A program made the position numbers and the translations under genes. A stretch of DNA of 64,000 bases from Candidatus Poribacteria bacterium (lineage in GTDB: Bacteria > Poribacteria > WGA-4E > PCPOR2b). Location of the stretch: positions 4,960,001 through 5,024,000 of the forward strand of contig OZ220744.1 of assembly GCA_965116925.1 (NCBI GenBank), written 5' to 3'. The notes under the pieces were generated by a model. It ran no database searches and was not told where the DNA came from. It worked only from the letters and a program-made list of their open reading frames with translations. Positions 1 to 64,000 of the stretch are shown here, piece after piece (the first letter of the stretch is position 1; every line of letters begins with the position of its first letter).

Positions 1-1142
1 ATTGAAAATGAGTACACAGATTTACCCGTTTCGATGCGAATCTGCTCCCCGCCATTTTCTGTCGGTCGCATCTGCGGCGTATAGGATGCGTTTATATAAA
101 TCCCGCTAATCTGCAGGCCAAGCCCCAATGTCAGCCCTTCAGTCTTCCAGAGTCTATCCTCAAACTCCATTTGTTCAGTTCCGAGATCAAGGATTGAACC
201 GAATCGCTTTTCGGTGTGACGCAGATAACCTATCCGTCCACCGATGAAATCACGATACCAGACAGTTCCATCAAAGTTGGTTCGGACACCATCTTCAAAG
301 GGTGGGTTCAGATCCAAGCCAATCAGGATATCTACATTGTTATAATGGAACTGGTAACTCCCGCCCAGAAGGACATCCCGACGGATCTTATCGGGAATGG
401 AGTTATCAGTAAACGATAATCCGTTGCTCAAGTTTCTAATCACGCCACCGATTCGGAGGTGTTCTCCAAACTGCTGGATCAGCCCTAAATTATAGGCATA
501 ACCGTGCCCGATATGCCGGTTATTCTCAGCATCCTGTACTTTAGATCGCAGCCACCTGGCATCAGCACCGATAGCGAAATCTCGAAACAGTTTAACCGCA
601 TAACTAACTCCAATCGCAAAGTCAGTTTCAGGAAAACTGTTCGTCGCTTTTCCAAGGTGATTAACGCGGCTGAATCGTCCCTCATGTCCGACCGCGAAAT
701 CGAGCCCAAAGCCGCCTGCTGCCCCCAAAGGCTTGCTGTAGTTTATAAACTCAAGTCCTGAGGCATGCATCGCGTACTGACCGTGGTCTTCGTATCGTTC
801 AAGCTCGTTCAATTTTGCAGTAACGGCAACAGTGCGTGGAAACCGTGAAACGTTTGTGATGAGACGGTTGCTATTGATGAAACTAAGCCCGGCAGGATTG
901 CTGTTAAGGGCATTTGTCCCTAAAATTGAACTGCCAAAGTTGTCCCCCATCCTCAGATGCTTTGCTGATGCAAGCCTTCTGAGAAACGTATTTGTTGATG
1001 CGTAAAAATCTTCGTTGATCGCTTGGGCTGAAGCAGGATTTTCCCCACCGAAGAGAAATAGCAGTGTGATGAGTATGATTGCCAAGCTGCGTATTGCGTA
1101 AAACGTGAGAGGTGAAAAATAGTAAGATTGGTTCTTATTCAT
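1..1142 (-). CDS. PorV/PorQ/FadL-like outer-membrane beta-barrel protein (runs off the window start)
   Basis: Not in the ORF track. Translated by hand from ATG at 1142: MNKNQSYY..., a signal peptide ending NPASA, an 'NPAGL' motif, then alternating beta-strands (FAIGVSYA, YAYNLGLI, LLGGSY, LTLGLGL). Open to position 1. Confidence 0.7.
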   Translation of the reverse strand, partial: MNKNQSYYFSPLTFYAIRSLAIILITLLFLFGGENPASAQAINEDFYASTNTFLRRLASAKHLRMGDNFGSSILGTNALNSNPAGLSFINSNRLITNVSRFPRTVAVTAKLNELERYEDHGQYAMHASGLEFINYSKPLGAAGGFGLDFAVGHEGRFSRVNHLGKATNSFPETDFAIGVSYAVKLFRDFAIGADARWLRSKVQDAENNRHIGHGYAYNLGLIQQFGEHLRIGGVIRNLSNGLSFTDNSIPDKIRRDVLLGGSYQFHYNNVDILIGLDLNPPFEDGVRTNFDGTVWYRDFIGGRIGYLRHTEKRFGSILDLGTEQMEFEDRLWKTEGLTLGLGLQISGIYINASYTPQMRPTENGGEQIRIETGKSVYSFS

Positions 1143-1268
1143 ATTTAGAGCTGTTTACAAGGAGGTATTTTTACACAGACTTCCAACCTATTGACCTAAA
1201 CAATGTCAATGCTGACCTCTATAATCAATTTTCGTCTGTTGGGCTTTTGATTTGTTGTACGTAAACAA

Positions 1269-2129
1269 TCAAATCTTCAGTTTTTTAGTAGGGATTTTAA
1301 TTTCTGCGCGATGAATCGCATCTGTCATTTGAGCAACCTGACATATTGCCTTTACATCGTGTACGCGAACGACATCGGCGCCGTGGGCAATCGCCCACAC
1401 GACTGTCGCAGCAGTGCCTTCCAACCGATCATCTGGATTGGGCAGATTAAGAATCTTCCCAATGAACGATTTTCTGGAAGTACCAATAAGGATGGGTTTA
1501 TCTAGGCTCTGAAACGCATCAAGACAGCGTAAAATCTCCAGATTATGCTCGGCGGTTTTACCAAATCCGATACCGGGGTCAATCATAATTCGATCGGGAC
1601 AGACTCCCTCCGCCTGCGCTTTATCAACGCGTTGTCGAAGAAAAGCCAAAATTTCAGGAATGAGGTCGCGATAGACTGGCGAGCGCTGCATTGTGCGGGG
1701 AACCCCTTTCATGTGCATGAGAATCAGCCCGGCATCCATCTCCGCAACCACTCTCGCCATATCTCCATCACTCAGCGCTGTAATATCGTTGACAATATTC
1801 GCGCCTGCTTGAAGCGCACCGCGTGCGACCACAGGTTTATAGGTGTCAATTGAAAGCAGCACTTCCGTTCTGTTTGCAAGGGCTTCAATCACTGGTAAGA
1901 CACGGGCTAACTCTTCATCTGCGGAGACAGGTAAGGCTCCCGGGCGAGAAGATTCACCGCCAATGTCAATAATATCCGCGCCATCCTCGATCATCTGATA
2001 GGCGTAGGCAATGGCACGGTTGGCATCAAGGTAGCGACCACCGTCAGAAAAGGAGTCGGGGGTGACGTTGAGGATGCCCATAATCCATGTACGTTCCCCG
2101 AAAGTAAGCGATTTTTCTCGGCAATTCAT
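1269..2129 (-). CDS. folP: dihydropteroate synthase
   Basis: IMGILNVTPDSFSDGG, DIGGESSRPG, DPGIGFGK, GTSRKSF and RVHDV motifs; overlaps the ftsH stop. Confidence 0.97.
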   Translation of the reverse strand: MNCREKSLTFGERTWIMGILNVTPDSFSDGGRYLDANRAIAYAYQMIEDGADIIDIGGESSRPGALPVSADEELARVLPVIEALANRTEVLLSIDTYKPVVARGALQAGANIVNDITALSDGDMARVVAEMDAGLILMHMKGVPRTMQRSPVYRDLIPEILAFLRQRVDKAQAEGVCPDRIMIDPGIGFGKTAEHNLEILRCLDAFQSLDKPILIGTSRKSFIGKILNLPNPDDRLEGTAATVVWAIAHGADVVRVHDVKAICQVAQMTDAIHRAEIKIPTKKLKI

Positions 2130-4018
2130 GATGCAATCGGAGAAGTTTGGGGACGGGGCCCAAGGATTTCTTCAATATCTTCTGTGATAAGTGTTTCGCG
2201 TTCGAGCAACTCATCAGCGAGCTTCTTCAGCCCATCAAGATTTATTTCAATGAGGTTTCTCGCTCGATTATAGCACTCCATAACAATGCTATGAACAGCT
2301 TCATCAATTTCAATTGCTGTCTTGTCGCTATAATCTTGGTGATGTGCAATCTCTTTGCCCAAAAAGACCTGCTCTTCACGTCGTCCGAAGGAGAGTGGTC
2401 CAAGATCGCTCATGCCCCATTGCGTGACCATCTTACGGGCAATATCGGTCGCCTGTTCAAAATCGTTCTGTGCCCCGGTGGTCAATTCACCAAAGATCAG
2501 TTCTTCAGCGACACGTCCACCGAGCGCGGTGGTAATACTGCCAAGGAGATATTTTTTGTTGAAGTTACGACGTTCTCGAATAGGAAGTGCTACCGAAACA
2601 CCCAGCGATCGCCCCCGAGGAATAATGGTGGCTTTATAGTTCGGGTCATTTTCGGGGATAACATGTCGTAACAAGGCATGTCCCGCCTCATGGTATGCGG
2701 TGACCCGTCTATCATCGTCATTGATGACAAGACTACGGCGTTCGGGTCCCATTAGCACACGGTCTTTGGCTTCATCAAAGAAAATCATTTCAACGGTATC
2801 TTTGTCCTCTTTGGCTGCAAGCAAGGCGGCTTCGTTCACCATATTTTCGATATCGGCTCCTGAAAAGTAGGGGGTCGCCTTTGCGAGTCTCTCCAAGTCC
2901 ACATCTGGGTCCGTTTCAATGTTCGCTGTATGGACTTTGAAAATATCTTCACGCCCTTTAACATCAGGAAGGTCAACAACAATTTGGCGATCGAAACGCC
3001 CCGGTCGGAGGAGTGCCGGATCTAACACATCGGGGCGGTTTGTTGCAGCAATGAGGATAACGCCCTCGGAAGTGTCGAACCCGTCCATCTCCACGAGAAG
3101 CTGGTTTAAGGTCTGTTCGCGCTCATCATGCCCACCACCGATGCCTGCGCCACGATGTCGTCCAACAGCATCCAACTCGTCAATAAAGATGATACACGGT
3201 GCATTTTTCTTGCCCGTCTCAAACAGATCGCGGACGCGGGAAGCACCGACCCCTACGAACATTTCAACAAAATCGGATCCACTGATACTATAAAATGGAA
3301 CATTGGCTTCCCCGGCGACGGCACGCGCAAGTAAGGTCTTTCCGGTGCCCGGCGGTCCCATTAACAGGACTCCTTTGGGGATACGTCCACCCAGTCTCTG
3401 AAATTTCTTCGGATCTTTCAGGAACTGGATGACTTCTTCTAGTCCTTCCTTTGCCTCATCACAGCCAGCGACATTGGCAAAGGTAATCTTCAATTCGCTT
3501 TCAGAGTGGAGTCGCGCGCGGCTTCTTCCGAACGATAACGCTCGATTGCCTGTGCCTTGCATCTGTCTTGAAATGAAAATCATAATCCCTAGGAAGAGCA
3601 GGATTGGCAAGATTGTCGAGCCGAAGATCACAATCCACTGGGGAACAGCCGATGAACGTTCATTATCAAATGGAATTTGATACTCAATAAGTTTTTCTTG
3701 AAGTGGGTATTCAGAGTAAACGTCACGACTGGTCCGAAATTCCTGAAACGTTGTGGATTCTCCTCCACCTCTGTGCATTTCATCATCTAGTAGAACGTGT
3801 TGTGGCTCTCTGAATTTTCCTTTAATCCACTCTTTACCGATTTCGATTTTTCCTTCAAATAGGTCCTTGCTATTTGGTTGTCGAAGATAGGCATAAAATT
3901 CTGATGCCGCAAGCTGATGTACCTTGTCCTTACCTGAACTTAAAAAGTGGTACATAGCATAGGCAACAAATGACGCCATAATCAACCAAACCACAATGCT
4001 TCTCGCACTCTTATTCAC
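2126..4018 (-). CDS. ftsH: ATP-dependent zinc metalloprotease FtsH
   Basis: Two TM segments, GPPGTGKT Walker A, IIFIDELD Walker [24 protein letters not shown] zinc motif. Confidence 0.98.
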
Positions 4019-4230
4019 AGCACTTAACCTCTCTTCTATGTCTACAAAAAATTCCGGATGATACTTAGGTAGTGACGTTTCTTGATGGCTAAAAGTTTAT
4101 TTGTCTTTTATCAATAGCCACTCTATCATTCCGCGCAGTTGAAGTATAACAAATGTATTGCCAAATATCAAGTAAGATTCCACTATCAACAATCCTTGCT
4201 TTCCAAAGAGGGTACTAGGCAAATTTAATC

Positions 4231-4260
4231 CGTAGGGAACGCAGATCTGCGTTCCCTACG
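4231..4260. repeat. perfect 30-bp palindrome, GTAG-type REP-like element
   Basis: cgtagggaacgcaga|tctgcgttccctacg is its own reverse complement and lies in an intergenic region. Confidence 0.75.
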
Positions 4261-4299
4261 TTTTGAAGATCCAGGGGGGTCAGTAAGCGCACGAACTCC

Positions 4300-5268
4300 T
4301 TATGGTACAATCGCTAGCGCACGAACTTCGCCGAATTCATGTGAAAGCTTAGACCATGACGCACCGTCATCGGTGCTGCGGAAAAGCTGACCGTTGACGC
4401 TACAAGCGAACAACCAGCCGGGCACCTCCGGCTGACGTGCCAAACACCAGATTGTGCTGTTGGCTGTCAGTCCAAGATTTGCGCGTTCCCACGATTTGCC
4501 GAGGTTATCGGTGTAGAACAACCCGCCCTCATCTCCGGGGGGACCATTTCCCGCTCCAATATAAACTCGACCTGTGCCATTCATAGGCACATACATCGCT
4601 GCTCGACAGTAGGGCCAGGGGAACCCGTCCCCGACACTGAGCGGCATCCATTCGTTCATGTCTGTCGTAACGCATACATCGTTATTTGTCGCGGCAACGA
4701 GTGCTTTGGGATCGCCGGGGACAACCGTCAACCCGTGAATGTCAAGGCTGCTTAACCCCTCACTTCGCTCTACCCATGTCTCGCCGCCATCGGTGGAGAG
4801 ACGTAGTCCGTCAATCTCAATACCTGCATAGATGGTCTGGTCATCCTCCGGATCAATTGAGATCGACGTTACGCGCGGTATGATTGGCACACCCTCACAC
4901 TCTTCAGCCAACTCAACATCCAACTGGTTCCACGTATCTCCGCCATCGCTTGATTTGAACAGGGCGGACGGACAGGTGCCTGCGTAGAGGACATCAGGGT
5001 TATTAGGATTGATTGCAATCGCCCAGATTTGCAGTCCATCCATAGGAGAATTGATCTGTTCCCAATTATCCCCGCCATTTTGTGTGCGGAAAACGCCGGT
5101 TTCTGTTCCTGCAAAGAGGATTGACGAATCGTTAGGATTTGCAGCGAGGGCGCGAATATCTGCTTCCGGGAACATTCCGCTACTTGCTCGATCCCATGAA
5201 TCACCACCATCATTGCTGCGCCATACACTTTGACCTACTGTTCCTGCGTAAAAAGTTGGTGTTGCCAT
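4300..5268 (-). CDS. BNR/Asp-box (sortilin/VPS10-like) beta-propeller protein
   Basis: Repeated S/T-x-D-G-G-x-x-W Asp-boxes; GGAGG RBS upstream. Confidence 0.85.
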   Translation of the reverse strand: MATPTFYAGTVGQSVWRSNDGGDSWDRASSGMFPEADIRALAANPNDSSILFAGTETGVFRTQNGGDNWEQINSPMDGLQIWAIAINPNNPDVLYAGTCPSALFKSSDGGDTWNQLDVELAEECEGVPIIPRVTSISIDPEDDQTIYAGIEIDGLRLSTDGGETWVERSEGLSSLDIHGLTVVPGDPKALVAATNNDVCVTTDMNEWMPLSVGDGFPWPYCRAAMYVPMNGTGRVYIGAGNGPPGDEGGLFYTDNLGKSWERANLGLTANSTIWCLARQPEVPGWLFACSVNGQLFRSTDDGASWSKLSHEFGEVRALAIVP

Positions 5269-5357
5269 GTGTAACCTCCTTGAATCGTAAAGCGTGATGC
5301 GTAAAAGGAAAACGAGAGAACCTATCGTTTAAGCACTGTTTCTGTTTGTTTCAACAT

Positions 5358-7151
5358 CTACTCGTTGTGTCTTTTTACTTCACCGGATCCGACCGATTCC
5401 CCCAAGAAGAAAATCTCCCATCGGACGCTTTCAGGGGTGACCTCCGGAGACAGATAAAGCGAATATGTGTAAATAGCTCCATCTTGCACAACTTTCATTG
5501 GGGCTGCTGATATAATGGATTCTGCATTTTGCGCGACCGTGATTTGTGGCGGACTTCCACCAATTGATTGGTTTGGAACAGCGATGATATCCCAATATCT
5601 TGGATGAACGGGATTAGGCAAGACTGTTGCGTCAAACTCTACCTTTTCAATAATCTGCTGTGCGCCATAAGCGTAAGATGAGACACTGTGTCCTGATAAA
5701 TCTTGCTCGGGTTGGACGCTTGGGATGAGCGTAACTTTCCCGACAACCTGCCCAAAATCTAGGATAAGTAGACTCCCTTCTCCCATCTCAGTCAACGACA
5801 TATCGTGTACTGTCATCGGCTGTTCGCCTTGAAACTCAACTGCTTTGACATCGTAAGGGAGACGGTCATCGCCTGCAAAGGAAAGGCTCAAACTACCATT
5901 TCCTGCCCTAGGGTAGAAGGGGATATAGTCTGATGAATAGCTAGCAAGTACATTGTTTTCGACAGACACAGGATATGAACGATGCTCCCGGTGGTGACGG
6001 AGCTTTAGTTGCTCATTCTGATAACCGTATCGCCCATCGGCAAATTCGGTATCATCTAGATAATTTGCGACCTTCCAATCGGCATAGATAGCAGAGAAGG
6101 TTGCTTCTACACCGCGCGAGTGCAAGGCGTTATTGATGCCGGAGATTCCGTTTGCCCGATCTTTCACGATTGCGGCGATCGTTTGTGGACCACCGTAGTG
6201 TTCATGGAGATAGAGCATCCATAAGTACACCGCACCGTAATGGGCGAGTTGGCTGTGTGCTCCTTGAGGCCAATCTATTAGCGAGATACGCGGATTCTGT
6301 TGAAATGATGAGATATGACCTGTTACGTGGTATCCACAAACGAACATAGCATATTCAGCACAACCTTCATTGACCCAGATTGCTTCATCTGCATCATGTC
6401 GCCAGTGGATGAGATGTTCAAATTCGTGGGCGAGCACACCGAACGCTTTCTCGCTTCCTGCGTTTAGGGGATCGGTGTCCAGATAGAGCATATCAAGTTC
6501 ATTGCTACGCACTGGAATACCTATCTCCGGGTGTCTCAGAACGCCTCGGTGCTGGTTCACCGGGCTAAAAAATCCTGCGACGAAATTGCTGCCTCGTGTC
6601 GCTTTATCACGAATGTCCAATAAAAGCAGATAGATCCGCTTATCGCCATCAATATCCGGCGGTGGGCCAAAAAGTTCTGTTTCGATTTCATAGATGCCAC
6701 GATTCGGATCCGCCGGTGTCGCATCATCAAATGCACGGCGCACTGAACGAACTGTTTCTTCATTCACCGTCTGCAACCACTGCGAATCCTCAACGAAGAC
6801 GTAACAGAATTCTCCAATCGCTCGCAATGTGGACTGCACAATATATTGTTCGTGGGTATTAAAATTGACTGAGAAAAAGTCCTTGCGATCTCCGAGTGCC
6901 AGTTGAGGCGCGTTTGGTTGAGCAGGTGCAGAAGGGACTTCAGGCGCATCTTTGAGGAGGGGACCGAAGTGTTCATAAAAATAGGGAGTGCCATCGATCC
7001 AACCATAAGCGGTTGACACTCCCAACAGAACGTAAAGCGTAATACATGAAACGTAATACGTGAAACGTGAAACAGATTTTCTATTCCACATCGCCTGAAT
7101 AAACGCATGAATTAATGAACTCATGAACGTACCACTTCCCCATTTTCTCAT
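5358..7151 (-). CDS. secreted zinc metallopeptidase (M30/M6 immune-inhibitor-like); true start may be 7124 or 7091
   Basis: LAHEFEHLIH zincin motif followed by WVNEG..E; DIDGD.RIY motif; signal peptide ending STAYG. Confidence 0.75.
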   Translation of the reverse strand: MRKWGSGTFMSSLIHAFIQAMWNRKSVSRFTYYVSCITLYVLLGVSTAYGWIDGTPYFYEHFGPLLKDAPEVPSAPAQPNAPQLALGDRKDFFSVNFNTHEQYIVQSTLRAIGEFCYVFVEDSQWLQTVNEETVRSVRRAFDDATPADPNRGIYEIETELFGPPPDIDGDKRIYLLLLDIRDKATRGSNFVAGFFSPVNQHRGVLRHPEIGIPVRSNELDMLYLDTDPLNAGSEKAFGVLAHEFEHLIHWRHDADEAIWVNEGCAEYAMFVCGYHVTGHISSFQQNPRISLIDWPQGAHSQLAHYGAVYLWMLYLHEHYGGPQTIAAIVKDRANGISGINNALHSRGVEATFSAIYADWKVANYLDDTEFADGRYGYQNEQLKLRHHREHRSYPVSVENNVLASYSSDYIPFYPRAGNGSLSLSFAGDDRLPYDVKAVEFQGEQPMTVHDMSLTEMGEGSLLILDFGQVVGKVTLIPSVQPEQDLSGHSVSSYAYGAQQIIEKVEFDATVLPNPVHPRYWDIIAVPNQSIGGSPPQITVAQNAESIISAAPMKVVQDGAIYTYSLYLSPEVTPESVRWEIFFLGESVGSGEVKRHNE

Positions 7152-7177
7152 TTCTCCAGTTCCTCATTTTGCGGAGT

Positions 7178-8623
7178 TCACTCCTGTCCATGCTTTTTTA
7201 GTTTCTCCAGAATCGCGGTATTACCCGGTGATAGCTGAATCGCTTTTTGCCACGCTGCAACCGCTTCTTTCTTGAGTCCTTTTTTTAGGTAAACCTCCCC
7301 CAGATGATCTTGGACTTCTACGCTATCCGGCATGTGGATAACCGCTTTTTTGAGTTGCTTCAATGCGTCATTCAACTTGCCCTGCTTGAAATATGCCCAA
7401 CCGAGGCTATCCAAATAGGCACCATTTGCTGGAGATTTTTTCAAAGCTTTCTGGATTAGTCTTACAGCTTCATCTAAGTTGGTTCCAAGCTCGGCAAAAA
7501 AATATCCGAGCGCGTTGTAGGCCTCCTCACGTTCCGGTGAGAGTGCAATTGTTGTTCTGAGATAGTGTTCCGCTTGTTCAAAATTTCCAATCTCTTGATA
7601 AGCAATTCCGAGCCAGTAGTTTGCGTCAGGGTTATTGGGAGTTGTTTCTAACACTTCTTCTAAAAGCTCAATTGCCTCGTTCTCCCGTTCCAATACAACG
7701 TAGAGACTTCCAAGACGTGCACGAAATTGTGCTAGCAAATCGTTGTCGTAGTTGGCTCTGTGGTTAGCAGGTGGGGCTAGTCGTCGCAGTTGAGAATAAG
7801 AGTGAATTGCTTTCTGGAGGTTTTCTGCCGCAGCCTCTAACTGATCTTCTTGATATAACCGATCATGCTGCTCAACACACAATTTCCACAGTGCGTCATG
7901 CCCCCGCCATAGGTCGCGGTCGATTTTGATTGCACGCTCGTAAGCGGTGATTGCTTCCTGCTTATCCCCCAACTGGTTATAGAGGCTACCCAATCGTAAA
8001 TAATATGTCGGCTGATAGGGCATGATACGAATCAACTCTTTGAAAGCATTGGCGGCAGACTCGTAGTCTCCCGTCTGCTCTGCAATTTCCCCAAGGTAGA
8101 TGTACGCACTGAATGGCCGTCCATTTTTTTCAAATCCGTAATGGTCGGGATCCAGTTCGACGACTTTCTGGAAGGTCGAAACAATATCGCTCCATTTATC
8201 TTTGTGCTTTGCGTCTCCGTATCGCCAGATCATAACCTGCCCTAGCAGGTAATAGGGTATTGGCTTTTCGGGGGCAATTTCAATGGCTCTGCGGCAGTGC
8301 TGCTCCGCAGTTGGGAGGTCGAACACCTCCATGCTAAGGCTCGCCAGTTGAGTATGGACAAAGGCGGAAGTCTCATGTTCGCGCAGAATCTGCTGATACC
8401 CTTTTTTTGCAGGAAACAATTTGGTTGTTACCCGGAGATAGGTGGCGGCAATCAAATGGGCATAAACCTGCTTCGCACGCTTATATTCGGGACGTAATGA
8501 ATTATCAACGATCTGAACATTGTCCACGGTTGACTCTGATGCTGCCGCGTCAGAAGCGTTGAGGTGTGCATTTAAATTCATCACTATCAGGGTAGCAAGT
8601 GCTATCGCCGATAAACGTATCAC
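7178..8623 (-). CDS. exported tetratricopeptide-repeat protein
   Basis: Signal peptide, multiple TPRs, C-terminal NALGY...YLDSLGW..HLGE motifs. Confidence 0.85.
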   Translation of the reverse strand: MIRLSAIALATLIVMNLNAHLNASDAAASESTVDNVQIVDNSLRPEYKRAKQVYAHLIAATYLRVTTKLFPAKKGYQQILREHETSAFVHTQLASLSMEVFDLPTAEQHCRRAIEIAPEKPIPYYLLGQVMIWRYGDAKHKDKWSDIVSTFQKVVELDPDHYGFEKNGRPFSAYIYLGEIAEQTGDYESAANAFKELIRIMPYQPTYYLRLGSLYNQLGDKQEAITAYERAIKIDRDLWRGHDALWKLCVEQHDRLYQEDQLEAAAENLQKAIHSYSQLRRLAPPANHRANYDNDLLAQFRARLGSLYVVLERENEAIELLEEVLETTPNNPDANYWLGIAYQEIGNFEQAEHYLRTTIALSPEREEAYNALGYFFAELGTNLDEAVRLIQKALKKSPANGAYLDSLGWAYFKQGKLNDALKQLKKAVIHMPDSVEVQDHLGEVYLKKGLKKEAVAAWQKAIQLSPGNTAILEKLKKHGQE

Positions 8624-8646
8624 ATTAAGACCTTTCTATAGGAAAC

Positions 8647-11127
8647 CTATCGACTTTTGTCAACTTCGGGTTTGTCATCATTTTGGACTTCGTCACCATT
8701 TTGGGAGATCTTTCCAACATCAACAACACTCTCCTCCTTCCGCAAGGACATCAAACGCACGCCCTGCGTATTTCTCCCGATTGTGCGGACATCGTTGACT
8801 GCCATGCGTGTCACCATACCGTTTGAATTCACAATAATCAACTCGTCATCGTTCGACACCATTTTCATTGCTACAACGGGCCCGTTACGGGTGCTTGTTT
8901 TAATCGCAATCACACCTTTTCCTGCCCGTCCCTGCAAACGATAATTCGCCAACAAGGTACGTTTACCATAACCGTTTTCCGTCACAACTAACACGGTCTC
9001 GCTCTCATCAGCCGCAGCAACCATACCGACAACGAAATCGTCCTGTGCCAAACGGATTCCACGAACCCCCGCTGCGGTCCGTCCCATCCTGCGAACCTCT
9101 CCTTCATTGAATCGGATAGATAGCCCAGATCGGGTGACCAGCAAGATATTGTGATCGCCTTCGGTCAAATTCACTCCAATAAGTTTGTCACCTTCGTCGA
9201 GATTGATCGCAATAATACCGGCAGAATATGGCCGACTAAAGACTTCAAGGCTGCATTTCTTGACAACGCCTTTCTCCGTTGCCATAAAAACAGACCGCTC
9301 TTCATCAAACTCGCGCACCGGTACAAACGCTGTGATCTTCTCGCCGTTTTCTATCCGTAGCAGATTGACAATTGCCTGCCCCGATGCAGTACGACTCCGT
9401 TCTGGAATTTCAAAGACTTTCAGCCAATAACATTTGCCGCGATCGGTAAAGAAGAGGATATATTGATGGGCTGATGCGATAAAGACATGTTCGGGATAAT
9501 CTCCTTCCTTGCTCTGCATCCCGATCACCCCAACCCCGCCTCGATGTTGACGACGATAGGTGGTAATTGGCACTCGCTTGATATAACCTTCGTGAGAAAT
9601 AGCGACAATCATCTCTTCATCAGCGATGAGGTCTTCAATCTCAAACTCGGTCACTGCATCAACGATTTTGGTTCGTCGTTCGTCAGCGTATTTGGCTTTT
9701 AGTTCTAATAATTCCTCTTTGATAATGTTAGTAATAAGGATTTCACTATCAAGGATTGTCCGCAACTCTTCAATCTGTTCGAGAAGGTTTGCGTACTCAT
9801 CATTAATTTTCTGCCGTTCCAGCCCTGTCAATTGGCGGAGCGTCATGGTTAAAATTTCACTCGCTTGCACCTCTGAAAGGTCATAGTTCTCGATTAATAG
9901 GTTTCGGGCATCTTCTGGAGATTCAGCAGTTTGAACGGTGTCGATTACATCTTCAATGTTGTTTAAGGCGATGCGATATCCTTCCAGAATATGTGCTCGC
10001 CGTTCACAGACATCAAGATCGTATTGAGTCCGACGGCGGATGACCTCTCGACGATGTTCAAGGTAGTAACTCATGATCTCCGTCAGAGACAGCACCTTGG
10101 GCAACCCGTCAACGAGGCATAGCATAATAGCGCTGTAGTTGGTTTGCATCTGCGTATGCTTATACAACTGATTCAAGATTACTTGTGCAATCTCACCCCG
10201 TTTGAGTTCAACAATGACCCGTATCTCTTGGTCTGATTCATCGCGGATATCGGAGATTCCTGTGATTGTTTTACTAGCGACCAGATCATACATCTTCTGA
10301 AGCAACTGGTTCTTTTTGACTTGGTATGGAATCTCTGTGATGAGGATATGCTCCCTACCCTCCCTCGTTCGCTCAATAACCGCTTTTCCTCGGACGGTGA
10401 TTGAACCTCTGCCAGTGGCGTATATGTCACGAATACCGGCGCGCCCAACAATCTCGGCTGCTGTCGGGAAGTCGGGACCAGGGATATGCGTCATGAGGTC
10501 TTCAAGCGTTGCTTCTGGATTCTCCAGCAATAGAATTAACCCATCAACGATTTCCCCCAAGTTATGCGGCGGAATTCGTGTTAGGTATCCCACACCAATA
10601 CCGGTTGTGCCGTTAACCAGCAAGTTTGGTAACCGCGCCGGAAGGACTGTTGGTTCGGTCGTCGATTCCTTGTAGTTGGGCTGAAAGTCAACGGTATTTT
10701 TGTGGATGTCAGCTAACATCTCATCTGCGATTCGCATCAAACGGCACTCTGTGTAGCGCATCGCTCCCGGTGGGTCATCATCAATCGACCCAAAATTCCC
10801 CTGTCCATACACCAAAGGGTAACGCATGGCAAACTCTTGAACCAATCCAACCAACGTATCGTAGATTGGACCATCGCCGTGCGGATGGAAGTTCTTCATG
10901 ACCTCGCCAACGACAGCCGCACACTTGTCGGTGGAACGACCTGCCGTGAGATTCATCTCTCCCATAGCATAGAGGATGCGTCGCGTGCTGGGTTTCAATC
11001 CATCTCTCAGGTCAGGAATCGCCCGGTTGGTGTTGACACTCATCGCATAGGTGAGGTAAGATTCCCTTAACTCATCCTCAATATATCGCGTGACAATATT
11101 AGTATTTTCATCGTTTCGTGTTAGCAC
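8647..11127 (-). CDS. gyrA: DNA gyrase subunit A
   Basis: DGLKP, HPHGD, catalytic AMRYTE, GyrA-box QHRGGVG, C-terminal pinwheel repeats. Confidence 0.98.
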   Translation of the reverse strand: MLTRNDENTNIVTRYIEDELRESYLTYAMSVNTNRAIPDLRDGLKPSTRRILYAMGEMNLTAGRSTDKCAAVVGEVMKNFHPHGDGPIYDTLVGLVQEFAMRYPLVYGQGNFGSIDDDPPGAMRYTECRLMRIADEMLADIHKNTVDFQPNYKESTTEPTVLPARLPNLLVNGTTGIGVGYLTRIPPHNLGEIVDGLILLLENPEATLEDLMTHIPGPDFPTAAEIVGRAGIRDIYATGRGSITVRGKAVIERTREGREHILITEIPYQVKKNQLLQKMYDLVASKTITGISDIRDESDQEIRVIVELKRGEIAQVILNQLYKHTQMQTNYSAIMLCLVDGLPKVLSLTEIMSYYLEHRREVIRRRTQYDLDVCERRAHILEGYRIALNNIEDVIDTVQTAESPEDARNLLIENYDLSEVQASEILTMTLRQLTGLERQKINDEYANLLEQIEELRTILDSEILITNIIKEELLELKAKYADERRTKIVDAVTEFEIEDLIADEEMIVAISHEGYIKRVPITTYRRQHRGGVGVIGMQSKEGDYPEHVFIASAHQYILFFTDRGKCYWLKVFEIPERSRTASGQAIVNLLRIENGEKITAFVPVREFDEERSVFMATEKGVVKKCSLEVFSRPYSAGIIAINLDEGDKLIGVNLTEGDHNILLVTRSGLSIRFNEGEVRRMGRTAAGVRGIRLAQDDFVVGMVAAADESETVLVVTENGYGKRTLLANYRLQGRAGKGVIAIKTSTRNGPVVAMKMVSNDDELIIVNSNGMVTRMAVNDVRTIGRNTQGVRLMSLRKEESVVDVGKISQNGDEVQNDDKPEVDKSR

Positions 11128-11142
11128 GTTCTGCCCGTCCTT

Positions 11143-11601
11143 CTATGGTATTTTAATGAATCCCATCCCTACTTGGATAAAATGTGCATCTTCTGTCAGC
11201 ACTTGACAAATCCCTCGCTCTTCCATGATAACCATTGAAGTGAGGTCAGTAAACGAAATCCTTGGCTTATCATGGAATCGTTTTCTCAGGTTCCATGATT
11301 TTGAAAAATGGTTGGGTATCACCCGCTCAACATGTATATATCCTTGAGATGCGGAGTTCAATAATTCCTCTACGAAGTGAACGGCTTCAGAGAATCGCCT
11401 TTGAAGCCGAAATAATAAGCTAATCATTTCGTCTAGAACATATTCGCTGGTATAAATGGGTATCTGACGCTGGCGAAGTTCTTGGTAGATGCACTTTACT
11501 TCTTCATGATGTGGGTCATGGTGATATCCAAGTGCTATCCACCCCCATGTATCCACAAAAACACCTTTTGCATCCCTTAATAATTCTTTGCTAATCTCCA
11601 T
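11143..11601 (-). CDS. PIN-domain (VapC-like) ribonuclease toxin
   Basis: VFVDTWGW, YVLDE, SFTD and LTEDAHF acidic PIN motifs; ATG at 11601 overlaps the end of the upstream gene. Confidence 0.88.
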   Translation of the reverse strand: MEISKELLRDAKGVFVDTWGWIALGYHHDPHHEEVKCIYQELRQRQIPIYTSEYVLDEMISLLFRLQRRFSEAVHFVEELLNSASQGYIHVERVIPNHFSKSWNLRKRFHDKPRISFTDLTSMVIMEERGICQVLTEDAHFIQVGMGFIKIP

Positions 11602-12418
11602 AGAGGGCCCGTTCAATTTCTTCCGCAGAGAGGCTTTTTCCCGAAAGAGTTCCTATTACAGATAAAAAAGGATCCGGCCCTGGAATTTTCCACGTTGTCG
11701 AAATTACCTTCGGAATATCCCCCAGATTCACAATGGTATTATCTACACATTTCTCAATAATTTCATCTTCAGGTGGGGGCAAGTGCCATGAATCATCTGT
11801 TTTCCAAATGGCTTTCATGCCGGACTTCTTGGCACCTTCAATATCTGCTGTGAGATTATCTCCCACAAAAACTGTCTCTTCCGGGGTGATCGTCCGACTT
11901 GAAATTTCGTTTAACCGATTTAATGCCTCTTGAAAGATTGCCCTATTCGGTTTTTTGACTCCTATTGATTCAGAGATTAATATCATCTTGGGACCAAAAT
12001 GCTCTCTGATTCCAAGTTTGTCAATCTTTTTCTGTTGGACAGATTCTCTGCCATTAGAAACTATTCCCAGAAACAGCCCTTGATTTTTCAACTCGGTCAA
12101 CGTCTCGTGGAGCGCTTCAAAGCCTTTGTAATAACTGGAACAGGACTCATAGTAATCGTCACACAACGCTTTTGGGTTTAAGCCTTCCACCGAAAATTCG
12201 GAAAATATTTGGTCATATATTTCATGTTTATTACCTAACCCCCGGTCATCCAACTTGAGAAAAAGGGAAACATACTGGTCTATTGAGGCACGACGGTCTA
12301 AATACTTTTGAAACCGGATATATTGGTCATGCAAAAACAACCTAACCGATGTATCTCGATCCAAAAGGGTTCCATCTAAGTCAAATAGGACAGCTCGAAT
12401 CATATCCATTGGATTCAC
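11591..12418 (-). CDS. HAD-family hydrolase with a C-terminal antitoxin-like extension
   Basis: FDLDGTL, VSNG, KKP and FVGDNLTADIEGA motifs, plus an extra tail PDPFLSVIGTLSGKSLSAEEIERALYGD. Confidence 0.85.
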   Translation of the reverse strand: MNPMDMIRAVLFDLDGTLLDRDTSVRLFLHDQYIRFQKYLDRRASIDQYVSLFLKLDDRGLGNKHEIYDQIFSEFSVEGLNPKALCDDYYESCSSYYKGFEALHETLTELKNQGLFLGIVSNGRESVQQKKIDKLGIREHFGPKMILISESIGVKKPNRAIFQEALNRLNEISSRTITPEETVFVGDNLTADIEGAKKSGMKAIWKTDDSWHLPPPEDEIIEKCVDNTIVNLGDIPKVISTTWKIPGPDPFLSVIGTLSGKSLSAEEIERALYGD

Positions 12419-12456
12419 TTCCCTTATTAGGCAATCCGGCAGAAGGAGAATTATTT

Positions 12457-12924
12457 CTATGGTTCAGGATGGATCGGGTCAACCCAATAGACTTCCTCCG
12501 GCGGCTCTACCGGCTCGATATCCAAATTGATAACAATCGGCTCTTGGTCACTCCGCACCAAGACACAGGAGAGGGGTTCGTCCGTGCTGGCGTTAATTTC
12601 TTGGTGTGGCACGAAGGGCGGCACATAGATGAAATCGCCCGGTCCCGCCTCTGCGACAAATTCAAGCTGCTCGCCCCATCGCATACGCGCCCGCCCGTTC
12701 ACGACATAGATTACGCTCTCCAACGCCCCATGATGGTGTGCACCAGTTTTTGCGTTTGGCTGAATGTTCACCGTGCCAGCCCAGAGTTTGCCAGCTCCAG
12801 CCATCGCACGATTGATCGCAGCGGCACGGGTCATGCCGGGAGTCTGCGGCGTATTCATATCAAGTTGATCGCTGCGGATAATCCTCACCCCACTGTCACG
12901 CCAATTCACGACATCATTTGACAT
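12457..12924 (-). CDS. cupin-domain protein
   Basis: TGAHHHG.LES and GDFIYVPPFVPHQE cupin motifs; starts 1 nt after the gyrB stop. Confidence 0.88.
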   Translation of the reverse strand: MSNDVVNWRDSGVRIIRSDQLDMNTPQTPGMTRAAAINRAMAGAGKLWAGTVNIQPNAKTGAHHHGALESVIYVVNGRARMRWGEQLEFVAEAGPGDFIYVPPFVPHQEINASTDEPLSCVLVRSDQEPIVINLDIEPVEPPEEVYWVDPIHPEP

Positions 12925-12925
12925 C

Positions 12926-15391
<2,466 letters not shown>

Positions 15392-15413
15392 CTACCCCTT
15401 TCATCAACTTCTG

Positions 15414-15917
15414 TTACTCATCTTCAATTAAAGCGCGTTGGCTCTGTTTGATAAAGAGTCGCTTTAAGTGCGCTTTCAGATCTGGATCCTCGACCGATGC
15501 GACGGTCTGATCAATGCGTTTTAATGTCTCCCTATCTAATTCAACAGTCTCTAATTTAAGACGTTTTGGACGGTGAAAACGTTGACTTTCTGAAGATTTT
15601 GACGAATGAATCGGCTTAACAGAAAAGTCCAATGTTTTTACCGCAGGAAAATTGACAGCTTTATTGATTTTGGGAATCACTTGCCCTCTCAGCATTTGAA
15701 GCTCGTTGACCCAGACATGAGCGGAAGCATAAACTGTTAATTTCCCATTAACGAGTGAAATCGGCTGAGTGTTGCGAGCGATCAGTGCACCCACCGCTCC
15801 TTTCCAAGCGGCAAAGACTTGTGTTTCAAGAATTTTGTGATCTAATCCATAATCACGAATCAACCCATCAAGCAGCAGATCGATCCGCTCTGTTTTCTCA
15901 GTTGACTTGTCCATCAT
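15414..15917 (-). CDS. DUF721/DciA family helicase-loader protein
   Basis: W...VG..IA.NT.P...G.L.V....W..EL pattern; located between recF and gyrB. Confidence 0.8.
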   Translation of the reverse strand: MMDKSTEKTERIDLLLDGLIRDYGLDHKILETQVFAAWKGAVGALIARNTQPISLVNGKLTVYASAHVWVNELQMLRGQVIPKINKAVNFPAVKTLDFSVKPIHSSKSSESQRFHRPKRLKLETVELDRETLKRIDQTVASVEDPDLKAHLKRLFIKQSQRALIEDE

Positions 15918-17073
15918 GCACCGTAAATACGCGGCAATCACCTAACTCTGGCACCCATGCCTCCTGCCGCGTTGAAGTGATAAATGTCTGTGCATTCAAT
16001 CGCCCTAGCAACTTAAATAAAAAGGACGAACGCTCCTCATCCAATTCTGAGAAAACGTCATCCAATAGAACGATAGGAGTTTTACCTGTGGTTTCACGTA
16101 TTAATTCCAATTCCCCAAGTTTGAGGGCTAAGGCAATTGTTCGTTGTTGCCCCTGCGATCCAAAAGCTTTGGCTTCCTGAAAATACATCGCTCCGGCAGA
16201 CTGCGATTCCAATATTAATTTGAAATCGTCCCGGTGGGGTCCCACCGAAGTCATCCCGCGCAGAATATCGTAAGATCGGGAAGATTGTAGCTCCTTGCGA
16301 AATAGTTCTGTCGCCCCTTGCTCTATCGCATCATCAATCTTTTCAGGAGAAGGTCGGTATTTCAATTCAAGTATCTCACGATTTCCGGTCAATTCGGCGT
16401 GTTTGGCTTGAACATAAGCCTTTAATTGATCAAAAATTCTCACGCGTGTTTGGATGATAGAGATTCCTTCAGCAATGAGTATATCATCCCACGGATCGAG
16501 GAAGTCAGGAGTAGCCTGTTTCGATCGAATTTGTTTCAGCAACTCGTTGCGCTGCTTGAGCGCAAATTGGTAGTTTTGGAGAGAAGTCAAGTACGCCGAA
16601 TTGATCTGGGAAATCAAAAGATCTATAAAACGCCGACGGTCTGCGGGTGAACCTTTGACTAAAGTGAGCGATTCAGGGGAAAAAAAAACAACGTTGAACT
16701 GACCAATCCACTGAGAAAGTTTTTTCTGAAGAATCCCATTGAATTTGAAACGTTTCTTGCCACTCAACTCGTTTGAGACTTCAACCGTCATCAAGTTTAA
16801 TGGCTGTAGATCATGGGGTTCTGGATTCGGCTGCGAACCATCAGTAGCGGTAATCTCCCCTTTGAGGTAAAACCAACTTTCGCTGTGCCGTATCAATTCA
16901 TTATCAGGATAGGTGCGGTGTGATTTTGCCGTGCTGAGGAAATAGATTGCTTCTAGTAGTGTTGTTTTCCCCTGCGCGTTTTCCCCAACAATCAGGTTCA
17001 CTCGATCGGTGAATTCGATTTCACAATCAGCATAACTACGAAAATTACGCAACACAAGTTGGTTTAATCGCAT
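15898..17073 (-). CDS. recF: DNA replication/repair protein RecF
   Basis: NFRSY, GENAQGKT, GPHRDD, GSQGQQR and LLDDVFSELD motifs; start set at ATG 17073. Confidence 0.96.
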   Translation of the reverse strand: MRLNQLVLRNFRSYADCEIEFTDRVNLIVGENAQGKTTLLEAIYFLSTAKSHRTYPDNELIRHSESWFYLKGEITATDGSQPNPEPHDLQPLNLMTVEVSNELSGKKRFKFNGILQKKLSQWIGQFNVVFFSPESLTLVKGSPADRRRFIDLLISQINSAYLTSLQNYQFALKQRNELLKQIRSKQATPDFLDPWDDILIAEGISIIQTRVRIFDQLKAYVQAKHAELTGNREILELKYRPSPEKIDDAIEQGATELFRKELQSSRSYDILRGMTSVGPHRDDFKLILESQSAGAMYFQEAKAFGSQGQQRTIALALKLGELELIRETTGKTPIVLLDDVFSELDEERSSFLFKLLGRLNAQTFITSTRQEAWVPELGDCRVFTVHDGQVN

Positions 17074-17180
17074 TTTGTCGGTTTTGATTTGCCACTTAGC
17101 GGCAAGCAAACGCAAGTTGTCTATAAGAGAGCAAGAGAATCCACTCCGAAAGAATCTCTATTTTTCAGATTTGGAACATG

Positions 17181-18284
17181 TTATGATTCAAGCCGCATCG
17201 GCATAATTAAGCAAAGGTGCCCATCATCGCCAACAGGCTTTAAGACAGCCGCACTGAGGGAATCTTTGAGTTCCAAACGGAAATCTTCGGCTTGAATATG
17301 TCCCACAGCTTCCACGAGGAAACGCGCATCAAAAGCGATCTGGATCTCTCCATCGCCACTTGTGACATCTACCGTTTCATACGCCTCCCCAAGTTCGGGT
17401 GTCTTGGCAGAGATTCGCACTTTGCCGTCCTGAACGTCCAAACGAATCGAGTAGGTTTTCGGATTGGATAACAGTGCGACTCGTCTCAGTCCTCCCGACA
17501 TTTTGTCGACATTAAGTGTCAAGTGAATCTCGTTATCGCTGGGGATAATCTGTTGGTACTTGGGATACTCTCCCTCAACCAATCGAGAGGTCAAAGTAGA
17601 ATCATCATCAGCGAAAATAATCTGGTTTTCTAGCAAGCAGACTTTAACCTCCGCTGATTCTGCAAAGGTCTTCGTAATCTCCCGGACCGCTTTGAGTGGA
17701 ACGATAACACCTATCGGTTCTTGAGGTGGTGGCATCAGTGTATCGCTAGATGCGACAGCAAGGCGTCGGCCATCAGTTGCGACAATCTGAGTTATTTCGG
17801 GGGTCAGATCAAAATACAGTCCATTCAAGAAGTATCGCGTTTCCTCGGTGGAAGCAGAAAATTCGGTTTTATCAATCATCGAACAGAGCAATTCACCATC
17901 AATAGTGAAAAACGCTCCCGTAATTGAGGGAAGTTCTGGAAACTCATCATCAGGGAGCCCGATAATTTTATAAACCCCTTCTCCACAGGTGATTTCGATT
18001 CGATCGTTTGCCGTTGTCGAAAGCCTTACTTCTTGGTCTGGCAACTCACGTACAATTTCAGAAAGCTTTCTTGCCGATACGGTAATGGCACCTTCCTCAA
18101 CGATAGTACCGGGAACAACGGTCTGAATGCTAACTTCAAGGTCGGTTGCTGCAATTTCGATTTGTCCGTCCATTGCACGAATTAGGACGTTCGATAATAT
18201 TGGAAGGGTATTCCTTCCGGCAGCTACACCTTGTAATACTTGAATACATCTAAACAGATCTTCTTTTGCAAAAACTAATTGCAT
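17181..18284 (-). CDS. dnaN: DNA polymerase III beta clamp
   Basis: ATDLE, ATDGRRL, SRLVEGEYPKY and LIMPMR motifs. Confidence 0.98.
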   Translation of the reverse strand: MQLVFAKEDLFRCIQVLQGVAAGRNTLPILSNVLIRAMDGQIEIAATDLEVSIQTVVPGTIVEEGAITVSARKLSEIVRELPDQEVRLSTTANDRIEITCGEGVYKIIGLPDDEFPELPSITGAFFTIDGELLCSMIDKTEFSASTEETRYFLNGLYFDLTPEITQIVATDGRRLAVASSDTLMPPPQEPIGVIVPLKAVREITKTFAESAEVKVCLLENQIIFADDDSTLTSRLVEGEYPKYQQIIPSDNEIHLTLNVDKMSGGLRRVALLSNPKTYSIRLDVQDGKVRISAKTPELGEAYETVDVTSGDGEIQIAFDARFLVEAVGHIQAEDFRLELKDSLSAAVLKPVGDDGHLCLIMPMRLES

Positions 18285-18299
18285 CTTCTTTCTCCTAAA

Positions 18300-18590
18300 A
18301 AAATTATGTTTCTAAGTTAAATTTTCATAAATACTTTTTGACAAATTATGGTTATATATTCATTATCTACTCTTTATTCTATTAATTTATATATTAATAA
18401 TAGTAGTAGTAGGGGATGTGGATATGTGGATAACTCCCCTAAACCCGCGCCACGACTGGCTGGAAGCCTGTGGATAGATTGTGGATAACTTTTTGACTTA
18501 TCCACAATCTATCCACATCCCCAAAGTTATCCACATCTATCCACAAATCATCCACAGGTTATCCACAGGGTTATCCACAGGTTATCCACA
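18300..18590. other. oriC: oriC unwinding sub-origin (dnaA-dnaN intergenic region)
   Basis: AT-rich 18300-18400; DnaA-trio run TAATAATAGTAGTAGTAG at 18395-18412; 12 DnaA boxes at 18417-18590 (7 perfect TTATCCACA/TGTGGATAA, 5 with one mismatch); gene orientation switches around this locus. Confidence 0.93.
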
Positions 18591-18616
18591 TTAACGATTT
18601 AACAAATATGTTTCTA

Positions 18617-19972
18617 TTATTTAATATCTTCGATTAAAAAGTTAATTGTTTGATAAAGCTCTGCATCCGTTCGGATACTCTCTTCAATTCGGTTGTTAGC
18701 GTGCAAAATGGTCGTGTGATCTTGCCGGCCGAAAGCATCTGCAATTTCCATTAGGGACAGGTTGGTTAGTTGACGGCAAAGATACATGGCAATTTGTCGG
18801 GGCACAACAACCGCTTTTGTGCGTGTAGAGGACTTGAGGTCGCTGATTTTTAGACGAAAATAGCCCGCTACGGCTTTTTGAATATCTTCTGCTGTGATAG
18901 CTTTAGAGTTAATCCGAGGCGGCGGTGTAGCGAAGTCGTTTAACACATTACGGGCAAAATTGACTGTCAATTCCTCATTGAAAAGACTTGCTTCTGCAGC
19001 GACCCGGATGAGCGATCCCTCTAGATCCCGAATGTTCGTTTGGATCACTTCGGCAATATAGCTTAAAACAGAGTCGGGAACATTTTCCAAGTTTTGGTCT
19101 TCACATTTCTGGCGAAGGATAGCAATCCTTGTTTCAAATTGGGGTGGACTAATGTCTGCAACCATTCCCCACTCAAAACGAGAGCGTAATCGCTCTTCGA
19201 CGGTTTCAAGGTTTTTCGGTGGTCGGTCGCTTGTCATCACAATATGGTTTGAATTTTGGTGAAGCTCATTAAAAGTATGGAAAAATTCTTCTTGGGTGCC
19301 CTCCTTACGTTGTAAAAATTGAATATCATCAATAAGAAGCACATCAACTGTCCGATATTTGCTTCGGAAATCGAATGCGGTGGTACGAGTGATGATAGAG
19401 TCAATATATTCATTCATAAAGGTCTCAGACGAGATATAGAGCACTTTCTGCTTGGAATGAACCTCTTGGATTCGGTTGCCGATTGCGTGCAGCAGGTGAG
19501 TCTTACCCAATCCAACACCACCATAGATGAAAAGTGGGTTGTAAATCTTGCCTGGGTTTTCTGATACAGCCAGTGAAGCCGCATGACTCAAGCGATTCCC
19601 AGTTCCTACAACGAACCGATCGAAACTATATTCGGGGTTAAGGGTTGTATCAGTTGATGGGGCATCAGTATCATCAGGTGCAGTAGCAGGGGTAGATGAG
19701 ACCGCAGGTTCAGGTTGCCTTTTTCCGTCGGGCTGTGCAGCAATGATTTTGAGCCGACAGCTGGCACCAATCTGTTTCTCTAAGAGACCGTTGATATCAG
19801 GAAGAAAACGGCTTGCAATTTGCTCCTGTGTATACACACTCGGAACTGAAACTGTCAGTTCACTTTCTGTGAGAGCCATCGGTTTAGCTTGGCGTAGATA
19901 AACATCTTCACGGATGGTGTCGCCCAACTCAGACAGAATTTTCAACCAGATTTGGTCCGGGGTATACTGCAT
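18617..19972 (-). CDS. dnaA: chromosomal replication initiator DnaA
   Basis: NPLFIYGGVGLGKTHL, LLIDDIQF, QEEFFHTFN, RLRSRF and DHTT motifs. Confidence 0.99.
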   Translation of the reverse strand: MQYTPDQIWLKILSELGDTIREDVYLRQAKPMALTESELTVSVPSVYTQEQIASRFLPDINGLLEKQIGASCRLKIIAAQPDGKRQPEPAVSSTPATAPDDTDAPSTDTTLNPEYSFDRFVVGTGNRLSHAASLAVSENPGKIYNPLFIYGGVGLGKTHLLHAIGNRIQEVHSKQKVLYISSETFMNEYIDSIITRTTAFDFRSKYRTVDVLLIDDIQFLQRKEGTQEEFFHTFNELHQNSNHIVMTSDRPPKNLETVEERLRSRFEWGMVADISPPQFETRIAILRQKCEDQNLENVPDSVLSYIAEVIQTNIRDLEGSLIRVAAEASLFNEELTVNFARNVLNDFATPPPRINSKAITAEDIQKAVAGYFRLKISDLKSSTRTKAVVVPRQIAMYLCRQLTNLSLMEIADAFGRQDHTTILHANNRIEESIRTDAELYQTINFLIEDIK

Positions 19973-20165
19973 TATATGACATCCTATAATTGGAGGGTTC
20001 CTTCAGGGGAATTCAAGCAATGTAGCAATCAACTATTAATATAAAAAGATTGGGATTCCTGACTGGCTTGCTCGCTAAACAACCGGAAACCGGAATGAGG
20101 AAAAAGATCATTATTACAAAATTGACAATGCACGAAGAACAAAAATTATTTGCTCTAATCACAAG

Positions 20166-20196
20166 TTATCCACAAGTTATCCACAAGTTATCCACA
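20166..20196. promoter_or_regulatory. three tandem DnaA boxes upstream of dnaA (second origin cluster / autoregulation)
   Basis: TTATCCACA at 20166, 20177 and 20188, an 11-bp period. Confidence 0.88.
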
Positions 20197-20354
20197 AATT
20201 CTTCACCTATAGAAAGGCGAGGCTTACCGGGGACTGTCAGCCATTATTTGGCGGGGATTAGATTTAGTTTTTGTCCTTAAGTAAATCTACTTTAGTATAT
20301 CATAAAACATGGTGTAAAATCAAGCCAAAATCCGATCGATTGGTGGGAAAAATC

Positions 20355-20384
20355 TTGACAAATCCTAACCTAATAGACTATCAT
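20355..20384 (+). promoter_or_regulatory. putative sigma70 promoter for rpmH
   Basis: TTGACA-18 nt-TATCAT. Confidence 0.5.
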
Positions 20385-20588
20385 TCCTGCGCTTAGAGTT
20401 GACTGTTTGAAAAATCAACCTCTGGAACAAAGTATCGGGATTCCTGTTGAGTCCCGTAGTTGGGGCGATGGCGTCCCCGATAGGTGTCAGATTTGATTGG
20501 ACCTATGTAAATCTGGCTAACATAGCGGATAAGAATCCCAGTGCTTTAGCTTTGGGAGTACGTCAAAATTAGTTAGGAGAAGGTGCTG

Positions 20589-20723
20589 ATGAAACGTACA
20601 TATCAACCTCACCGTCGTAAACGAAAAAATAAGTTTGGCTTTCGCAAACGGATGTCTACGCGGGATGGCCGGAAGATTCTCTCTCAACGTCGTGCGAGAG
20701 GTCGAAAAGTCCTCACCGCTTAA
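20589..20723 (+). CDS. rpmH: 50S ribosomal protein L34
   Basis: Below the ORF-track cutoff; translates as [44 protein letters not shown]. Confidence 0.97.
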
Positions 20724-20737
20724 CAGGATATACACCA

Positions 20738-21745
20738 ATGGTGTTGCCCCTCGGAAAACTCAAGATTGATCTGTTGGAGCAGCTTTTACCTCAACCAGAT
20801 CGGGATACTCGCGTCGTTGTTGGACCGAAAGTTGGGGAGGATGCTGCTGTAATAGACTTCGGCGAATCGTATCTGGTTGCTAAGACGGATCCGATTACCT
20901 TTGCAACCGATGAGATTGGCTGGTATCTTATCTGCGTCAACAGCAACGATATCGCAACGATGGGGGCAGTTCCAAAATGGCTGCTGACGACGATTCTTCT
21001 ACCGGAAAACCGGACAACTGAAGCGTCGGTACGCCGTATCATGGAACAGATCAACACCGCATGTAATCATTTTGACATTACCCTGTGCGGTGGACATACT
21101 GAAATTACTTACGGCTTAGATCGACCTATTGTCATTGGGCAAATGCTCGGTGAAGTCACCAAGGACAAGCTAATCGTATCATCGGGGGCGCAGGCGGGGG
21201 ATGATCTAATATTGACGAAAGGACTTGGCATTGAAGCCACGTCAATCATCGCCCGCGAGTGTGAAGCCGATCTATTGGCGAAGTTTTCTCCCGCTTTTCT
21301 TAATCGAGCAAAGGGGTATTTGACCTCACCGGGAATTTCGGTGCTGGAGGAGGCACTGATCGCTGTTGAAACGGGCGGTGTCCATGCAATGCACGATCCA
21401 ACGGAAGGCGGCGTTGCGACAGCCATCCACGAGCTGGCACATGCTGCGAACTTGGGAGTAGTTGTCTGGCAGGATGTGCTACTCATATCGGATGACACAG
21501 CGCAACTTTGTCGTGAATTGGATCTGAATCCGCTAGGAGTTATCTCCTCTGGTGCGTTGCTGATTGCGGCGGACCCCACAGCAAGCAACCAGATTGTGTC
21601 AGCGATTACTGAACGCAATATTCCTTGTGAGGTTATCGGTCAGTTGTTGCCACCGGAGAGCGGTTGCTGGATTGAGACGGATGGCCAACGCTGTCCACTC
21701 CCTATTTTTGAGACAGACGAGATTACCAAGATCTTTGGTGAATGA
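20738..21745 (+). CDS. AIR synthase (PurM/HypE-like) family protein
   Basis: GEDAAV, DPITF, NDIA.MGA.P, GGHTEIT, AMHDPTEGG and ISSGALL motifs. Confidence 0.85.
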   Translation: MVLPLGKLKIDLLEQLLPQPDRDTRVVVGPKVGEDAAVIDFGESYLVAKTDPITFATDEIGWYLICVNSNDIATMGAVPKWLLTTILLPENRTTEASVRRIMEQINTACNHFDITLCGGHTEITYGLDRPIVIGQMLGEVTKDKLIVSSGAQAGDDLILTKGLGIEATSIIARECEADLLAKFSPAFLNRAKGYLTSPGISVLEEALIAVETGGVHAMHDPTEGGVATAIHELAHAANLGVVVWQDVLLISDDTAQLCRELDLNPLGVISSGALLIAADPTASNQIVSAITERNIPCEVIGQLLPPESGCWIETDGQRCPLPIFETDEITKIFGE

Positions 21746-21760
21746 CAAGGAGGCGGCGAG

Positions 21761-22312
21761 ATGAAGACATTGTTTGTTGCTTTTTTTGTTGGATTCTGCT
21801 GTTTTCTGTCAGCCTGTAAAGGTCATAATAATCTAGAGAAGCATAAGGAAGTAGTTGCTGTCAGGAGACTCTTCGATGAAGAAATCGAAAAGATAAATTC
21901 TCAACTGGAACTCGCAGATCCTGGTGCAACAAGCGAGGCTGTAGTATATAAGAATCTTGGAGCTTCCTACTTAGAGCAGGGTAAACTCGACAAAGCCGTT
22001 GTAGCCTTCAAAAAAGCGGTCCAGATTGCGCCTAGCTTCGTCGAGGCACACTACTTACTCGCCGATGTCTATTCCCTCAAAGGTGAAGGGATTCTATCAC
22101 GCCAATTCCTTGATAGAGCAATGGCTTTGGACGGAAGCTACATTATTGATACTATGATAAGGATAGTGGATGAGACCCATATTATAGTAGAACCTCCCGG
22201 ATCTGCTGTTATAGAGTCTGAGGAGTCAATAAAACGTACCTTCCCTCCTGAATTTTTTGAAGATCCTGATAAAGTAGGTGTACCCCGCGAGTGGGGGTCT
22301 CCACCTAAGTAA
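21761..22312 (+). CDS. TPR-containing lipoprotein
   Basis: LSAC lipobox, two TPRs, GGAGG RBS. Confidence 0.75.
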   Translation: MKTLFVAFFVGFCCFLSACKGHNNLEKHKEVVAVRRLFDEEIEKINSQLELADPGATSEAVVYKNLGASYLEQGKLDKAVVAFKKAVQIAPSFVEAHYLLADVYSLKGEGILSRQFLDRAMALDGSYIIDTMIRIVDETHIIVEPPGSAVIESEESIKRTFPPEFFEDPDKVGVPREWGSPPK

Positions 22313-22334
22313 CCAACCGTGGGAACGGTGAGGA

Positions 22335-23591
22335 ATGCCAAGAGAATTCAACGTCCCCCTTTTCTACCGAAGTCCCATCATTTCTGTGGTGAAGCAAGCG
22401 CGCCGGGGGATTGATCCTCGTAAGCGTGACCTCGCCCCTTCCGTTTTGGACTTTGGTCCGGTGCGTTTCAAGATTGCACGTCACTTCGGATTTTGTTATG
22501 GAGTGGAGAACGCAATCGAAATTGCCTATCGAGCACTGGACGAAAATCCGGATAAGCGGATCTTCTTGCTGTCAGAAATGATTCACAATCCTCACGTCAA
22601 CACAGACCTCCGTGAACGGGGTGTGCAGTTCCTCTGCGAAACATCGGGTAAGCAATTAATCCCTTTCGATGAATTGACACCCGCAGATGTGGTTATTGTG
22701 CCTGCCTTTGGTACAACACTGGAAATACAATCTGAACTGAATCAGCGCGGCATCAATCCCTACGCTTACAATACGACCTGTCCTTTTGTGGAAAAGGTGT
22801 GGAAGAAAAGTGAGGAGATTGGCAGGCAGGATTACACTATCGTGGTGCACGGCAAGCGATACCACGAAGAAACACGGGCGACGTTTTCCCATGCGAAATC
22901 GGGAGCACCTGTGGTGGTTGTGCTGAATCTGGTTGAAGCGAAGAACCTTTCTAAGGTGATATGCGGTGAAGCTGACCGAGCATTTTTCTTTGAATATTTT
23001 GCAGATAGCTACTCCCCCGGCTTTGAGCCGGACCGTGACCTGAAACGTATTGGTGTTGTCAACCAAACGACGATGCTGGCAACCGAGACACAGGCGATCG
23101 CAGACCTACTTCGGGGGACGATGGTAGACCGATACGGTGAGGAACATATTAACGAACATTTTGCCGATACTAAGGATACGCTGTGCTACGCGACTAAAGA
23201 GAATCAGGACGCGACGCTCGCTCTCATCGAAGACCGTGGCGACTTAGCCTTGGTGGTAGGTGGATACAATTCCTCTAACACGAGCCACCTTGTCGAGTTG
23301 TGCGAAGATAAAATGCCGACGTACTTCGTCTGCGACGCCGGGGAGATCAAATCGCCTCGATCGGTCCGCCACTGGGACATTCGCGCAAAATCTGTGTGCG
23401 AAACGACCGATTGGCTTCCCATGCACTCTCCTGATGACAGACCTGTTGATATTATTCTGACCGCGGGGGCTTCGTGTCCTGATGCTTTACTTGACGAGGT
23501 ACTGTGCAAAGTTGTCTCGTGGTTCCCCCAAACCCTTTCTGTTGACGATGTCCTTGCGCCCTACCGGGACGATGAAGGCTACAGTCTGTAA
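22335..23591 (+). CDS. ispH: 4-hydroxy-3-methylbut-2-enyl diphosphate reductase
   Basis: GFCYGV, HNP, TCPFV, NQTT, TLCYAT, NSSNT and TAGASCP motifs. Confidence 0.96.
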   Translation: MPREFNVPLFYRSPIISVVKQARRGIDPRKRDLAPSVLDFGPVRFKIARHFGFCYGVENAIEIAYRALDENPDKRIFLLSEMIHNPHVNTDLRERGVQFLCETSGKQLIPFDELTPADVVIVPAFGTTLEIQSELNQRGINPYAYNTTCPFVEKVWKKSEEIGRQDYTIVVHGKRYHEETRATFSHAKSGAPVVVVLNLVEAKNLSKVICGEADRAFFFEYFADSYSPGFEPDRDLKRIGVVNQTTMLATETQAIADLLRGTMVDRYGEEHINEHFADTKDTLCYATKENQDATLALIEDRGDLALVVGGYNSSNTSHLVELCEDKMPTYFVCDAGEIKSPRSVRHWDIRAKSVCETTDWLPMHSPDDRPVDIILTAGASCPDALLDEVLCKVVSWFPQTLSVDDVLAPYRDDEGYSL

Positions 23592-23616
23592 CGAAGTAGG
23601 AAAGTTTTCGCTCTGA

Positions 23617-24687
23617 CTAGTTGGCGCGGATGATTTGCCACCCCTTCTCTGTGTCTGCTAAGACCAATGAGAGGGCACCAGAGGTCTGTTCGGCTTTTCC
23701 ACTGTCTTTCGGCGTATACTGGAGTGTGTAGATTCCGTTGACAACGGCAGTGTCATCAATTACATTCCGGTGAATGTTGATCTCTGTCAGTGTCATGTTG
23801 ATCTGATGATGCCTTTGAAAAAAATCAGCGGCTCTGGTTTGGATATCGTTATATGTTCGCCCATTGGAATTGTAGTTTGCTGAGAAGCAGGACATGACCT
23901 TCTCAAGATTGGCGTTGTCGTATCCCTCCTCATATTGCTTTAACACCATCCTTATCAATCCCTCGTCATTCGATGGCACCTCTGCTTGCGGGGCGAGTGC
24001 TTGAGTCAACTTCTGCGCTGTCTGACCCGTTGCTATTGGATAGCCCCACACTTCTAATTCCATGACCCGCGCAAACCCTTCGACTTCATAAACAGGTTTT
24101 TGTCGCGACATATACTGATAAACCCGCTCTGTATCGTTTGTTGACACGGGTACAAGGCGGATGTGTTGAGCAAACAGCTTGCCACGAATATCGTGCACAC
24201 GTTTCCCTTTGGTATTATCCCTTGCGGTGTATTGTCTATCTTTCGTATCGCCTGTTGGAATCAATCCCCAGCCTGTTCCGTGCCAATATTCAATCCGGTA
24301 GTCTTTGAGACCGTGCTTTGCAGCGGGGTACTGTTCGGAATTGATTGTGTACATGACAACTCGCCGGATGTCAACAGGTTCGGGTAGATCGATTCGCACA
24401 TAGGGTCGTCTGTTTAGATCCGAAGTGCGTAGATGTTCTAGGGTGCACCCCCAACCGCTGCCTTCATCCCATGTTTCGGAAGAGGTGTCCCCATCAATTA
24501 CCTCTTCGGGTAGATGGTTGGGTATGTGTTGTGAAGCATCGGCGGCTGCGCCCTTACTGAGAAGCGCAAAATTGTTGAGTTCTGGGGGTGGTTCAAAGAT
24601 CGGGCTTTGTAACGTTTGGGTTTGGCAACCGATTACAGTAATGAACAAAACCCCAACACTAAGGCGGAAACAGATTTTGGATAACAT
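23617..24687 (-). CDS. lipoprotein with a discoidin/F5-8-like domain and a C-terminal NTF2/SnoaL-like domain
   Basis: VIGC lipobox; IDGD..., IDLPEP.DIRRV, ELEVWG; C-terminal YE.GYDN.NL...FS.NY...GWQII. Confidence 0.7.
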   Translation of the reverse strand: MLSKICFRLSVGVLFITVIGCQTQTLQSPIFEPPPELNNFALLSKGAAADASQHIPNHLPEEVIDGDTSSETWDEGSGWGCTLEHLRTSDLNRRPYVRIDLPEPVDIRRVVMYTINSEQYPAAKHGLKDYRIEYWHGTGWGLIPTGDTKDRQYTARDNTKGKRVHDIRGKLFAQHIRLVPVSTNDTERVYQYMSRQKPVYEVEGFARVMELEVWGYPIATGQTAQKLTQALAPQAEVPSNDEGLIRMVLKQYEEGYDNANLEKVMSCFSANYNSNGRTYNDIQTRAADFFQRHHQINMTLTEINIHRNVIDDTAVVNGIYTLQYTPKDSGKAEQTSGALSLVLADTEKGWQIIRAN

Positions 24688-24992
24688 TGTCGTTACTCCT
24701 TTCGACTAAGGATGGTATGCTACCATGCCGTCACAGCCACACAAATTATAGTCAATGTGCCTGATGTTGTCCACAGGAATCTGCTTTTTCTACATATTTC
24801 TGCGCCCAACTAAAAACGGTTGATAAAGCAACCGAATTATGGTATAATCTAGCCAATCTCTGCTCCATAATTGACTGATTATGAATTTTGGTATTGTTAT
24901 TACGAGGGAGATGCAGGAGATTTTTTGCCTGCGAGTAAACATCAGTCAAAATTTAGATTGGAGCCATTCGTCCAAAGGGAGGTACGAGAGCA

Positions 24993-25406
24993 TTGCGTCA
25001 ATACGAAACCATTTTTATTATTAACCCAGATCTAGATGAAAGCCAAACAGATGGCGTTATTGAAGGCGTCAAGACGGCTATCGAATCTGGTGGAGGTAAG
25101 GTTCTAAAAGTAGATCCATGGGGGAAGAAAAGGCTTGCTTATGCAGTTAAGCAGCACAATGATGGCTATTATGTGCTTATCGTGTTTGAAAGTAGCCCTG
25201 AGTTTGTAACTCAACTGAATGGTCACTATCGAATTACGGAACTGATTATCAAGCATATCGTTGTGCAATTTGAAGGGGATCTAACCACACTTACTCCGAG
25301 CCATCCGTCGGCAACACAGGAAGAAAGAAGCGACTCGACAGATGCACGTTCTTTTAAAGATATTGAGAGCGAAGACGAGGATGCAGACGAGGATAAATAC
25401 TTTTAA
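24993..25406 (+). CDS. rpsF: 30S ribosomal protein S6
   Basis: RQYETIFI and WGKKRLAY motifs; TTG start. Confidence 0.96.
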   Translation: MRQYETIFIINPDLDESQTDGVIEGVKTAIESGGGKVLKVDPWGKKRLAYAVKQHNDGYYVLIVFESSPEFVTQLNGHYRITELIIKHIVVQFEGDLTTLTPSHPSATQEERSDSTDARSFKDIESEDEDADEDKYF

Positions 25407-25464
25407 TGCTATTGATATGGTTGATGAAGTATAGCATCAGCCAAAGCATAAGGAGACAGTAATC

Positions 25465-25914
25465 ATGGCAAGCTACAACAAGGTCATACTCATGGGAAAC
25501 CTTACCCGCGATCCGGAATTGAAATATCTTCCAAGTGGAACAGCAGTTGCGAATTTTGGACTCGCTATGAACGAAACTTACACCGACCGGCAGACTGGCG
25601 AAAAGAAGGAAGAGGCCTGTTTTGTTGAGGTAGAAACTTGGGGAAGACAAGCCGAAATTGTGAACGAATATTTTCAAAAAGGGAGACCTATTTTGCTTGA
25701 GGGAAGCCTCAAGTTTGACTCTTGGGAAGCCGACGATGGGACTAAGCGGAGCCGACTCAAGGTCAGAGCGTTTCGGTTCCAGTTTGTCGGAGGTTCTCAA
25801 GATGGCGACGGTGGTGGTGCTTACGATCAGGCATCACCCGCAGCAGCCCCTTCATCACCCGAATTTTCCGGTGAGCAGGGACCGTCTACAACTGACGATG
25901 ATATTCCTTTCTGA
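25465..25914 (+). CDS. ssb: single-stranded DNA-binding protein
   Basis: NKVILMGNLTRDPE; C-terminal DDIPF. Confidence 0.98.
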   Translation: MASYNKVILMGNLTRDPELKYLPSGTAVANFGLAMNETYTDRQTGEKKEEACFVEVETWGRQAEIVNEYFQKGRPILLEGSLKFDSWEADDGTKRSRLKVRAFRFQFVGGSQDGDGGGAYDQASPAAAPSSPEFSGEQGPSTTDDDIPF

Positions 25915-25952
25915 TATTAACCGTTGTATAAAATTAACGAACATTAAAAATG

Positions 25953-25984
25953 AAAAGCGGGCGCGGTCAATGCCCGCTTTTCTT
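25953..25984 (+). terminator. intrinsic terminator-like hairpin between ssb and rpsR
   Basis: AAAAGCGGGCG-cggtcaa-TGCCCGCTTTTCTT. Confidence 0.65.
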
Positions 25985-26012
25985 CTGTATTACAAATTGG
26001 AGGACTGAAATT

Positions 26013-26321
26013 GTGGCTAGGGAACAGCGTGGTGACACAAGATCAAGGGATAACCGATCAAGAGATACTCGTGACAACTTAAGAGATAGCCGTGAGGCGC
26101 CCTATCGAAGGGGTCGTCGTAAACGGTGTCGATTTTGCATGGATAAGGTAGATTTCATTGATTATAAGAGTATTGAAATACTCAGAAATTTTATGACGGA
26201 CCGCGGTAAACTGCTGCCGCGACGGGTTTCGGGAAACTGTGCGAAGCATCAAAGGGAGATAACACGAGCCATCAAGCGGGCACGTAACATTGCCTTAGTA
26301 CCTTTTACAACACAACAGTAG
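26013..26321 (+). CDS. rpsR: 30S ribosomal protein S18 (zinc-binding form, with an R/D-rich N-terminal extension)
   Basis: CRFC, IDYK, GKLLPRR..G.C..HQ..AIKRAR; GTG start after GGAGG. Confidence 0.95.
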
Positions 26322-26401
26322 ATCATTATAGGTAAAGGCTACGCGTGATAGTTTTCCGACTCACATTGTAAAGCTTGGTCATAAAAATTGAGAGGCATTT
26401 T

Positions 26402-26854
26402 ATGGAAGTTATTCTTAAAAAAAGAGTTGAAACACTTGGAGATGAGGGAGACATTTTAACGGTTGCCAACGGTTATGCGCGTAACTATCTCATCCCCATG
26501 CAACTTGCAGTTCGAGCGACAGAGAAAAACCGACGGATGCTTGAGCATGAGCGACAGTTGATAGCAGCCCAAGGCGAAAAAGCGAAAGTAAGGGCTGAGG
26601 AACTCGCAAGCCGTATCGCAGAAGTCACTTGTACAATCCAAAGGCGCGCCGGGGAAAACGATCGGCTTTTTGGATCTATTACCTCGATGGATATTGCAGA
26701 TGCGCTGGCGAGCCAGGATATTGAAGTGGATCGTCGAAATATTGAACTAGAAGAACCCATTAGAGAACTAGGGGTTTTCACGGTTCCCATCCGCTTTCAT
26801 GCGGATGTTACCGCAGATATTCAGATTGTTGTTGTTCGTGAAGAGTCGTCTTGA
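26402..26854 (+). CDS. rplI: 50S ribosomal protein L9
   Basis: MEVIL...LG..G....V..GYARNYLIP and LFGSIT motifs. Confidence 0.97.
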   Translation: MEVILKKRVETLGDEGDILTVANGYARNYLIPMQLAVRATEKNRRMLEHERQLIAAQGEKAKVRAEELASRIAEVTCTIQRRAGENDRLFGSITSMDIADALASQDIEVDRRNIELEEPIRELGVFTVPIRFHADVTADIQIVVVREESS

Positions 26855-26893
26855 CGAACAGCCTTCACCAGTCCTAAACTCCGGGGTTGAGCG

Positions 26894-28228
26894 ATGAATA
26901 CCAAAACTACGGAACCCCTTCACGACAGAGATGCGGAGCAAGCTGTGCTTGGATCCATGATGGTAGATAGCGCAGTGATTCCCCGCGTGATCCCTATTCT
27001 CGGTCACACTTCGGAGGATTTTTTTACTGCAGATCATCAGCTCATTTATGCGGCGATTCTTTCGGTCTATGAGCGTCATAACAAGGTGGACCCGCTCCTT
27101 GTGTCGGATGAGCTCGAAAGAAAAAATGAACTCAATCGAGCGGGGGGCGATCTTTACCTCTATGATCTACAAGCCCGTATTGTCGAAACGGAAAGCACCG
27201 AGTTCTATGCACAGATTGTTCGAGAGAAATCGACACGCCGGCAGTTAGTGCAAACGGGAGAGCAGATCAGCAATCTAGCGCGTGACCAAGATCAGGAGCT
27301 CCGGGAGGTACTAGATCAAGCCCAAGAAGGGGTCTTTCGTCTCGGTCAAGCGGAGGATGACCAAGGATTTGTATCGGTTGGCTCGATTGTCAAGGAAACC
27401 TTGGCAGAGATCGAGCAACTCTTCCATAAACAGGACCAATACGTCGGTATACCGACGGGGTTTACCGATTTTGATCTAATGACTTCGGGGCTGCAGCGGG
27501 GTGATTTGATTATTATTGCGGCGCGACCCAGCATGGGCAAAAGTACGTTAGTATTGAATATGGCTCAGAATATTGCTATTGAGCAGGAATTGCCGGTTGC
27601 GATATTCAGCCTTGAAATGCCCACGCAGCAGGTGCTATTGCGGATGTTGGCTGCTGAAGCCCAGATTAACTTTGGTCACCTCCGCACTGGTAACTTGACG
27701 GGCGAGGATTGGACAGGCTTGACACAGGCGGTCAGTAGCTTGATGTCGGTGCCTATTTTTATCAATGATACAAGAGGAGTAACTGTACAGACACTGCGTG
27801 CAGAGGGGCGCCGCTTGAAAGGGGAACACAGCGATCTCGCGGTAATTATTGTTGATTATTTGCAGCTGCTGAGTGGTTCGGGGCGATATGCCGGACGGGT
27901 AGAAGAGATTTCTGATATTTCACGTGCGCTCAAGACCCTTGCTTGGGAACTGGATACACCGATTATTGCATGTTCCCAGTTGAGCCGTGAGGTAGAGAAA
28001 CGTCCGGATAAACGTCCGCTACTATCCGATTTACGGGAATCTGGAGCTATTGAGCAGGATGCCGATTTAGTTGCATTCTTGTATCGAGAAGACTATTATG
28101 ATGAAGCTGCGGATGACCAAGGAACTGCTGATCTGCTTATCAAAAAGCAACGCAATGGGCCCACAGGTACAGTCAGATTAGAATTCAATAAAACACAGAT
28201 GCGGTTTGCCAACATGTCCTATCAGTAG
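26894..28228 (+). CDS. dnaB: replicative DNA helicase
   Basis: AEQAVLG, AARPSMGKS, VDYLQL, SQLSR, SDLRESGAIEQDAD and KQRNGP motifs. Confidence 0.98.
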   Translation: MNTKTTEPLHDRDAEQAVLGSMMVDSAVIPRVIPILGHTSEDFFTADHQLIYAAILSVYERHNKVDPLLVSDELERKNELNRAGGDLYLYDLQARIVETESTEFYAQIVREKSTRRQLVQTGEQISNLARDQDQELREVLDQAQEGVFRLGQAEDDQGFVSVGSIVKETLAEIEQLFHKQDQYVGIPTGFTDFDLMTSGLQRGDLIIIAARPSMGKSTLVLNMAQNIAIEQELPVAIFSLEMPTQQVLLRMLAAEAQINFGHLRTGNLTGEDWTGLTQAVSSLMSVPIFINDTRGVTVQTLRAEGRRLKGEHSDLAVIIVDYLQLLSGSGRYAGRVEEISDISRALKTLAWELDTPIIACSQLSREVEKRPDKRPLLSDLRESGAIEQDADLVAFLYREDYYDEAADDQGTADLLIKKQRNGPTGTVRLEFNKTQMRFANMSYQ

Positions 28229-28299
28229 AGATAGGGTAGTTAAGTCTCTGATGTAGACATTCTTAAGTTTTTTGCGACCTTTATCCCGTGTGTCCCTCT

Positions 28300-29148
28300 A
28301 TGAATGACCAATCCCCTATCCAACGCCAGACCCTATATGATTCGCGTAGCTTTTTAGTCCGCGCTATCGATTTTGTCGGCGGCCGAGCCTTAAACGGTAT
28401 ATCTGGACTTGGGAACGCCACCATGCTGGTGTGGGAGACTTGGTCGTTAGCCTTTAGGCCTCCACTGCAACTTAGACTGCTAGTTTACCAGCTGTATCTG
28501 ATTGGTGTCAATTCGATATCAGTTGTGTTAATTGCTGGACTTTTTACCGGCATGGTATTGGCAACGCAGGGATACCATCAACTTATCCAGCTTTCAGCAG
28601 AAGGCACACTGGGTAAATTTGTCACTGTATCTGTCGTTAAAGAACTTGGACCGATGGTCACTGCGTTTGTACTTGCTGGACGAATCGGTGCGTCGATTAC
28701 GGCGGAACTGGGTACAATGAAGGTGACCGAGCAGATAGATGCCCTTGAGGTGATGGCAACGAACCCGGTCAAATACCTCGTCGTTCCCCGTTTTCTTGCT
28801 TGTGCAATCATGCTGCCGATCCTGACCCTTTTTGCGATTGTTTTTGGCATTGCTGGCGGTTATCTCGCCTCCATTATCCTGTTTGATATGAATGGTCTCT
28901 TTTTTCTTAAACTAGCCCAAGCAAATTTGTTTATCAGCAGTATTGTTATCAGTCTTGTTAAAGCGTCAGCGTTTGGGATGGCGATTGCTTCGATAGGTTG
29001 CTATAAAGGGTTTACAATCTCTGCAGCGGGCGGTGCCGAAGGAGTTGGCAAATCAACAACAGGGTCAGCAGTAACATCGTTGGTTACCATTTTGGCTCTA
29101 GATGCATTTTTGAACTATCTGCTTCATACGATTTGGGGGTTGCAATAG
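28300..29148 (+). CDS. mlaE: MlaE family ABC permease
   Basis: ELGP..TA...AGRIG..ITAELGTMKVTEQIDALEVM; GAEGVG. Confidence 0.93.
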   Translation: MNDQSPIQRQTLYDSRSFLVRAIDFVGGRALNGISGLGNATMLVWETWSLAFRPPLQLRLLVYQLYLIGVNSISVVLIAGLFTGMVLATQGYHQLIQLSAEGTLGKFVTVSVVKELGPMVTAFVLAGRIGASITAELGTMKVTEQIDALEVMATNPVKYLVVPRFLACAIMLPILTLFAIVFGIAGGYLASIILFDMNGLFFLKLAQANLFISSIVISLVKASAFGMAIASIGCYKGFTISAAGGAEGVGKSTTGSAVTSLVTILALDAFLNYLLHTIWGLQ

Positions 29149-29151
29149 CCG

Positions 29152-29219
29152 GCGGAGCGAAATAGGGGCGAGGTCTATCAATGTTACACCTTGCGCCTAA
29201 CTATGCCGCAACTCCGCTG
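29152..29219. repeat. REP-like intergenic inverted repeat
   Basis: taggggcgaggt...accttgcgccta nested within gcggag...ctccgc. Confidence 0.5.
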
Positions 29220-29227
29220 TAAGTAAA

Positions 29228-29965
29228 ATGATTTGGATTGAAGATCTTTGGAAAAACTTTGAAAACAAAGAGGTCCTCACCGGACTTGAGCTTTACATCC
29301 CTCGTGGTGAGACATTGGTTATTATGGGACAGAGTGGGTGTGGGAAAAGCGTTCTGCTCAAAATGATTACCGGGTTAATGAAGCCGGATCAAGGCCAAAT
29401 CTGGGTTGATGGCGAAGATATTACCACGTTCACACGCAAAGCCTTGAACCGGACCCGTCGAAAGCTCGGCATGCTTTTTCAATCGGCTGCCCTGTTTGAC
29501 TCGATGACTGTTGCGGAAAATGTTGGGTTCATGGTTTCCCAGCACATGAAACTCAGTAGGCGTGAAATCGACGAAATTGTTGCCGAAAAGCTCCATTTAG
29601 TCCAGCTTGATGGTACACAGGACCTGAGACCGGCAGAACTCAGCGGAGGTATGCGAAAGCGGGTCGGACTCGCCCGTGCTATTGCGTGCAATCCAGAAGT
29701 AATACTATACGATGAGCCGACGACAGGATTGGATCCGATTACAGCGTTAGAAATCAACCGACTCATACGCGATCTACATCAAAAGCTTCAAGTAACTTCT
29801 GTTGTTGTGACACACGATATGGAGAGTGCGTTTTCAGTTGGGACAAGGATGGCAATGATACATCAAGGTCAGGTGATTGCCCACGGGACCCCAGATGAAG
29901 TTTGGAAGATTGATAACCCTATTTTACAGCAATTTATTGGGCATGAAAACCGTCGTCAGGATTGA
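29228..29965 (+). CDS. mlaF: MlaF family ABC ATPase
   Basis: GQSGCGKS, LFQSAALFDS, LSGGMRKRV and YDEPTTGLDP motifs. Confidence 0.94.
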   Translation: MIWIEDLWKNFENKEVLTGLELYIPRGETLVIMGQSGCGKSVLLKMITGLMKPDQGQIWVDGEDITTFTRKALNRTRRKLGMLFQSAALFDSMTVAENVGFMVSQHMKLSRREIDEIVAEKLHLVQLDGTQDLRPAELSGGMRKRVGLARAIACNPEVILYDEPTTGLDPITALEINRLIRDLHQKLQVTSVVVTHDMESAFSVGTRMAMIHQGQVIAHGTPDEVWKIDNPILQQFIGHENRRQD

Positions 29966-29986
29966 CAGTTGTAGGTGAGGTGATCG

Positions 29987-31552
29987 ATGGGGTCGTGGAG
30001 TGTACAGCTCAAGGTGGGACTTGTTGTTATCATTGGTGTTGTTCTCCTTGTGATTCTGATAGTGAATGCCGCTAATTCACCTTGGAGTGTGAGTGGCGAG
30101 TTGTTACGTGTCAACTTTAATAATGCCGGTGATCTCCGCGTTGGTGCGAAGGTTCAACTCGCCGGTGTGCAGGTCGGCAAAGTCACGAGTGTTGAACTGA
30201 ATCAAGACGGAACCCGTGTTGAAGTTCAGATGCGGGTCAAAGACGCCTTTCAAAGGCTGCGCCAAGGTTGTCAGGTAAAAGTGGGCGTCATCGGTTTTGT
30301 CGGCGAAGCGTATATCCATTTAACGAATGGGCCTGTTGGGAATCCAAACTTAAAACCGGCGGACCTACCCCTGATAGGGAAAGATCCGCTTGACCTGTCG
30401 GAACTCGCTACACGAGGAGACAACATTGTTAGACAAGGTACACAATTTCTTGAATCCGCAAACCAGTTTATGGAAGCAAATCAAGAAAACTTTAGCGCGA
30501 GTATTGTGGAAATGCGGGCACTCATTGAGCAAACTAGCCGCGCTTTAACGGAGGTAGTTGGGGCTACGGATGAAGCTATACAAAATCTGAATCGTATCGT
30601 ACAGGAGAACGATTTCCGTTTGGCGCAAACCTATAGACGGTTCAATCGTCTGATGGATAGACTGGAAAGTGATACTTTACTAATCAGTAGTCAGATCGGG
30701 GATATTAATCGAGCGGTGCTTGAATTGGTCGATCGTAACTCTTCCCCCGTGGAACAGATAGTTGCTGACTTACAAACAAGTGCTACCAATTTTCGCCAGC
30801 TGTCTCAGCAGTTAGATCAAAATCTCGCTGAATTGACTGCTGGCATTTCGGACCTGATTGCACAAAGCCAAGAGGCCATTGCAACTGAAACGCCTAAAGT
30901 CGATCAACTGCTCGAAAACTTTACCAGTGCGATCCAAGGGTTGGATGGGCTGCGTGATAATGTGAATCAACTGCTTCATACTACCCAGCATGGGGAAGGC
31001 AGCATCGCTCAATTGTTGACTGAACCGGACGCGCTCAATGAAATGCGGCATACGATGAAAACGGTAGATGAGACAATGCTCGCGTTTCAGGACCTATCTC
31101 GGTTGTTAGATCAGGGTTCGGAGCAAATCAAGATACCTGAATTCGGTTGGGATTACGAACTCAGGTATTTAAGCCTTGAAGAGAGCCTACACAACGAGTT
31201 GGGCGTTTTGCTAGTTGCCTCGGATAGACAGCGATACCGACTTGGCTTAGGGACGCGTGAAGAGGAGATAAAGATAGACTTCCAGTACGGTTATGACTTC
31301 ACAAACAATCTGCGAGGTCGTGCTGGGTTCATGCGATCAAGAGTTGGCTTGGGATTTGATGTGTGGCTGCTCTCCCGAAAACTTGGTATAAGCTTCGAGG
31401 GCACACATCTGACCAGCAAAAATCCAGAACTTGGGGCGGAAGTGGCGTGGCGATTGTTTCCATACGGACAGATTATTATCGGCGCAGAGGATCTGACATC
31501 GGGTAATATCCGCTATACAGCAGGGCTTCGGCTCTTGTCGAAAAATTGGTGA
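29987..31552 (+). CDS. mlaD: MlaD/MCE protein with a long helical region and a predicted C-terminal beta-barrel
   Basis: N-terminal TM, MCE motif L.VGAKV.LAGV.VG.V, about 250 aa of coiled coil, GSIAQL, then amphipathic beta-strands. Confidence 0.85.
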   Translation: MGSWSVQLKVGLVVIIGVVLLVILIVNAANSPWSVSGELLRVNFNNAGDLRVGAKVQLAGVQVGKVTSVELNQDGTRVEVQMRVKDAFQRLRQGCQVKVGVIGFVGEAYIHLTNGPVGNPNLKPADLPLIGKDPLDLSELATRGDNIVRQGTQFLESANQFMEANQENFSASIVEMRALIEQTSRALTEVVGATDEAIQNLNRIVQENDFRLAQTYRRFNRLMDRLESDTLLISSQIGDINRAVLELVDRNSSPVEQIVADLQTSATNFRQLSQQLDQNLAELTAGISDLIAQSQEAIATETPKVDQLLENFTSAIQGLDGLRDNVNQLLHTTQHGEGSIAQLLTEPDALNEMRHTMKTVDETMLAFQDLSRLLDQGSEQIKIPEFGWDYELRYLSLEESLHNELGVLLVASDRQRYRLGLGTREEEIKIDFQYGYDFTNNLRGRAGFMRSRVGLGFDVWLLSRKLGISFEGTHLTSKNPELGAEVAWRLFPYGQIIIGAEDLTSGNIRYTAGLRLLSKNW

Positions 31553-31583
31553 ACTAGCTTAAGCACTGGGACGAATACCTAAA

Positions 31584-32942
31584 ATGGCAAAAGAGAGTCG
31601 ACAGTTTGTTTGTCAGGAATGTGGTCACGCCTCTATCAGATGGCTGGGTCGCTGTCCGGAGTGTGATAAGTGGAACACTTTCGTTGAGGAGATTGAGGAA
31701 GCAGTTTCTGTGCATCCCCGACTCGCAGCGCAGCCTGCCAGCGATCCGGCGCCTATTACGCGGATTAGTGCGAGTGAATCAGACCGGCAACTCACAGGGA
31801 TTGATGAGTTTGATCGAGTTCTTGGTGGCGGGATTGTACCGGGGTCTGTGGTGTTAATCGGTGGCGATCCGGGAATTGGTAAATCGACGATACTGTTACA
31901 GGTGAGTGATGCGTTGAGCCGCACTTATGGAGGTGTGCTGTATGTGTCAGGTGAGGAGTCAGTTGCCCAAACAAAGCTGCGGGCAAACCGGCTCGGCATT
32001 ACCTCTGATTCACTGTACGTCCTGTGCGAAAATAACTTGGAGCAGATTGAATCACATATTACAGAGCTCGATCCCCGTATGGTTGTTATTGATTCGATTC
32101 AAGCGGTCTACCTCCCCGGCTTACAATCTGCTCCGGGTAGCGTCGCCCAGGTTCGCGAGAGCGCAGCACAACTGTTGGTTATTGCTAAAAGTAAGAATAT
32201 CCCCATCGTCCTTGTTGGGCATGTGACTAAAGAGGGTTCTCTGGCAGGTCCCCGTGTTTTAGAACACATGGTTGATACGGTTCTCTATTTTGAGGGTGAG
32301 AAGCAACATATCTACCGCATTCTGCGGTCTGTGAAGAACCGATTTGGTTCGACCAACGAAATCGGAATCTTCGAGATGTTAAGCCGAGGTCTTGTCGAGG
32401 TTAAGAATCCATCAGAGTTGTTTATCAGTGAGCGACAGGAGAATACCTCTGGATCAGTAGTGGTGTCGAGCATTGAGGGCACCCGTCCGTTACTGCTGGA
32501 GCTGCAAGCGTTGGTTTCTCCTGCAAACTTTGGTTTTCCCCGCAACACGGCAGCGGGGGTAGATCGCCAACGAATTGCGCTGTTGATAGCAGTCCTACAG
32601 AAGAGAATCGGGCTTGACATCGGTGATTCGGATGTATTTGTCAATATTACAGGTGGGATGCGCGTTGATGAGCCCGGTATTGACTTGGGTGCCGCTATCG
32701 CGATAACATCGAGTCACCGAGATATCGCAATTGATCCGCGGACTGTCGTCATGGGCGAGGTCGGTCTAGGCGGAGAAGTTCGTGCCGTTGCACATATTGA
32801 GAAGCGGCTACTAGAAGCTGCAAAGTTAGGTTTTAATCGCGCGGTGTTCCCCGAGTCCAATCGTAAAGGCTTAGAATTAAAGGAAGATATTGAATTGGTT
32901 GGTGTCAAAGATCTTTACGGTGCACTAAGTGCACTACTATGA
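31584..32942 (+). CDS. radA: DNA repair protein RadA/Sms
   Basis: CQECG..W.GRCPEC zinc finger, GDPGIGKST, KNRFG, GEVGL.GE. Confidence 0.98.
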   Translation: MAKESRQFVCQECGHASIRWLGRCPECDKWNTFVEEIEEAVSVHPRLAAQPASDPAPITRISASESDRQLTGIDEFDRVLGGGIVPGSVVLIGGDPGIGKSTILLQVSDALSRTYGGVLYVSGEESVAQTKLRANRLGITSDSLYVLCENNLEQIESHITELDPRMVVIDSIQAVYLPGLQSAPGSVAQVRESAAQLLVIAKSKNIPIVLVGHVTKEGSLAGPRVLEHMVDTVLYFEGEKQHIYRILRSVKNRFGSTNEIGIFEMLSRGLVEVKNPSELFISERQENTSGSVVVSSIEGTRPLLLELQALVSPANFGFPRNTAAGVDRQRIALLIAVLQKRIGLDIGDSDVFVNITGGMRVDEPGIDLGAAIAITSSHRDIAIDPRTVVMGEVGLGGEVRAVAHIEKRLLEAAKLGFNRAVFPESNRKGLELKEDIELVGVKDLYGALSALL

Positions 32943-33016
32943 GAAAGGAGGCGTTGCGAACTGTCAATATGATGTTTGAGTTATCCACATACTAGATGTA
33001 CTATTAAAGAAAGGGG

Positions 33017-34066
33017 GTGGCTCGGGTGCAAATTTGGATTATCCGCATCGTTTTTACATTGTTTGGTGCAGCGTTGGGATTTATCATCGGTGATGCCACA
33101 GGAGGTGTTATCGGTTTTTTTGCTACTATCATTCTGGTCGGAATTGAATTCTCAATTCCGCGCCCGCTACTACGGGATTTTTTCGCCTGCTTCGCTGGAC
33201 TGACATTCGGTTTGATTGTGGCCGGTCTTATCATTTATATTATTCGAGCAACAACTGGCGCAATTAGCCCGGCACTGACGGGAGGCATTGTTCTTTCATG
33301 TGCTTATGCGGGGACAATGATTGTCTATCGCAGGCGAGATGCGTTTGCCCTGTTTTCCCTCACAACACACGGTATACAATCCAAGTCTCCAACAATTAAG
33401 GTCTTGGATACGAGTGTGATTATTGATGGACGGATTTTGGATATCTGCCAAACAGGATTTATTGATGGCGTGTTTGTGATTCCCCGATTTGTCTTAAATG
33501 AATTGCAACACATCGCGGATTCTTCCGATCTACTTCGTCGCAACAAAGGACGGCGTGGCTTCGAGATTTTACGTTTGATGCAAAACAATCCGGACATCGA
33601 TGTTGAGGTAACAGAAGAAGATTTTCCCGAAGTGCCAGAAGTGGACGCTAAGTTAATCCATCTCGCTCAAGAAATAGGGGCGAAAATTATTACCAATGAT
33701 TTTAACTTGAATAAGGTGGCTGAACTTCAGGGGGTAACGGTGCTCAACATCAACGAACTTGCGAATTCTGTTCGTCCGGTCGTCGTTGCTGGTGAGGTTA
33801 TTCAGGTACGTGTTCTTCGTGAAGGAAAAGAACCGAACCAAGGGGTTGGCTATCTTGATGACGGGACAATGGTCATTGTTGAGTATGGTCGGCAATATGT
33901 TGGACAGACAATTGATGCGATTGTTACTCAAACATTGCAGACAACCGCTGGTCGGATGATTTTTACGCGTACGAAAACTGATGAAATGGACACTGATGAA
34001 CCAGAGGACGTGCGTTCTTATTCCCGCAGCTGGCCGCGGAAGCCGGATGGGTCATCATCGTACTAG
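33017..34066 (+). CDS. membrane PIN/TRAM-domain protein (YacL-like)
   Basis: TM helices, LDTSVIIDGRI, TNDFNL, QGVGYLDDGTM and QTTAGRMIF motifs. Confidence 0.93.
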   Translation: MARVQIWIIRIVFTLFGAALGFIIGDATGGVIGFFATIILVGIEFSIPRPLLRDFFACFAGLTFGLIVAGLIIYIIRATTGAISPALTGGIVLSCAYAGTMIVYRRRDAFALFSLTTHGIQSKSPTIKVLDTSVIIDGRILDICQTGFIDGVFVIPRFVLNELQHIADSSDLLRRNKGRRGFEILRLMQNNPDIDVEVTEEDFPEVPEVDAKLIHLAQEIGAKIITNDFNLNKVAELQGVTVLNINELANSVRPVVVAGEVIQVRVLREGKEPNQGVGYLDDGTMVIVEYGRQYVGQTIDAIVTQTLQTTAGRMIFTRTKTDEMDTDEPEDVRSYSRSWPRKPDGSSSY

Positions 34067-34691
34067 GAAGCCGTACATAGAACTTCTTGACAAGCCGATC
34101 CTTTCGCATACGATCGGCGTATTTGATCAAAGTACTGTTGTCGATGCTATCTTTGTGATTGTTGATGAAATGGATTTTGATGCTTGCCGATCTGCTGTCA
34201 TCGAACCGTACGACTTCCAAAAGGTTGCTGGGCTAGTCCCCGGTGGCAAAACGCGCCAAGATTCTGTCTTTAACGGCTTGAAAGTGCTGCCGGAGGATAC
34301 GGATTTCGTTGTCGTGCATGATGGAGTTCGTCCTTTTGTGACCGATGAAGTGATTTTTACCTGTCTCGAAGCGGCAGCAGATTGGGGCGCCGCAGTCGCC
34401 GCAGTCCTTGTCAAAGATACCATCAAAATCACCGATAAGGACGGATTTGTCGTCGAGACACCGGATCGGAGCCAACTTTGGGCGGTACAGACACCGCAGG
34501 TATTTCGGAGGGATGTATTGATCGAAGCCCACCGACATGCCCAGCGCAAACAGATCCAGTTGACTGATGACGCAGCGCTAGTCGAGCAGCTGGGGCTTAA
34601 AGTAAAGTGTGTCATGGGTAGCTATGGCAATCTGAAGATCACGACGCCGGAAGATCTGATTATTGCTGAAGCGCTGATGAGTGAGGGTTGA
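33996..34691 (+). CDS. ispD: 2-C-methyl-D-erythritol 4-phosphate cytidylyltransferase
   Basis: IPAAGRGSRMG, GG.TRQDSV, HDGVRP, QTPQ, TDDA and KITTPEDL motifs; the stop codon lies inside the adjacent IS end. Confidence 0.95.
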   Translation: MNQRTCVLIPAAGRGSRMGHHRTRKPYIELLDKPILSHTIGVFDQSTVVDAIFVIVDEMDFDACRSAVIEPYDFQKVAGLVPGGKTRQDSVFNGLKVLPEDTDFVVVHDGVRPFVTDEVIFTCLEAAADWGAAVAAVLVKDTIKITDKDGFVVETPDRSQLWAVQTPQVFRRDVLIEAHRHAQRKQIQLTDDAALVEQLGLKVKCVMGSYGNLKITTPEDLIIAEALMSEG

Positions 34692-34850
34692 CATACTCCC
34701 AAACCTAAAGGCTTGGGCTTCTCACCCGTTCCGTTAGGTGTGGAATTGCGCTATCAACAAGGACAGCTATCCGAAGATAGTCTTATGTCCTCTCCTTCGG
34801 GGGTAGATGCCCCTACCCTAAAGATATTCATTGCAGCGTTACGGTCTCTG
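34670..34850 (-). ncRNA. predicted omegaRNA/reRNA of element 1 (scaffold ends at 34688; guide CCCUCACUCAUCAGCG... comes from the flank)
   Basis: Known TnpB architecture (the RNA overlaps the tnpB 3' end and the right end); hairpins are visible; the 5' boundary is approximate. Confidence 0.6.
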
Positions 34851-35890
34851 TCATGCACTGTGCCACAATCGTTGCATTGCCATTGTCTATCACGCAGATT
34901 CAACGTTTCATTGGTAGTGCCACAAGTTGAACAAGTTTTACTGGAGGGATACCACTTGTCTATGAACTTGATTTTAACGCCTTTTCTCTTGGCGATATAC
35001 ACCAGCTTCTTGACGAAATCGGCAAAGCCTAAGTCAGACACTTTACGTCCCCAAAGGGATTTCATGCCTTGTAGATTCAAGTCCTCAAGCCGTATCTCGT
35101 CGTATATGTCAGTCAGTTCATGGGCTAACTTCCAGTGGAAATCCTCACGTTGGCGTTCAATCTTGCGGTGCTTCCGTGCCAAGTCAAGCCGTGCACGTTC
35201 ACGATTGTTTGATTTCTGTTTAGTCCGTGAATGTTTACGATTGGCACGTTTGATAGCATTGATACTACGTTTGAAAAACTGTGGTGAGTCTATATCATGT
35301 CCATTATGACCGGTGAGATACCGTTTGAGACCGAAATCGAAGCCTGCGATTTTACCCGTCATGGCTCGATTCAAGTCAGGTTCTACATGGTCAGTTAAGA
35401 CACAGATATAGATATCTCCAACTTTATCCCGTTTGATAGTGCAGCGTTTCGGATTGCCAAACACATCACGGGATTTGAAATAGGAGTAGATACGTTTTCC
35501 TATCTTGATGCGATTGCCCGGCAGCAGTTGCCAACCTGCCTGAAGCAATGTGAAGGATTTATACTTGCGACGGGGCTTGAAACGAGGTCTGCCCCATCTC
35601 TTGCCTGAAGCACGCGCTGCAAACATGGCACGGTAGCCTTTGTCAATCCGTGCTGCTACGTCTTGTATCGCTTGACTGGGGAGTTGATTCCAATGGGCAA
35701 ATCGGTGGGTTCGCTTCAGTTTGGAGATATGGTTTATCAACCTGAACTTGCTGATATATTTGCCATAGATAGCGTAGTAGCGACGCTGAAGGGCAACACA
35801 GTGATTCCAGACGTGAGCATGACCATCTATCGTCTTATGCAACTCACGATTGCCGTGATTGGAATACAACTTGAACTTATAAGTTTTCAT
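34754..35890 (-). CDS. tnpB: RNA-guided endonuclease TnpB
   Basis: KTYKFKLY N-terminus; RuvC-I GFDFG, RuvC-II LEDL, CxxC..CxxC zinc finger, RuvC-III DRDRNAA, all intact. Confidence 0.95.
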   Translation of the reverse strand: MKTYKFKLYSNHGNRELHKTIDGHAHVWNHCVALQRRYYAIYGKYISKFRLINHISKLKRTHRFAHWNQLPSQAIQDVAARIDKGYRAMFAARASGKRWGRPRFKPRRKYKSFTLLQAGWQLLPGNRIKIGKRIYSYFKSRDVFGNPKRCTIKRDKVGDIYICVLTDHVEPDLNRAMTGKIAGFDFGLKRYLTGHNGHDIDSPQFFKRSINAIKRANRKHSRTKQKSNNRERARLDLARKHRKIERQREDFHWKLAHELTDIYDEIRLEDLNLQGMKSLWGRKVSDLGFADFVKKLVYIAKRKGVKIKFIDKWYPSSKTCSTCGTTNETLNLRDRQWQCNDCGTVHDRDRNAAMNIFRVGASTPEGEDIRLSSDSCPC

Positions 35891-35906
35891 CGGAGACTAG
35901 CTTTCT

Positions 35907-35979
35907 GGCTTTCATTTCCTGTGTGAAGGAATGTGGGAAACACCACCGGGCGGTGGCGTCATACCTTCCCACGAAAGCC
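35907..35979 (-). ncRNA. structured 5' leader RNA upstream of tnpB (copy 1)
   Basis: Stems GGCTTTC/GAAAGCC, GTGGGAA/TTCCCAC, ACGCCACC/GGTGGTGT and TTCCT/AGGAA; covaries with the copy at 59696. Confidence 0.7.
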
Positions 35980-35985
35980 GAGACA

Positions 35986-36014
35986 AGTATACCACTTTTG
36001 ACCTACAAAATCAA
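35986..36014 (-). promoter_or_regulatory. sigma70 promoter of tnpB (element 1)
   Basis: TTGATT-17 nt-TATACT with an extended -10 TG; 6 nt upstream of the leader stem. Confidence 0.7.
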
Positions 36015-36094
36015 TGAGAAATCACGCTAAAGCGTGTGTATCCCAAATCTAAAGATTGGGGTTTTACACCTAAAGGATTTTTTGATAAACTACC

Positions 36095-36568
36095 ATGCGT
36101 GTAGGAATTGGTTACGATGTTCACCGATTGGGGGAAAATCGTAAATTGATACTCGGCGGGGTCACAATCCCATACGAGTTGGGGTTGATTGGACACTCCG
36201 ATGCAGATGTACTGACCCATGCCATTTGTGATGCAATACTAGGGGCAGCAGGGCTGGGTGATATTGGTCAACATTTTCCCGATACGGATGCGGCATATGC
36301 CGGAATTGATAGCTTAATCTTGCTCGGCAGAGTGAGGACATTGATTTCTGCAGATTACGCTATTGAGAACGTGGACAGCACAGTGATCATGCAACGCCCA
36401 AAATTGGCGGCTTATATTCCTTCGATGCGCCAACGCCTTGCCGAGACACTAGGGATTCCAAGCAATCGGGTAAATGTCAAGGCGACAACTTCGGAAAGAC
36501 TCGGTTTCATTGGCGAAGGAAAGGCCGCTGCCGCTGAAGCTGTTGTTTGTCTTCGTGAATTAAGGTAG
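36095..36568 (+). CDS. ispF: 2-C-methyl-D-erythritol 2,4-cyclodiphosphate synthase
   Basis: [31 protein letters not shown] and VKATT.E motifs. Confidence 0.98.
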
Positions 36569-36629
36569 GTGTTACTGAATAACACCTCGGTGCCCGATTG
36601 GATCGGGACCTAAATTAGAAAGAAAACTG

Positions 36630-38084
36630 ATGGCATTAAAGATTTATAATTCTCTCACAAGGCAGTTGGAGGAATTTGTGCCGTTACGTGAGGGAGAAGT
36701 TTTGATGTACAGTTGTGGGCCCACAGTCTACGATTACTTTCATATCGGTAACGCTCGCACGTTTCTAATTTCTGATATTGTTCGTCGCTATCTCGAATAT
36801 AAGGGCTATACCGTCACGTTGGTTCAAAATCTGACGGATATTGATGATAAAATTATCAATCGTGCCAATGAGCAAGGGATTGACACCTCTGAACTTGCTC
36901 AGAAATATGTAGATGCCTATTTTGAAGACTCAAACAAGCTAGGCATCCGTGCGGCTGACGTCCATCCGAGAGCGACCGAGCATATTTCGGAGATAGTTTC
37001 CCTGATTCAGACGTTAATCGACAAGCAAGCAGCTTACGAGATCGATGGGGACGTATATTACCGCGTCAATCACTTTGCGGAGTATGGCAAGCTCTCTCAT
37101 CGCAAGCCAGAGGATTTGCTTGCCGGTGCTCGCGTCGAAGTTGATGAACGCAAGGAGGATCCGCGAGACTTCGATCTCTGGAAAAAATCAAAAGCGGAGG
37201 AACCGTGGTGGGATAGCCCTTGGGGGAAGGGCAGACCGGGTTGGCATATCGAGTGTTCCGCCATGGCGATGAAACACCTCGGTGAAACGATTGATATTCA
37301 TGCCGGTGGGCATGACCTCCAATTCCCACACCATGAAAACGAGATCGCCCAGAGCGAGGTGGCGACTGGCAAAACCTTTGCCCGATACTGGATGCATGTG
37401 GCATTTTTGCAGATTGATGGGCGACGGATGGGTAAGTCAGAAAGCAATTTCATCTTTGTCCACGATGCTGTGCAGCAATATGCACCTGAAGCAATTCGCC
37501 ATTTTCTGATTTCCGCGCAGTATCGCCATCCGTTAGACTATAACTCAACGAGCTTGACTGAATCGAGCAGTGCGGTTCGACGGTTGAATAATTGTCTGGA
37601 TGCCCTACGACGGTATCGAGACGCGGACGGGGCTGCCTCTGAGGCGTTGAACGACGCTGAAGCTGCACACTTGTCCCAATCCATCCATACGATGCGTCAC
37701 GACTTTGAATCTGCAATGGATGACGATTTCAATACCGCTGGTGCATTGGGGGCGATCTTTAAGTTCGTCGGCGAGGTGAATCAGTTTCTCACCGCAACCG
37801 AAGGTCTTTCTTCGGTTGAGAGAGAAAGCGTTTTAAGTCGAGCATACAGCAGTTTGGTTGAGGTCTGTAGTGTGCTTGGCATATACGCGGAGGCGGAAGT
37901 TGCTAGCGATGAACATGCAGCGTTGACAGAGCAACTGATGGATCTCATTTTGGAGGTGCGTCAGGACGCTAGGGAACGCAAGGATTGGGCAACGGCGGAT
38001 AAAATCCGCGATCAGCTAGAGCAACTCAACGTTGAACTTCAAGATAGTCGGGCTGGAACAACTTGGAAGATTACCAAAGGGTAG
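36630..38084 (+). CDS. cysS: cysteine--tRNA ligase
   Basis: CGPTVY, HIGN, GRPGWHIECS, FPHHENE, RMGKS (a KMSKS variant) and DDFNT motifs. Confidence 0.98.
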   Translation: MALKIYNSLTRQLEEFVPLREGEVLMYSCGPTVYDYFHIGNARTFLISDIVRRYLEYKGYTVTLVQNLTDIDDKIINRANEQGIDTSELAQKYVDAYFEDSNKLGIRAADVHPRATEHISEIVSLIQTLIDKQAAYEIDGDVYYRVNHFAEYGKLSHRKPEDLLAGARVEVDERKEDPRDFDLWKKSKAEEPWWDSPWGKGRPGWHIECSAMAMKHLGETIDIHAGGHDLQFPHHENEIAQSEVATGKTFARYWMHVAFLQIDGRRMGKSESNFIFVHDAVQQYAPEAIRHFLISAQYRHPLDYNSTSLTESSSAVRRLNNCLDALRRYRDADGAASEALNDAEAAHLSQSIHTMRHDFESAMDDDFNTAGALGAIFKFVGEVNQFLTATEGLSSVERESVLSRAYSSLVEVCSVLGIYAEAEVASDEHAALTEQLMDLILEVRQDARERKDWATADKIRDQLEQLNVELQDSRAGTTWKITKG

Positions 38085-38197
38085 AAACTGAAAGTGATCA
38101 GGTGTGAGAGTGAGAAAGTGAGAAAAACAGGTTCCGATTTATCGGATGAGCACCTTACGCATTAAGTATTACGCACTGTTTTTTCGGGGGTATAGCG

Positions 38198-38812
38198 ATG
38201 AATCGTTATTTGGGGTTATTATCCATCTGTCTTTATTTTTTAGCAATGCTTGGTTGTGCCATTGTAGCGAAACAGGAGTGGAGCGAAAATTATGCTTCGA
38301 TAACAGGGGTAAGGGCAACGAACGCAAGGATGATTGACGGCAATATCAGAACGTTTGGGGAAACGGCGTTTCGTGAAGGTTCACAAGACAATTTCGGTCC
38401 TGCTCCCACCTCACAAGCAATCGTCATGCTCCCCGAAAGAAAGGTGATTCGCCGAGTCGTCATTCATTCGGACAATTTGAAGAAATTCACTGTATATGCG
38501 GATAAAGGGAGCGAGGATTGGCAAGTCGTCAAAGAGGTTAATAATGTCAAAACCAATCCAATTGACTTGTCAGTGAATGCACCATTCCCCACGGACAAAA
38601 TCCGTATCCGCGTGCTCGGCACAACCGACGATGCCTCACTGCGTCGGGGTCAACGGAGACGGAACTTCTGGGCGAGCGGAAATCGCCGGGCACCAGCCAA
38701 GATTTACGAAATTGAACTATACGGTTATCAGGCAGCGACAGCAGCAGATGCGGAAGAACCAATGGGATCGCAGGATCAAAGCGAAGCAGAGCTTGATCAA
38801 CTGTTGAAATAG
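38198..38812 (+). CDS. hypothetical lipoprotein, discoidin/galactose-binding-like fold
   Basis: MLGC lipobox; MIDGN, LPERKVIRRVVI, TDKIRIRV and EIELYG motifs. Confidence 0.7.
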   Translation: MNRYLGLLSICLYFLAMLGCAIVAKQEWSENYASITGVRATNARMIDGNIRTFGETAFREGSQDNFGPAPTSQAIVMLPERKVIRRVVIHSDNLKKFTVYADKGSEDWQVVKEVNNVKTNPIDLSVNAPFPTDKIRIRVLGTTDDASLRRGQRRRNFWASGNRRAPAKIYEIELYGYQAATAADAEEPMGSQDQSEAELDQLLK

Positions 38813-38827
38813 GATTAATAGGGATGA

Positions 38828-38870
38828 GGGGTGATGGACAGATTATCACGCCCCATGTTCTGCGTTTTTT
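38828..38870 (+). terminator. putative terminator hairpin
   Basis: ggggtgat...atcacgcccc followed at some distance by a T-tract. Confidence 0.4.
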
Positions 38871-38875
38871 AACTA

Positions 38876-38980
38876 TAGTGAATTCTAAAAATCAATAGTC
38901 TTTTGTACCACAATCTGTCAGATTGTGATCCAAATCCGCAAACTAACAGTTTGCGCTACAGTGTCTAGTTAATTCTAAAA
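38876..38980. repeat. inverted REP pair (REPIN-like) flanked by 15-bp direct repeats
   Basis: gtaccacaatctgtcagattgtg (38905-38927) and cgcaaactaacagtttgcgctac (38937-38959); TAGT(G/T)AATTCTAAAA at 38876 and 38966. Confidence 0.6.
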
Positions 38981-39004
38981 TCTGCCATACAAAGGAGGCA
39001 AAAT

Positions 39005-39604
39005 ATGCGTTTTATAGGAGTAACTTTTCTAATACTAGGGTTAGTTTCCACGCTAGGGTGTTTGGGGCCAAGTGGTCCTCCGATACAGTGGAGTCAGAAC
39101 ATCGCTCCGTTTGCGGAGTGTCAGGATCCAAAACTGAATGATGATAACGCATTTTCAGTTGGGGAAACCTCAAGGCTCATTATTGAGAAACAGACGATGC
39201 TCACCAAGGCAGACCAAGAAGAAGAGGAGAACTTTACGCAGGCAACGCTTACATGGGCGAAACCACAAACCATTCAGCGCATCGTTGTGGTAGCAGATAA
39301 AGGGAAACTTGAATTCTTCGAGGTCCAAATTGGAGACGAATCCGGGGAATGGAAAACGATTAGAAGTGTTAAGAATCACTATCAAGACCAGTTCAAGCTA
39401 CAGTTACCGGAGCCGATTCAGACCCAAAAGTTGCGCCTAAAGGTCCCCAAAAAATGGGAATCCCGGCGTGTGGGCGGGCAGAAACGCAGAACCAGAGGCG
39501 AAGGCGGTGCAGAGGTTGACATTTTTAAGCCGATTCGCGATATTCAAGTATACTATGCCTTGCCGCCCGAAGAAACGGCAGCACAGCCCGCAACAGGACA
39601 GTAA
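39005..39604 (+). CDS. hypothetical lipoprotein, paralogue of 38198
   Basis: TLGC lipobox; QWSQNIA, IQRIVV, TQKLRLKV and DIQVY motifs; GGAGG RBS. Confidence 0.7.
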   Translation: MRFIGVTFLILGLVSTLGCLGPSGPPIQWSQNIAPFAECQDPKLNDDNAFSVGETSRLIIEKQTMLTKADQEEEENFTQATLTWAKPQTIQRIVVVADKGKLEFFEVQIGDESGEWKTIRSVKNHYQDQFKLQLPEPIQTQKLRLKVPKKWESRRVGGQKRRTRGEGGAEVDIFKPIRDIQVYYALPPEETAAQPATGQ

Positions 39605-39616
39605 AATTCGTAAATT

Positions 39617-40804
39617 ATGCTATCCGCTGATACGAAAAGTCTTATTCATCTCAACCTGATTCCGGGTATCGGAAATCATACCATCCGGCGCCTGTTAGCG
39701 GCTTTTGGATCTGCGGAGAAATCGCTTGCTGCAACATCAGCGGAGTTAGCCCAGATTGATGGGTTGACTCCCGATGTTCGGCAACAGCTGATTGATGGTA
39801 GATCGCACGCTCCCCTCGCGCAGGAACTTCAACTGATCGAGCAGCATCAATGTCACATCGTCACTATCAACGACGAATCCTACCCACCCCTCCTCAAGCA
39901 GATTCACGACCCACCCGTACTGCTCTATATCATCGGCGAATTTCCTCTACAGGACACACCGAGCATCGCAATCGTTGGATCGCGCAGCCCGACTGAATAC
40001 GGCAAAACGATAAGTCAGCAACTCAGCCATCAACTCGCAGAACGCGGTATAACCGTCGTGAGCGGATTTGCCCGCGGTATTGATACCTATGTGCATCGTG
40101 GTGCCCTTGAAGCCAACGGGCGTACGGTCGCTGTGTTCGGATGTGGGTTGAGTATTATCTACCCGGAAACGAATCGGGAGCTTGCAGCGGAGATTATTAA
40201 ATCCGGTGCATTGGTTTCCGAGTTTCCAATGACGATGCCACCTCGTGGAAAAAACTTTCCCCGCCGCAATCGCGTGATTAGTGGCTTAACATTGGGCACA
40301 CTTGTTGTTGAGGCGTCCGAGCGGAGCGGCTCGCTCATCACAGCGCGCCACGCCGCCGAACAGGGACGCGAGGTGTTTGCTGTGCCGGGGCAAATCTTTT
40401 CCGGGGTGTCACGAGGCACCCATTCCCTTATCAATCAAGGGGCGACGTTGATTAATAGCGTTGATGATCTACTTGATGCGCTACCCCAAGACTACACGAA
40501 GGTCTTGGCAGGGGAATCGCTCGAACCAACCCTCCAACCGCCTTCCGCAAAACAACCCGACACAATTGCCCGCCCTCAATCGGTCGAAAAAAGATCGACA
40601 CCCACCCCTCAGCCGAAGGCGAACCTCAATCTAACTCCCGATGAACAGACTGTGTTGTCGGCAATGGATGCCGATAGCGTCCATATTGATGAGATTACGC
40701 GGGTAACGCAGCTGCCGATCGGTAAGGTTTCTTCGCTGCTGGTCATGCTTGAGTTGAAAGGGGTTGTTCAGCAGTTGCCGGGGAAGCAGTTTGTGAAGAA
40801 ATAG
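39617..40804 (+). CDS. dprA: DNA-processing protein DprA
   Basis: YP.LLKQI.DPP, AIVGSR, VSGFARGID, FPRRNR and SGSLITA motifs; C-terminal wHTH LELKG. Confidence 0.96.
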   Translation: MLSADTKSLIHLNLIPGIGNHTIRRLLAAFGSAEKSLAATSAELAQIDGLTPDVRQQLIDGRSHAPLAQELQLIEQHQCHIVTINDESYPPLLKQIHDPPVLLYIIGEFPLQDTPSIAIVGSRSPTEYGKTISQQLSHQLAERGITVVSGFARGIDTYVHRGALEANGRTVAVFGCGLSIIYPETNRELAAEIIKSGALVSEFPMTMPPRGKNFPRRNRVISGLTLGTLVVEASERSGSLITARHAAEQGREVFAVPGQIFSGVSRGTHSLINQGATLINSVDDLLDALPQDYTKVLAGESLEPTLQPPSAKQPDTIARPQSVEKRSTPTPQPKANLNLTPDEQTVLSAMDADSVHIDEITRVTQLPIGKVSSLLVMLELKGVVQQLPGKQFVKK

Positions 40805-40822
40805 ATTTATGAGCACAAAAAG

Positions 40823-40858
40823 GCGGTATCATACCCGTAAAAAAGGGTGTGATACCGC
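40823..40858. terminator. hairpin between convergent genes, likely a bidirectional terminator
   Basis: gcggtatcataccc-gtaaaaaa-gggtgtgataccgc, preceded by an A-tract. Confidence 0.6.
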
Positions 40859-40884
40859 AATTACTAATTGATTTTTCTTATAGA

Positions 40885-41889
40885 TTAAGGGATGCGAGGG
40901 ATTGGATAGCTACCAATCCCCCGGTGATGGTGTAAGTTAGACTTAATCTCCCCCCAACGCGTTGGAACCAGTCCCTGCGGTGCAACCGGCAACCGTGGAT
41001 CCCATTCGTGAGGAGCAAAATCGGTAGCAGGACTATCCGTCAATTGTATCAACTCGTGTGTATCGAGCCGGAAACGGTAAATATCCCAATTCCCAATTTT
41101 ACCCGTTATAATGATAGATTTTCCGTCCGCGCCCCACCCGTGACCATCGGCAGCCAATAGGCGACCGGGAGGCAAAACCACCGGCTCAAACTTAATCACT
41201 TCACGATTTGACAAATGAAGTGTCGCAATGACCATAGAATACTCAAAAGCGACATCAGCAGCAAGTGGTTTCGTGATGACCGTATACAGAATCTTTTTCC
41301 CATCCGGCGACCACCCGCCCAGACGCATCGTCGAGCGGGGTACCGTTTTTGACACCTGCCATCGGTTCGTGCCATCTGCATCAATAACAAAGACCTCCCG
41401 GTTCCCGCCTAGAACCCCCTCAAAGGCAATCCGTTCGCCATCGGGTGACCACCTCAGTTTTGCGATAAATTCCGCCTGCGTTACCAACCGGAGGTTATTT
41501 CCATCCAGGTCCATTGTATAAATGCTAGTAATATCCGCACCATCTCGTCCACTACGAAACGCAATTCGTGTTCCGTCGGGGTACCAGTGGGGATAAGCAT
41601 CCAAAGCGAGATGATGGGTCAATCTCCGTTGATTGCTCCCATCGGCATCCATTACATAGACCTCCCAGTTTCCATCCCGATTGCTATCGAACGCAATCTG
41701 TTGACCGTTGGGAGACCAGGTAGGCCAACCATCGCCACCTTCATTGAACGTGAGCCAAGTTTGGTGACTACCATCTGAGTTCATCGTGTAGATTTGAGCG
41801 TTTCCATCCCGCTTAGAATAAAATACAATTTTGCCCCAAAGGGGACTCGTGGCAAGCCATAAGCAAGCCACGAGAGTGAATAGTCTCAA
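40885..41889 (-). CDS. TolB-like PD40 beta-propeller with a C-terminal V.P....T.WG.IK motif
   Basis: WSPNGQQIAF, WYPDGTRIAF and WSPDG repeats; signal peptide; PVAPQGLVPTRWGEIK; GGAGG RBS. Confidence 0.88.
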   Translation of the reverse strand: MRLFTLVACLWLATSPLWGKIVFYSKRDGNAQIYTMNSDGSHQTWLTFNEGGDGWPTWSPNGQQIAFDSNRDGNWEVYVMDADGSNQRRLTHHLALDAYPHWYPDGTRIAFRSGRDGADITSIYTMDLDGNNLRLVTQAEFIAKLRWSPDGERIAFEGVLGGNREVFVIDADGTNRWQVSKTVPRSTMRLGGWSPDGKKILYTVITKPLAADVAFEYSMVIATLHLSNREVIKFEPVVLPPGRLLAADGHGWGADGKSIIITGKIGNWDIYRFRLDTHELIQLTDSPATDFAPHEWDPRLPVAPQGLVPTRWGEIKSNLHHHRGIGSYPIPRIP

Positions 41890-41902
41890 GTTTACACCTC
41901 CT

Positions 41903-42214
41903 TTATAATACCCTAAATTCTATAGACTTGATACTGCGCTTATTTTTTCTCGGCTTACCTTCCGGGGGCTTTGTGAGTTCGGTACTACCCCGGTACATCG
42001 TGACCTCCGTATACGCCGTGATACGGTAAGTGCCTGCACCAGGCAAGTCAACACTTGAGTATCCTTGCTTAGTCAACTGTTGATCCCCGTGCCTTCTTGT
42101 TGCAAACCTAAAAGTTCGGAAAGTCGTATCGTGCAGGGGGACGTCAAGAGTATCACCGGTTACTACATGGCTCCACTCCCAATCGCCATTGATTCCATTA
42201 CATAAGCCAATGAC
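41903..42214 (-). pseudogene. 5'-truncated ORF remnant (about 103 codons, no start codon at its 5' end)
   Basis: Open frame VIGLCNGINGDWEWSHVV...GTYRITAYTEV...SIEFRVL*, whose stop abuts the RBS of the TolB-like gene; an in-frame TAA lies just upstream. Confidence 0.45.
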
Positions 42215-42535
42215 TTAAATGAGGGATTACACAGTTAAAACTTCGGACGAAAAACGTCACCCCAAAGTTGATTTCTAAGTTTAATCGGTGTTGCTGTGTT
42301 TGCTATACACATAAGGATTATCGTTTTATGCTTCTCTTTTTTTATACCTTCGCGGTCAGTTTAAAATAAAGGCCCGTATTGCGTCTCATTATACCGAAAC
42401 GTCGTAATCGTCTCAAGCAACAAAGGGATCCGCATGAAAATCATTGATGTTCGGGCAACTTTTTGGTAAACTTAGGGGTGGATTCATATAGAACAAAGTG
42501 GTGACTTCTGAATTACCCTAATATGGAGGTTGACA

Positions 42536-42856
42536 ATGCAATGGATTTCTCGCTGGCTCAAACCCGGCGAAACTGCCGATATTGATGCGTTGGAGAGTCA
42601 GTTACATTCGGAAGGTTTTGGTGCGTATCAGTGGAAAGGAACGCCCGGTGCCGCCTATCTGGACTATATCCACACACAGGAGGAGGTAGTCTGCGTGTTG
42701 TCGGGCAGAGCCGATGTATCGGTAGGAGATGAGCGTAGACAAATCCAAACTGGGGATCGCGTGGATGTGCCAGCTAATACTTATCACTCCATTACGGTGA
42801 CGAGCGAGGAACCACTAATTGTGCTAACTGGTATGCGTCATCAACATGAAACGTAA
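42536..42856 (+). CDS. cupin-domain protein
   Basis: H...EVVCVLSG and GDRVDVPANTYH motifs. Confidence 0.8.
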   Translation: MQWISRWLKPGETADIDALESQLHSEGFGAYQWKGTPGAAYLDYIHTQEEVVCVLSGRADVSVGDERRQIQTGDRVDVPANTYHSITVTSEEPLIVLTGMRHQHET

Positions 42857-42867
42857 GGAGAATAATC

Positions 42868-45585
42868 GTGGCAATTCGACATTTCAAGACAAGCATTTCT
42901 CTGATTGCGATCCTGTTATTGTTGAGCGGTTGTTCGATCTTCAGTCGAGGCCAATCCGGTGAAAAGGTAATTGTCGATCCGCTGATCGAACGAAACAAGG
43001 CATGGCGCGAACAGGTCGAGGCGGGAAATCTGGCACTCCAAGATGGGGACTTGACGGGTGCCCTCGAAGCCTACCAAGCCGCACTGACGATCAAACCGAG
43101 GACTAGTCAGATTCAATTCCAGATCGCCAAGCTGTACTTCCAACAGGAGGCGTACGAAAAAGCGAGGGACGCCTTCGCCGCCACAGTAACGCTTGATCCC
43201 AAGAATATGGATGCGCGCAATTCTTTGGGCTACATCTATGAGCAACTGAACAACTATGAAGCTGCAGCACAGGTTTACGAGGATACTGTGAATGTTGAGC
43301 CGCATAACCTGTACGCCCTCAACCATCTCGGTTTGGCTTACAAGCAACTGGGTAGACTCGACGATGCTGAACGGATTTTACGAAAAGCGGTGGAGATTGA
43401 TCCAAAATCTGCACGACCTGACAGCAAGAATCTGCGTAACTATCTCGCCTTGATTTACTTAGAAAAAGGGGATATCGGTGAAGCCATCGCCGAATTTAGG
43501 GAGTCGATCCGGCTTTTCCCGAAAGATATCTGGTCCCGTCAAAACCTTGCTTCTCTCTACGAAGCGCATGGACGTTACTACGAAGCGCAGCTCCAGTACA
43601 ATAAAATTCTGGAGATAGATCCGCAGAATCTCCTCGCTCCGACACGCCTCCAAGCACTTGCACAGTTAGACCGATCTATCTCAGTATCTATTGAAATTCC
43701 GCCTGTGGATCTCATCGACATTGACATTGAAGCGGTCATCGCTGCCGCCCCTGATGCGGCGGATTACCCTGATGCTGATGCAATCATCCTGCTCAACCAG
43801 TTTAGTCACGAAGTCACCCCGTCGGGTAAATCCCGCTACACTACCCATCAGGTGGTCAAGATTCTGACGGAGAGAGGGGTGCAGAACTATGATGACATCG
43901 CTATCCCGCACACCCCCAAGGCACAATATATCACCGCCAACGTCGCGCGGACCATCACCCCCGATGGTTCCATTATTGAGCCGCCGGAGGAGGCGTTCAA
44001 CGATGTGACACCGCCGGGACTGCTCTCCTACAACCTCTATTCCGATTCGATGTGGCGAGTTATCTCAATGCCCGCCCTCAAACCGGGGGTATGTATTGAG
44101 TATCAGGTTACGCTTGAAGATGCAGGAGCGGAGTCGGTTGGGAGCACCTCGTGGTTTTGGGGTGGCTACAGTTTTCAATCTACAGATCCAACCCTGCAAT
44201 CCGCCTATGCCTTGCGTGTACCCAAAGGGACAGACTTCAAGTGGAAGGCGATTCATTGCCAACTTAATCCTCAGATACTACACGAAGAGGAAAGCAGCAC
44301 ATATCTCTGGACCTACGGCGAAACACCCGCGCTCAAGACGGAGTACAATATGCCGGCGACCAACGATATTGTGCCACGTTTGAGTTATTCATCTGTAGAA
44401 TCTTGGGAAGCCGTTTACAATTGGTACAAAGATATCGCAAAGGACCGATACACCGTTGATCAGGCGATTGAGGAAAAGGTCGAGGCACTCACCGCAGATC
44501 TTCTCACAGAGGACGACAAAATTCGAGCAATATACCACTTTGTGGCATCACGGATTCGCTATGTGGGGATTGAACTGGGGCAAGGTGCGTATCAGCCCAC
44601 GCCCGCGGATCAGGTGATCAGTGTCCTATACGGCGATTGTAAAGACAAAACCACCTTGATGATTGCGATGCTTGATCTGGTCGGTATTGAGGCGTTTCCG
44701 GTGATGCTAAATCCTGCGCCGTATCAACACATCGATCTTGAACTCCCATCGCTCGGACAGTTTAGCCATCTGATTGGTGCGGTTCCACGTGACGACGGCA
44801 ACTATATTTGGCTCGATCCGACTGCCGATACCTGCAGCTATGGCGATCTCCCCGCACGGAATAGGGGGCGCACAGGGTTTATCATCCGAAGCGAGCGGGG
44901 CGAGTTTGTTGATATTCCTATCTCTACACCGGAATCCAATCAGTTAATCATTGACACAACAATCGCACTAACAGAAGATGGGACGGTTCAGGGGACCATG
45001 CGGGTTGATACCCTTGGGCAATACAATATCGAAGCGCGGTTGGAGTACAAGCAGCTGTCGCCGAGTGTGTGGAAGGATACCCTTGCTGTTGGGCTTAGTA
45101 AGCAATTTCCAGGCGTCCAAATTGATGCGGTGCAGATTTCCGATTTGGAGGATCTCAACGTACCGGTACAGCTCAAGGTTGCTCTTACCGCCGAGAATTA
45201 CGCTGAGCCAATCGATAATCGCTTGGTGTTTCCGTTGCCAAGCGATGAGTTTTCAGACTATGCGGAGATTTTTGCAGCGGTTGAACGTCAACATCCACTC
45301 GATCTAAGTTACCCAATGCAGATGAAGAAAACAATCCGGATTGCGCTGCCGGAGGGGTGGACGGCAGCCTTCCCGCAAGATGTGCGTCTGGAAAATCGCT
45401 TTGCTAGGATGGAACGACAGTATAAACTGGAAGGAAATCAGATTCATTATGAAATCAATTTCACTATCAAGGAGTCAATTATTCCACCCGAAGACTATCC
45501 CGCAGCGAAACGTTTTTTCGATATACTAGTGCGGGAGGATCGAACGCAACTCATCTTGGAGAAACGCCCCAAACCTAAAACGTAA
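42868..45585 (+). CDS. TPR + DUF3857 + transglutaminase-like lipoprotein
   Basis: LSGC lipobox; N-terminal TPRs; IRYVGI, GDCKDK, FSH and WLDPT (Cys-His-Asp triad). Confidence 0.88.
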   Translation: MAIRHFKTSISLIAILLLLSGCSIFSRGQSGEKVIVDPLIERNKAWREQVEAGNLALQDGDLTGALEAYQAALTIKPRTSQIQFQIAKLYFQQEAYEKARDAFAATVTLDPKNMDARNSLGYIYEQLNNYEAAAQVYEDTVNVEPHNLYALNHLGLAYKQLGRLDDAERILRKAVEIDPKSARPDSKNLRNYLALIYLEKGDIGEAIAEFRESIRLFPKDIWSRQNLASLYEAHGRYYEAQLQYNKILEIDPQNLLAPTRLQALAQLDRSISVSIEIPPVDLIDIDIEAVIAAAPDAADYPDADAIILLNQFSHEVTPSGKSRYTTHQVVKILTERGVQNYDDIAIPHTPKAQYITANVARTITPDGSIIEPPEEAFNDVTPPGLLSYNLYSDSMWRVISMPALKPGVCIEYQVTLEDAGAESVGSTSWFWGGYSFQSTDPTLQSAYALRVPKGTDFKWKAIHCQLNPQILHEEESSTYLWTYGETPALKTEYNMPATNDIVPRLSYSSVESWEAVYNWYKDIAKDRYTVDQAIEEKVEALTADLLTEDDKIRAIYHFVASRIRYVGIELGQGAYQPTPADQVISVLYGDCKDKTTLMIAMLDLVGIEAFPVMLNPAPYQHIDLELPSLGQFSHLIGAVPRDDGNYIWLDPTADTCSYGDLPARNRGRTGFIIRSERGEFVDIPISTPESNQLIIDTTIALTEDGTVQGTMRVDTLGQYNIEARLEYKQLSPSVWKDTLAVGLSKQFPGVQIDAVQISDLEDLNVPVQLKVALTAENYAEPIDNRLVFPLPSDEFSDYAEIFAAVERQHPLDLSYPMQMKKTIRIALPEGWTAAFPQDVRLENRFARMERQYKLEGNQIHYEINFTIKESIIPPEDYPAAKRFFDILVREDRTQLILEKRPKPKT

Positions 45586-45607
45586 ACAACAAAATGGAGA
45601 TTTCATA

Positions 45608-45997
45608 ATGAACACATCATTTAAACGACCCTACAGACCTGTAGATCTAAACGAACCGATGACTAAGGCGTTTCCGCTTATGTCAATGTCTGAAAAGCTG
45701 ATGGCTGAAGCGAACTCTGCCACGTCAGGACGTGCCTCATTAACGCTGGCTCACGGGGAGGAAATGACCCTCGTGCTGGTTGCCCTCAAAGCGGGTACTA
45801 CACTTGAAGAGCATCAAGCACCTGCCGCCGCCACCGTTATTACGCTTAGTGGAGACATCATATTTACAACAAGTGCTGAGAAGATCACGTTGGAACAGGG
45901 TGAGGCGGTTACCTTCACGGCGGACAGCCTACACGCTGTCTATGCCGCCGAAGATAGTGCATTCCTTATCGTTATTGGCGGGACAGGTACTGATTGA
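45608..45997 (+). CDS. cupin-domain protein
   Basis: L..G..L.EH.AP and LHAV.A.EDSAFL motifs. Confidence 0.8.
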   Translation: MNTSFKRPYRPVDLNEPMTKAFPLMSMSEKLMAEANSATSGRASLTLAHGEEMTLVLVALKAGTTLEEHQAPAAATVITLSGDIIFTTSAEKITLEQGEAVTFTADSLHAVYAAEDSAFLIVIGGTGTD

Positions 45998-46040
45998 GAG
46001 ACAGAAAAACAGCGAATTGCACAAAGAAAGGATACCCTTT

Positions 46041-46763
46041 ATGACGACAAAAGATTGGAAATTTTTAGCCGAACAGTTAGATAGAGAACTCGGCTTGAAG
46101 CACACACCCATCGCTATCACATTTTCTAACGAAGCCCCTCAAGGTGTGTCTGCCCATGAGGGTGAGGTGCCAGCTCCGACGCCCGATGGTCGGAGCGGCA
46201 GGGTTTCGGCGGGATGCGTCTTTTGGAAGGAGGCTATCGATCAGACGTTTACGACGGTGCCGGAAGACCACTATAACTGTAGTGTTGGGAGTGTTACACA
46301 CGGCTTAAAAACGTTGGAAGAGGTCATGAATAACGCGGATGTCGGTGCCATTGTGGAAGTGGGGTGGGTGTCTCCCGAAGAAGCGATGCAGCTTCCATTT
46401 GTAGCAGATCGTCCGAACTACATCACCTATGGTCCCTTAGCAGATACCCCCATTGACCCCGATGTGATACTTTTGCGGGTAAACGGTTTCCAAGCGATGG
46501 TTATCCATGACGGATTTAGCGATACGGTTTTCGTTGGTAAACCGCAATGCCACATCATCCCGATCTCGAAAGAGCAGGGAAAACTCGCTATTAGTACGGG
46601 GTGTATGTTGAGTAGAGTACGGACAGGGATGCCACCGGATGAAATGACATGTACAATTCCGTCGGAACGATTGGAAGAAGTTGTCGAAAAGTTGAAAGCT
46701 AGGCGGGAAGCAAATGCAGCGGTTGCGGCTTACGCCAATGAGGATATGCGTCGATTCGCCTAA
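46041..46763 (+). CDS. DUF169 family protein
   Basis: PIAI.F, AGCVFW, HYNCSVG, Y.PL....DPDV, GKPQC and STGC.LSRVRTG motifs; ATG after AGAAAGGA. Confidence 0.78.
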   Translation: MTTKDWKFLAEQLDRELGLKHTPIAITFSNEAPQGVSAHEGEVPAPTPDGRSGRVSAGCVFWKEAIDQTFTTVPEDHYNCSVGSVTHGLKTLEEVMNNADVGAIVEVGWVSPEEAMQLPFVADRPNYITYGPLADTPIDPDVILLRVNGFQAMVIHDGFSDTVFVGKPQCHIIPISKEQGKLAISTGCMLSRVRTGMPPDEMTCTIPSERLEEVVEKLKARREANAAVAAYANEDMRRFA

Positions 46764-46768
46764 TCCCG

Positions 46769-47812
46769 CTAAACGGGAACCCCAACACTTTGAGCAGTCT
46801 CAACGAGACGTTCCCATGTTGTGTCATCGAGTGGGATGCCCTCTGCCAAACGGTGTTGGCGGGTATGCGCGGAGCGTTCACCGGGGATCGAAATTTCATC
46901 GAAACCGGGGGCGGTTGAGGAGGCTTTAACGAAATCTATCATCTGTGAAACGTGCGCTTCAAAATCCACAATCTCTGTGAATTTCTCAATGTCGATGACG
47001 ATGATAAGGAAAGCGTTACCGACACCGGGCGATGATGACCGACTGCAACCGGCTTCGCACATCGCGCCGGCGAGAATATCCGTCAACATGCTTAGTCCAT
47101 AACCTTTGTGACCTGCGATGTCACCGAATGGGAGTAAGGCACCTTGCGGATGTTCGAGGTATGCGTTGGGATCGGTGCTTGGGGCCCCATCAGCGTCGAG
47201 AATCCAACCTTCGGGCAACGGTTCGCCGCGACTGCGATACGCCCGAATTTTCCCACCGGCAACGATGCTGGTGGTGAGATCGATGACCATTGGGCTGTCC
47301 TTCCCTGTAGGGAGGGCACACGCAAAGGGATTGGTGCTGAGTCGCCGGTCGGTGCCGCCCCACGGTGCAACGCCGTGGTCCCCACCATGTCCGTTAAGAA
47401 ACAGCAAGCCGATCATCTTCGCTTCGGCTGCCATCATCACATAGTCGGCAAGCCGCCCAATGTGGTTGCAATTGTAGACATTTACTGTGCTGATGGTCTG
47501 TTCTCTCGCTTTTGCAATGGCGACCTCCATCGCTTGCGTGGCGATGAATTGCCCCAGTCCGTTATGCCCATCAATGGTCGCACTGGAGGGGGTTTCGCTG
47601 ACAATCTCAATCTCCACATCTGGATCGATTGCCTTATTCTGGATGCTCAGAACATATTGCGGTAGGCGCAAGACACCGTGTGAATCGTGTCCGGCAAGAT
47701 TGGACTCGATGAGCAGGTTCGCGATCGTTTGGGCTTTGTCTGCTTTGAGCCCTATGGCGGCAAAGATATTGATGCTGATGGTTCTGAGGTGGGCGGCGGG
47801 AATCAGAGGCAT
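46769..47812 (-). CDS. Ldh_2 (malate/L-lactate/ureidoglycolate dehydrogenase) family oxidoreductase
   Basis: GHDSHG, HIGRL, TNPF, GHKGYGL and PGE motifs. Confidence 0.9.
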   Translation of the reverse strand: MPLIPAAHLRTISINIFAAIGLKADKAQTIANLLIESNLAGHDSHGVLRLPQYVLSIQNKAIDPDVEIEIVSETPSSATIDGHNGLGQFIATQAMEVAIAKAREQTISTVNVYNCNHIGRLADYVMMAAEAKMIGLLFLNGHGGDHGVAPWGGTDRRLSTNPFACALPTGKDSPMVIDLTTSIVAGGKIRAYRSRGEPLPEGWILDADGAPSTDPNAYLEHPQGALLPFGDIAGHKGYGLSMLTDILAGAMCEAGCSRSSSPGVGNAFLIIVIDIEKFTEIVDFEAHVSQMIDFVKASSTAPGFDEISIPGERSAHTRQHRLAEGIPLDDTTWERLVETAQSVGVPV

Positions 47813-48879
47813 TAGTTGATGGCTTCGTAGAAGAAATTCCGTTGTTTTGGAACGAACCCTAACTCAGAGATTGTGCGCTCAATTTCTTCGATGGGCATAC
47901 AGTAGACCGTTCCCGCCTTGCTGACGACGTTCTCTTCGATCATCGTACCACCCATATCGTTTGCTCCAAACTTGAGCGACATTTGACCGATTTTCGGTCC
48001 TTGGGTGACCCATGACGATTGGAAGTTATCAAAGTTGTCGAGCATCAGTCGAGAGATTGCAAGGGTCTTAAGATATTCAAAGCTGCCTGCGGGGGGGATA
48101 TGTTCAAGGCGCGTGTTCTTGGGTTGGAGTGACCAGCAGATAAAGGCTGTGAAGCCGCCTGTTTCGTCTTGCAGTTCACGCAGGCGGAGGAGATGCTCCA
48201 CACGCTCACCATAGCTTTCGACGTGCCCGTACATCATCGTTGCGCTCGAACGCAAGCCCACGTAGTGACCTTGCCGCATTACCTCTAACCACTCATCCGA
48301 TGTACATTTTTTCGGACTGATTTCGTCACGGGCGTGGTCGGTCAAGATCTCTGCGCCGCCGCCGGGAATGGAATCTAAGCCGGCATCGCGTAAACGGGTT
48401 AAGGTCTCTTTGAGGGAGAGTCGGTTGATTTTAGCGAACCAATCAAGTTCTGGTGGGGAGAAACCGTGAATATGGATTTTATAATTTGCTTTGATCCACT
48501 GGAGAAGGTCTTCGTACCAGTCAAGTTTCAGTTTGGGGTGTAGCCCACCCTGCATGAGGATAAGTACACCGCCGAGGTCAATTGTCTCTTGGATTTTATT
48601 TCCCAACTCCTCCTTGGACATCACATAAGCATCCGGATCGGTTTTGTGTCGGTAGAAGGCACAAAAATCGCAATCGACATAGCACCAGTTTGTGTAGTTG
48701 ATATTGCGATCAACGATATAGGTGATCTGTCCTTCTGGGTGCTTCCGTTGCCGAATTGCATCGGCAGCTGCGCCAATTGACAGGAGGTCATGACTTTTGA
48801 AAAGGGTCAACCCATCATCAAAATCTAGGCGTTCGCCGGCTAATATCTTCTCCAAAATCGGTTGAATGGTTGCATCCAT
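47812..48879 (-). CDS. mqnC: cyclic dehypoxanthinyl futalosine synthase (radical SAM)
   Basis: DRNINYTN.C...C.FCAFY, LMQGGLHP, PGGGAEIL, QSSWVTQG and EENVV motifs. Confidence 0.92.
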   Translation of the reverse strand: MDATIQPILEKILAGERLDFDDGLTLFKSHDLLSIGAAADAIRQRKHPEGQITYIVDRNINYTNWCYVDCDFCAFYRHKTDPDAYVMSKEELGNKIQETIDLGGVLILMQGGLHPKLKLDWYEDLLQWIKANYKIHIHGFSPPELDWFAKINRLSLKETLTRLRDAGLDSIPGGGAEILTDHARDEISPKKCTSDEWLEVMRQGHYVGLRSSATMMYGHVESYGERVEHLLRLRELQDETGGFTAFICWSLQPKNTRLEHIPPAGSFEYLKTLAISRLMLDNFDNFQSSWVTQGPKIGQMSLKFGANDMGGTMIEENVVSKAGTVYCMPIEEIERTISELGFVPKQRNFFYEAIN

Positions 48880-48995
48880 ATATCTTAATTTCCTCGTTTC
48901 GATGGAACGTGTTGTATTTGCGGGTTCTGATGATTATCAAAATAATTATATCACGATTGTCGGAAAGTGACAACCGAAAAACCCGATGGCTCCAG

Positions 48996-50501
48996 CTAGT
49001 TGCCTTTCCTGAATACGCCGCGTAGCGTTTGGATCAGGGTGCCTTCGGCAAGCCACTTTCCAGCAACGCGCCAAACGATGCTCGAAAACGTCGGATAAAC
49101 ATGGATGATCCCTGCCAGCTTCCTTAATGGGATACCGGCGTTCATTGCCAAAACAAACTCGTGGATAACCTCGCCCGCATTTGGTCCGACTAGGTGGACA
49201 CCTAAAATTTTGCCCTTCCAGCGGGTTGCAATAACCTTGATAAACCCTTTCGTTTCTCCTTCAGCGACCGCCCGATCGACATCGTGTAGATCCACCCTGA
49301 AAACATCGATCTTCCCATGTTTTTCACGCGCCTCTGCTTCGGTCAAACCGCACCGAGCAACCTCCGGATCGCAGAACGTGGTCCAAGGGACGACGGAATA
49401 ATTTATGGCACTAGAACCGGGGAAGAATATATTCCGGACAATCTGTGTCGCTTGAAACGCTGCCACATGCGTGAAGAGGTAATGCCCGACCACATCGCCG
49501 GCAGCGTAGATATTTTTGACAGTTGTTTGCAACTTATTGTTGACCTCAATCCCCTGTTTTCCAATCTTGACACCGATCTTCTCCAGTCCCAGCCCCTCGA
49601 TGTTCGGCTTCCGTCCCGCCGCAATCAGGAGCCGATCAACGACGATTTCGCTTTCATTTCCTGTATCTGCTGCTTTGAGTTGGACCCGATACTCCTTCGA
49701 TGGCGTGGTATTTTGCGGTTCCCAGACCGCTATATCCGGATTGAGCTCTTCGTTAAGTGGAGTTTTTATCTGTTCGACCCGAACAGGATTGGTATTTAAT
49801 AGGATTTCAATCCCATCTTCTTGAAGATAACTCAACATTTTCTCCGAGACTTCGGTGTCCTCTTTCGTTAAAATTCGATCGCTGCGTTGCACAATTGTCA
49901 CTTTCGCGCCCAGACGGTGAAATGCCTGTCCGAGTTCAATCCCGATGGGACCGGCGCCTATCACCAATAGCCTCTCAGGTAATTGATCCAATTCCCAAAT
50001 ATTTTCGCTGTCCAGATAATCACCCGAATCCATTCCAGGGATATCGGGTGCAGTTGGACGGGAGCCGGTTGTAATGACAAATTTTTTGCTCTTGAGCGTG
50101 AGGGTTTGGTCGTTCTCCGTATCTTGCACCACAAAAGTTGTCGGCGACTCGAAGTGCCCTTCCCCAAAGATAACATCTACACCCATTTCGCGGAATCGTT
50201 CAGGGTTATCATGCTCTTCCTCAATGATGTGTTGGGTGCTACGGACATACGCCATGACGCGCCCAAAATCTACCTGACCGTCTTTCACAAGGAGGCCGTA
50301 TTTTTCAGCTTCTTTGATGTAATAGGCAATTTTTGCTGACTTTAGGAGGGCTTTCGATGGAACACACCCTGTCCAGAGGCAATCGCCTCCCAGTCGATGC
50401 TTCTCGACGAGGGCTGTTTTGGCCCCTAGCTTTGCACCTGCCACCGCGAGGACAAGTCCTGCGCTTCCGCCACCGATGATGGTTAGATCATATTCGTTCA
50501 T
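48996..50501 (-). CDS. FAD-dependent pyridine nucleotide-disulfide oxidoreductase (mercuric reductase/dihydrolipoamide dehydrogenase-like)
   Basis: GGGSAG, GGDCLWTGCVPSK, GAGPIG, AAGDV and HVYPT motifs; no C-terminal Cys-Cys. Confidence 0.9.
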   Translation of the reverse strand: MNEYDLTIIGGGSAGLVLAVAGAKLGAKTALVEKHRLGGDCLWTGCVPSKALLKSAKIAYYIKEAEKYGLLVKDGQVDFGRVMAYVRSTQHIIEEEHDNPERFREMGVDVIFGEGHFESPTTFVVQDTENDQTLTLKSKKFVITTGSRPTAPDIPGMDSGDYLDSENIWELDQLPERLLVIGAGPIGIELGQAFHRLGAKVTIVQRSDRILTKEDTEVSEKMLSYLQEDGIEILLNTNPVRVEQIKTPLNEELNPDIAVWEPQNTTPSKEYRVQLKAADTGNESEIVVDRLLIAAGRKPNIEGLGLEKIGVKIGKQGIEVNNKLQTTVKNIYAAGDVVGHYLFTHVAAFQATQIVRNIFFPGSSAINYSVVPWTTFCDPEVARCGLTEAEAREKHGKIDVFRVDLHDVDRAVAEGETKGFIKVIATRWKGKILGVHLVGPNAGEVIHEFVLAMNAGIPLRKLAGIIHVYPTFSSIVWRVAGKWLAEGTLIQTLRGVFRKGN

Positions 50502-50513
50502 TTGGGTCGCGCC

Positions 50514-50996
50514 TCACCTCCGGCTTTTTGATTTAATCTGTCCCCACAGAGTGAGACGTTTTTCTTTCGGTTCAACTGCCACTGTCATTTCAATTGGATA
50601 GCCCGCGTCCCGCCATCCAGGAAACCCGCCTAGGAGCACCTTTATTCGCTCCGGGGGAAACCCAAACTCGTCTATTAACATTTGTGCCGCACCGGCACTT
50701 GTGGCTTCCGCCGGTCAGCTTCAGTATAAAACAATTAACCCTTCGGCGGGAAGTGTTTGGTGTCTCGTTTCAATCCCATCCGGAAATGGCATTGAGATGG
50801 CTCCGGGAATGTGTCCGAAGTTGAAATGAATCTGGCCACGCACATCAACCAGAGTTACCTTCTCTTTGGCATCTAATAGACGCTTAAGTTCTTTCGCGTC
50901 AATCCGCTCCGCTTGAGCGGCAAATACCTGAACGAGTAATTGCTGCTGAAGGAACAACACAATTATCCAAACAACGACTCTATTCAATCTTTGCAT
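50514..50996 (-). CDS. exported rhodanese-domain protein with two in-frame UGA codons (probable Sec92 and Sec94)
   Basis: AAGGAGG-ATG at 50996; signal peptide; LVDVR, GHIPGA, IVLY-TGA-AGC-TGA-PAEATSA...LLGGFPGWRDAGYP...AVEPKEKRLTLWGQIK; 160 aa in a single frame. Confidence 0.8.
50691..50715 (-). promoter_or_regulatory. putative bacterial SECIS hairpin
   Basis: ACCGGC-GGAAGCCACAAGT-GCCGGT, starting at the last base of the second UGA. Confidence 0.5.
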
Positions 50997-51180
50997 CGGT
51001 TTGCCTCCTTGGTTGTGAATCGGTTTCAATTGTTCGCTATCCCTCACGCCACGGCGGTACTGTCCATGTATTGAACCAATTCCATTTCCACAGCACTTTC
51101 TTTGCCGGCATTTCCAATTCGTACTTGATACCAGCGGTAAAGGGTAGCAGCTTGGTTCTGTTGCCTACGGTTTCACGGAT

Positions 51181-51519
51181 CTATTCGATGAAGCTTAAGA
51201 CATCGGTGTTCTTGTGGATGGCAACGGATTTCCCGAAATTGTCGCCAGCCTCAGCATCATCAGCGGTGAGTTTTGCCTGCTGTATCCATGCCCTTCTATC
51301 ACGCACGAATATGCACGCAGATCCCGCCTTTTCTCCGCCCATATGAGTGTCAAGATGTGCGTCGACGATAGCAATGCCCTCACTGATGGAGACAGAAAAT
51401 GCAAACCATTCACCCTGCTGTCTATCGTCCGGTACAATTTCGACTTCGGCGGCGTAGATAATAGCCACCGTTCCGGTTCCTAAAATCAGACAAACCATAC
51501 AAATAGGTAAGGTTTTCAT
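51181..51519 (-). pseudogene. truncated FG-GAP-repeat secreted protein
   Basis: Signal peptide, F.FSVSIS, AGSA.IF, WIQQAKLTADD...GDNFG.SVAI; stops after about 1.5 repeats. Confidence 0.6.
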
Positions 51520-51816
51520 CGAGAACTCCTTTTAATGTAGGTGCCCATTGGGTTCAAGCACATTTTTGCAACCGGTGCTGTCAGTAATCAAAATATATCA
51601 TATCACGGTCTTAACTCCCTTTTCAAGGGTATATTTCGGCGGCAGTAAAGGCTCGGAACTACTCGCTGTGATGGTTGAGCACTAGGGTTAATTGGTTGAT
51701 GCGGTTTTCAATCGACAGTGCGGACCAACTGTTTTACGAACAGGAGCGTGGAAGGTAACACCGTTCCTAAAAGGGGATAAAGGAAAAATTGGAGTTATTT
51801 GGAATGAAGGACTTTG

Positions 51817-53241
51817 TTAATCATTTTCCGCCCCTATCTTTGCCGCAACAGTATATGCCCACCAAGGTCCCGAACTTCGACCAAGAAACGTAGCCCAATA
51901 CCATGCAGAGACATCGCTCCAACACTTGCCATCAGCATCGACAATTTGCTCGTAAACACGAAGGGTTTGATCCGAACGCCGTGCCCGGAAGCTGCCCCAA
52001 TGTGAATCATCAGCATCAATGTACATTGGGGCAGGTTCAATTGTGTAACCGATACCACGAAAACAGTCCGAGGCGGGATGGAGTTTCCGCGTCGCTTGCG
52101 TTACCCACCGTATCACTATTTCACGCTCACCGTTGGTGAAACGTCCTAACATGCCCGGAAATCCTTTGCCAAATGCTTGTTCTCTATCCGATAACGGCAA
52201 GGGTTGTATCGGCTGATTGTTAAATGTTTTCGGCCAGCCGGGAAACTGTGTTAGGTCATACACTGTATGCTTTGCAGGGGTAATTGCCGGCATTAAAGCG
52301 GCAAGGCTGCAGAGAATGACAAATACAACACGCGATGCCTGACGCGTGAAGCGTGAGATGTGGAACGTAAAATATGTCTGTCGTATTTTGCTGATTCGTC
52401 TCTCCGTCCATTCATCGATTTCTGTTCTTTCTCGAATACACTGAAGACTATACACGATCGCTGCTGCCGTGAACGCGAAAACAACCAGACCGATACCGCT
52501 GTGCCACCATGAAGGGGTCTCCAGAATTTCCGCTTCAATATAGAACAGGCTTGATGCTCTCAATACATTGCCGAGCAAGACAGCGATTATACCAATCGCG
52601 ACCGATGCCGTAAGCCTTAGCCATCCGAAACCGTAATAGGCTGCAAGGGTAAATGTCACAAACAGACCTGCCCACAGCATTCGTACGCCGCTGCATGGCG
52701 CATCGTATTGTATCATCTGGTCATTCCACACGAGCGCGGTGCCCGTTTGATCAACGGCAAGGCCGCCGAGCTTGAGAATCGGTACAGTCAACTTACCAGC
52801 GATAACTCGCGCCGGATAACCCAGATAGAATTGCATGGTAGAAGCAACTGGCAAAGCCAGCAGAAAGAGTGCCCATACAGACAACTGTGGCAATCGCCCG
52901 AAATACAAGAGATGCAGCGTCGTTCCTAAAGCGGTCACAGCGAAGGCTGCACGAATCAGCGGTGGAACAAAAGGATACAAACACACGTAGAGACCAACAA
53001 ACAGAATGACGGGTATTAAAGGGAGGTACGCCCTTTGCGGTATTCTCGGCTGCGTACACAGTAAGGCAGATGCAGTGATGAGAATCAGGAGGCCGAATAG
53101 GTCCGCTGGCGATTCCCACACACGATTCACATACCATGTCCATACGCGCCAGAATGCAATAATCTGCAAGGCGATTACGCCGATATGCCAGATGATGACC
53201 GTGCGCTGACGTGATGATTTTGGTGTCGAAGTGTGAACCAT
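51817..53241 (-). CDS. exosortase/archaeosortase-family transpeptidase (XrtQ-like) fused to a C-terminal soluble domain; start uncertain
   Basis: Multi-TM; PCSG, GNVLR and WWH (Cys-Arg-His triad); C-terminal TRKLHPASDCFRG.GY domain. Confidence 0.82.
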   Translation of the reverse strand: MVHTSTPKSSRQRTVIIWHIGVIALQIIAFWRVWTWYVNRVWESPADLFGLLILITASALLCTQPRIPQRAYLPLIPVILFVGLYVCLYPFVPPLIRAAFAVTALGTTLHLLYFGRLPQLSVWALFLLALPVASTMQFYLGYPARVIAGKLTVPILKLGGLAVDQTGTALVWNDQMIQYDAPCSGVRMLWAGLFVTFTLAAYYGFGWLRLTASVAIGIIAVLLGNVLRASSLFYIEAEILETPSWWHSGIGLVVFAFTAAAIVYSLQCIRERTEIDEWTERRISKIRQTYFTFHISRFTRQASRVVFVILCSLAALMPAITPAKHTVYDLTQFPGWPKTFNNQPIQPLPLSDREQAFGKGFPGMLGRFTNGEREIVIRWVTQATRKLHPASDCFRGIGYTIEPAPMYIDADDSHWGSFRARRSDQTLRVYEQIVDADGKCWSDVSAWYWATFLGRSSGPWWAYTVAAKIGAEND

Positions 53242-55649
53242 ATGATAAACAAAAGTGCAATTAGTAATAGTGCCCATACTTCGGGCTCAGGGATAGTTGG
53301 AACACTGTCTCGATCCACAGGAGTGAGCGAATTCGCCTCGTATTGCTGCGCGGTTTCCAAAACAACGGCGCCGCTGACCGGGGTGATAATATGATACCTC
53401 GAAGCAAGCTGGATTGCCTCCGACCGATTGCCTGCTGCATCTGTGCCGAGCGTGTGGAGAACTTCTTCTTTCGCCCACAGTGGTGTGATGTGATGTGAAC
53501 GCGGGTTGCTGGATAGCTCTTGGTCTACCTCGTATACTGGAATCCGCTTTCGTTTAATCTCAAATGTCGCCTGTTTTCCGTCTATCTTCTCAAAATATCG
53601 GTGTAGATCTGCTTTGATATCGCCAAGCCGAGGGATCACAGTCGCCTCCATTGCCCACTCCGCTTGATCCAAGAGACGGTTTGGACCGGCGGCTACAGAT
53701 AGAAGCGCAATGTCAGGGAATCTAACGAGACGCGCTATCGCTTGATCGAGCGTCGCATGGGTATTTTCAAAAGGCACGGGTTGAGGCCCATGAATCCATA
53801 ACAGCGTCCCCGGATCATAAGCTTCAAGAATCTGCATCGCAGATGCCAGGCCTGGCGCGTTGTTTTGTCCGCCGACCAGCCTGTACTTTCTCAGCATCTC
53901 GACAATTCTCCGCTTTTGATTTTCGTTCCAAGCTGACGGCTGAATCTGAGCCAGCGTGTCCGAAGCAATAATGAACCCGACTTCCACACCGCTGGGAATC
54001 GCGTTTAACCCCTCAATAATATCTTGAACCGATGGCTTGACCAGTGCTGAACCATCGAGCACGATGACTAAACCATCCGGTACTTCAGGCGTAGTCTCTG
54101 CTATCGTCTGGACAATTGCAAACCCTCCCTCATCCACCGAATCGAGTGTCCACGTTGTGTTGATGCTTGCATCACGAGCAACCGTAATGAATGCACTGGG
54201 CGAAGCAAGATCTTTGTCTCTGACCTCTCTGCTTAGACGATAGTGGTTGTGTGCGACGCGGCGGCTGTGCAAAGCGAGTCGAGTGCTTGTCTCCAGGGGT
54301 TGCTTCCCCTCGATCCAAAGGGTATGCCGAAAATCGTCTCTGAGATTGAAGTTCTGACTAACGAAAGTCGGCAAAACTAATCGTCCCTCATCAAGGTTTG
54401 CAAGATCAAGAGGTGCCGTTATGCCGATACGGTAGCGAAGTGTGCCGCCGTTGGGAGGCACAGGAAACGCTTGCGCGAGAATCCGCTCAGGTCCCTGCGT
54501 TGTCACTAGCAACGGATCCTGTCTTTTCATGACAACGCTTTCGTAGGCACGACGGACCTGTGCTCTGCCAGCAAACGCCGCTTCACGTTCCTCACCGTTC
54601 ACCCAGAGTGTGGCGCGTGAAACGACAGCGCCGGGCGGCAAGACAATCTGTGCGCGTGCCTCATGAGCCCGCGTTGCATTATTGCGAAACGTCATCGTCC
54701 ATTCGAGGTAGGCAAGGGCGCTATCGCCATCAACGGAACCATCAATGCGAGAAGATAGTAAATACAAGTCTCGGAGGCGGCTGCCAACTTGCGTGCCGCC
54801 TTGATTCAGGTCAAATTGAAAATCATTCAATATCTGCCAGGTGCCCCCAGCGTAGGGGGAGGGTCGTGAATTGAAGGGCTCACCTGTCACGCGGTAAAAA
54901 ACTTCACGTATCTTCGGCGTTGGGATATGTCTTCCGTTGATGTTAAGAAGCGAGGCAATGAGGCTCCAAGGCCCGCCTGCCAGACCCGTACGACTATAAC
55001 AGTAGCGTAGTAAGGCATCTTCGTCGCCAAACCTACGTAATAACTGAACGCCTCGTCTGTTGACTTCTGCTGAGGGTGCTGTCGCCCATCGGATGCCTGT
55101 TTTTGTAATTATCGTGGGTAACTCCAAGAGAATCAGCATACCAAATGCCACAGCAAGCCCTTTCCATAAGGGTGATTTCTGAGGTTCGATCTTTGTACGT
55201 TCTCGTTTACGCAACTGCTTGTATAGAAGACTTGCAGTAGTAAGCGAGACGAGCGGCGCCAGCGGAAGCAAACCGATACCGTAAAACACCACAGCGAACA
55301 CCGCCATTGGAAATATTGGCAAAAAGAGAAGCGTGTAAAATGCGGCGACACCAATAGCAGTTGCACCAAGAAATGCTAACAGCCGTGTGTGTTGGTTCAA
55401 TGCCCCACTTAATCTCCACCAGATGAAGCCATTTGCCGCCGGCACCAAACTCACTAACAGCACATGCCAGATCGTCGGGATTGGATTGAATAAAATTTTC
55501 GCACACATACGGGTCACCAGTTCAAATCCGATGACGCCTGCGGGGTAGAACACTCCTAGTAGGAGCATAGCCACGCTTGATTTTTTATTAGCGTTCGTTT
55601 TTTGATGGTTCTCTGTCTTTGAATTGCTTAATTGGTTTTGATTGGGCAT
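53175..55649 (-). CDS. membrane-anchored VIT-domain protein with a PEP-CTERM sorting signal
   Basis: N-terminal TMs; EAR.QI.LPPGAVVSRATLWVNGEEREA and DPLLV; C-terminal VPTIPEP + TM + basic residues. Confidence 0.85.
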   Translation of the reverse strand: MPNQNQLSNSKTENHQKTNANKKSSVAMLLLGVFYPAGVIGFELVTRMCAKILFNPIPTIWHVLLVSLVPAANGFIWWRLSGALNQHTRLLAFLGATAIGVAAFYTLLFLPIFPMAVFAVVFYGIGLLPLAPLVSLTTASLLYKQLRKRERTKIEPQKSPLWKGLAVAFGMLILLELPTIITKTGIRWATAPSAEVNRRGVQLLRRFGDEDALLRYCYSRTGLAGGPWSLIASLLNINGRHIPTPKIREVFYRVTGEPFNSRPSPYAGGTWQILNDFQFDLNQGGTQVGSRLRDLYLLSSRIDGSVDGDSALAYLEWTMTFRNNATRAHEARAQIVLPPGAVVSRATLWVNGEEREAAFAGRAQVRRAYESVVMKRQDPLLVTTQGPERILAQAFPVPPNGGTLRYRIGITAPLDLANLDEGRLVLPTFVSQNFNLRDDFRHTLWIEGKQPLETSTRLALHSRRVAHNHYRLSREVRDKDLASPSAFITVARDASINTTWTLDSVDEGGFAIVQTIAETTPEVPDGLVIVLDGSALVKPSVQDIIEGLNAIPSGVEVGFIIASDTLAQIQPSAWNENQKRRIVEMLRKYRLVGGQNNAPGLASAMQILEAYDPGTLLWIHGPQPVPFENTHATLDQAIARLVRFPDIALLSVAAGPNRLLDQAEWAMEATVIPRLGDIKADLHRYFEKIDGKQATFEIKRKRIPVYEVDQELSSNPRSHHITPLWAKEEVLHTLGTDAAGNRSEAIQLASRYHIITPVSGAVVLETAQQYEANSLTPVDRDSVPTIPEPEVWALLLIALLFIIWFTLRHQNHHVSARSSSGISA

Positions 55650-56336
55650 CGTTAGGTCTCCCTAGCGTACTTGTAACCGTTGGGTATGATACAGTTTTGA
55701 GTAGCCGAATTGGTGCTGTCACTCAGCAACGTCTGATTGTTATGGCTAATCAGTTCAATTTTCGTATTGGGAATCCGATTCAGCAAAGAGAGCGAGTGGT
55801 CCCACACCCACAACACCTCCGTCGCTCGTTCATAATACCGATGTCAGTGCTTATAATCCACTGCGTCGCTCGGTACCAACGCCGGTCGGTATCACGCGAG
55901 TTACCTCAAAGATGCCGATACGGTCGTCGGATTTGACAAACTGTGCGAGCAATTTGAGTGCCAAATGGGTAAAATGGGGCGTTGAGAGATGACGATACAC
56001 ACTGAATAGCAAGCAGGGATTTATTCCAAGACCATTCGTTGGTGGTGGGTACAGAGGCGTGGGCCTATGGGTTACAGTGTGTGCACTAAACCACATAAGC
56101 TGTTTTGATAAGACCACACCCACTCCCTCTGTAGTTGAATGGCACTACCTTAAGGATTTTGGTGCTGAGAAAATTCCGTTGACACCTGTCATCGAAAGCG
56201 GCTTTAGGGTCAAATAAGAGTATTTATGAGGCGGTCGGAATGAGACGGTCTGCCCCATTTTCGCCTTTGATCGTCGTTTGGGTTAATGAATAGAACATCT
56301 TGCTAATGGACGAATCGTGCACCCTCTAAGAGCGTG

Positions 56337-58028
56337 CTAATCGAACTGCGTCATCTCAACAGCGAACCACAATGCCAAACTCCCTGTGCGGTCATCATAG
56401 CCGCTCAGTGCCTCTCGAACGATGTAATCCTGTTCCGTCTCTAATGCGCCTGTCCCTGTGCAGCCGTCAACCACATCGCCTGTTTCAGTAATCCTCGTTT
56501 TAGCCCCATTCCATAGGGATGATAGGGTTGGGAGATAGGATTGATCCAACACCCCCAATTTAATCCCTCTGGCAACCCCGTAACCGATCATGCAGGTGCT
56601 TGTCATTTCTTGATAACTACCCGGTAGGGTGATAACTTGATGGTAGCAACCCGATGGATCCTGATATTTTAACAACCCGTTCAACAATTTCTGATACATC
56701 AAAAGTATATCGGCGTATAGGGGATGAGATTGCGGCAGATAGGTCAATGCCTCTGCAAGCCCTAAAGCAGCGAACCCATTGCCCCTGCCCCAGTAAAAAG
56801 GGGTTTCTCTATCATGCCAATACAGTCCTGAAATCTGTTGTGTGCCCATTTCGACGAGGAAATTGGTCAGGAGGTCTAGATATTGCCCTTCTTGGGTCAG
56901 CGCATAGCTCCTCCCCATCATCGACCCAAGCATGAACATATCCTCCGTCCTCCATTTCGGATCTGCTGGAGCAGGGGGATTTGATCCGCTTAAATCAAAC
57001 CGATTTGCCAAATCTAAGAGGTAATTTTTATATCTTGGATCTTTGGTCACTCGGAACAGATCATCTGCCCATACCACTCCAGCAAGCGAGGCAGAACCGG
57101 GGGCATCGCCAAAACTGGTGGAAGGATCATCAACATAAGGATCGACCAACTGAAAAATATCATCGGGCACGTCTTGATTCATATGTTCCGCCAATCGAAT
57201 CCTGCCACTCACACCGACACCTTGAATGTAGTTGATCGGGGAATCTAGCTTATACCCAAACTGCGAGGCTAATACCTCACTCACCTCTTGTGCAGTTCGA
57301 TCCCTCCGTTTGCGGATTGCGGCTGCGGCAAGACTCGATGAAGATTGATCTGTGCCCCCAGAATCTATCACTTTGTGTAATAACTCAACTGTCTTTGATG
57401 CAACTTGCTCACTTGTTCCCACAATCCGGACTCCCGGTATCGATCCCAGATTGGATTCATGTTTCCGTCCCAGTGCTCCAATTAGACTGTCGTCGGAGAT
57501 AGGACTCGCTGCATCCACATCAGCCATAAAATCGGGAGCAGCCTCATTGGATTCAATCCTAGTTGATTCTCCAAGGGATAACTCAATCACTAAATCGGGA
57601 GCTTGGTAGGACACCCACCGCCAGATGTACCTACTCTCTGGTACTTCTGAATCAAAGAAGTAGTTTCCGTCGGGTGGGAATCCGTGCGTTAATTTTCCTT
57701 GAACTTCAGAGGTTTGTGAATTACCTATATATGTGTCATAGTCCAGACAGGGAATGTAGCTGATTGAAAGCGCGTTGAAACCATTGTAATGATTCGTAAC
57801 TGTGTCAATTACATTAAGGGCTAACTGAACATCAGCATCCCTCCCATTGCCCCCTCCGATAACCAGTATTCGGGTACAATCCCCAGAGAAATCGTAGGCA
57901 CTCTTATCAAGAAGGACGGGGATTTGGCAGCCATTTTTAGTTATCCCGCAATAGCTGATGTCTGAAGCAACTATCCCTTGTCGTACCAAGTTGTGTAGTG
58001 TTGATTCCAATGATTTATTTAAGGGCAT
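56337..58028 (-). CDS. glycoside hydrolase family 88/105 protein with a degenerate M14-like N-terminal domain
   Basis: EDMFM, GLYWH, WGRGNGF, GCYHQ and EMTSTCM motifs; AGGAGG RBS before ATG 58028. Confidence 0.78.
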   Translation of the reverse strand: MPLNKSLESTLHNLVRQGIVASDISYCGITKNGCQIPVLLDKSAYDFSGDCTRILVIGGGNGRDADVQLALNVIDTVTNHYNGFNALSISYIPCLDYDTYIGNSQTSEVQGKLTHGFPPDGNYFFDSEVPESRYIWRWVSYQAPDLVIELSLGESTRIESNEAAPDFMADVDAASPISDDSLIGALGRKHESNLGSIPGVRIVGTSEQVASKTVELLHKVIDSGGTDQSSSSLAAAAIRKRRDRTAQEVSEVLASQFGYKLDSPINYIQGVGVSGRIRLAEHMNQDVPDDIFQLVDPYVDDPSTSFGDAPGSASLAGVVWADDLFRVTKDPRYKNYLLDLANRFDLSGSNPPAPADPKWRTEDMFMLGSMMGRSYALTQEGQYLDLLTNFLVEMGTQQISGLYWHDRETPFYWGRGNGFAALGLAEALTYLPQSHPLYADILLMYQKLLNGLLKYQDPSGCYHQVITLPGSYQEMTSTCMIGYGVARGIKLGVLDQSYLPTLSSLWNGAKTRITETGDVVDGCTGTGALETEQDYIVREALSGYDDRTGSLALWFAVEMTQFD

Positions 58029-58059
58029 ATAACCTCCTAAGAGGATGTTTTGAAAAGTG

Positions 58060-58593
58060 CTATGTCTTCTCGGTGCACTCACCTGACGCTGCGAGTTGCA
58101 GAATACGCTCAACAAATGGAGATTTTTCGTCCTGATATGCTTGTCGGTTGGTCGGGAACTGTTGAGCCAGTTTCAATTTGAGTTTGGCGTATTCTTCAGC
58201 TAACTCTGAATGCTGGATGAGATAATCTCTAAAGAGCAGCATATTTCTCCATCTATAACTATGCACCTCTAACATATGTATGTGATGGGTCCTCGGACTA
58301 CCTTTGACGAAATAATGTCGTCGGGGTATCCCGTATTCACCTCTATATTCATAGCCGAACTTCTCAATTGGTTTTATACAAATCGTAGCTTCCTCAAAAT
58401 TATGGATGGCTATACCTATGTCTAAGATCGGTTTTGCTGCCATCGTTGGAATAGAAGTGCTGCCTACATGCTGAATGTCCAAAACATAATTGCCAACAGC
58501 AGCTTGCAGCCGAGCTTTCTCTTGATTAAAAAGGTTTTTCCATTCCGACGTATAGGGAACAATTTTGATAACGCCTGCTTGTAAGCCGATCAT
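58060..58593 (-). CDS. GrpB/UPF0157 nucleotidyltransferase-like protein
   Basis: HVGSTSI..M.AKPILDI, FRDYL, Y..LK..LA and Y...K motifs. Confidence 0.92.
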   Translation of the reverse strand: MIGLQAGVIKIVPYTSEWKNLFNQEKARLQAAVGNYVLDIQHVGSTSIPTMAAKPILDIGIAIHNFEEATICIKPIEKFGYEYRGEYGIPRRHYFVKGSPRTHHIHMLEVHSYRWRNMLLFRDYLIQHSELAEEYAKLKLKLAQQFPTNRQAYQDEKSPFVERILQLAASGECTEKT

Positions 58594-58676
58594 GCAGACC
58601 TCCTGCTACACTTTTTAGAAATAGTAGTAACCGGAATAGTTGCAAAGATTTCCAAGGTTCGCAGCGGCAGCACATT

Positions 58677-59480
58677 TCATACGACCTGCTCGCTTTCAAA
58701 ACCTTCAAACAGCGATGGGAAGAAGCGATGGGGATCCCCGGGCTCGCTGAAGAGAATCTCCTGACGGGGTGTCAATTCCACATTCTCCGGCGGTTGTACA
58801 CGTCGGGAGGTCCACACCATGTGTGACACACTATATTTGTACAGCAGGGTCCGCCTCTCGTGCTTGCCGCGCCACGCTGCTGTTCCATGCGTCAATGCCT
58901 CGGTAAATAAGATCGCTGAACCGGCTGGTGCCTTTGGAATAATGACACACGGTGCGTCTTCAGGAGCCTGATCGATCTGTGGTGGCAGCTTAAAGTTACT
59001 TTTGTGGCTGCCGGGTATACAGCAAAACCCACCGTAGTCGGGACCTGCATCAGACAGCACCCATGTCACCACGACAAACCCGTTGGTTACTTGATTATCG
59101 CGGAAAGGAAAGTATTCCCCCGGTTGAGAACCGGAGGTTGGGGAGGTGGCGCCGTAATCAGCGTGCAGTCGCCCTCTTGGCATTCCCTCGCGCATGTACA
59201 TCCCGTAGATCCGATCGAGGCGGAAACAGTCGCCCAGCCGGAATCGAATAACCGGCATAACCGCATCATGGGTCAATAGATCACAGAACGGTTTTCCCCA
59301 AGCAAGAAATCCCGATCCGTCTGGCGCACTGCCAAATCGTTGAACCTTTCCCGGCGTGGGCAGTTCTTGTTCGTCAATTGACCGATTGAGCGTTGCGAGT
59401 TCTTCTGGACTCAAGACATTTTCAATTACCAAGTAGCCTTGTACATCGAACAGATACTGCTGCAGTTCAAGATCGTTCAT
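58677..59480 (-). CDS. phytanoyl-CoA dioxygenase (PhyH) family protein
   Basis: GYLVIENVL, IPGSHK, GSAILFTEALTHG and RR motifs. Confidence 0.9.
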   Translation of the reverse strand: MNDLELQQYLFDVQGYLVIENVLSPEELATLNRSIDEQELPTPGKVQRFGSAPDGSGFLAWGKPFCDLLTHDAVMPVIRFRLGDCFRLDRIYGMYMREGMPRGRLHADYGATSPTSGSQPGEYFPFRDNQVTNGFVVVTWVLSDAGPDYGGFCCIPGSHKSNFKLPPQIDQAPEDAPCVIIPKAPAGSAILFTEALTHGTAAWRGKHERRTLLYKYSVSHMVWTSRRVQPPENVELTPRQEILFSEPGDPHRFFPSLFEGFESEQVV

Positions 59481-59500
59481 AACGCTGTCCTCCTATCAAT

Positions 59501-59570
59501 ATGCCTTGTAGTTGCCTGATTTATCAGGCGTTGTTTTTCCTAATGCCTTGTAGTTGCCTGATTTATCAGG
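59501..59570 (+). repeat. two direct copies of a GTAG-type REP
   Basis: ATGCCTTGTAGTTGCCTGATTTATCAGG at 59501 and 59543. Confidence 0.8.
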
Positions 59571-59660
59571 TCAGGATTTTTGATGATAACTTGTTTCATC
59601 AACTTTTCGCAGTGGAGACCCCGTTCTTTAGAGCGGGGAGGAAACTGCGCTCCTTTTTCG

Positions 59661-59689
59661 TTGAAAAGTTGTGTGAAATATGGTACAGT
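59661..59689 (+). promoter_or_regulatory. sigma70 promoter of tnpB (element 2)
   Basis: TTGAAA-17 nt-TACAGT with an extended -10 TG; 6 nt upstream of the leader stem. Confidence 0.7.
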
Positions 59690-59695
59690 TCTTAT

Positions 59696-59771
59696 GGCTT
59701 TCGTAGGGGATTTCTACCATCCCGAACCCTTCGGGATGTCCCCTACACCTCGTAGAAAAGGAATGAAAGCC
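59696..59771 (+). ncRNA. structured 5' leader RNA upstream of tnpB (copy 2)
   Basis: Stems GGCTTTC/GAAAGCC, GTAGGGGA/TCCCCTAC, CATCCCGAA/TTCGGGATG and CCT/AGG; TTTCTAC/GTAGAAA pseudoknot. Confidence 0.7.
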
Positions 59772-59786
59772 AGAAAGCTAACCCCT

Positions 59787-61013
59787 ATGAAAAAGAGTTA
59801 TGAATATCGCGCCTATCCTACGACGAAACAGCGACATACTTTTTTGGTTTGGCTTGCCTTGTTGCGCAATCTCTACAATCAAGCGTTAGCGTGGCGGATA
59901 GAGGCTTACCAGCAAAATAACGATTCTGTCAAATGGACGACCCAAGCCAACGCCTTACCTGACTTGAAAGCAGCCTCCAAGGCTTATGCAGGACTTCACG
60001 CGGATGTTCTCCAAGATGCGATGCGCCGTTTGGATAAAGCGTACAAAGCATTCTTCCGCCGTGCCAAGAACGGGGCGGCACCGGGCTTCCCCCGCTTCAA
60101 AGGCGAAGGGCGATACCGGTCAATGACCTTTAGCCACCTATCCAAGCATCTGGTCCGGAGTGTACATCGTAAGTTTGCCAAAGTCGTTGTTCCGAAAATA
60201 GGACACCTCAAGATCCGTTATCACCGCCCCTTAGCCGATGGCAACATCAAGAATCTGACGGTCATCAAGCGAGCCAGCGGTTGGTATGTAACTATCTGCG
60301 TCGAAGTGCCAGATCCTATAGAAGTCCCTGTCCACACAACGATCGGCGTAGACGTGGGACTTAACTCGTTTGCCGTAGATTCGGATGGCGAACATATCCC
60401 AAACCCCCGCCATTATCGTCAGTCTGAAAAACGCCTTGGTAAACATCAACGCGTATTGTCTCGCCGCAAAAAGGGGAGCCGCCGCCGGGCAAAACAACGT
60501 GAGATTGTCGCCCGTTGCCATGAACGGATAGCGAATCAGCGCAAGGATTTCCAGTTCAAGGCAGCCCATCGTATCATTCAACGGTGCGACGAGGTTGCTG
60601 TAGAGAATCTGACCATCACCAATATGTTGAAGAACCACTACCTCGCCAAGAGTATATCTGACGCGGGCTGGGGTAGCTTTCGATTGAAACTGCAAAGCAA
60701 GGCTGCAAGTGCCGGCAAGCAGTTCACCAAAGTGAAGCCTCACCATACCAGTCAGAAATGCTCCGGTTGCAATGAAGTTGTGCCTAAACAGTTGTCGGAT
60801 CGTCTCCATGATTGTCCCCATTGTGGGTTGGTCCTCAATAGAGACCATAACGCTGCGATAAATATCAAAAAGGCTGCTGTAGCCTTGCGTGAAGGTGCGT
60901 CGGTTGCAAACGACCCCGAAATCCCCTGTCCGGGGACAGAAGCGCGAAACTTTGTAAGACCCGTTGGACGGACGTTTCAAACAAGCACCGTCCCTTCAGG
61001 GCGGGGTAACTGA
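59787..61013 (+). CDS. tnpB: RNA-guided endonuclease TnpB
   Basis: MKKSYEYRAYPT start; GFPRFK; RuvC GVDVG, VENL and NRDHNAA; CSGC..CPHC zinc finger. Confidence 0.95.
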   Translation: MKKSYEYRAYPTTKQRHTFLVWLALLRNLYNQALAWRIEAYQQNNDSVKWTTQANALPDLKAASKAYAGLHADVLQDAMRRLDKAYKAFFRRAKNGAAPGFPRFKGEGRYRSMTFSHLSKHLVRSVHRKFAKVVVPKIGHLKIRYHRPLADGNIKNLTVIKRASGWYVTICVEVPDPIEVPVHTTIGVDVGLNSFAVDSDGEHIPNPRHYRQSEKRLGKHQRVLSRRKKGSRRRAKQREIVARCHERIANQRKDFQFKAAHRIIQRCDEVAVENLTITNMLKNHYLAKSISDAGWGSFRLKLQSKAASAGKQFTKVKPHHTSQKCSGCNEVVPKQLSDRLHDCPHCGLVLNRDHNAAINIKKAAVALREGASVANDPEIPCPGTEARNFVRPVGRTFQTSTVPSGRGN

Positions 61014-61032
61014 CCATGAATTCCTTTCCGGC
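60870..61032 (+). ncRNA. predicted omegaRNA/reRNA of element 2 (guide CAUGAAUUCCUUUCCG... after 61014)
   Basis: Hairpins (aaggct..agcctt, gtcg..cgac, tcccc..gggga) in the tnpB 3' end plus the right-end hairpin; boundaries approximate. Confidence 0.6.
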
Positions 61033-61063
61033 GAATCAGAAAATTGCTGTAAACGGCTCCGAC

Positions 61064-61149
61064 GCCCGATAAATCGGGCAACTACAGGTCACGATGCCTG
61101 ATGAATCAGGCAACTACAAATTCCGATGCCCGATAAATCGGGCAACAAC
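61064..61149 (-). repeat. three inverted copies of the same REP at a 32-nt period
   Basis: GCCYGATRAATCRGGCAACWAC at 61064, 61096 and 61128; reverse complement of the 59508 REP. Confidence 0.8.
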
Positions 61150-61225
61150 AATATAAATTTTCGCGTTGCTGTCGAATTTAGTGTGGTAGATTCAGCATCG
61201 CCGCGTTTGAGATGTTGTCACACTG

Positions 61226-62119
61226 CTAATCTCGATTAAGCATCTGCAACCATGTATCCACGACCGCCCCTTGTAGCGATATTGCTTCAGCATGGATAGA
61301 GTCCTCGGTGAGTGTGTAGCGGACGTAACACTGTCGTTCATCTAGAACCTGACAATACTGATTCGGTTGATACGGCATCAGATCCGGGTAAGCAACCCCA
61401 TAGGCACCAGCCATCACTTGGCTCAACTGACCATACTGTGTCCGCTCATAGGTGTGTAGATGACCGCAAAGATAGAGATCGACCCCACCTTCGAGCAGGA
61501 TGGGAAGCAGAACCCCCTCTTGCCCGGTGCGTTCATCATAACATAGGGACGAATCCGAAAACCGCCCGTAAAAATCGGGAGACAGAAAGATCGGGTAATG
61601 GCCAACCGCAATGAGGCATCTGACTTGAGGTAAACGGTTCAGCTCCTGCTTCAACCACACCTCTTGTTCAGATCCCTCGGGAAAACCTCCCCGGTGCAGA
61701 CCTGAAACGATGTCTAGACATACAACATGCACGTCTTGAATCGTCGCTGCATAGTACGACGGCTCACCCTCTCTTCCTGTTTCTAGGCAGTACCGCTCCA
61801 TAGACAGATCCTCACGCGTCATGTCGTGATTGCCTGGGGCAGAAAGAATGGGCACCTTCTCTTTGAGCGGTTTCACAGTTGCTTGATAGTCCGACCAGTA
61901 CTCCGCAATCGTTTTGAGCGTCTGATCCGCGTGTGCGCCATGGATGAGATCACCCGAATTGATGACGAAATCCACCTCCTCAGACACAACCTGCTCGATG
62001 AGCCTCCAGGCGTTAGTATCATTGTCATTGTCGGCAGACTTGCCAAAGCCCAATTGTAGGTCTGTAACGTGGATCCAACGAACCATCTGGCATGAGGTTT
62101 GGGAGTCGGTTGACCTCAC
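61226..62119 (-). CDS. calcineurin-like metallophosphoesterase
   Basis: TDLQ, SGDL, PGNHD, GHYP and CGHLH motifs; GAGGAGG RBS. Confidence 0.9.
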   Translation of the reverse strand: MRSTDSQTSCQMVRWIHVTDLQLGFGKSADNDNDTNAWRLIEQVVSEEVDFVINSGDLIHGAHADQTLKTIAEYWSDYQATVKPLKEKVPILSAPGNHDMTREDLSMERYCLETGREGEPSYYAATIQDVHVVCLDIVSGLHRGGFPEGSEQEVWLKQELNRLPQVRCLIAVGHYPIFLSPDFYGRFSDSSLCYDERTGQEGVLLPILLEGGVDLYLCGHLHTYERTQYGQLSQVMAGAYGVAYPDLMPYQPNQYCQVLDERQCYVRYTLTEDSIHAEAISLQGAVVDTWLQMLNRD

Positions 62120-62163
62120 AAGTTCCTCCTCTCGTGGGCGGCTGTCCTTGTCATCGATCCCAC

Positions 62164-63315
62164 CTACCAGTTGGTATAGGATCCATCGCGGCGCCGCCAG
62201 TGCGGAGCCTCCCAGAATGTAAAGGTCTGATTCGCTACCATCTCTTCGTTGAACTCAACACCAAGCCCCGGCGTATCGGGCACCACGAAGCGGTCCCCCT
62301 CAAGTTTTGGTTGGATCGGGAAAAACTCTTCATCGTAAAATCCGCTCTGTTCTGTTGGTGAGACGCGCACCTCCAACCAAGCAAAGTTGGGAACTGCTGC
62401 GGCTAGGTGTACTGTTGCCGCTGTGCAGATTGATCCCAACGGATTATGCGGCATCAGGTCGATATAGTGCGTTTCCGCCAAACTTGCCACTTTCATCGCT
62501 TCTGTTAATCCCCCAACATTACAGACATCAATGCGGGCAAAATTGGTAATCCCCCGTTCTAGATAAGGCAAAAAATCCCATTTGCTGGAAATTTCTTCTC
62601 CGATTGCAAATGGAACATCAACCATCTGGCGCAAAGATTCATACGCCGCCGGCGTCTGGTCGCGAATCGGTTCTTCGAGAAAGTCGAGGGTGCCGCTGGG
62701 CATACGCTGGCAAAAAGATGCCGCTTCTGCGACACTCAAACGGTGGTGGTAATCGATACCTAGGACGGGCGCGGGACCGACCGCTTCCCGAAGCTGCGTC
62801 AACTGGCTAGCGGTTATGGCAATCGACTCCCGCGGCTCAAAAATTGTTGGATCGTCGTCTTGAACTGGTGCTGTGCGGATAACATTCCAGCCGCTTTCGA
62901 TTAGCAAATTGGTATCCTCAATCAACTGTTCAAGCGATTCGGCAAAGGTGGTGGCAAAACAAGGGACAAAATCCCGCTGTTTCCCGCCGAGCAATTGATA
63001 GACCGGCACACCGAGCGCCTTGCCCGCGATATCGTAAAGTGCGATGTCAATGGCGGCGATAGCGGCGGTCAAGATACGCCCGCCCTCAAAATATTGGCTT
63101 CGATACATCTCCTGCCAGAGTCCGCCAATGTGCATGGGGTCGCGACCAATGAGGAATTCGCGATAATGCTGAATCGCGCCAACGACAGCCAGTTCACGAC
63201 CCGATACCCCGGATTCTCCCCAACCGTAGATCTCTTGGTCTGTTTCGACTTTAACTATCAGTTGGTTTCTGTGTCCGATCTGTACTGGGATCGGTTTAAT
63301 GTCGGTAATTTTCAT
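62164..63315 (-). CDS. mandelate racemase/enolase-superfamily sugar-acid dehydratase (DgoD/RspA-like)
   Basis: KVETD..YGWGE, DIALYDI.GK, DYHH, EEP, GEE and PHNP motifs. Confidence 0.9.
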   Translation of the reverse strand: MKITDIKPIPVQIGHRNQLIVKVETDQEIYGWGESGVSGRELAVVGAIQHYREFLIGRDPMHIGGLWQEMYRSQYFEGGRILTAAIAAIDIALYDIAGKALGVPVYQLLGGKQRDFVPCFATTFAESLEQLIEDTNLLIESGWNVIRTAPVQDDDPTIFEPRESIAITASQLTQLREAVGPAPVLGIDYHHRLSVAEAASFCQRMPSGTLDFLEEPIRDQTPAAYESLRQMVDVPFAIGEEISSKWDFLPYLERGITNFARIDVCNVGGLTEAMKVASLAETHYIDLMPHNPLGSICTAATVHLAAAVPNFAWLEVRVSPTEQSGFYDEEFFPIQPKLEGDRFVVPDTPGLGVEFNEEMVANQTFTFWEAPHWRRRDGSYTNW

Positions 63316-63370
63316 TGAAATTCTACTCCTTGTCATGAGATGCGAGAAAACGAAAGATTGTCTGACAAAC

Positions 63371-64000
63371 TCATTCCTTTAGCTCATTCGCTTTAAGCGC
63401 GGCAAATTCGCTCTCGGCATCCTCGACGAAAACTCCGAAACGTCCTTCCTTATAGTCGTGAACAGCACGCGAGATGACGAGCCTGTCGTTCAGGTAAACG
63501 TCTAAGATATGTCTATGGAGCAAAACTTTTAACGCCATGGGTTGATTATAATCAACATCGGGCGTAATCTTCATCGCCATCGGGCGGGAGATCACCCATG
63601 GTCTGGGATATCGCCATAGCGAAATGACGCTTGTTCTAGGCTCTAAACGCAGGAAGTAACCCGCTTCGCCGGTTTCGCTCCCGCGGAGAATCAAACCTGC
63701 TGCGGCACCTCGCTTCATCGTTATTTCGCAAGAGAGAATAAAATCCGTTCCGCCGGCGGAAAGCATCCCTCGCACCAGCCCTTGAGAAGAAGCAGCGGAG
63801 AGGCTCCCTGATGCCCCTTTCCACTCTCCCCGTTCCGAGCGTACCTGCCTCAATAAACTCGGATCTAGCAACGCCTCGCCTGCCAAGCAATCGACGATGT
63901 TTGGATAAAACAGACCGATTCCTCCATCCGGTAGGGGCCGAATATGTTGGGGAGTTCCCAGCACTCCGCCCCAAGCGTATCCCTCTTCACCCCATTCGGG
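63371..64000 (-). CDS. GH32-like glycosidase, C-terminal part (5' end beyond the window)
   Basis: Frame open to the window end (..YAWGGVLGTPQ..); beta-sandwich with AAGL.LR and ILDVYLND. Confidence 0.65.
   Translation of the reverse strand, partial: PEWGEEGYAWGGVLGTPQHIRPLPDGGIGLFYPNIVDCLAGEALLDPSLLRQVRSERGEWKGASGSLSAASSQGLVRGMLSAGGTDFILSCEITMKRGAAAGLILRGSETGEAGYFLRLEPRTSVISLWRYPRPWVISRPMAMKITPDVDYNQPMALKVLLHRHILDVYLNDRLVISRAVHDYKEGRFGVFVEDAESEFAALKANELKE

What the first reader, a model, noticed from the sequence alone, without database searches (positions are those of the whole stretch)
35891..36014. Covarying ~75-nt pseudoknotted RNA leader shared by two divergent TnpB elements (copy 1; copy 2 at 59696-59771)
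Seen: the two TnpB proteins and their IS ends differ clearly, yet both upstream regions have the same layout: TTGA..-17 nt-extended -10 promoter, exactly 6 nt, then GGCTTTC ... GAAAGCC AGAAAGCTA, 6-7 nt, ATG. Internal helices keep their pairing while the sequence changes: P2 GTGGGAA/TTCCCAC vs GTAGGGGA/TCCCCTAC; P3 ACGCCACC/GGTGGTGT vs CATCCCGAA/TTCGGGATG; P4 TTCCT/AGGAA vs CCT/AGG. The P2-P3 bulge is complementary to the P4 loop (GTATGA/TCACAC 5 of 6; TTTCTAC/GTAGAAA 7 of 7). Known: the TnpB omegaRNA lies at the 3' end, so this 5' RNA is something else, and it is far too short for an IStron group I intron. Inference: an undescribed cis-regulatory RNA, ribozyme or second RNA component of TnpB systems. 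I cannot confirm its absence from Rfam.
Basis: partly seen in the sequence, partly recalled or inferred. Interest (0 to 1): 0.82.

Follow-up and report, generated by a model that had tools for sequence, protein, structure and literature searches.

The report
Sliding-strand RNA leader of TnpB transposons
A small knotted RNA, not found in the RNA catalogue searched, starts the messages of many RNA-guided nuclease (TnpB) genes and some host genes in sponge-dwelling Poribacteria, and its first few letters can pair either inside the fold or over the ribosome-binding site, so it probably works as an on/off gate for protein production.

Summary
Confirmed and extended. Both copies are real (copy 1 is on the minus strand) and lie between a sigma-70-like promoter and tnpB in TnpB-only IS200/IS605 elements. 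Across 133 distinct leaders the helices covary, G-U pairs far outnumber A-C on the mRNA strand, and the bulge-loop pseudoknot holds (82 of 100 combinations give at least 5 bp; 5.8% when mismatched). No Rfam match.

The conserved tail is a second partner for the 5' strand. That strand pairs either with a proximal copy (closing the fold) or a distal copy at the ribosome-binding site or start codon. Both copies track the 5' strand through very different sequences, and the two states are near-equal in predicted energy.

The leader is not TnpB-specific: it also precedes a helicase and a sigma-54 activator and follows sigma-54-like promoters, and some tnpB copies lack it. No invariant loop bases were found, so a ribozyme is unlikely.

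Best reading (0.6): translational on/off gate, trigger unknown; nothing is shown experimentally. Found only in Poribacteria in my searches. The scan had already reported this leader in other Poribacteria genomes.

The parts
34688..36084 (-). TnpB-only IS200/IS605 (IS1341-type) element 1, inserted between ispD and ispF
   Evidence: Ends defined by where sister copies diverge. RNA-library contigs have loose ends at 34688 and 36085 and joints across the element. Flanking genes by Pfam.
36085..36089 (-). Transposon-adjacent motif TTTAT at the left end of element 1
   Evidence: TTAT/TTTAT precedes the left end in sister copies; role inferred from IS200/IS605 knowledge
36042..36060 (-). Left-end hairpin of element 1
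   Evidence: Sequence; a near-identical hairpin lies at the right end
35986..36014 (-). Predicted sigma-70-type promoter: -35 TTGATT (36009-36014), 17 nt, extended -10 TATACT (35986-35991)
   Evidence: Sequence. The best -10 hexamer lies 6 nt before P1 in 72 of 109 tnpB-type leaders. Start site not mapped.
35899..35979 (-). Leader RNA copy 1: three-way junction (P1, P2-bulge-P3, P4) with bulge-loop pseudoknot and two partners for the 5' strand
35973..35979 (-). 5' strand (anti-RBS) of copy 1, predicted to start at +1
35959..35964 (-). Pseudoknot strand in the P2/P3 bulge (copy 1; 5 of 6 pairs)
35921..35926 (-). Pseudoknot strand in the P4 loop (copy 1)
35907..35913 (-). X1, proximal partner of the 5' strand (closes the junction; predicted ON state)
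   Evidence: 96.7% of cells paired in alignment A5
35899..35905 (-). X2, distal partner of the 5' strand, overlapping the predicted Shine-Dalgarno AGAAAG (predicted OFF state)
   Evidence: 92.4% of cells paired in A5; 16S tail; spacing
34754..35890 (-). tnpB, 378 aa
   Evidence: Pfam OrfB_IS605 and Cas12f1-like_TNB
59600..61014 (+). TnpB-only IS200/IS605 element 2 (adjacent motif TTCAT at 59595-59599; right end TGAC)
   Evidence: Ends defined from sister copies
59661..59689 (+). Predicted promoter: -35 TTGAAA (59661-59666), extended -10 TACAGT (59684-59689)
   Evidence: not mapped
59696..59779 (+). Leader RNA copy 2: 5' strand 59696-59702, bulge 59711-59717, loop strand 59752-59758, X1 59765-59771, X2 59773-59779
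59787..61013 (+). tnpB, 408 aa
   Evidence: Pfam OrfB_IS605, Cas12f1-like_TNB, HTH_OrfB_IS605; start codon

Best explanation
A portable promoter-plus-leader cassette that gates translation. The transcript starts at, or within a base of, a 7-10-nt strand that can pair with two direct-repeat partners. Pairing with the proximal copy X1 closes a three-way junction braced by a 6-7-bp bulge-loop kiss and leaves the ribosome-binding site free (ON). Pairing with the distal copy X2, which lies on the Shine-Dalgarno sequence or start codon, hides the site (OFF). The balance is set by the stability of the junction/pseudoknot fold. The fold, the strand and both pairings are shown by covariation. The start site, the ON/OFF assignment and the effect on translation are inferred. 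The trigger is unknown: I favour a physical or host-protein input (Mg2+/temperature-dependent tertiary folding, an RNA chaperone or helicase, or the 30S subunit itself) over a metabolite, because loop bases are not conserved. TnpB elements would use it to limit a DNA-cutting nuclease behind a strong promoter; a paired 5' end in both states may also stabilise the omega-RNA precursor.
For: Fold, 133 distinct leaders: G-U versus A-C is 42/6 in P1, 34/8 in P2 and 72/7 in P3 on the mRNA strand; 23 of 26 pairs have two-sided changes, 0 of 500 shuffles reach this, and slid controls are far lower. Pseudoknot: 82 of 100 bulge/loop combinations give at least 5 Watson-Crick pairs, against 5.8% for cross-pairings; 57 different bulge sequences. 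Two partners: 96.7% (X1) and 92.4% (X2) of cells paired in A5. Among 40 leaders with other 5'-strand sequences, the weaker of two sites has at least 7 pairs in 30, against 8.4% in cross controls. At the variable position 2, X2 alone matches in 9 leaders and X1 alone in 6, so X2 is not just a copy of X1. X2 stays with the start codon when a spacer intervenes (L128, L138) and contains the ATG in L093, L231, L233, L234. The 16S tail ends CCUCCUUUCU. AGAAAG peaks 8-12 nt before ATG genome-wide, and the distal GAAAG is 8-11 nt from the start codon in 92 of 109 leaders. Median energy difference between states is 0.1 kcal/mol for 109 tnpB-type leaders. Intermediates on one simple path lie about 7-11 kcal/mol above the X1 state, pseudoknot not modelled. 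Precedent for translational throttling of an IS200-family gene by 5'UTR structure: PMC4513863 (passages).
Against: No experiment and no mapped 5' end; all laid RNA runs were contigs. In the two window copies X1 is favoured by 2.8 kcal/mol (predicted X2 pairing 1-2%). Most sigma-54-type copies keep X2 but have no regular start codon next to it: ATG in L098, CTG or none in others. AGAAAG without a following G is only weakly enriched genome-wide, and that count can include these leaders. In the more distant family, X2 is often a poor Shine-Dalgarno match to this genome's 16S tail (duplex -1.5 to -2.5 kcal/mol in several). With a crude -10 picker only 26 of 53 leaders showed two perfect sites for the first 6 nt; 10 showed one and 17 none. 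ORF-less elements keep the fold, which translation control alone does not explain. Related sequences are not independent, and no R-scape test was available.
Confidence: 0.6

Rival explanations
1. Mainly a 5'-end protective or processivity module: a compact knot at +1 shields the mRNA/omega-RNA precursor from 5'-end-dependent decay, or modifies RNA polymerase, and X2 is a back-up partner or spacer.
For: P1 begins at the predicted +1 in most sigma-70-type copies. The fold is kept in ORF-less IS derivatives and behind sigma-54-like promoters without an adjacent ORF. The core is sequence-independent.
Against: It does not explain why X2 tracks the start codon and covaries with the 5' strand independently of X1. 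It is not exclusive with the best explanation.
Confidence: 0.17
2. A TnpB-specific element: an autoregulatory binding site or a second RNA of the TnpB ribonucleoprotein.
For: 25 of 30 tnpB-like loci in the genome, 69 of 79 loci of close relatives and 20 of 28 loci from another family couple it to tnpB.
Against: Shared by TnpB clades about 30% identical (tree). Absent from three full-length copies and from 6 of 6 non-Poribacteria relatives. Present before a UvrD helicase and a sigma-54 activator.
Confidence: 0.08
3. The bulge-loop pairing is intermolecular, as in phi29 pRNA, so transcripts of the same element recognise each other, and dimerisation shifts the switch (copy-number sensing with an element-specific code).
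For: Same topology as pRNA helices A/C/D/E with CE and D loops (PMC5066667, passages). The kissing sequence is the most variable helix: 14 versions on one P3 sequence.
Against: Kissing-strand identity (0.50) is about that of fourfold-degenerate sites (0.56) at the same distance, so diversifying selection is not shown. The fixed P2 and P4 lengths also suit an intramolecular contact (inference). No RF00044 match in the genome.
Confidence: 0.06
4. A self-cleaving or ligating ribozyme.
For: Compact pseudoknotted fold; branched kissing loops occur in the pistol and twister ribozymes (PMC8457670, passages).
Against: No invariant junction nucleotides; no Rfam ribozyme hit; hammerhead and HDV cores (recalled) absent.
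Confidence: 0.03
5. A DNA-level feature: a single-strand structure needed for TnpA transposition, or inverted repeats kept perfect by template switching and slippage rather than selection.
For: It also folds well as DNA. Slippage does occur: three copies of the repeat in L224, and the same mismatch in both copies in L012.
Against: G-U bias to the mRNA strand; position directly behind promoters; leaderless elements sit at three different sites; non-IS copies exist.
Confidence: 0.04

Closest known systems
IS200 tnpA 5'UTR stem-loop (Salmonella; PMC4513863, passages read)
   Same: [quoted passage not shown]
   Different: A single stem-loop acting with an antisense RNA and Hfq on the transposase gene. 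Here: a three-way junction with pseudoknot and two alternative partners, in front of tnpB, also used by host genes.
Translational ON riboswitches (general architecture, recalled)
   Same: A closing helix P1 competes with an anti-RBS:RBS helix; pseudoknotted three-way junction
   Different: No conserved ligand-pocket nucleotides found; the same strand serves as both P1 and anti-RBS through a direct repeat; no metabolic gene context
phi29 prohead RNA (PMC5066667, passages) and branched-kissing-loop RNAs (PMC8457670, passages)
   Same: Closing helix, three-way junction, one arm with a bulge loop and terminal hairpin, one short hairpin whose loop pairs with the bulge
   Different: pRNA is a free phage RNA with intermolecular loop pairing and a packaging role. 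There is no RF00044 match, and this RNA is an mRNA leader.
TnpB omega-RNA / sotRNA and IscB HEARO RNA (PMC10055086, passages)
   Same: Structured RNA inside an IS200/IS605 element
   Different: [quoted passage not shown] This one is internal to the left end, fixed between promoter and start codon, and has no flank-derived segment.

Membership tests
Any Rfam 15 family | Covariance-model score at or near the gathering threshold over the leader | tested here: not met
TnpB omega-RNA | Located at the right end with a guide from flanking DNA | tested here: not met
   The leader lies 105 nt (copy 1) and 96 nt (copy 2) inside the left end and is identical between copies at different sites
IStron group I intron | Group I core of several hundred nt between the left end and the ORF | tested here: not met
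   Only about 190 nt between left end and ATG; no intron hit
Small self-cleaving ribozymes (hammerhead, HDV-like, twister, pistol) | Invariant catalytic-core nucleotides | tested here: not met
   Consensus of 57 members; no Rfam hit; cores compared from recall
Small self-cleaving ribozymes (hammerhead, HDV-like, twister, pistol) | Site-specific self-cleavage in vitro | not testable with these tools
   needs a bench assay
Metabolite riboswitch | Expression platform with mutually exclusive helices over the RBS | tested here: met
   By covariation and energy only
Metabolite riboswitch | Highly conserved unpaired nucleotides forming a pocket | tested here: not met
   only helix-closing pairs and one tetraloop C reach 90%
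Metabolite riboswitch | Ligand-dependent structural change | not testable with these tools
   needs in-line probing
phi29 pRNA (RF00044) | Three-way junction with complementary bulge and hairpin loops | tested here: met
phi29 pRNA (RF00044) | Model match and phage packaging context | tested here: not met
   chromosomal IS and gene-leader context
Poribacteria-1 motif of Weinberg et al. 2017 (name recalled, no call shows it) | Same consensus structure | tested here: inconclusive
   Not in the main text of PMC5737381; supplement unreadable; 0 papers hold the term. If the motif is in Rfam, the negative scans exclude it.
IS1341-type (TnpB-only IS200/IS605) host elements | tnpB alone between end hairpins, inserted 3' of a short T-rich motif | tested here: met

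The most novel reading that the evidence does not exclude
A new general class of RNA switch in which a 5'-terminal strand slides between two direct repeats under the control of a branched-kissing-loop fold. It would sense an unrecognised signal or its own sibling transcripts through the variable kissing code, and would be the first dedicated control device described for TnpB production, traded as a cassette among unrelated TnpB clades and host regulons.
Probability: 0.2. Interest if true: 0.85.

Novelty: new variant of a known kind. Interest (0 to 1): 0.62.

Why it matters
My searches (listings and abstracts only) turned up no paper on how cells limit production of TnpB, the RNA-guided ancestor of Cas12. 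This leader gives a concrete, directly testable device with dozens of natural compensatory variants. It is also an undescribed structured RNA family in an uncultured sponge-symbiont phylum, with an unusual one-strand, two-partner design that could be useful as a compact tunable translation gate or 5'-end stabiliser. Its reach is limited by being found so far only in Poribacteria and by the lack of any functional data.

Tried and rejected
Outside Poribacteria nothing was found. Viral pattern scans gave 18 loci, 0 and 0; the metagenome scan gave 22 loci. The model was run on all 22 metagenome loci and 11 of the 18 viral ones and gave at most 23.5 bits, matching the ends only. The other 7 viral loci were near-duplicates, inspected by folding. 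Distant blastn of two leaders against plasmids gave only short chance hits. These are exact-pattern or sequence searches and would miss variants with other P1 sequences, so this is not proof of absence.

RNA runs: all four laid were contigs and may contain DNA. Low depth over the leader is uninformative, and no start site or strand could be read.

Faster-than-neutral evolution of the kissing sequence: inconclusive. Bulge migration offers no lower path than opening P1 in three of four cases. A triple helix with X2 was rejected because X1-X2 spacing varies from 7 to over 20 nt. tRNA mimicry, hammerhead type III and HDV-like folds were compared from recall and rejected on missing cores or topology.

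Paper searches (listings and abstracts) showed no description of this leader. Subscription journals, the supplement of PMC5737381 and bioRxiv supplements could not be seen and may hold such a motif.

Full report
1. Observation. Both structures are in the sequence. Copy 1 reads on the minus strand from 35979 into tnpB 34754-35890; copy 2 reads on the plus strand from 59696 into tnpB 59787-61013. Each folds far better than shuffles (z -5.5 and -5.9). The two proteins are 30% identical. The hosts are TnpB-only IS200/IS605 elements: 34688-36084(-), inserted between ispD and ispF, and 59600-61014(+). Close relatives of the first TnpB all come from records titled Poribacteria. Rfam has no matching family.

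2. Family and covariation. A motif search found the layout in 21 of 41 genomes, including 17 of 19 others of the same genus. Model R1 hit 38 of 151 phylum genomes. The broader model R2 hit 20 of 41 genomes of a more distant family and gave 36 hits at E below 1e-4 in this genome. In 133 distinct leaders G-U pairs outnumber A-C mismatches on the mRNA strand (P1 42/6, P2 34/8, P3 72/7), which points to RNA on that strand. P4 is short and was partly out of register in the alignment. On alignment A4, 23 of 26 pairs show two-sided changes, 0 of 500 shuffles match, and slid controls fall from 94% to 44-50% paired. The alignment was fitted to the model and the sequences are related, so these figures overstate significance. 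The pseudoknot was not part of the model. Of 127 leaders with a bulge of 4 nt or more, 100 distinct bulge/loop combinations remained; 82 give at least 5 contiguous Watson-Crick pairs, against 5.8% for a bulge paired with another leader's loop, over 57 different bulge sequences. This is the branched kissing loop motif (PMC8457670, passages), in the same topology as phi29 pRNA (PMC5066667, passages); there is no pRNA model match.

3. The tail after P1 repeats the P1 3' strand. The 5' strand pairs with the proximal copy X1 in 96.7% of cells and with the distal copy X2 in 92.4%. At the variable second position, 55 leaders have G/C/C and 32 have T/A/A (5' strand/X1/X2); X2 alone matches in 9 and X1 alone in 6. 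The two types are interspersed on the TnpB tree. In the distant family and in non-tnpB copies the 5' strand has wholly different sequences, and two partners are still present: the weaker site has at least 7 pairs in 30 of 40 leaders against 8.4% in cross controls. X1 stays next to the fold and X2 stays next to the start codon. It follows the ATG past a 28-nt insertion (L128, L138) and contains the ATG in L093, L231, L233 and L234, with a purine-rich SD between the copies. In this genome the 16S rRNA ends in CCUCCUUUCU. AGAAAG peaks 8-12 nt upstream of ATG among 2403 long ORFs, and the distal GAAAG lies 8-11 nt from the start codon in 92 of 109 leaders. The two states differ by a median of 0.1 kcal/mol across those 109, though the window copies favour X1 by 2.8.

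4. Context. In this genome 25 of 30 tnpB-like loci carry the leader; three full-length copies lack both promoter and leader, and two loci are 5' fragments. Of 79 loci of close relatives, 69 have a hit upstream. Of the other ten, four have a decayed leader, two a partial one, two none, and two are truncated (nine inspected; L177 is cut by its contig end). Of 28 loci from the distant family, 20 are followed by a TnpB ORF. Of the 36 hits in this genome, 25 are at tnpB loci, 4 at IS remnants or a decayed start, and 7 elsewhere. Those seven are: before a UvrD helicase, before a PAS/sigma-54 activator, four behind a -24/-12-like promoter (consensus recalled), and one without a clear ORF. ORF-less IS derivatives keep promoter, fold and right-end RNA. 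Across 57 members of all types, only helix-closing pairs and one tetraloop C reach 90% conservation. Nothing was found outside Poribacteria, with weak searches.

5. Mechanism. Shown by sequence comparison: fold, strand, pseudoknot, two mutually exclusive partners, and X2 at the translation start in tnpB copies. Inferred: +1 at the 5' strand (the best -10 box is 6 nt upstream in 72 of 109; a crude picker gave two perfect sites in only 26 of 53); X1 pairing means ON and X2 pairing means OFF; and the junction plus pseudoknot sets the balance. Unknown: the trigger. Against this reading, sigma-54-type copies mostly lack a regular start codon next to X2, and ORF-less elements keep the fold, so a 5'-protective role may contribute or dominate. 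A ribozyme or a TnpB-specific RNA fit poorly. An intermolecular, pRNA-like kiss is not excluded, but the kissing sequence evolves only about as fast as neutral sites. RNA-library contigs could not test expression.

6. Known systems and novelty. It works like the SD-sequestering 5'UTR of IS200 tnpA (PMC4513863, passages) and like the expression platform of a translational riboswitch, but it fails membership in every family tested. It is distinct from the right-end omega-RNA (PMC10055086, passages). The paper searches showed no description (listings only). A recalled 'Poribacteria-1' motif could not be checked: it is not in the main text of PMC5737381 and the supplement was unreadable. The scan's earlier AI notes report the same leader in other Poribacteria genomes; these are not independent evidence. 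The two-partner covariation, its link to the start codon and the pRNA-like topology were tested here.

7. Verdict. A real, conserved, uncatalogued leader RNA, most likely a translational gate (0.6). New variant of a known kind; interest 0.62.

Noticed in passing
window 34688-36084: Element 1 splits the ispD-ispF gene pair on the opposite strand; contigs from RNA libraries include joints that skip it, consistent with empty-site alleles.
   Followed up: partly
G000:C1 1037390(-), 4090995(+), 5977551(+): Full-length tnpB copies of the element-2 clade that lack promoter and leader; the left-end hairpin runs almost directly into the ATG.
   Followed up: partly
G000:C1 4280372(+), 5589029(+), 2585413(-): ORF-less IS200/IS605 derivatives of about 500 bp with promoter, leader fold, an omega-RNA-like region and a right end.
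   Followed up: partly
G000:C1 319823-322282: A leader copy precedes a PAS/sigma-54 activator gene, and a second copy follows it behind a sigma-54-like promoter, ahead of an ORF with a signal-peptide-like start.
   Followed up: partly
L107:1501-1589(-); G000:C1 338629(+): A TATAAT-like hexamer on the opposite strand just 3' of some non-tnpB leaders could drive an antisense RNA; it may instead be a decayed start region.
   Followed up: no
L080:1501-1640(+); L085: Leader followed by a conserved 14-codon ORF, not tnpB, in a mobile-element-like neighbourhood in two genera.
   Followed up: no
window 59500-59575 and 61060-61150: Short palindromic repeats flank element 2, and similar ones are inserted inside other elements and leaders.
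   Followed up: no
window 59560-59659: Weak sub-threshold Rfam HgcC match (21.9 bits, E 0.021) over the left-end hairpin of element 2.
   Followed up: no
G000:C1 328972, 701269, 5955107, 6178252, 6296312: Five Y1_Tnp (PF01797) matches that could supply TnpA in trans; not sorted into IS200 TnpA versus REP-associated enzymes.
   Followed up: no

Follow-up and report, generated by a model that had tools for sequence, protein, structure and literature searches.

A rhodanese gene with two in-frame TGA codons

The minus strand of the 64,000-nt stretch of a Poribacteria genome analysed here (the window) carries an intact rhodanese gene of 160 residues. Its active-site loop reads Y-TGA-AGC-TGA-P, and the minus-strand translation runs through IVLY, a first TGA, a single Ser, a second TGA and PAEATSAG. 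The positions of the gene and of the features discussed below are collected in Table 1. An earlier inspection of the letters of this DNA (the sequence-only reading) had stated that the frame continues for 66 sense codons past the second TGA and that the gene has a strong ribosome-binding site. The translation agrees on the first point and ends in a TGA codon, and the ribosome-binding site is in place. Its AGGA core was also found upstream in 19 of the 20 orthologue loci displayed, the twentieth locus being out of register. Most close homologues in public records end at residue 91, and two others (P0110 and P0139) come from records translated with TGA as Trp. The full-length reading therefore corrects a routine mis-annotation, the 91-residue fragment. 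A promoter and terminator scan at the locus gave no signal beyond chance level. Among the contigs of the four runs examined out of 17 listed, RNA run X1 yielded a 9.3-kb contig that matches the locus and is possibly DNA, and run X5 yielded a 421-nt contig that spans both TGA codons with 17 differences from the gene.

Table 1 Features of the rhodanese gene and its surroundings (positions in the window)
Feature	Position	Strand	Evidence
Ribosome-binding site AAGGAGG, 7 nt 5' of the ATG	51004..51010	minus	Sequence; AGGA core in relatives
Complete gene, 160 codons and TGA stop; rhodanese with putative U92-S93-U94, predicted exported	50514..50996	minus	
Predicted signal peptide, residues 1-26, with basic N-terminus, hydrophobic helix and V-F-A ahead of the probable cleavage site	50919..50996	minus	Sequence, alignment
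Rhodanese domain, residues 34-130 (PF00581, E 2e-14)	50607..50897	minus	Pfam, AlphaFold2 model, Foldseek
UGA1, codon 92, position of the rhodanese catalytic Cys	50721..50723	minus	Aligned with the loop Cys of solved rhodanese-like structures, e.g. 3nhv
UGA2, codon 94, position of the Sec of the CxU family	50715..50717	minus	TGA in 48/48; Cys in CxC homologues L108-L110, P0083, P0085-P0087
3-bp hairpin with GGAA loop, confined to Poribacteria genes	50703..50712	minus	Covarying outer pair
Conserved putative SECIS: 5-bp stem, 5-nt loop, invariant G at 50692	50684..50698	minus	RNAalifold, covariation, metagenome set
V-x-P-K-x-K-x3-L-W-G-x-I-K tag, residues 141-155	50532..50576	minus	Motif counts

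Selenocysteine machinery and meaning of UGA in the genome

All four genes that the sequence-only reading had proposed to look for, selA, selB, selC and selD, are present in the genome. selA (E 1e-159), selB (373 bits) and tRNA-Sec (76.6 bits) are clustered within 3.4 kb of this single-contig genome, and the selD gene itself contains an in-frame TGA. Across the phylum selB scored above the cut-off in 167 of 176 genomes. All 39 UxU genomes are among them, and so are 46 of the 47 holders of the rhodanese gene; the remaining holder (G057) is 80% complete and carries a CxU gene. Because selB is so widespread, its co-occurrence with the gene is consistent with selenocysteine insertion but does not discriminate. 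TGA terminates 674 of the 2255 long ORFs genome-wide, as well as the rhodanese gene itself, which indicates, in agreement with the sequence-only reading, that UGA is not globally reassigned, and the sole tRNA with a UCA anticodon is tRNA-Sec. The idea that the gene is a pseudogene, an assembly error or a product of global UGA reassignment, which could draw on the truncated and Trp-translated public records, is refuted by this use of TGA as a stop and by intact frames in 39 genomes with conserved ribosome-binding site and C-terminal tag.

Codon states among the orthologues

Searching the 176 genomes of the phylum returned 48 matches in 47 genomes at E ≤ 1e-21, with identities of 39-91%, the next-best matches being other rhodaneses at 1e-14 or weaker. 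Two weaker matches (L076 and L077) were kept in the tree and left out of the counts. The second TGA was found in all 48 orthologues and the first in 39, the other nine having TGT or TGC at that position, so that 39 genes read U-S-U, nine read C-x-U and none reads C-x-C or U-x-C. Neither TAA, TAG nor TGG occurs at codon 92. Columns 92 and 94 thus contain no codon other than TGA or one for Cys in any of the 48 orthologues, and the double TGA is confined neither to one assembly nor to decaying copies, since the 39 intact genes are spread over five family-level groups; both were points on which the earlier proposal could have failed. These phylum counts draw on related genomes and are not independent. 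One family (f3) is entirely CxU, with the gene in six of seven genomes, another (f2) is entirely UxU (11 of 11), and the largest family (f4) gave no orthologue in 112 genomes with the queries used. The tree implies three to four changes at codon 92, at least two of them forced by well-supported branches; it is unrooted and carries no direction of change. One genome (G058) holds two CxU paralogues, L069 and L070.

CxC relatives exist outside the phylum (for example those listed in Table 1 for codon 94). A contig scan restricted to Cys codons, and therefore blind to UGA forms, recovered three CxC genes, and a profile search returned mainly multi-domain rhodaneses. The close homologue P0170 reads Y-C-S-R-P, with Arg in the second Sec position, which reflects either loss or a sequencing error.

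Synonymous sites are near-frozen at codons 93-104 (AGC in 46/46 Ser, GAA in 48/48, GCG in 46/46), while conserved residues elsewhere in the gene mostly show mixed codon use. TAC encodes Tyr91 in 38 of 39 UxU genes, against four of nine in the CxU set and 38 of 78 among the other Tyr codons; we take this bias as a sign of selection on the context of UGA1. The sequence-only reading had called the protein a probable double selenoprotein in which codon 92 stands at the catalytic Cys. This codon does align with the loop Cys of 3nhv and similar structures, and the machinery, the Cys/TGA columns and the recurrence of the pair in intact genes all agree with that proposal. From these sequence data we infer, with high confidence, that Sec is inserted at both sites.

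One conserved hairpin, probably serving both UGA codons

RNAalifold predicted a single helix, 17-31 nt past UGA2. All 190 cells of its stem (38 distinct rows) are paired, two of the pairs show compensatory changes, and none of 500 shuffles scored as high on pairing and covariation. The hairpin that had been put forward as the SECIS, ACCGGC...GCCGGT, exists in the sequence but is not conserved, with 70.6% of cells paired and 394 of 500 shuffles scoring as high; it was rejected, the conserved SECIS being a different, overlapping hairpin. The available text of a 2026 review (PMC13188914) describes a bacterial SECIS as having a loop of 3-9 nt, a stem of 4-16 bp, a G in the first two loop positions, a spacing of 16-37 nt and an MFE of at most -7.5. 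The conserved hairpin (-9.5 kcal/mol over 19 nt) fits this description for both codons, with five loop nucleotides, five base pairs, G as the second loop base and a loop that lies 27 nt from UGA1 and 21 nt from UGA2. Since the codon that bears the loop G encodes Arg, Gly, Ser or Trp, depending on the gene, it is the base that is constrained and not the residue. This G stands at +23 after UGA2 and +29 after UGA1. In eight other candidate selenoprotein genes of the genome it lies at +18 to +22, and thus the spacing to UGA1 is outside the local range but inside the published one. A loose genome-wide scan for the SECIS motif was unspecific.

A second hairpin in the register of UGA1 was found in none of the 39 Poribacteria UxU genes, which makes it probable that the two codons share one SECIS; in the metagenome set, a loose hairpin test, run with no chance control, gave an alternative for 32 of the 114 UxU loci among the matches listed. 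The small GGAA-loop hairpin at +3 to +12 was considered as a device that shortens the distance to UGA1. It is present in 35 of 39 UxU versus one of nine CxU Poribacteria genes, but kinship and the A-E-A codons confound this association, and the hairpin occurs in only four of the 114 other UxU loci among the matches listed. We rejected it as a general mechanism.

An unlikely alternative is that Sec is efficiently inserted at UGA2 only. UGA1 would then act mostly as a stop, or be weakly read as Cys or Trp, and so keep the level of full-length protein low or make it depend on the supply of selenium. This would suit the position of the hairpin, which is the usual one with respect to UGA2 but exceeds the local range by 7 nt with respect to UGA1, as well as the swaps between UGA1 and Cys on the tree (at least two, most parsimoniously three to four). 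However, 27 nt falls within the spacing range given in the available text of the review (PMC13188914), UGA1 stands at the catalytic position with nothing but TGA or Cys codons and no other stop or Trp codon in the 48 orthologues, and the 91-residue product would be devoid of the catalytic loop. Shared use of one hairpin has a eukaryotic parallel in SelL, where two close UGAs are served by one SECIS according to the accessible part of PMC4989117; that SECIS lies in the 3'-UTR, whereas the Poribacteria hairpin is in-frame and tied to its distance from the codon. In the literature searched, mostly without subscription papers, we found no study of one bacterial SECIS shared by two UGAs.

Fold and family placement

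The read-through protein matches PF00581 with 54.2 bits (cut-off 22.2). An AlphaFold2 model built from a 26-sequence alignment, with Cys in place of Sec, has a pLDDT of 89-98 over residues 31-140, and the best structural matches found by Foldseek are rhodanese-like, with 3nhv at E 7e-9. GlpE, PspE and BH2092 (PDB 3nhv, 28% identity) have the same fold and the same position of the catalytic residue but carry Cys instead of Sec and have no C/U-x-C/U pair. PspE is periplasmic. SelL, by comparison, has a thioredoxin-like fold, differing from that of rhodaneses. Compared with 6mxv, the active-site loop has two extra residues, and it resembles the longer loop of 3nhv; sulfurtransferase activity is for this reason not guaranteed.

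The closest family is NF041203 (rhodanese_LYCAU), to which the protein scores 70.7 bits (E 8e-20) against a cut-off of 115. None of the 176 phylum genomes reaches this cut-off, the nearest (G007) scoring 112.9. The Y-x-x-U-P-x-E-x-x-S loop and the register of the SECIS are those of NF041203, and so is the C-x-U arrangement with Sec second, codon 94 being a predicted Sec in 48 of 48 orthologues and the first position U in 39 and C in nine. Judged by its sequence, the Poribacteria protein is a divergent relative of this known rhodanese family that falls below the curated cut-off. It differs from the family as presented in the available text of PMC13188914, where it appears as form 3, CxU, with one Sec in place of two; other bacterial proteins with two Sec are listed there. 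Among them TsoB (NF045694; table of PMC13188914, as far as available) is alike in having a rhodanese domain and two Sec, but it is rhodanese/DsbD fusion-like, with UxxxxU spacing and a 572-position model, and our single-domain protein scores 25.9 bits against its cut-off of 805.

The UxU rhodanese is not new. The accessible part of a 2007 report (PMC1976440) predicted one from sequence in Olavius algarvensis symbionts, as one new form of 'rhodanese-related sulfurtransferase' selenoprotein in a deltaproteobacterial symbiont metagenome, and the second Sec giving U-x-U is shared with the Poribacteria protein. The two presumably belong to the same family; the section on the UxU rhodanese in that report (PMC1976440) says nothing on export or on the decoding of two UGAs. 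We found no description of selenocysteine in Poribacteria in the literature searched, mostly without subscription papers. The present analysis adds a corrected SECIS, a view of how widely UxU occurs and a testable model in which one hairpin serves two codons.

Breadth of the UxU form in metagenomes

We scanned metagenomes for a pattern of two TGAs, the Pro, the Glu and four bases of the 5' stem arm, leaving the 3' arm and the loop G free; such a scan yields no UxU:CxU ratio. Among the matches listed there were 121 loci, 114 of them rhodaneses by profile. The SECIS stem was found in the same register in 112 of these 114 versus none of the seven non-rhodanese matches listed, and the loop G in 114 of 114 versus two of seven; this G is absent from the three CxC genes. 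The arrangement had been described as rare on first inspection, a view that does not hold with at least 114 UxU rhodaneses among the loci listed. An N-terminal hydrophobic stretch was present in 91 of 103 scorable loci among the matches listed. Out of 44 UxU proteins, hand-picked from the 66 near-complete ones in the first 80 loci listed, 25 score above the NF041203 cut-off, which indicates that UxU is common inside the family. By these sequence measures both UxU and predicted export are common in the rhodanese family, and the UxU form is widespread even though the review, in its available text, has the family as one-Sec CxU (PMC13188914).

A multihaem cytochrome c domain (PF13447-like) is fused to the rhodanese in 11 of 74 metagenome homologues, including L116, L119, L120, L132, L152, L153 and L159, and such fusions are possibly sulfur-redox enzymes. 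Other arrangements were also seen. L129 joins a UxU rhodanese to a cohesin-like domain (Pfam E 2e-6) and has a W-G-x-I tag at the edge of the locus, L075 of genome G008 is similar but longer, L149 is fused to an unassigned domain, and L112 and L113 are UxU genes that lie in tandem on a single metagenome contig, with about 730 nt between them.

Predicted export, C-terminal tag and neighbouring genes

The N-terminus has the basic start, hydrophobic helix and V-F-A expected of the signal peptide that had been noted earlier, and the structural model places a helix at residues 2-24. At the other end, the V.P..K...WG.IK terminus had been likened to that of another protein of the window, and a similar tag does end the protein encoded at 40885-41889. 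Genome-wide, 99 ORFs end in the W-G-x-I-K tag, whereas about 1.1 would be expected from internal matches. A heuristic search scored a signal-peptide-like start in 91 of 97 longer tagged ORFs versus 937 of 4313 other long ORFs. With its putative N-terminal signal peptide and its terminal motif, the rhodanese falls by this heuristic into the W-G-x-I-K exported class; the tag is a probable sorting signal and the protein is, we infer, exported. This would add a redox protein to the roughly 100 Poribacteria proteins with this uncharacterised tag, for which we found no described system in the literature searched, mostly without subscription papers. The Poribacteria protein differs in this respect from the 74 metagenome homologues, none of which shows the tag pattern within the stretch tested among the matches listed.

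A gene for a MerA/LpdA-like flavin disulfide reductase (NF004991, 486 bits, below the cut-off of 620) begins 12 nt downstream. No signal peptide was seen at its N-terminus. As a fixed partner of the rhodanese it was rejected, being adjacent in 11 of 48 loci, all of one genus (four loci had less than 200 nt of downstream sequence), and the flanking genes listed for the orthologues differ between lineages. Upstream, on the minus strand at 51181-55649, lie an FG-GAP fragment, an exosortase (PF09721) and a VIT-domain protein. This block looks like a recent insertion, since five close relatives have the counterpart of the gene at 56337-58115 directly upstream of the rhodanese region.

Proposed mechanism and function

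We favour, with a probability of about 0.8, a joint reading in which the gene encodes a full-length selenoprotein of 160 residues that uses one SECIS, is exported and transfers sulfane sulfur or selenium. SelB bound to the single in-frame hairpin would deliver Sec-tRNA to both UGAs, 27 and 21 nt from the loop, and the protein would leave the cytoplasm by means of its signal peptide, bearing the C-terminal tag common to about 100 exported proteins of the genome. Outside the cytoplasm the rhodanese domain would take up and pass on sulfane sulfur, or selenium, with U92 as the nucleophile that forms a selenopersulfide-type intermediate, and U94 would either resolve this intermediate or shield it as an Se-Se or Se-S bond. 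The substrate and the chemistry are the least certain part of this scheme, for which we would offer about even odds. A role as extracytoplasmic sulfur or selenium carrier is the most likely one in view of the fold, the cytochrome fusions and rhodanese chemistry in general, which is well established. The fusions to multihaem cytochrome c fit redox work outside the cytoplasm. Geobacter has been shown to reduce polysulfide by means of a periplasmic Sec enzyme, according to the accessible part of PMC13510729; it is an analogy for the Poribacteria rhodanese and not a homologue.

The main rival to the carrier role, less probable, is that the protein is a double selenoprotein whose U-x-U handles a soft metal or metalloid (As, Hg or Se oxyanions) by binding or reduction, or forms a redox diselenide, with no transfer of sulfane sulfur. 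The loop longer than that of canonical rhodaneses and the MerA/LpdA-like flavoprotein close downstream are compatible with such handling, and the fold also includes Cdc25-type proteins and the arsenate reductase Acr2. Against this, the flavoprotein is a neighbour in a single genus, the flanking genes vary between lineages, and the top profile matches are families of the sulfurtransferase type.

On a broader scale, the balance tilts slightly towards UxU being a common state of a large, mostly exported bacterial rhodanese family that is truncated in databases. One in-frame SECIS would insert two Sec two codons apart, at 21 and 27 nt, making a compact tandem-Sec cassette and a vicinal-diselenide carrier of sulfur or selenium, delivered in Poribacteria to the envelope by an undescribed C-terminal tag. 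The fixed register of the hairpin in about 150 genes offers a natural test of how strict the distance from UGA to SECIS is in bacteria, and of whether a single SECIS is able to support two insertions in a row, which is relevant for making multi-Sec proteins in the laboratory.

Other candidate selenoproteins of the genome

A coding-score screen for selenoproteins missed both selD and the UxU rhodanese, and the candidates given here are thus an incomplete list. A small DUF5069 protein (L236, G000:C1:4898526-4898801, plus strand) has an in-frame TGA. Of 57 genomes with a match, 55 have a TGA within the matched stretch. Its site is shared by the 15 that were inspected, and G013 and G014 have Cys there instead; a DUF5069 selenoprotein was found neither in the available text of PMC13188914 nor in the other literature searched. 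A MetE-like protein (PF01717; L237, G000:C1:6017152-6018267, plus strand) adjoining selD has a TGA in the motif H-L-x-R-G-N, seen in seven of seven matched genomes, all of one genus, among the 61 genomes searched. Further candidate TGA codons lie on G000:C1 at 150426 (minus), 996697 (plus), 2541663 (minus), 3775202 (plus) and 4721121 (minus), in genes for a DUF3179 protein, two AhpC/TSA-domain proteins, a thioredoxin-TPR protein and what we take, by its motif, to be a formate dehydrogenase alpha subunit.
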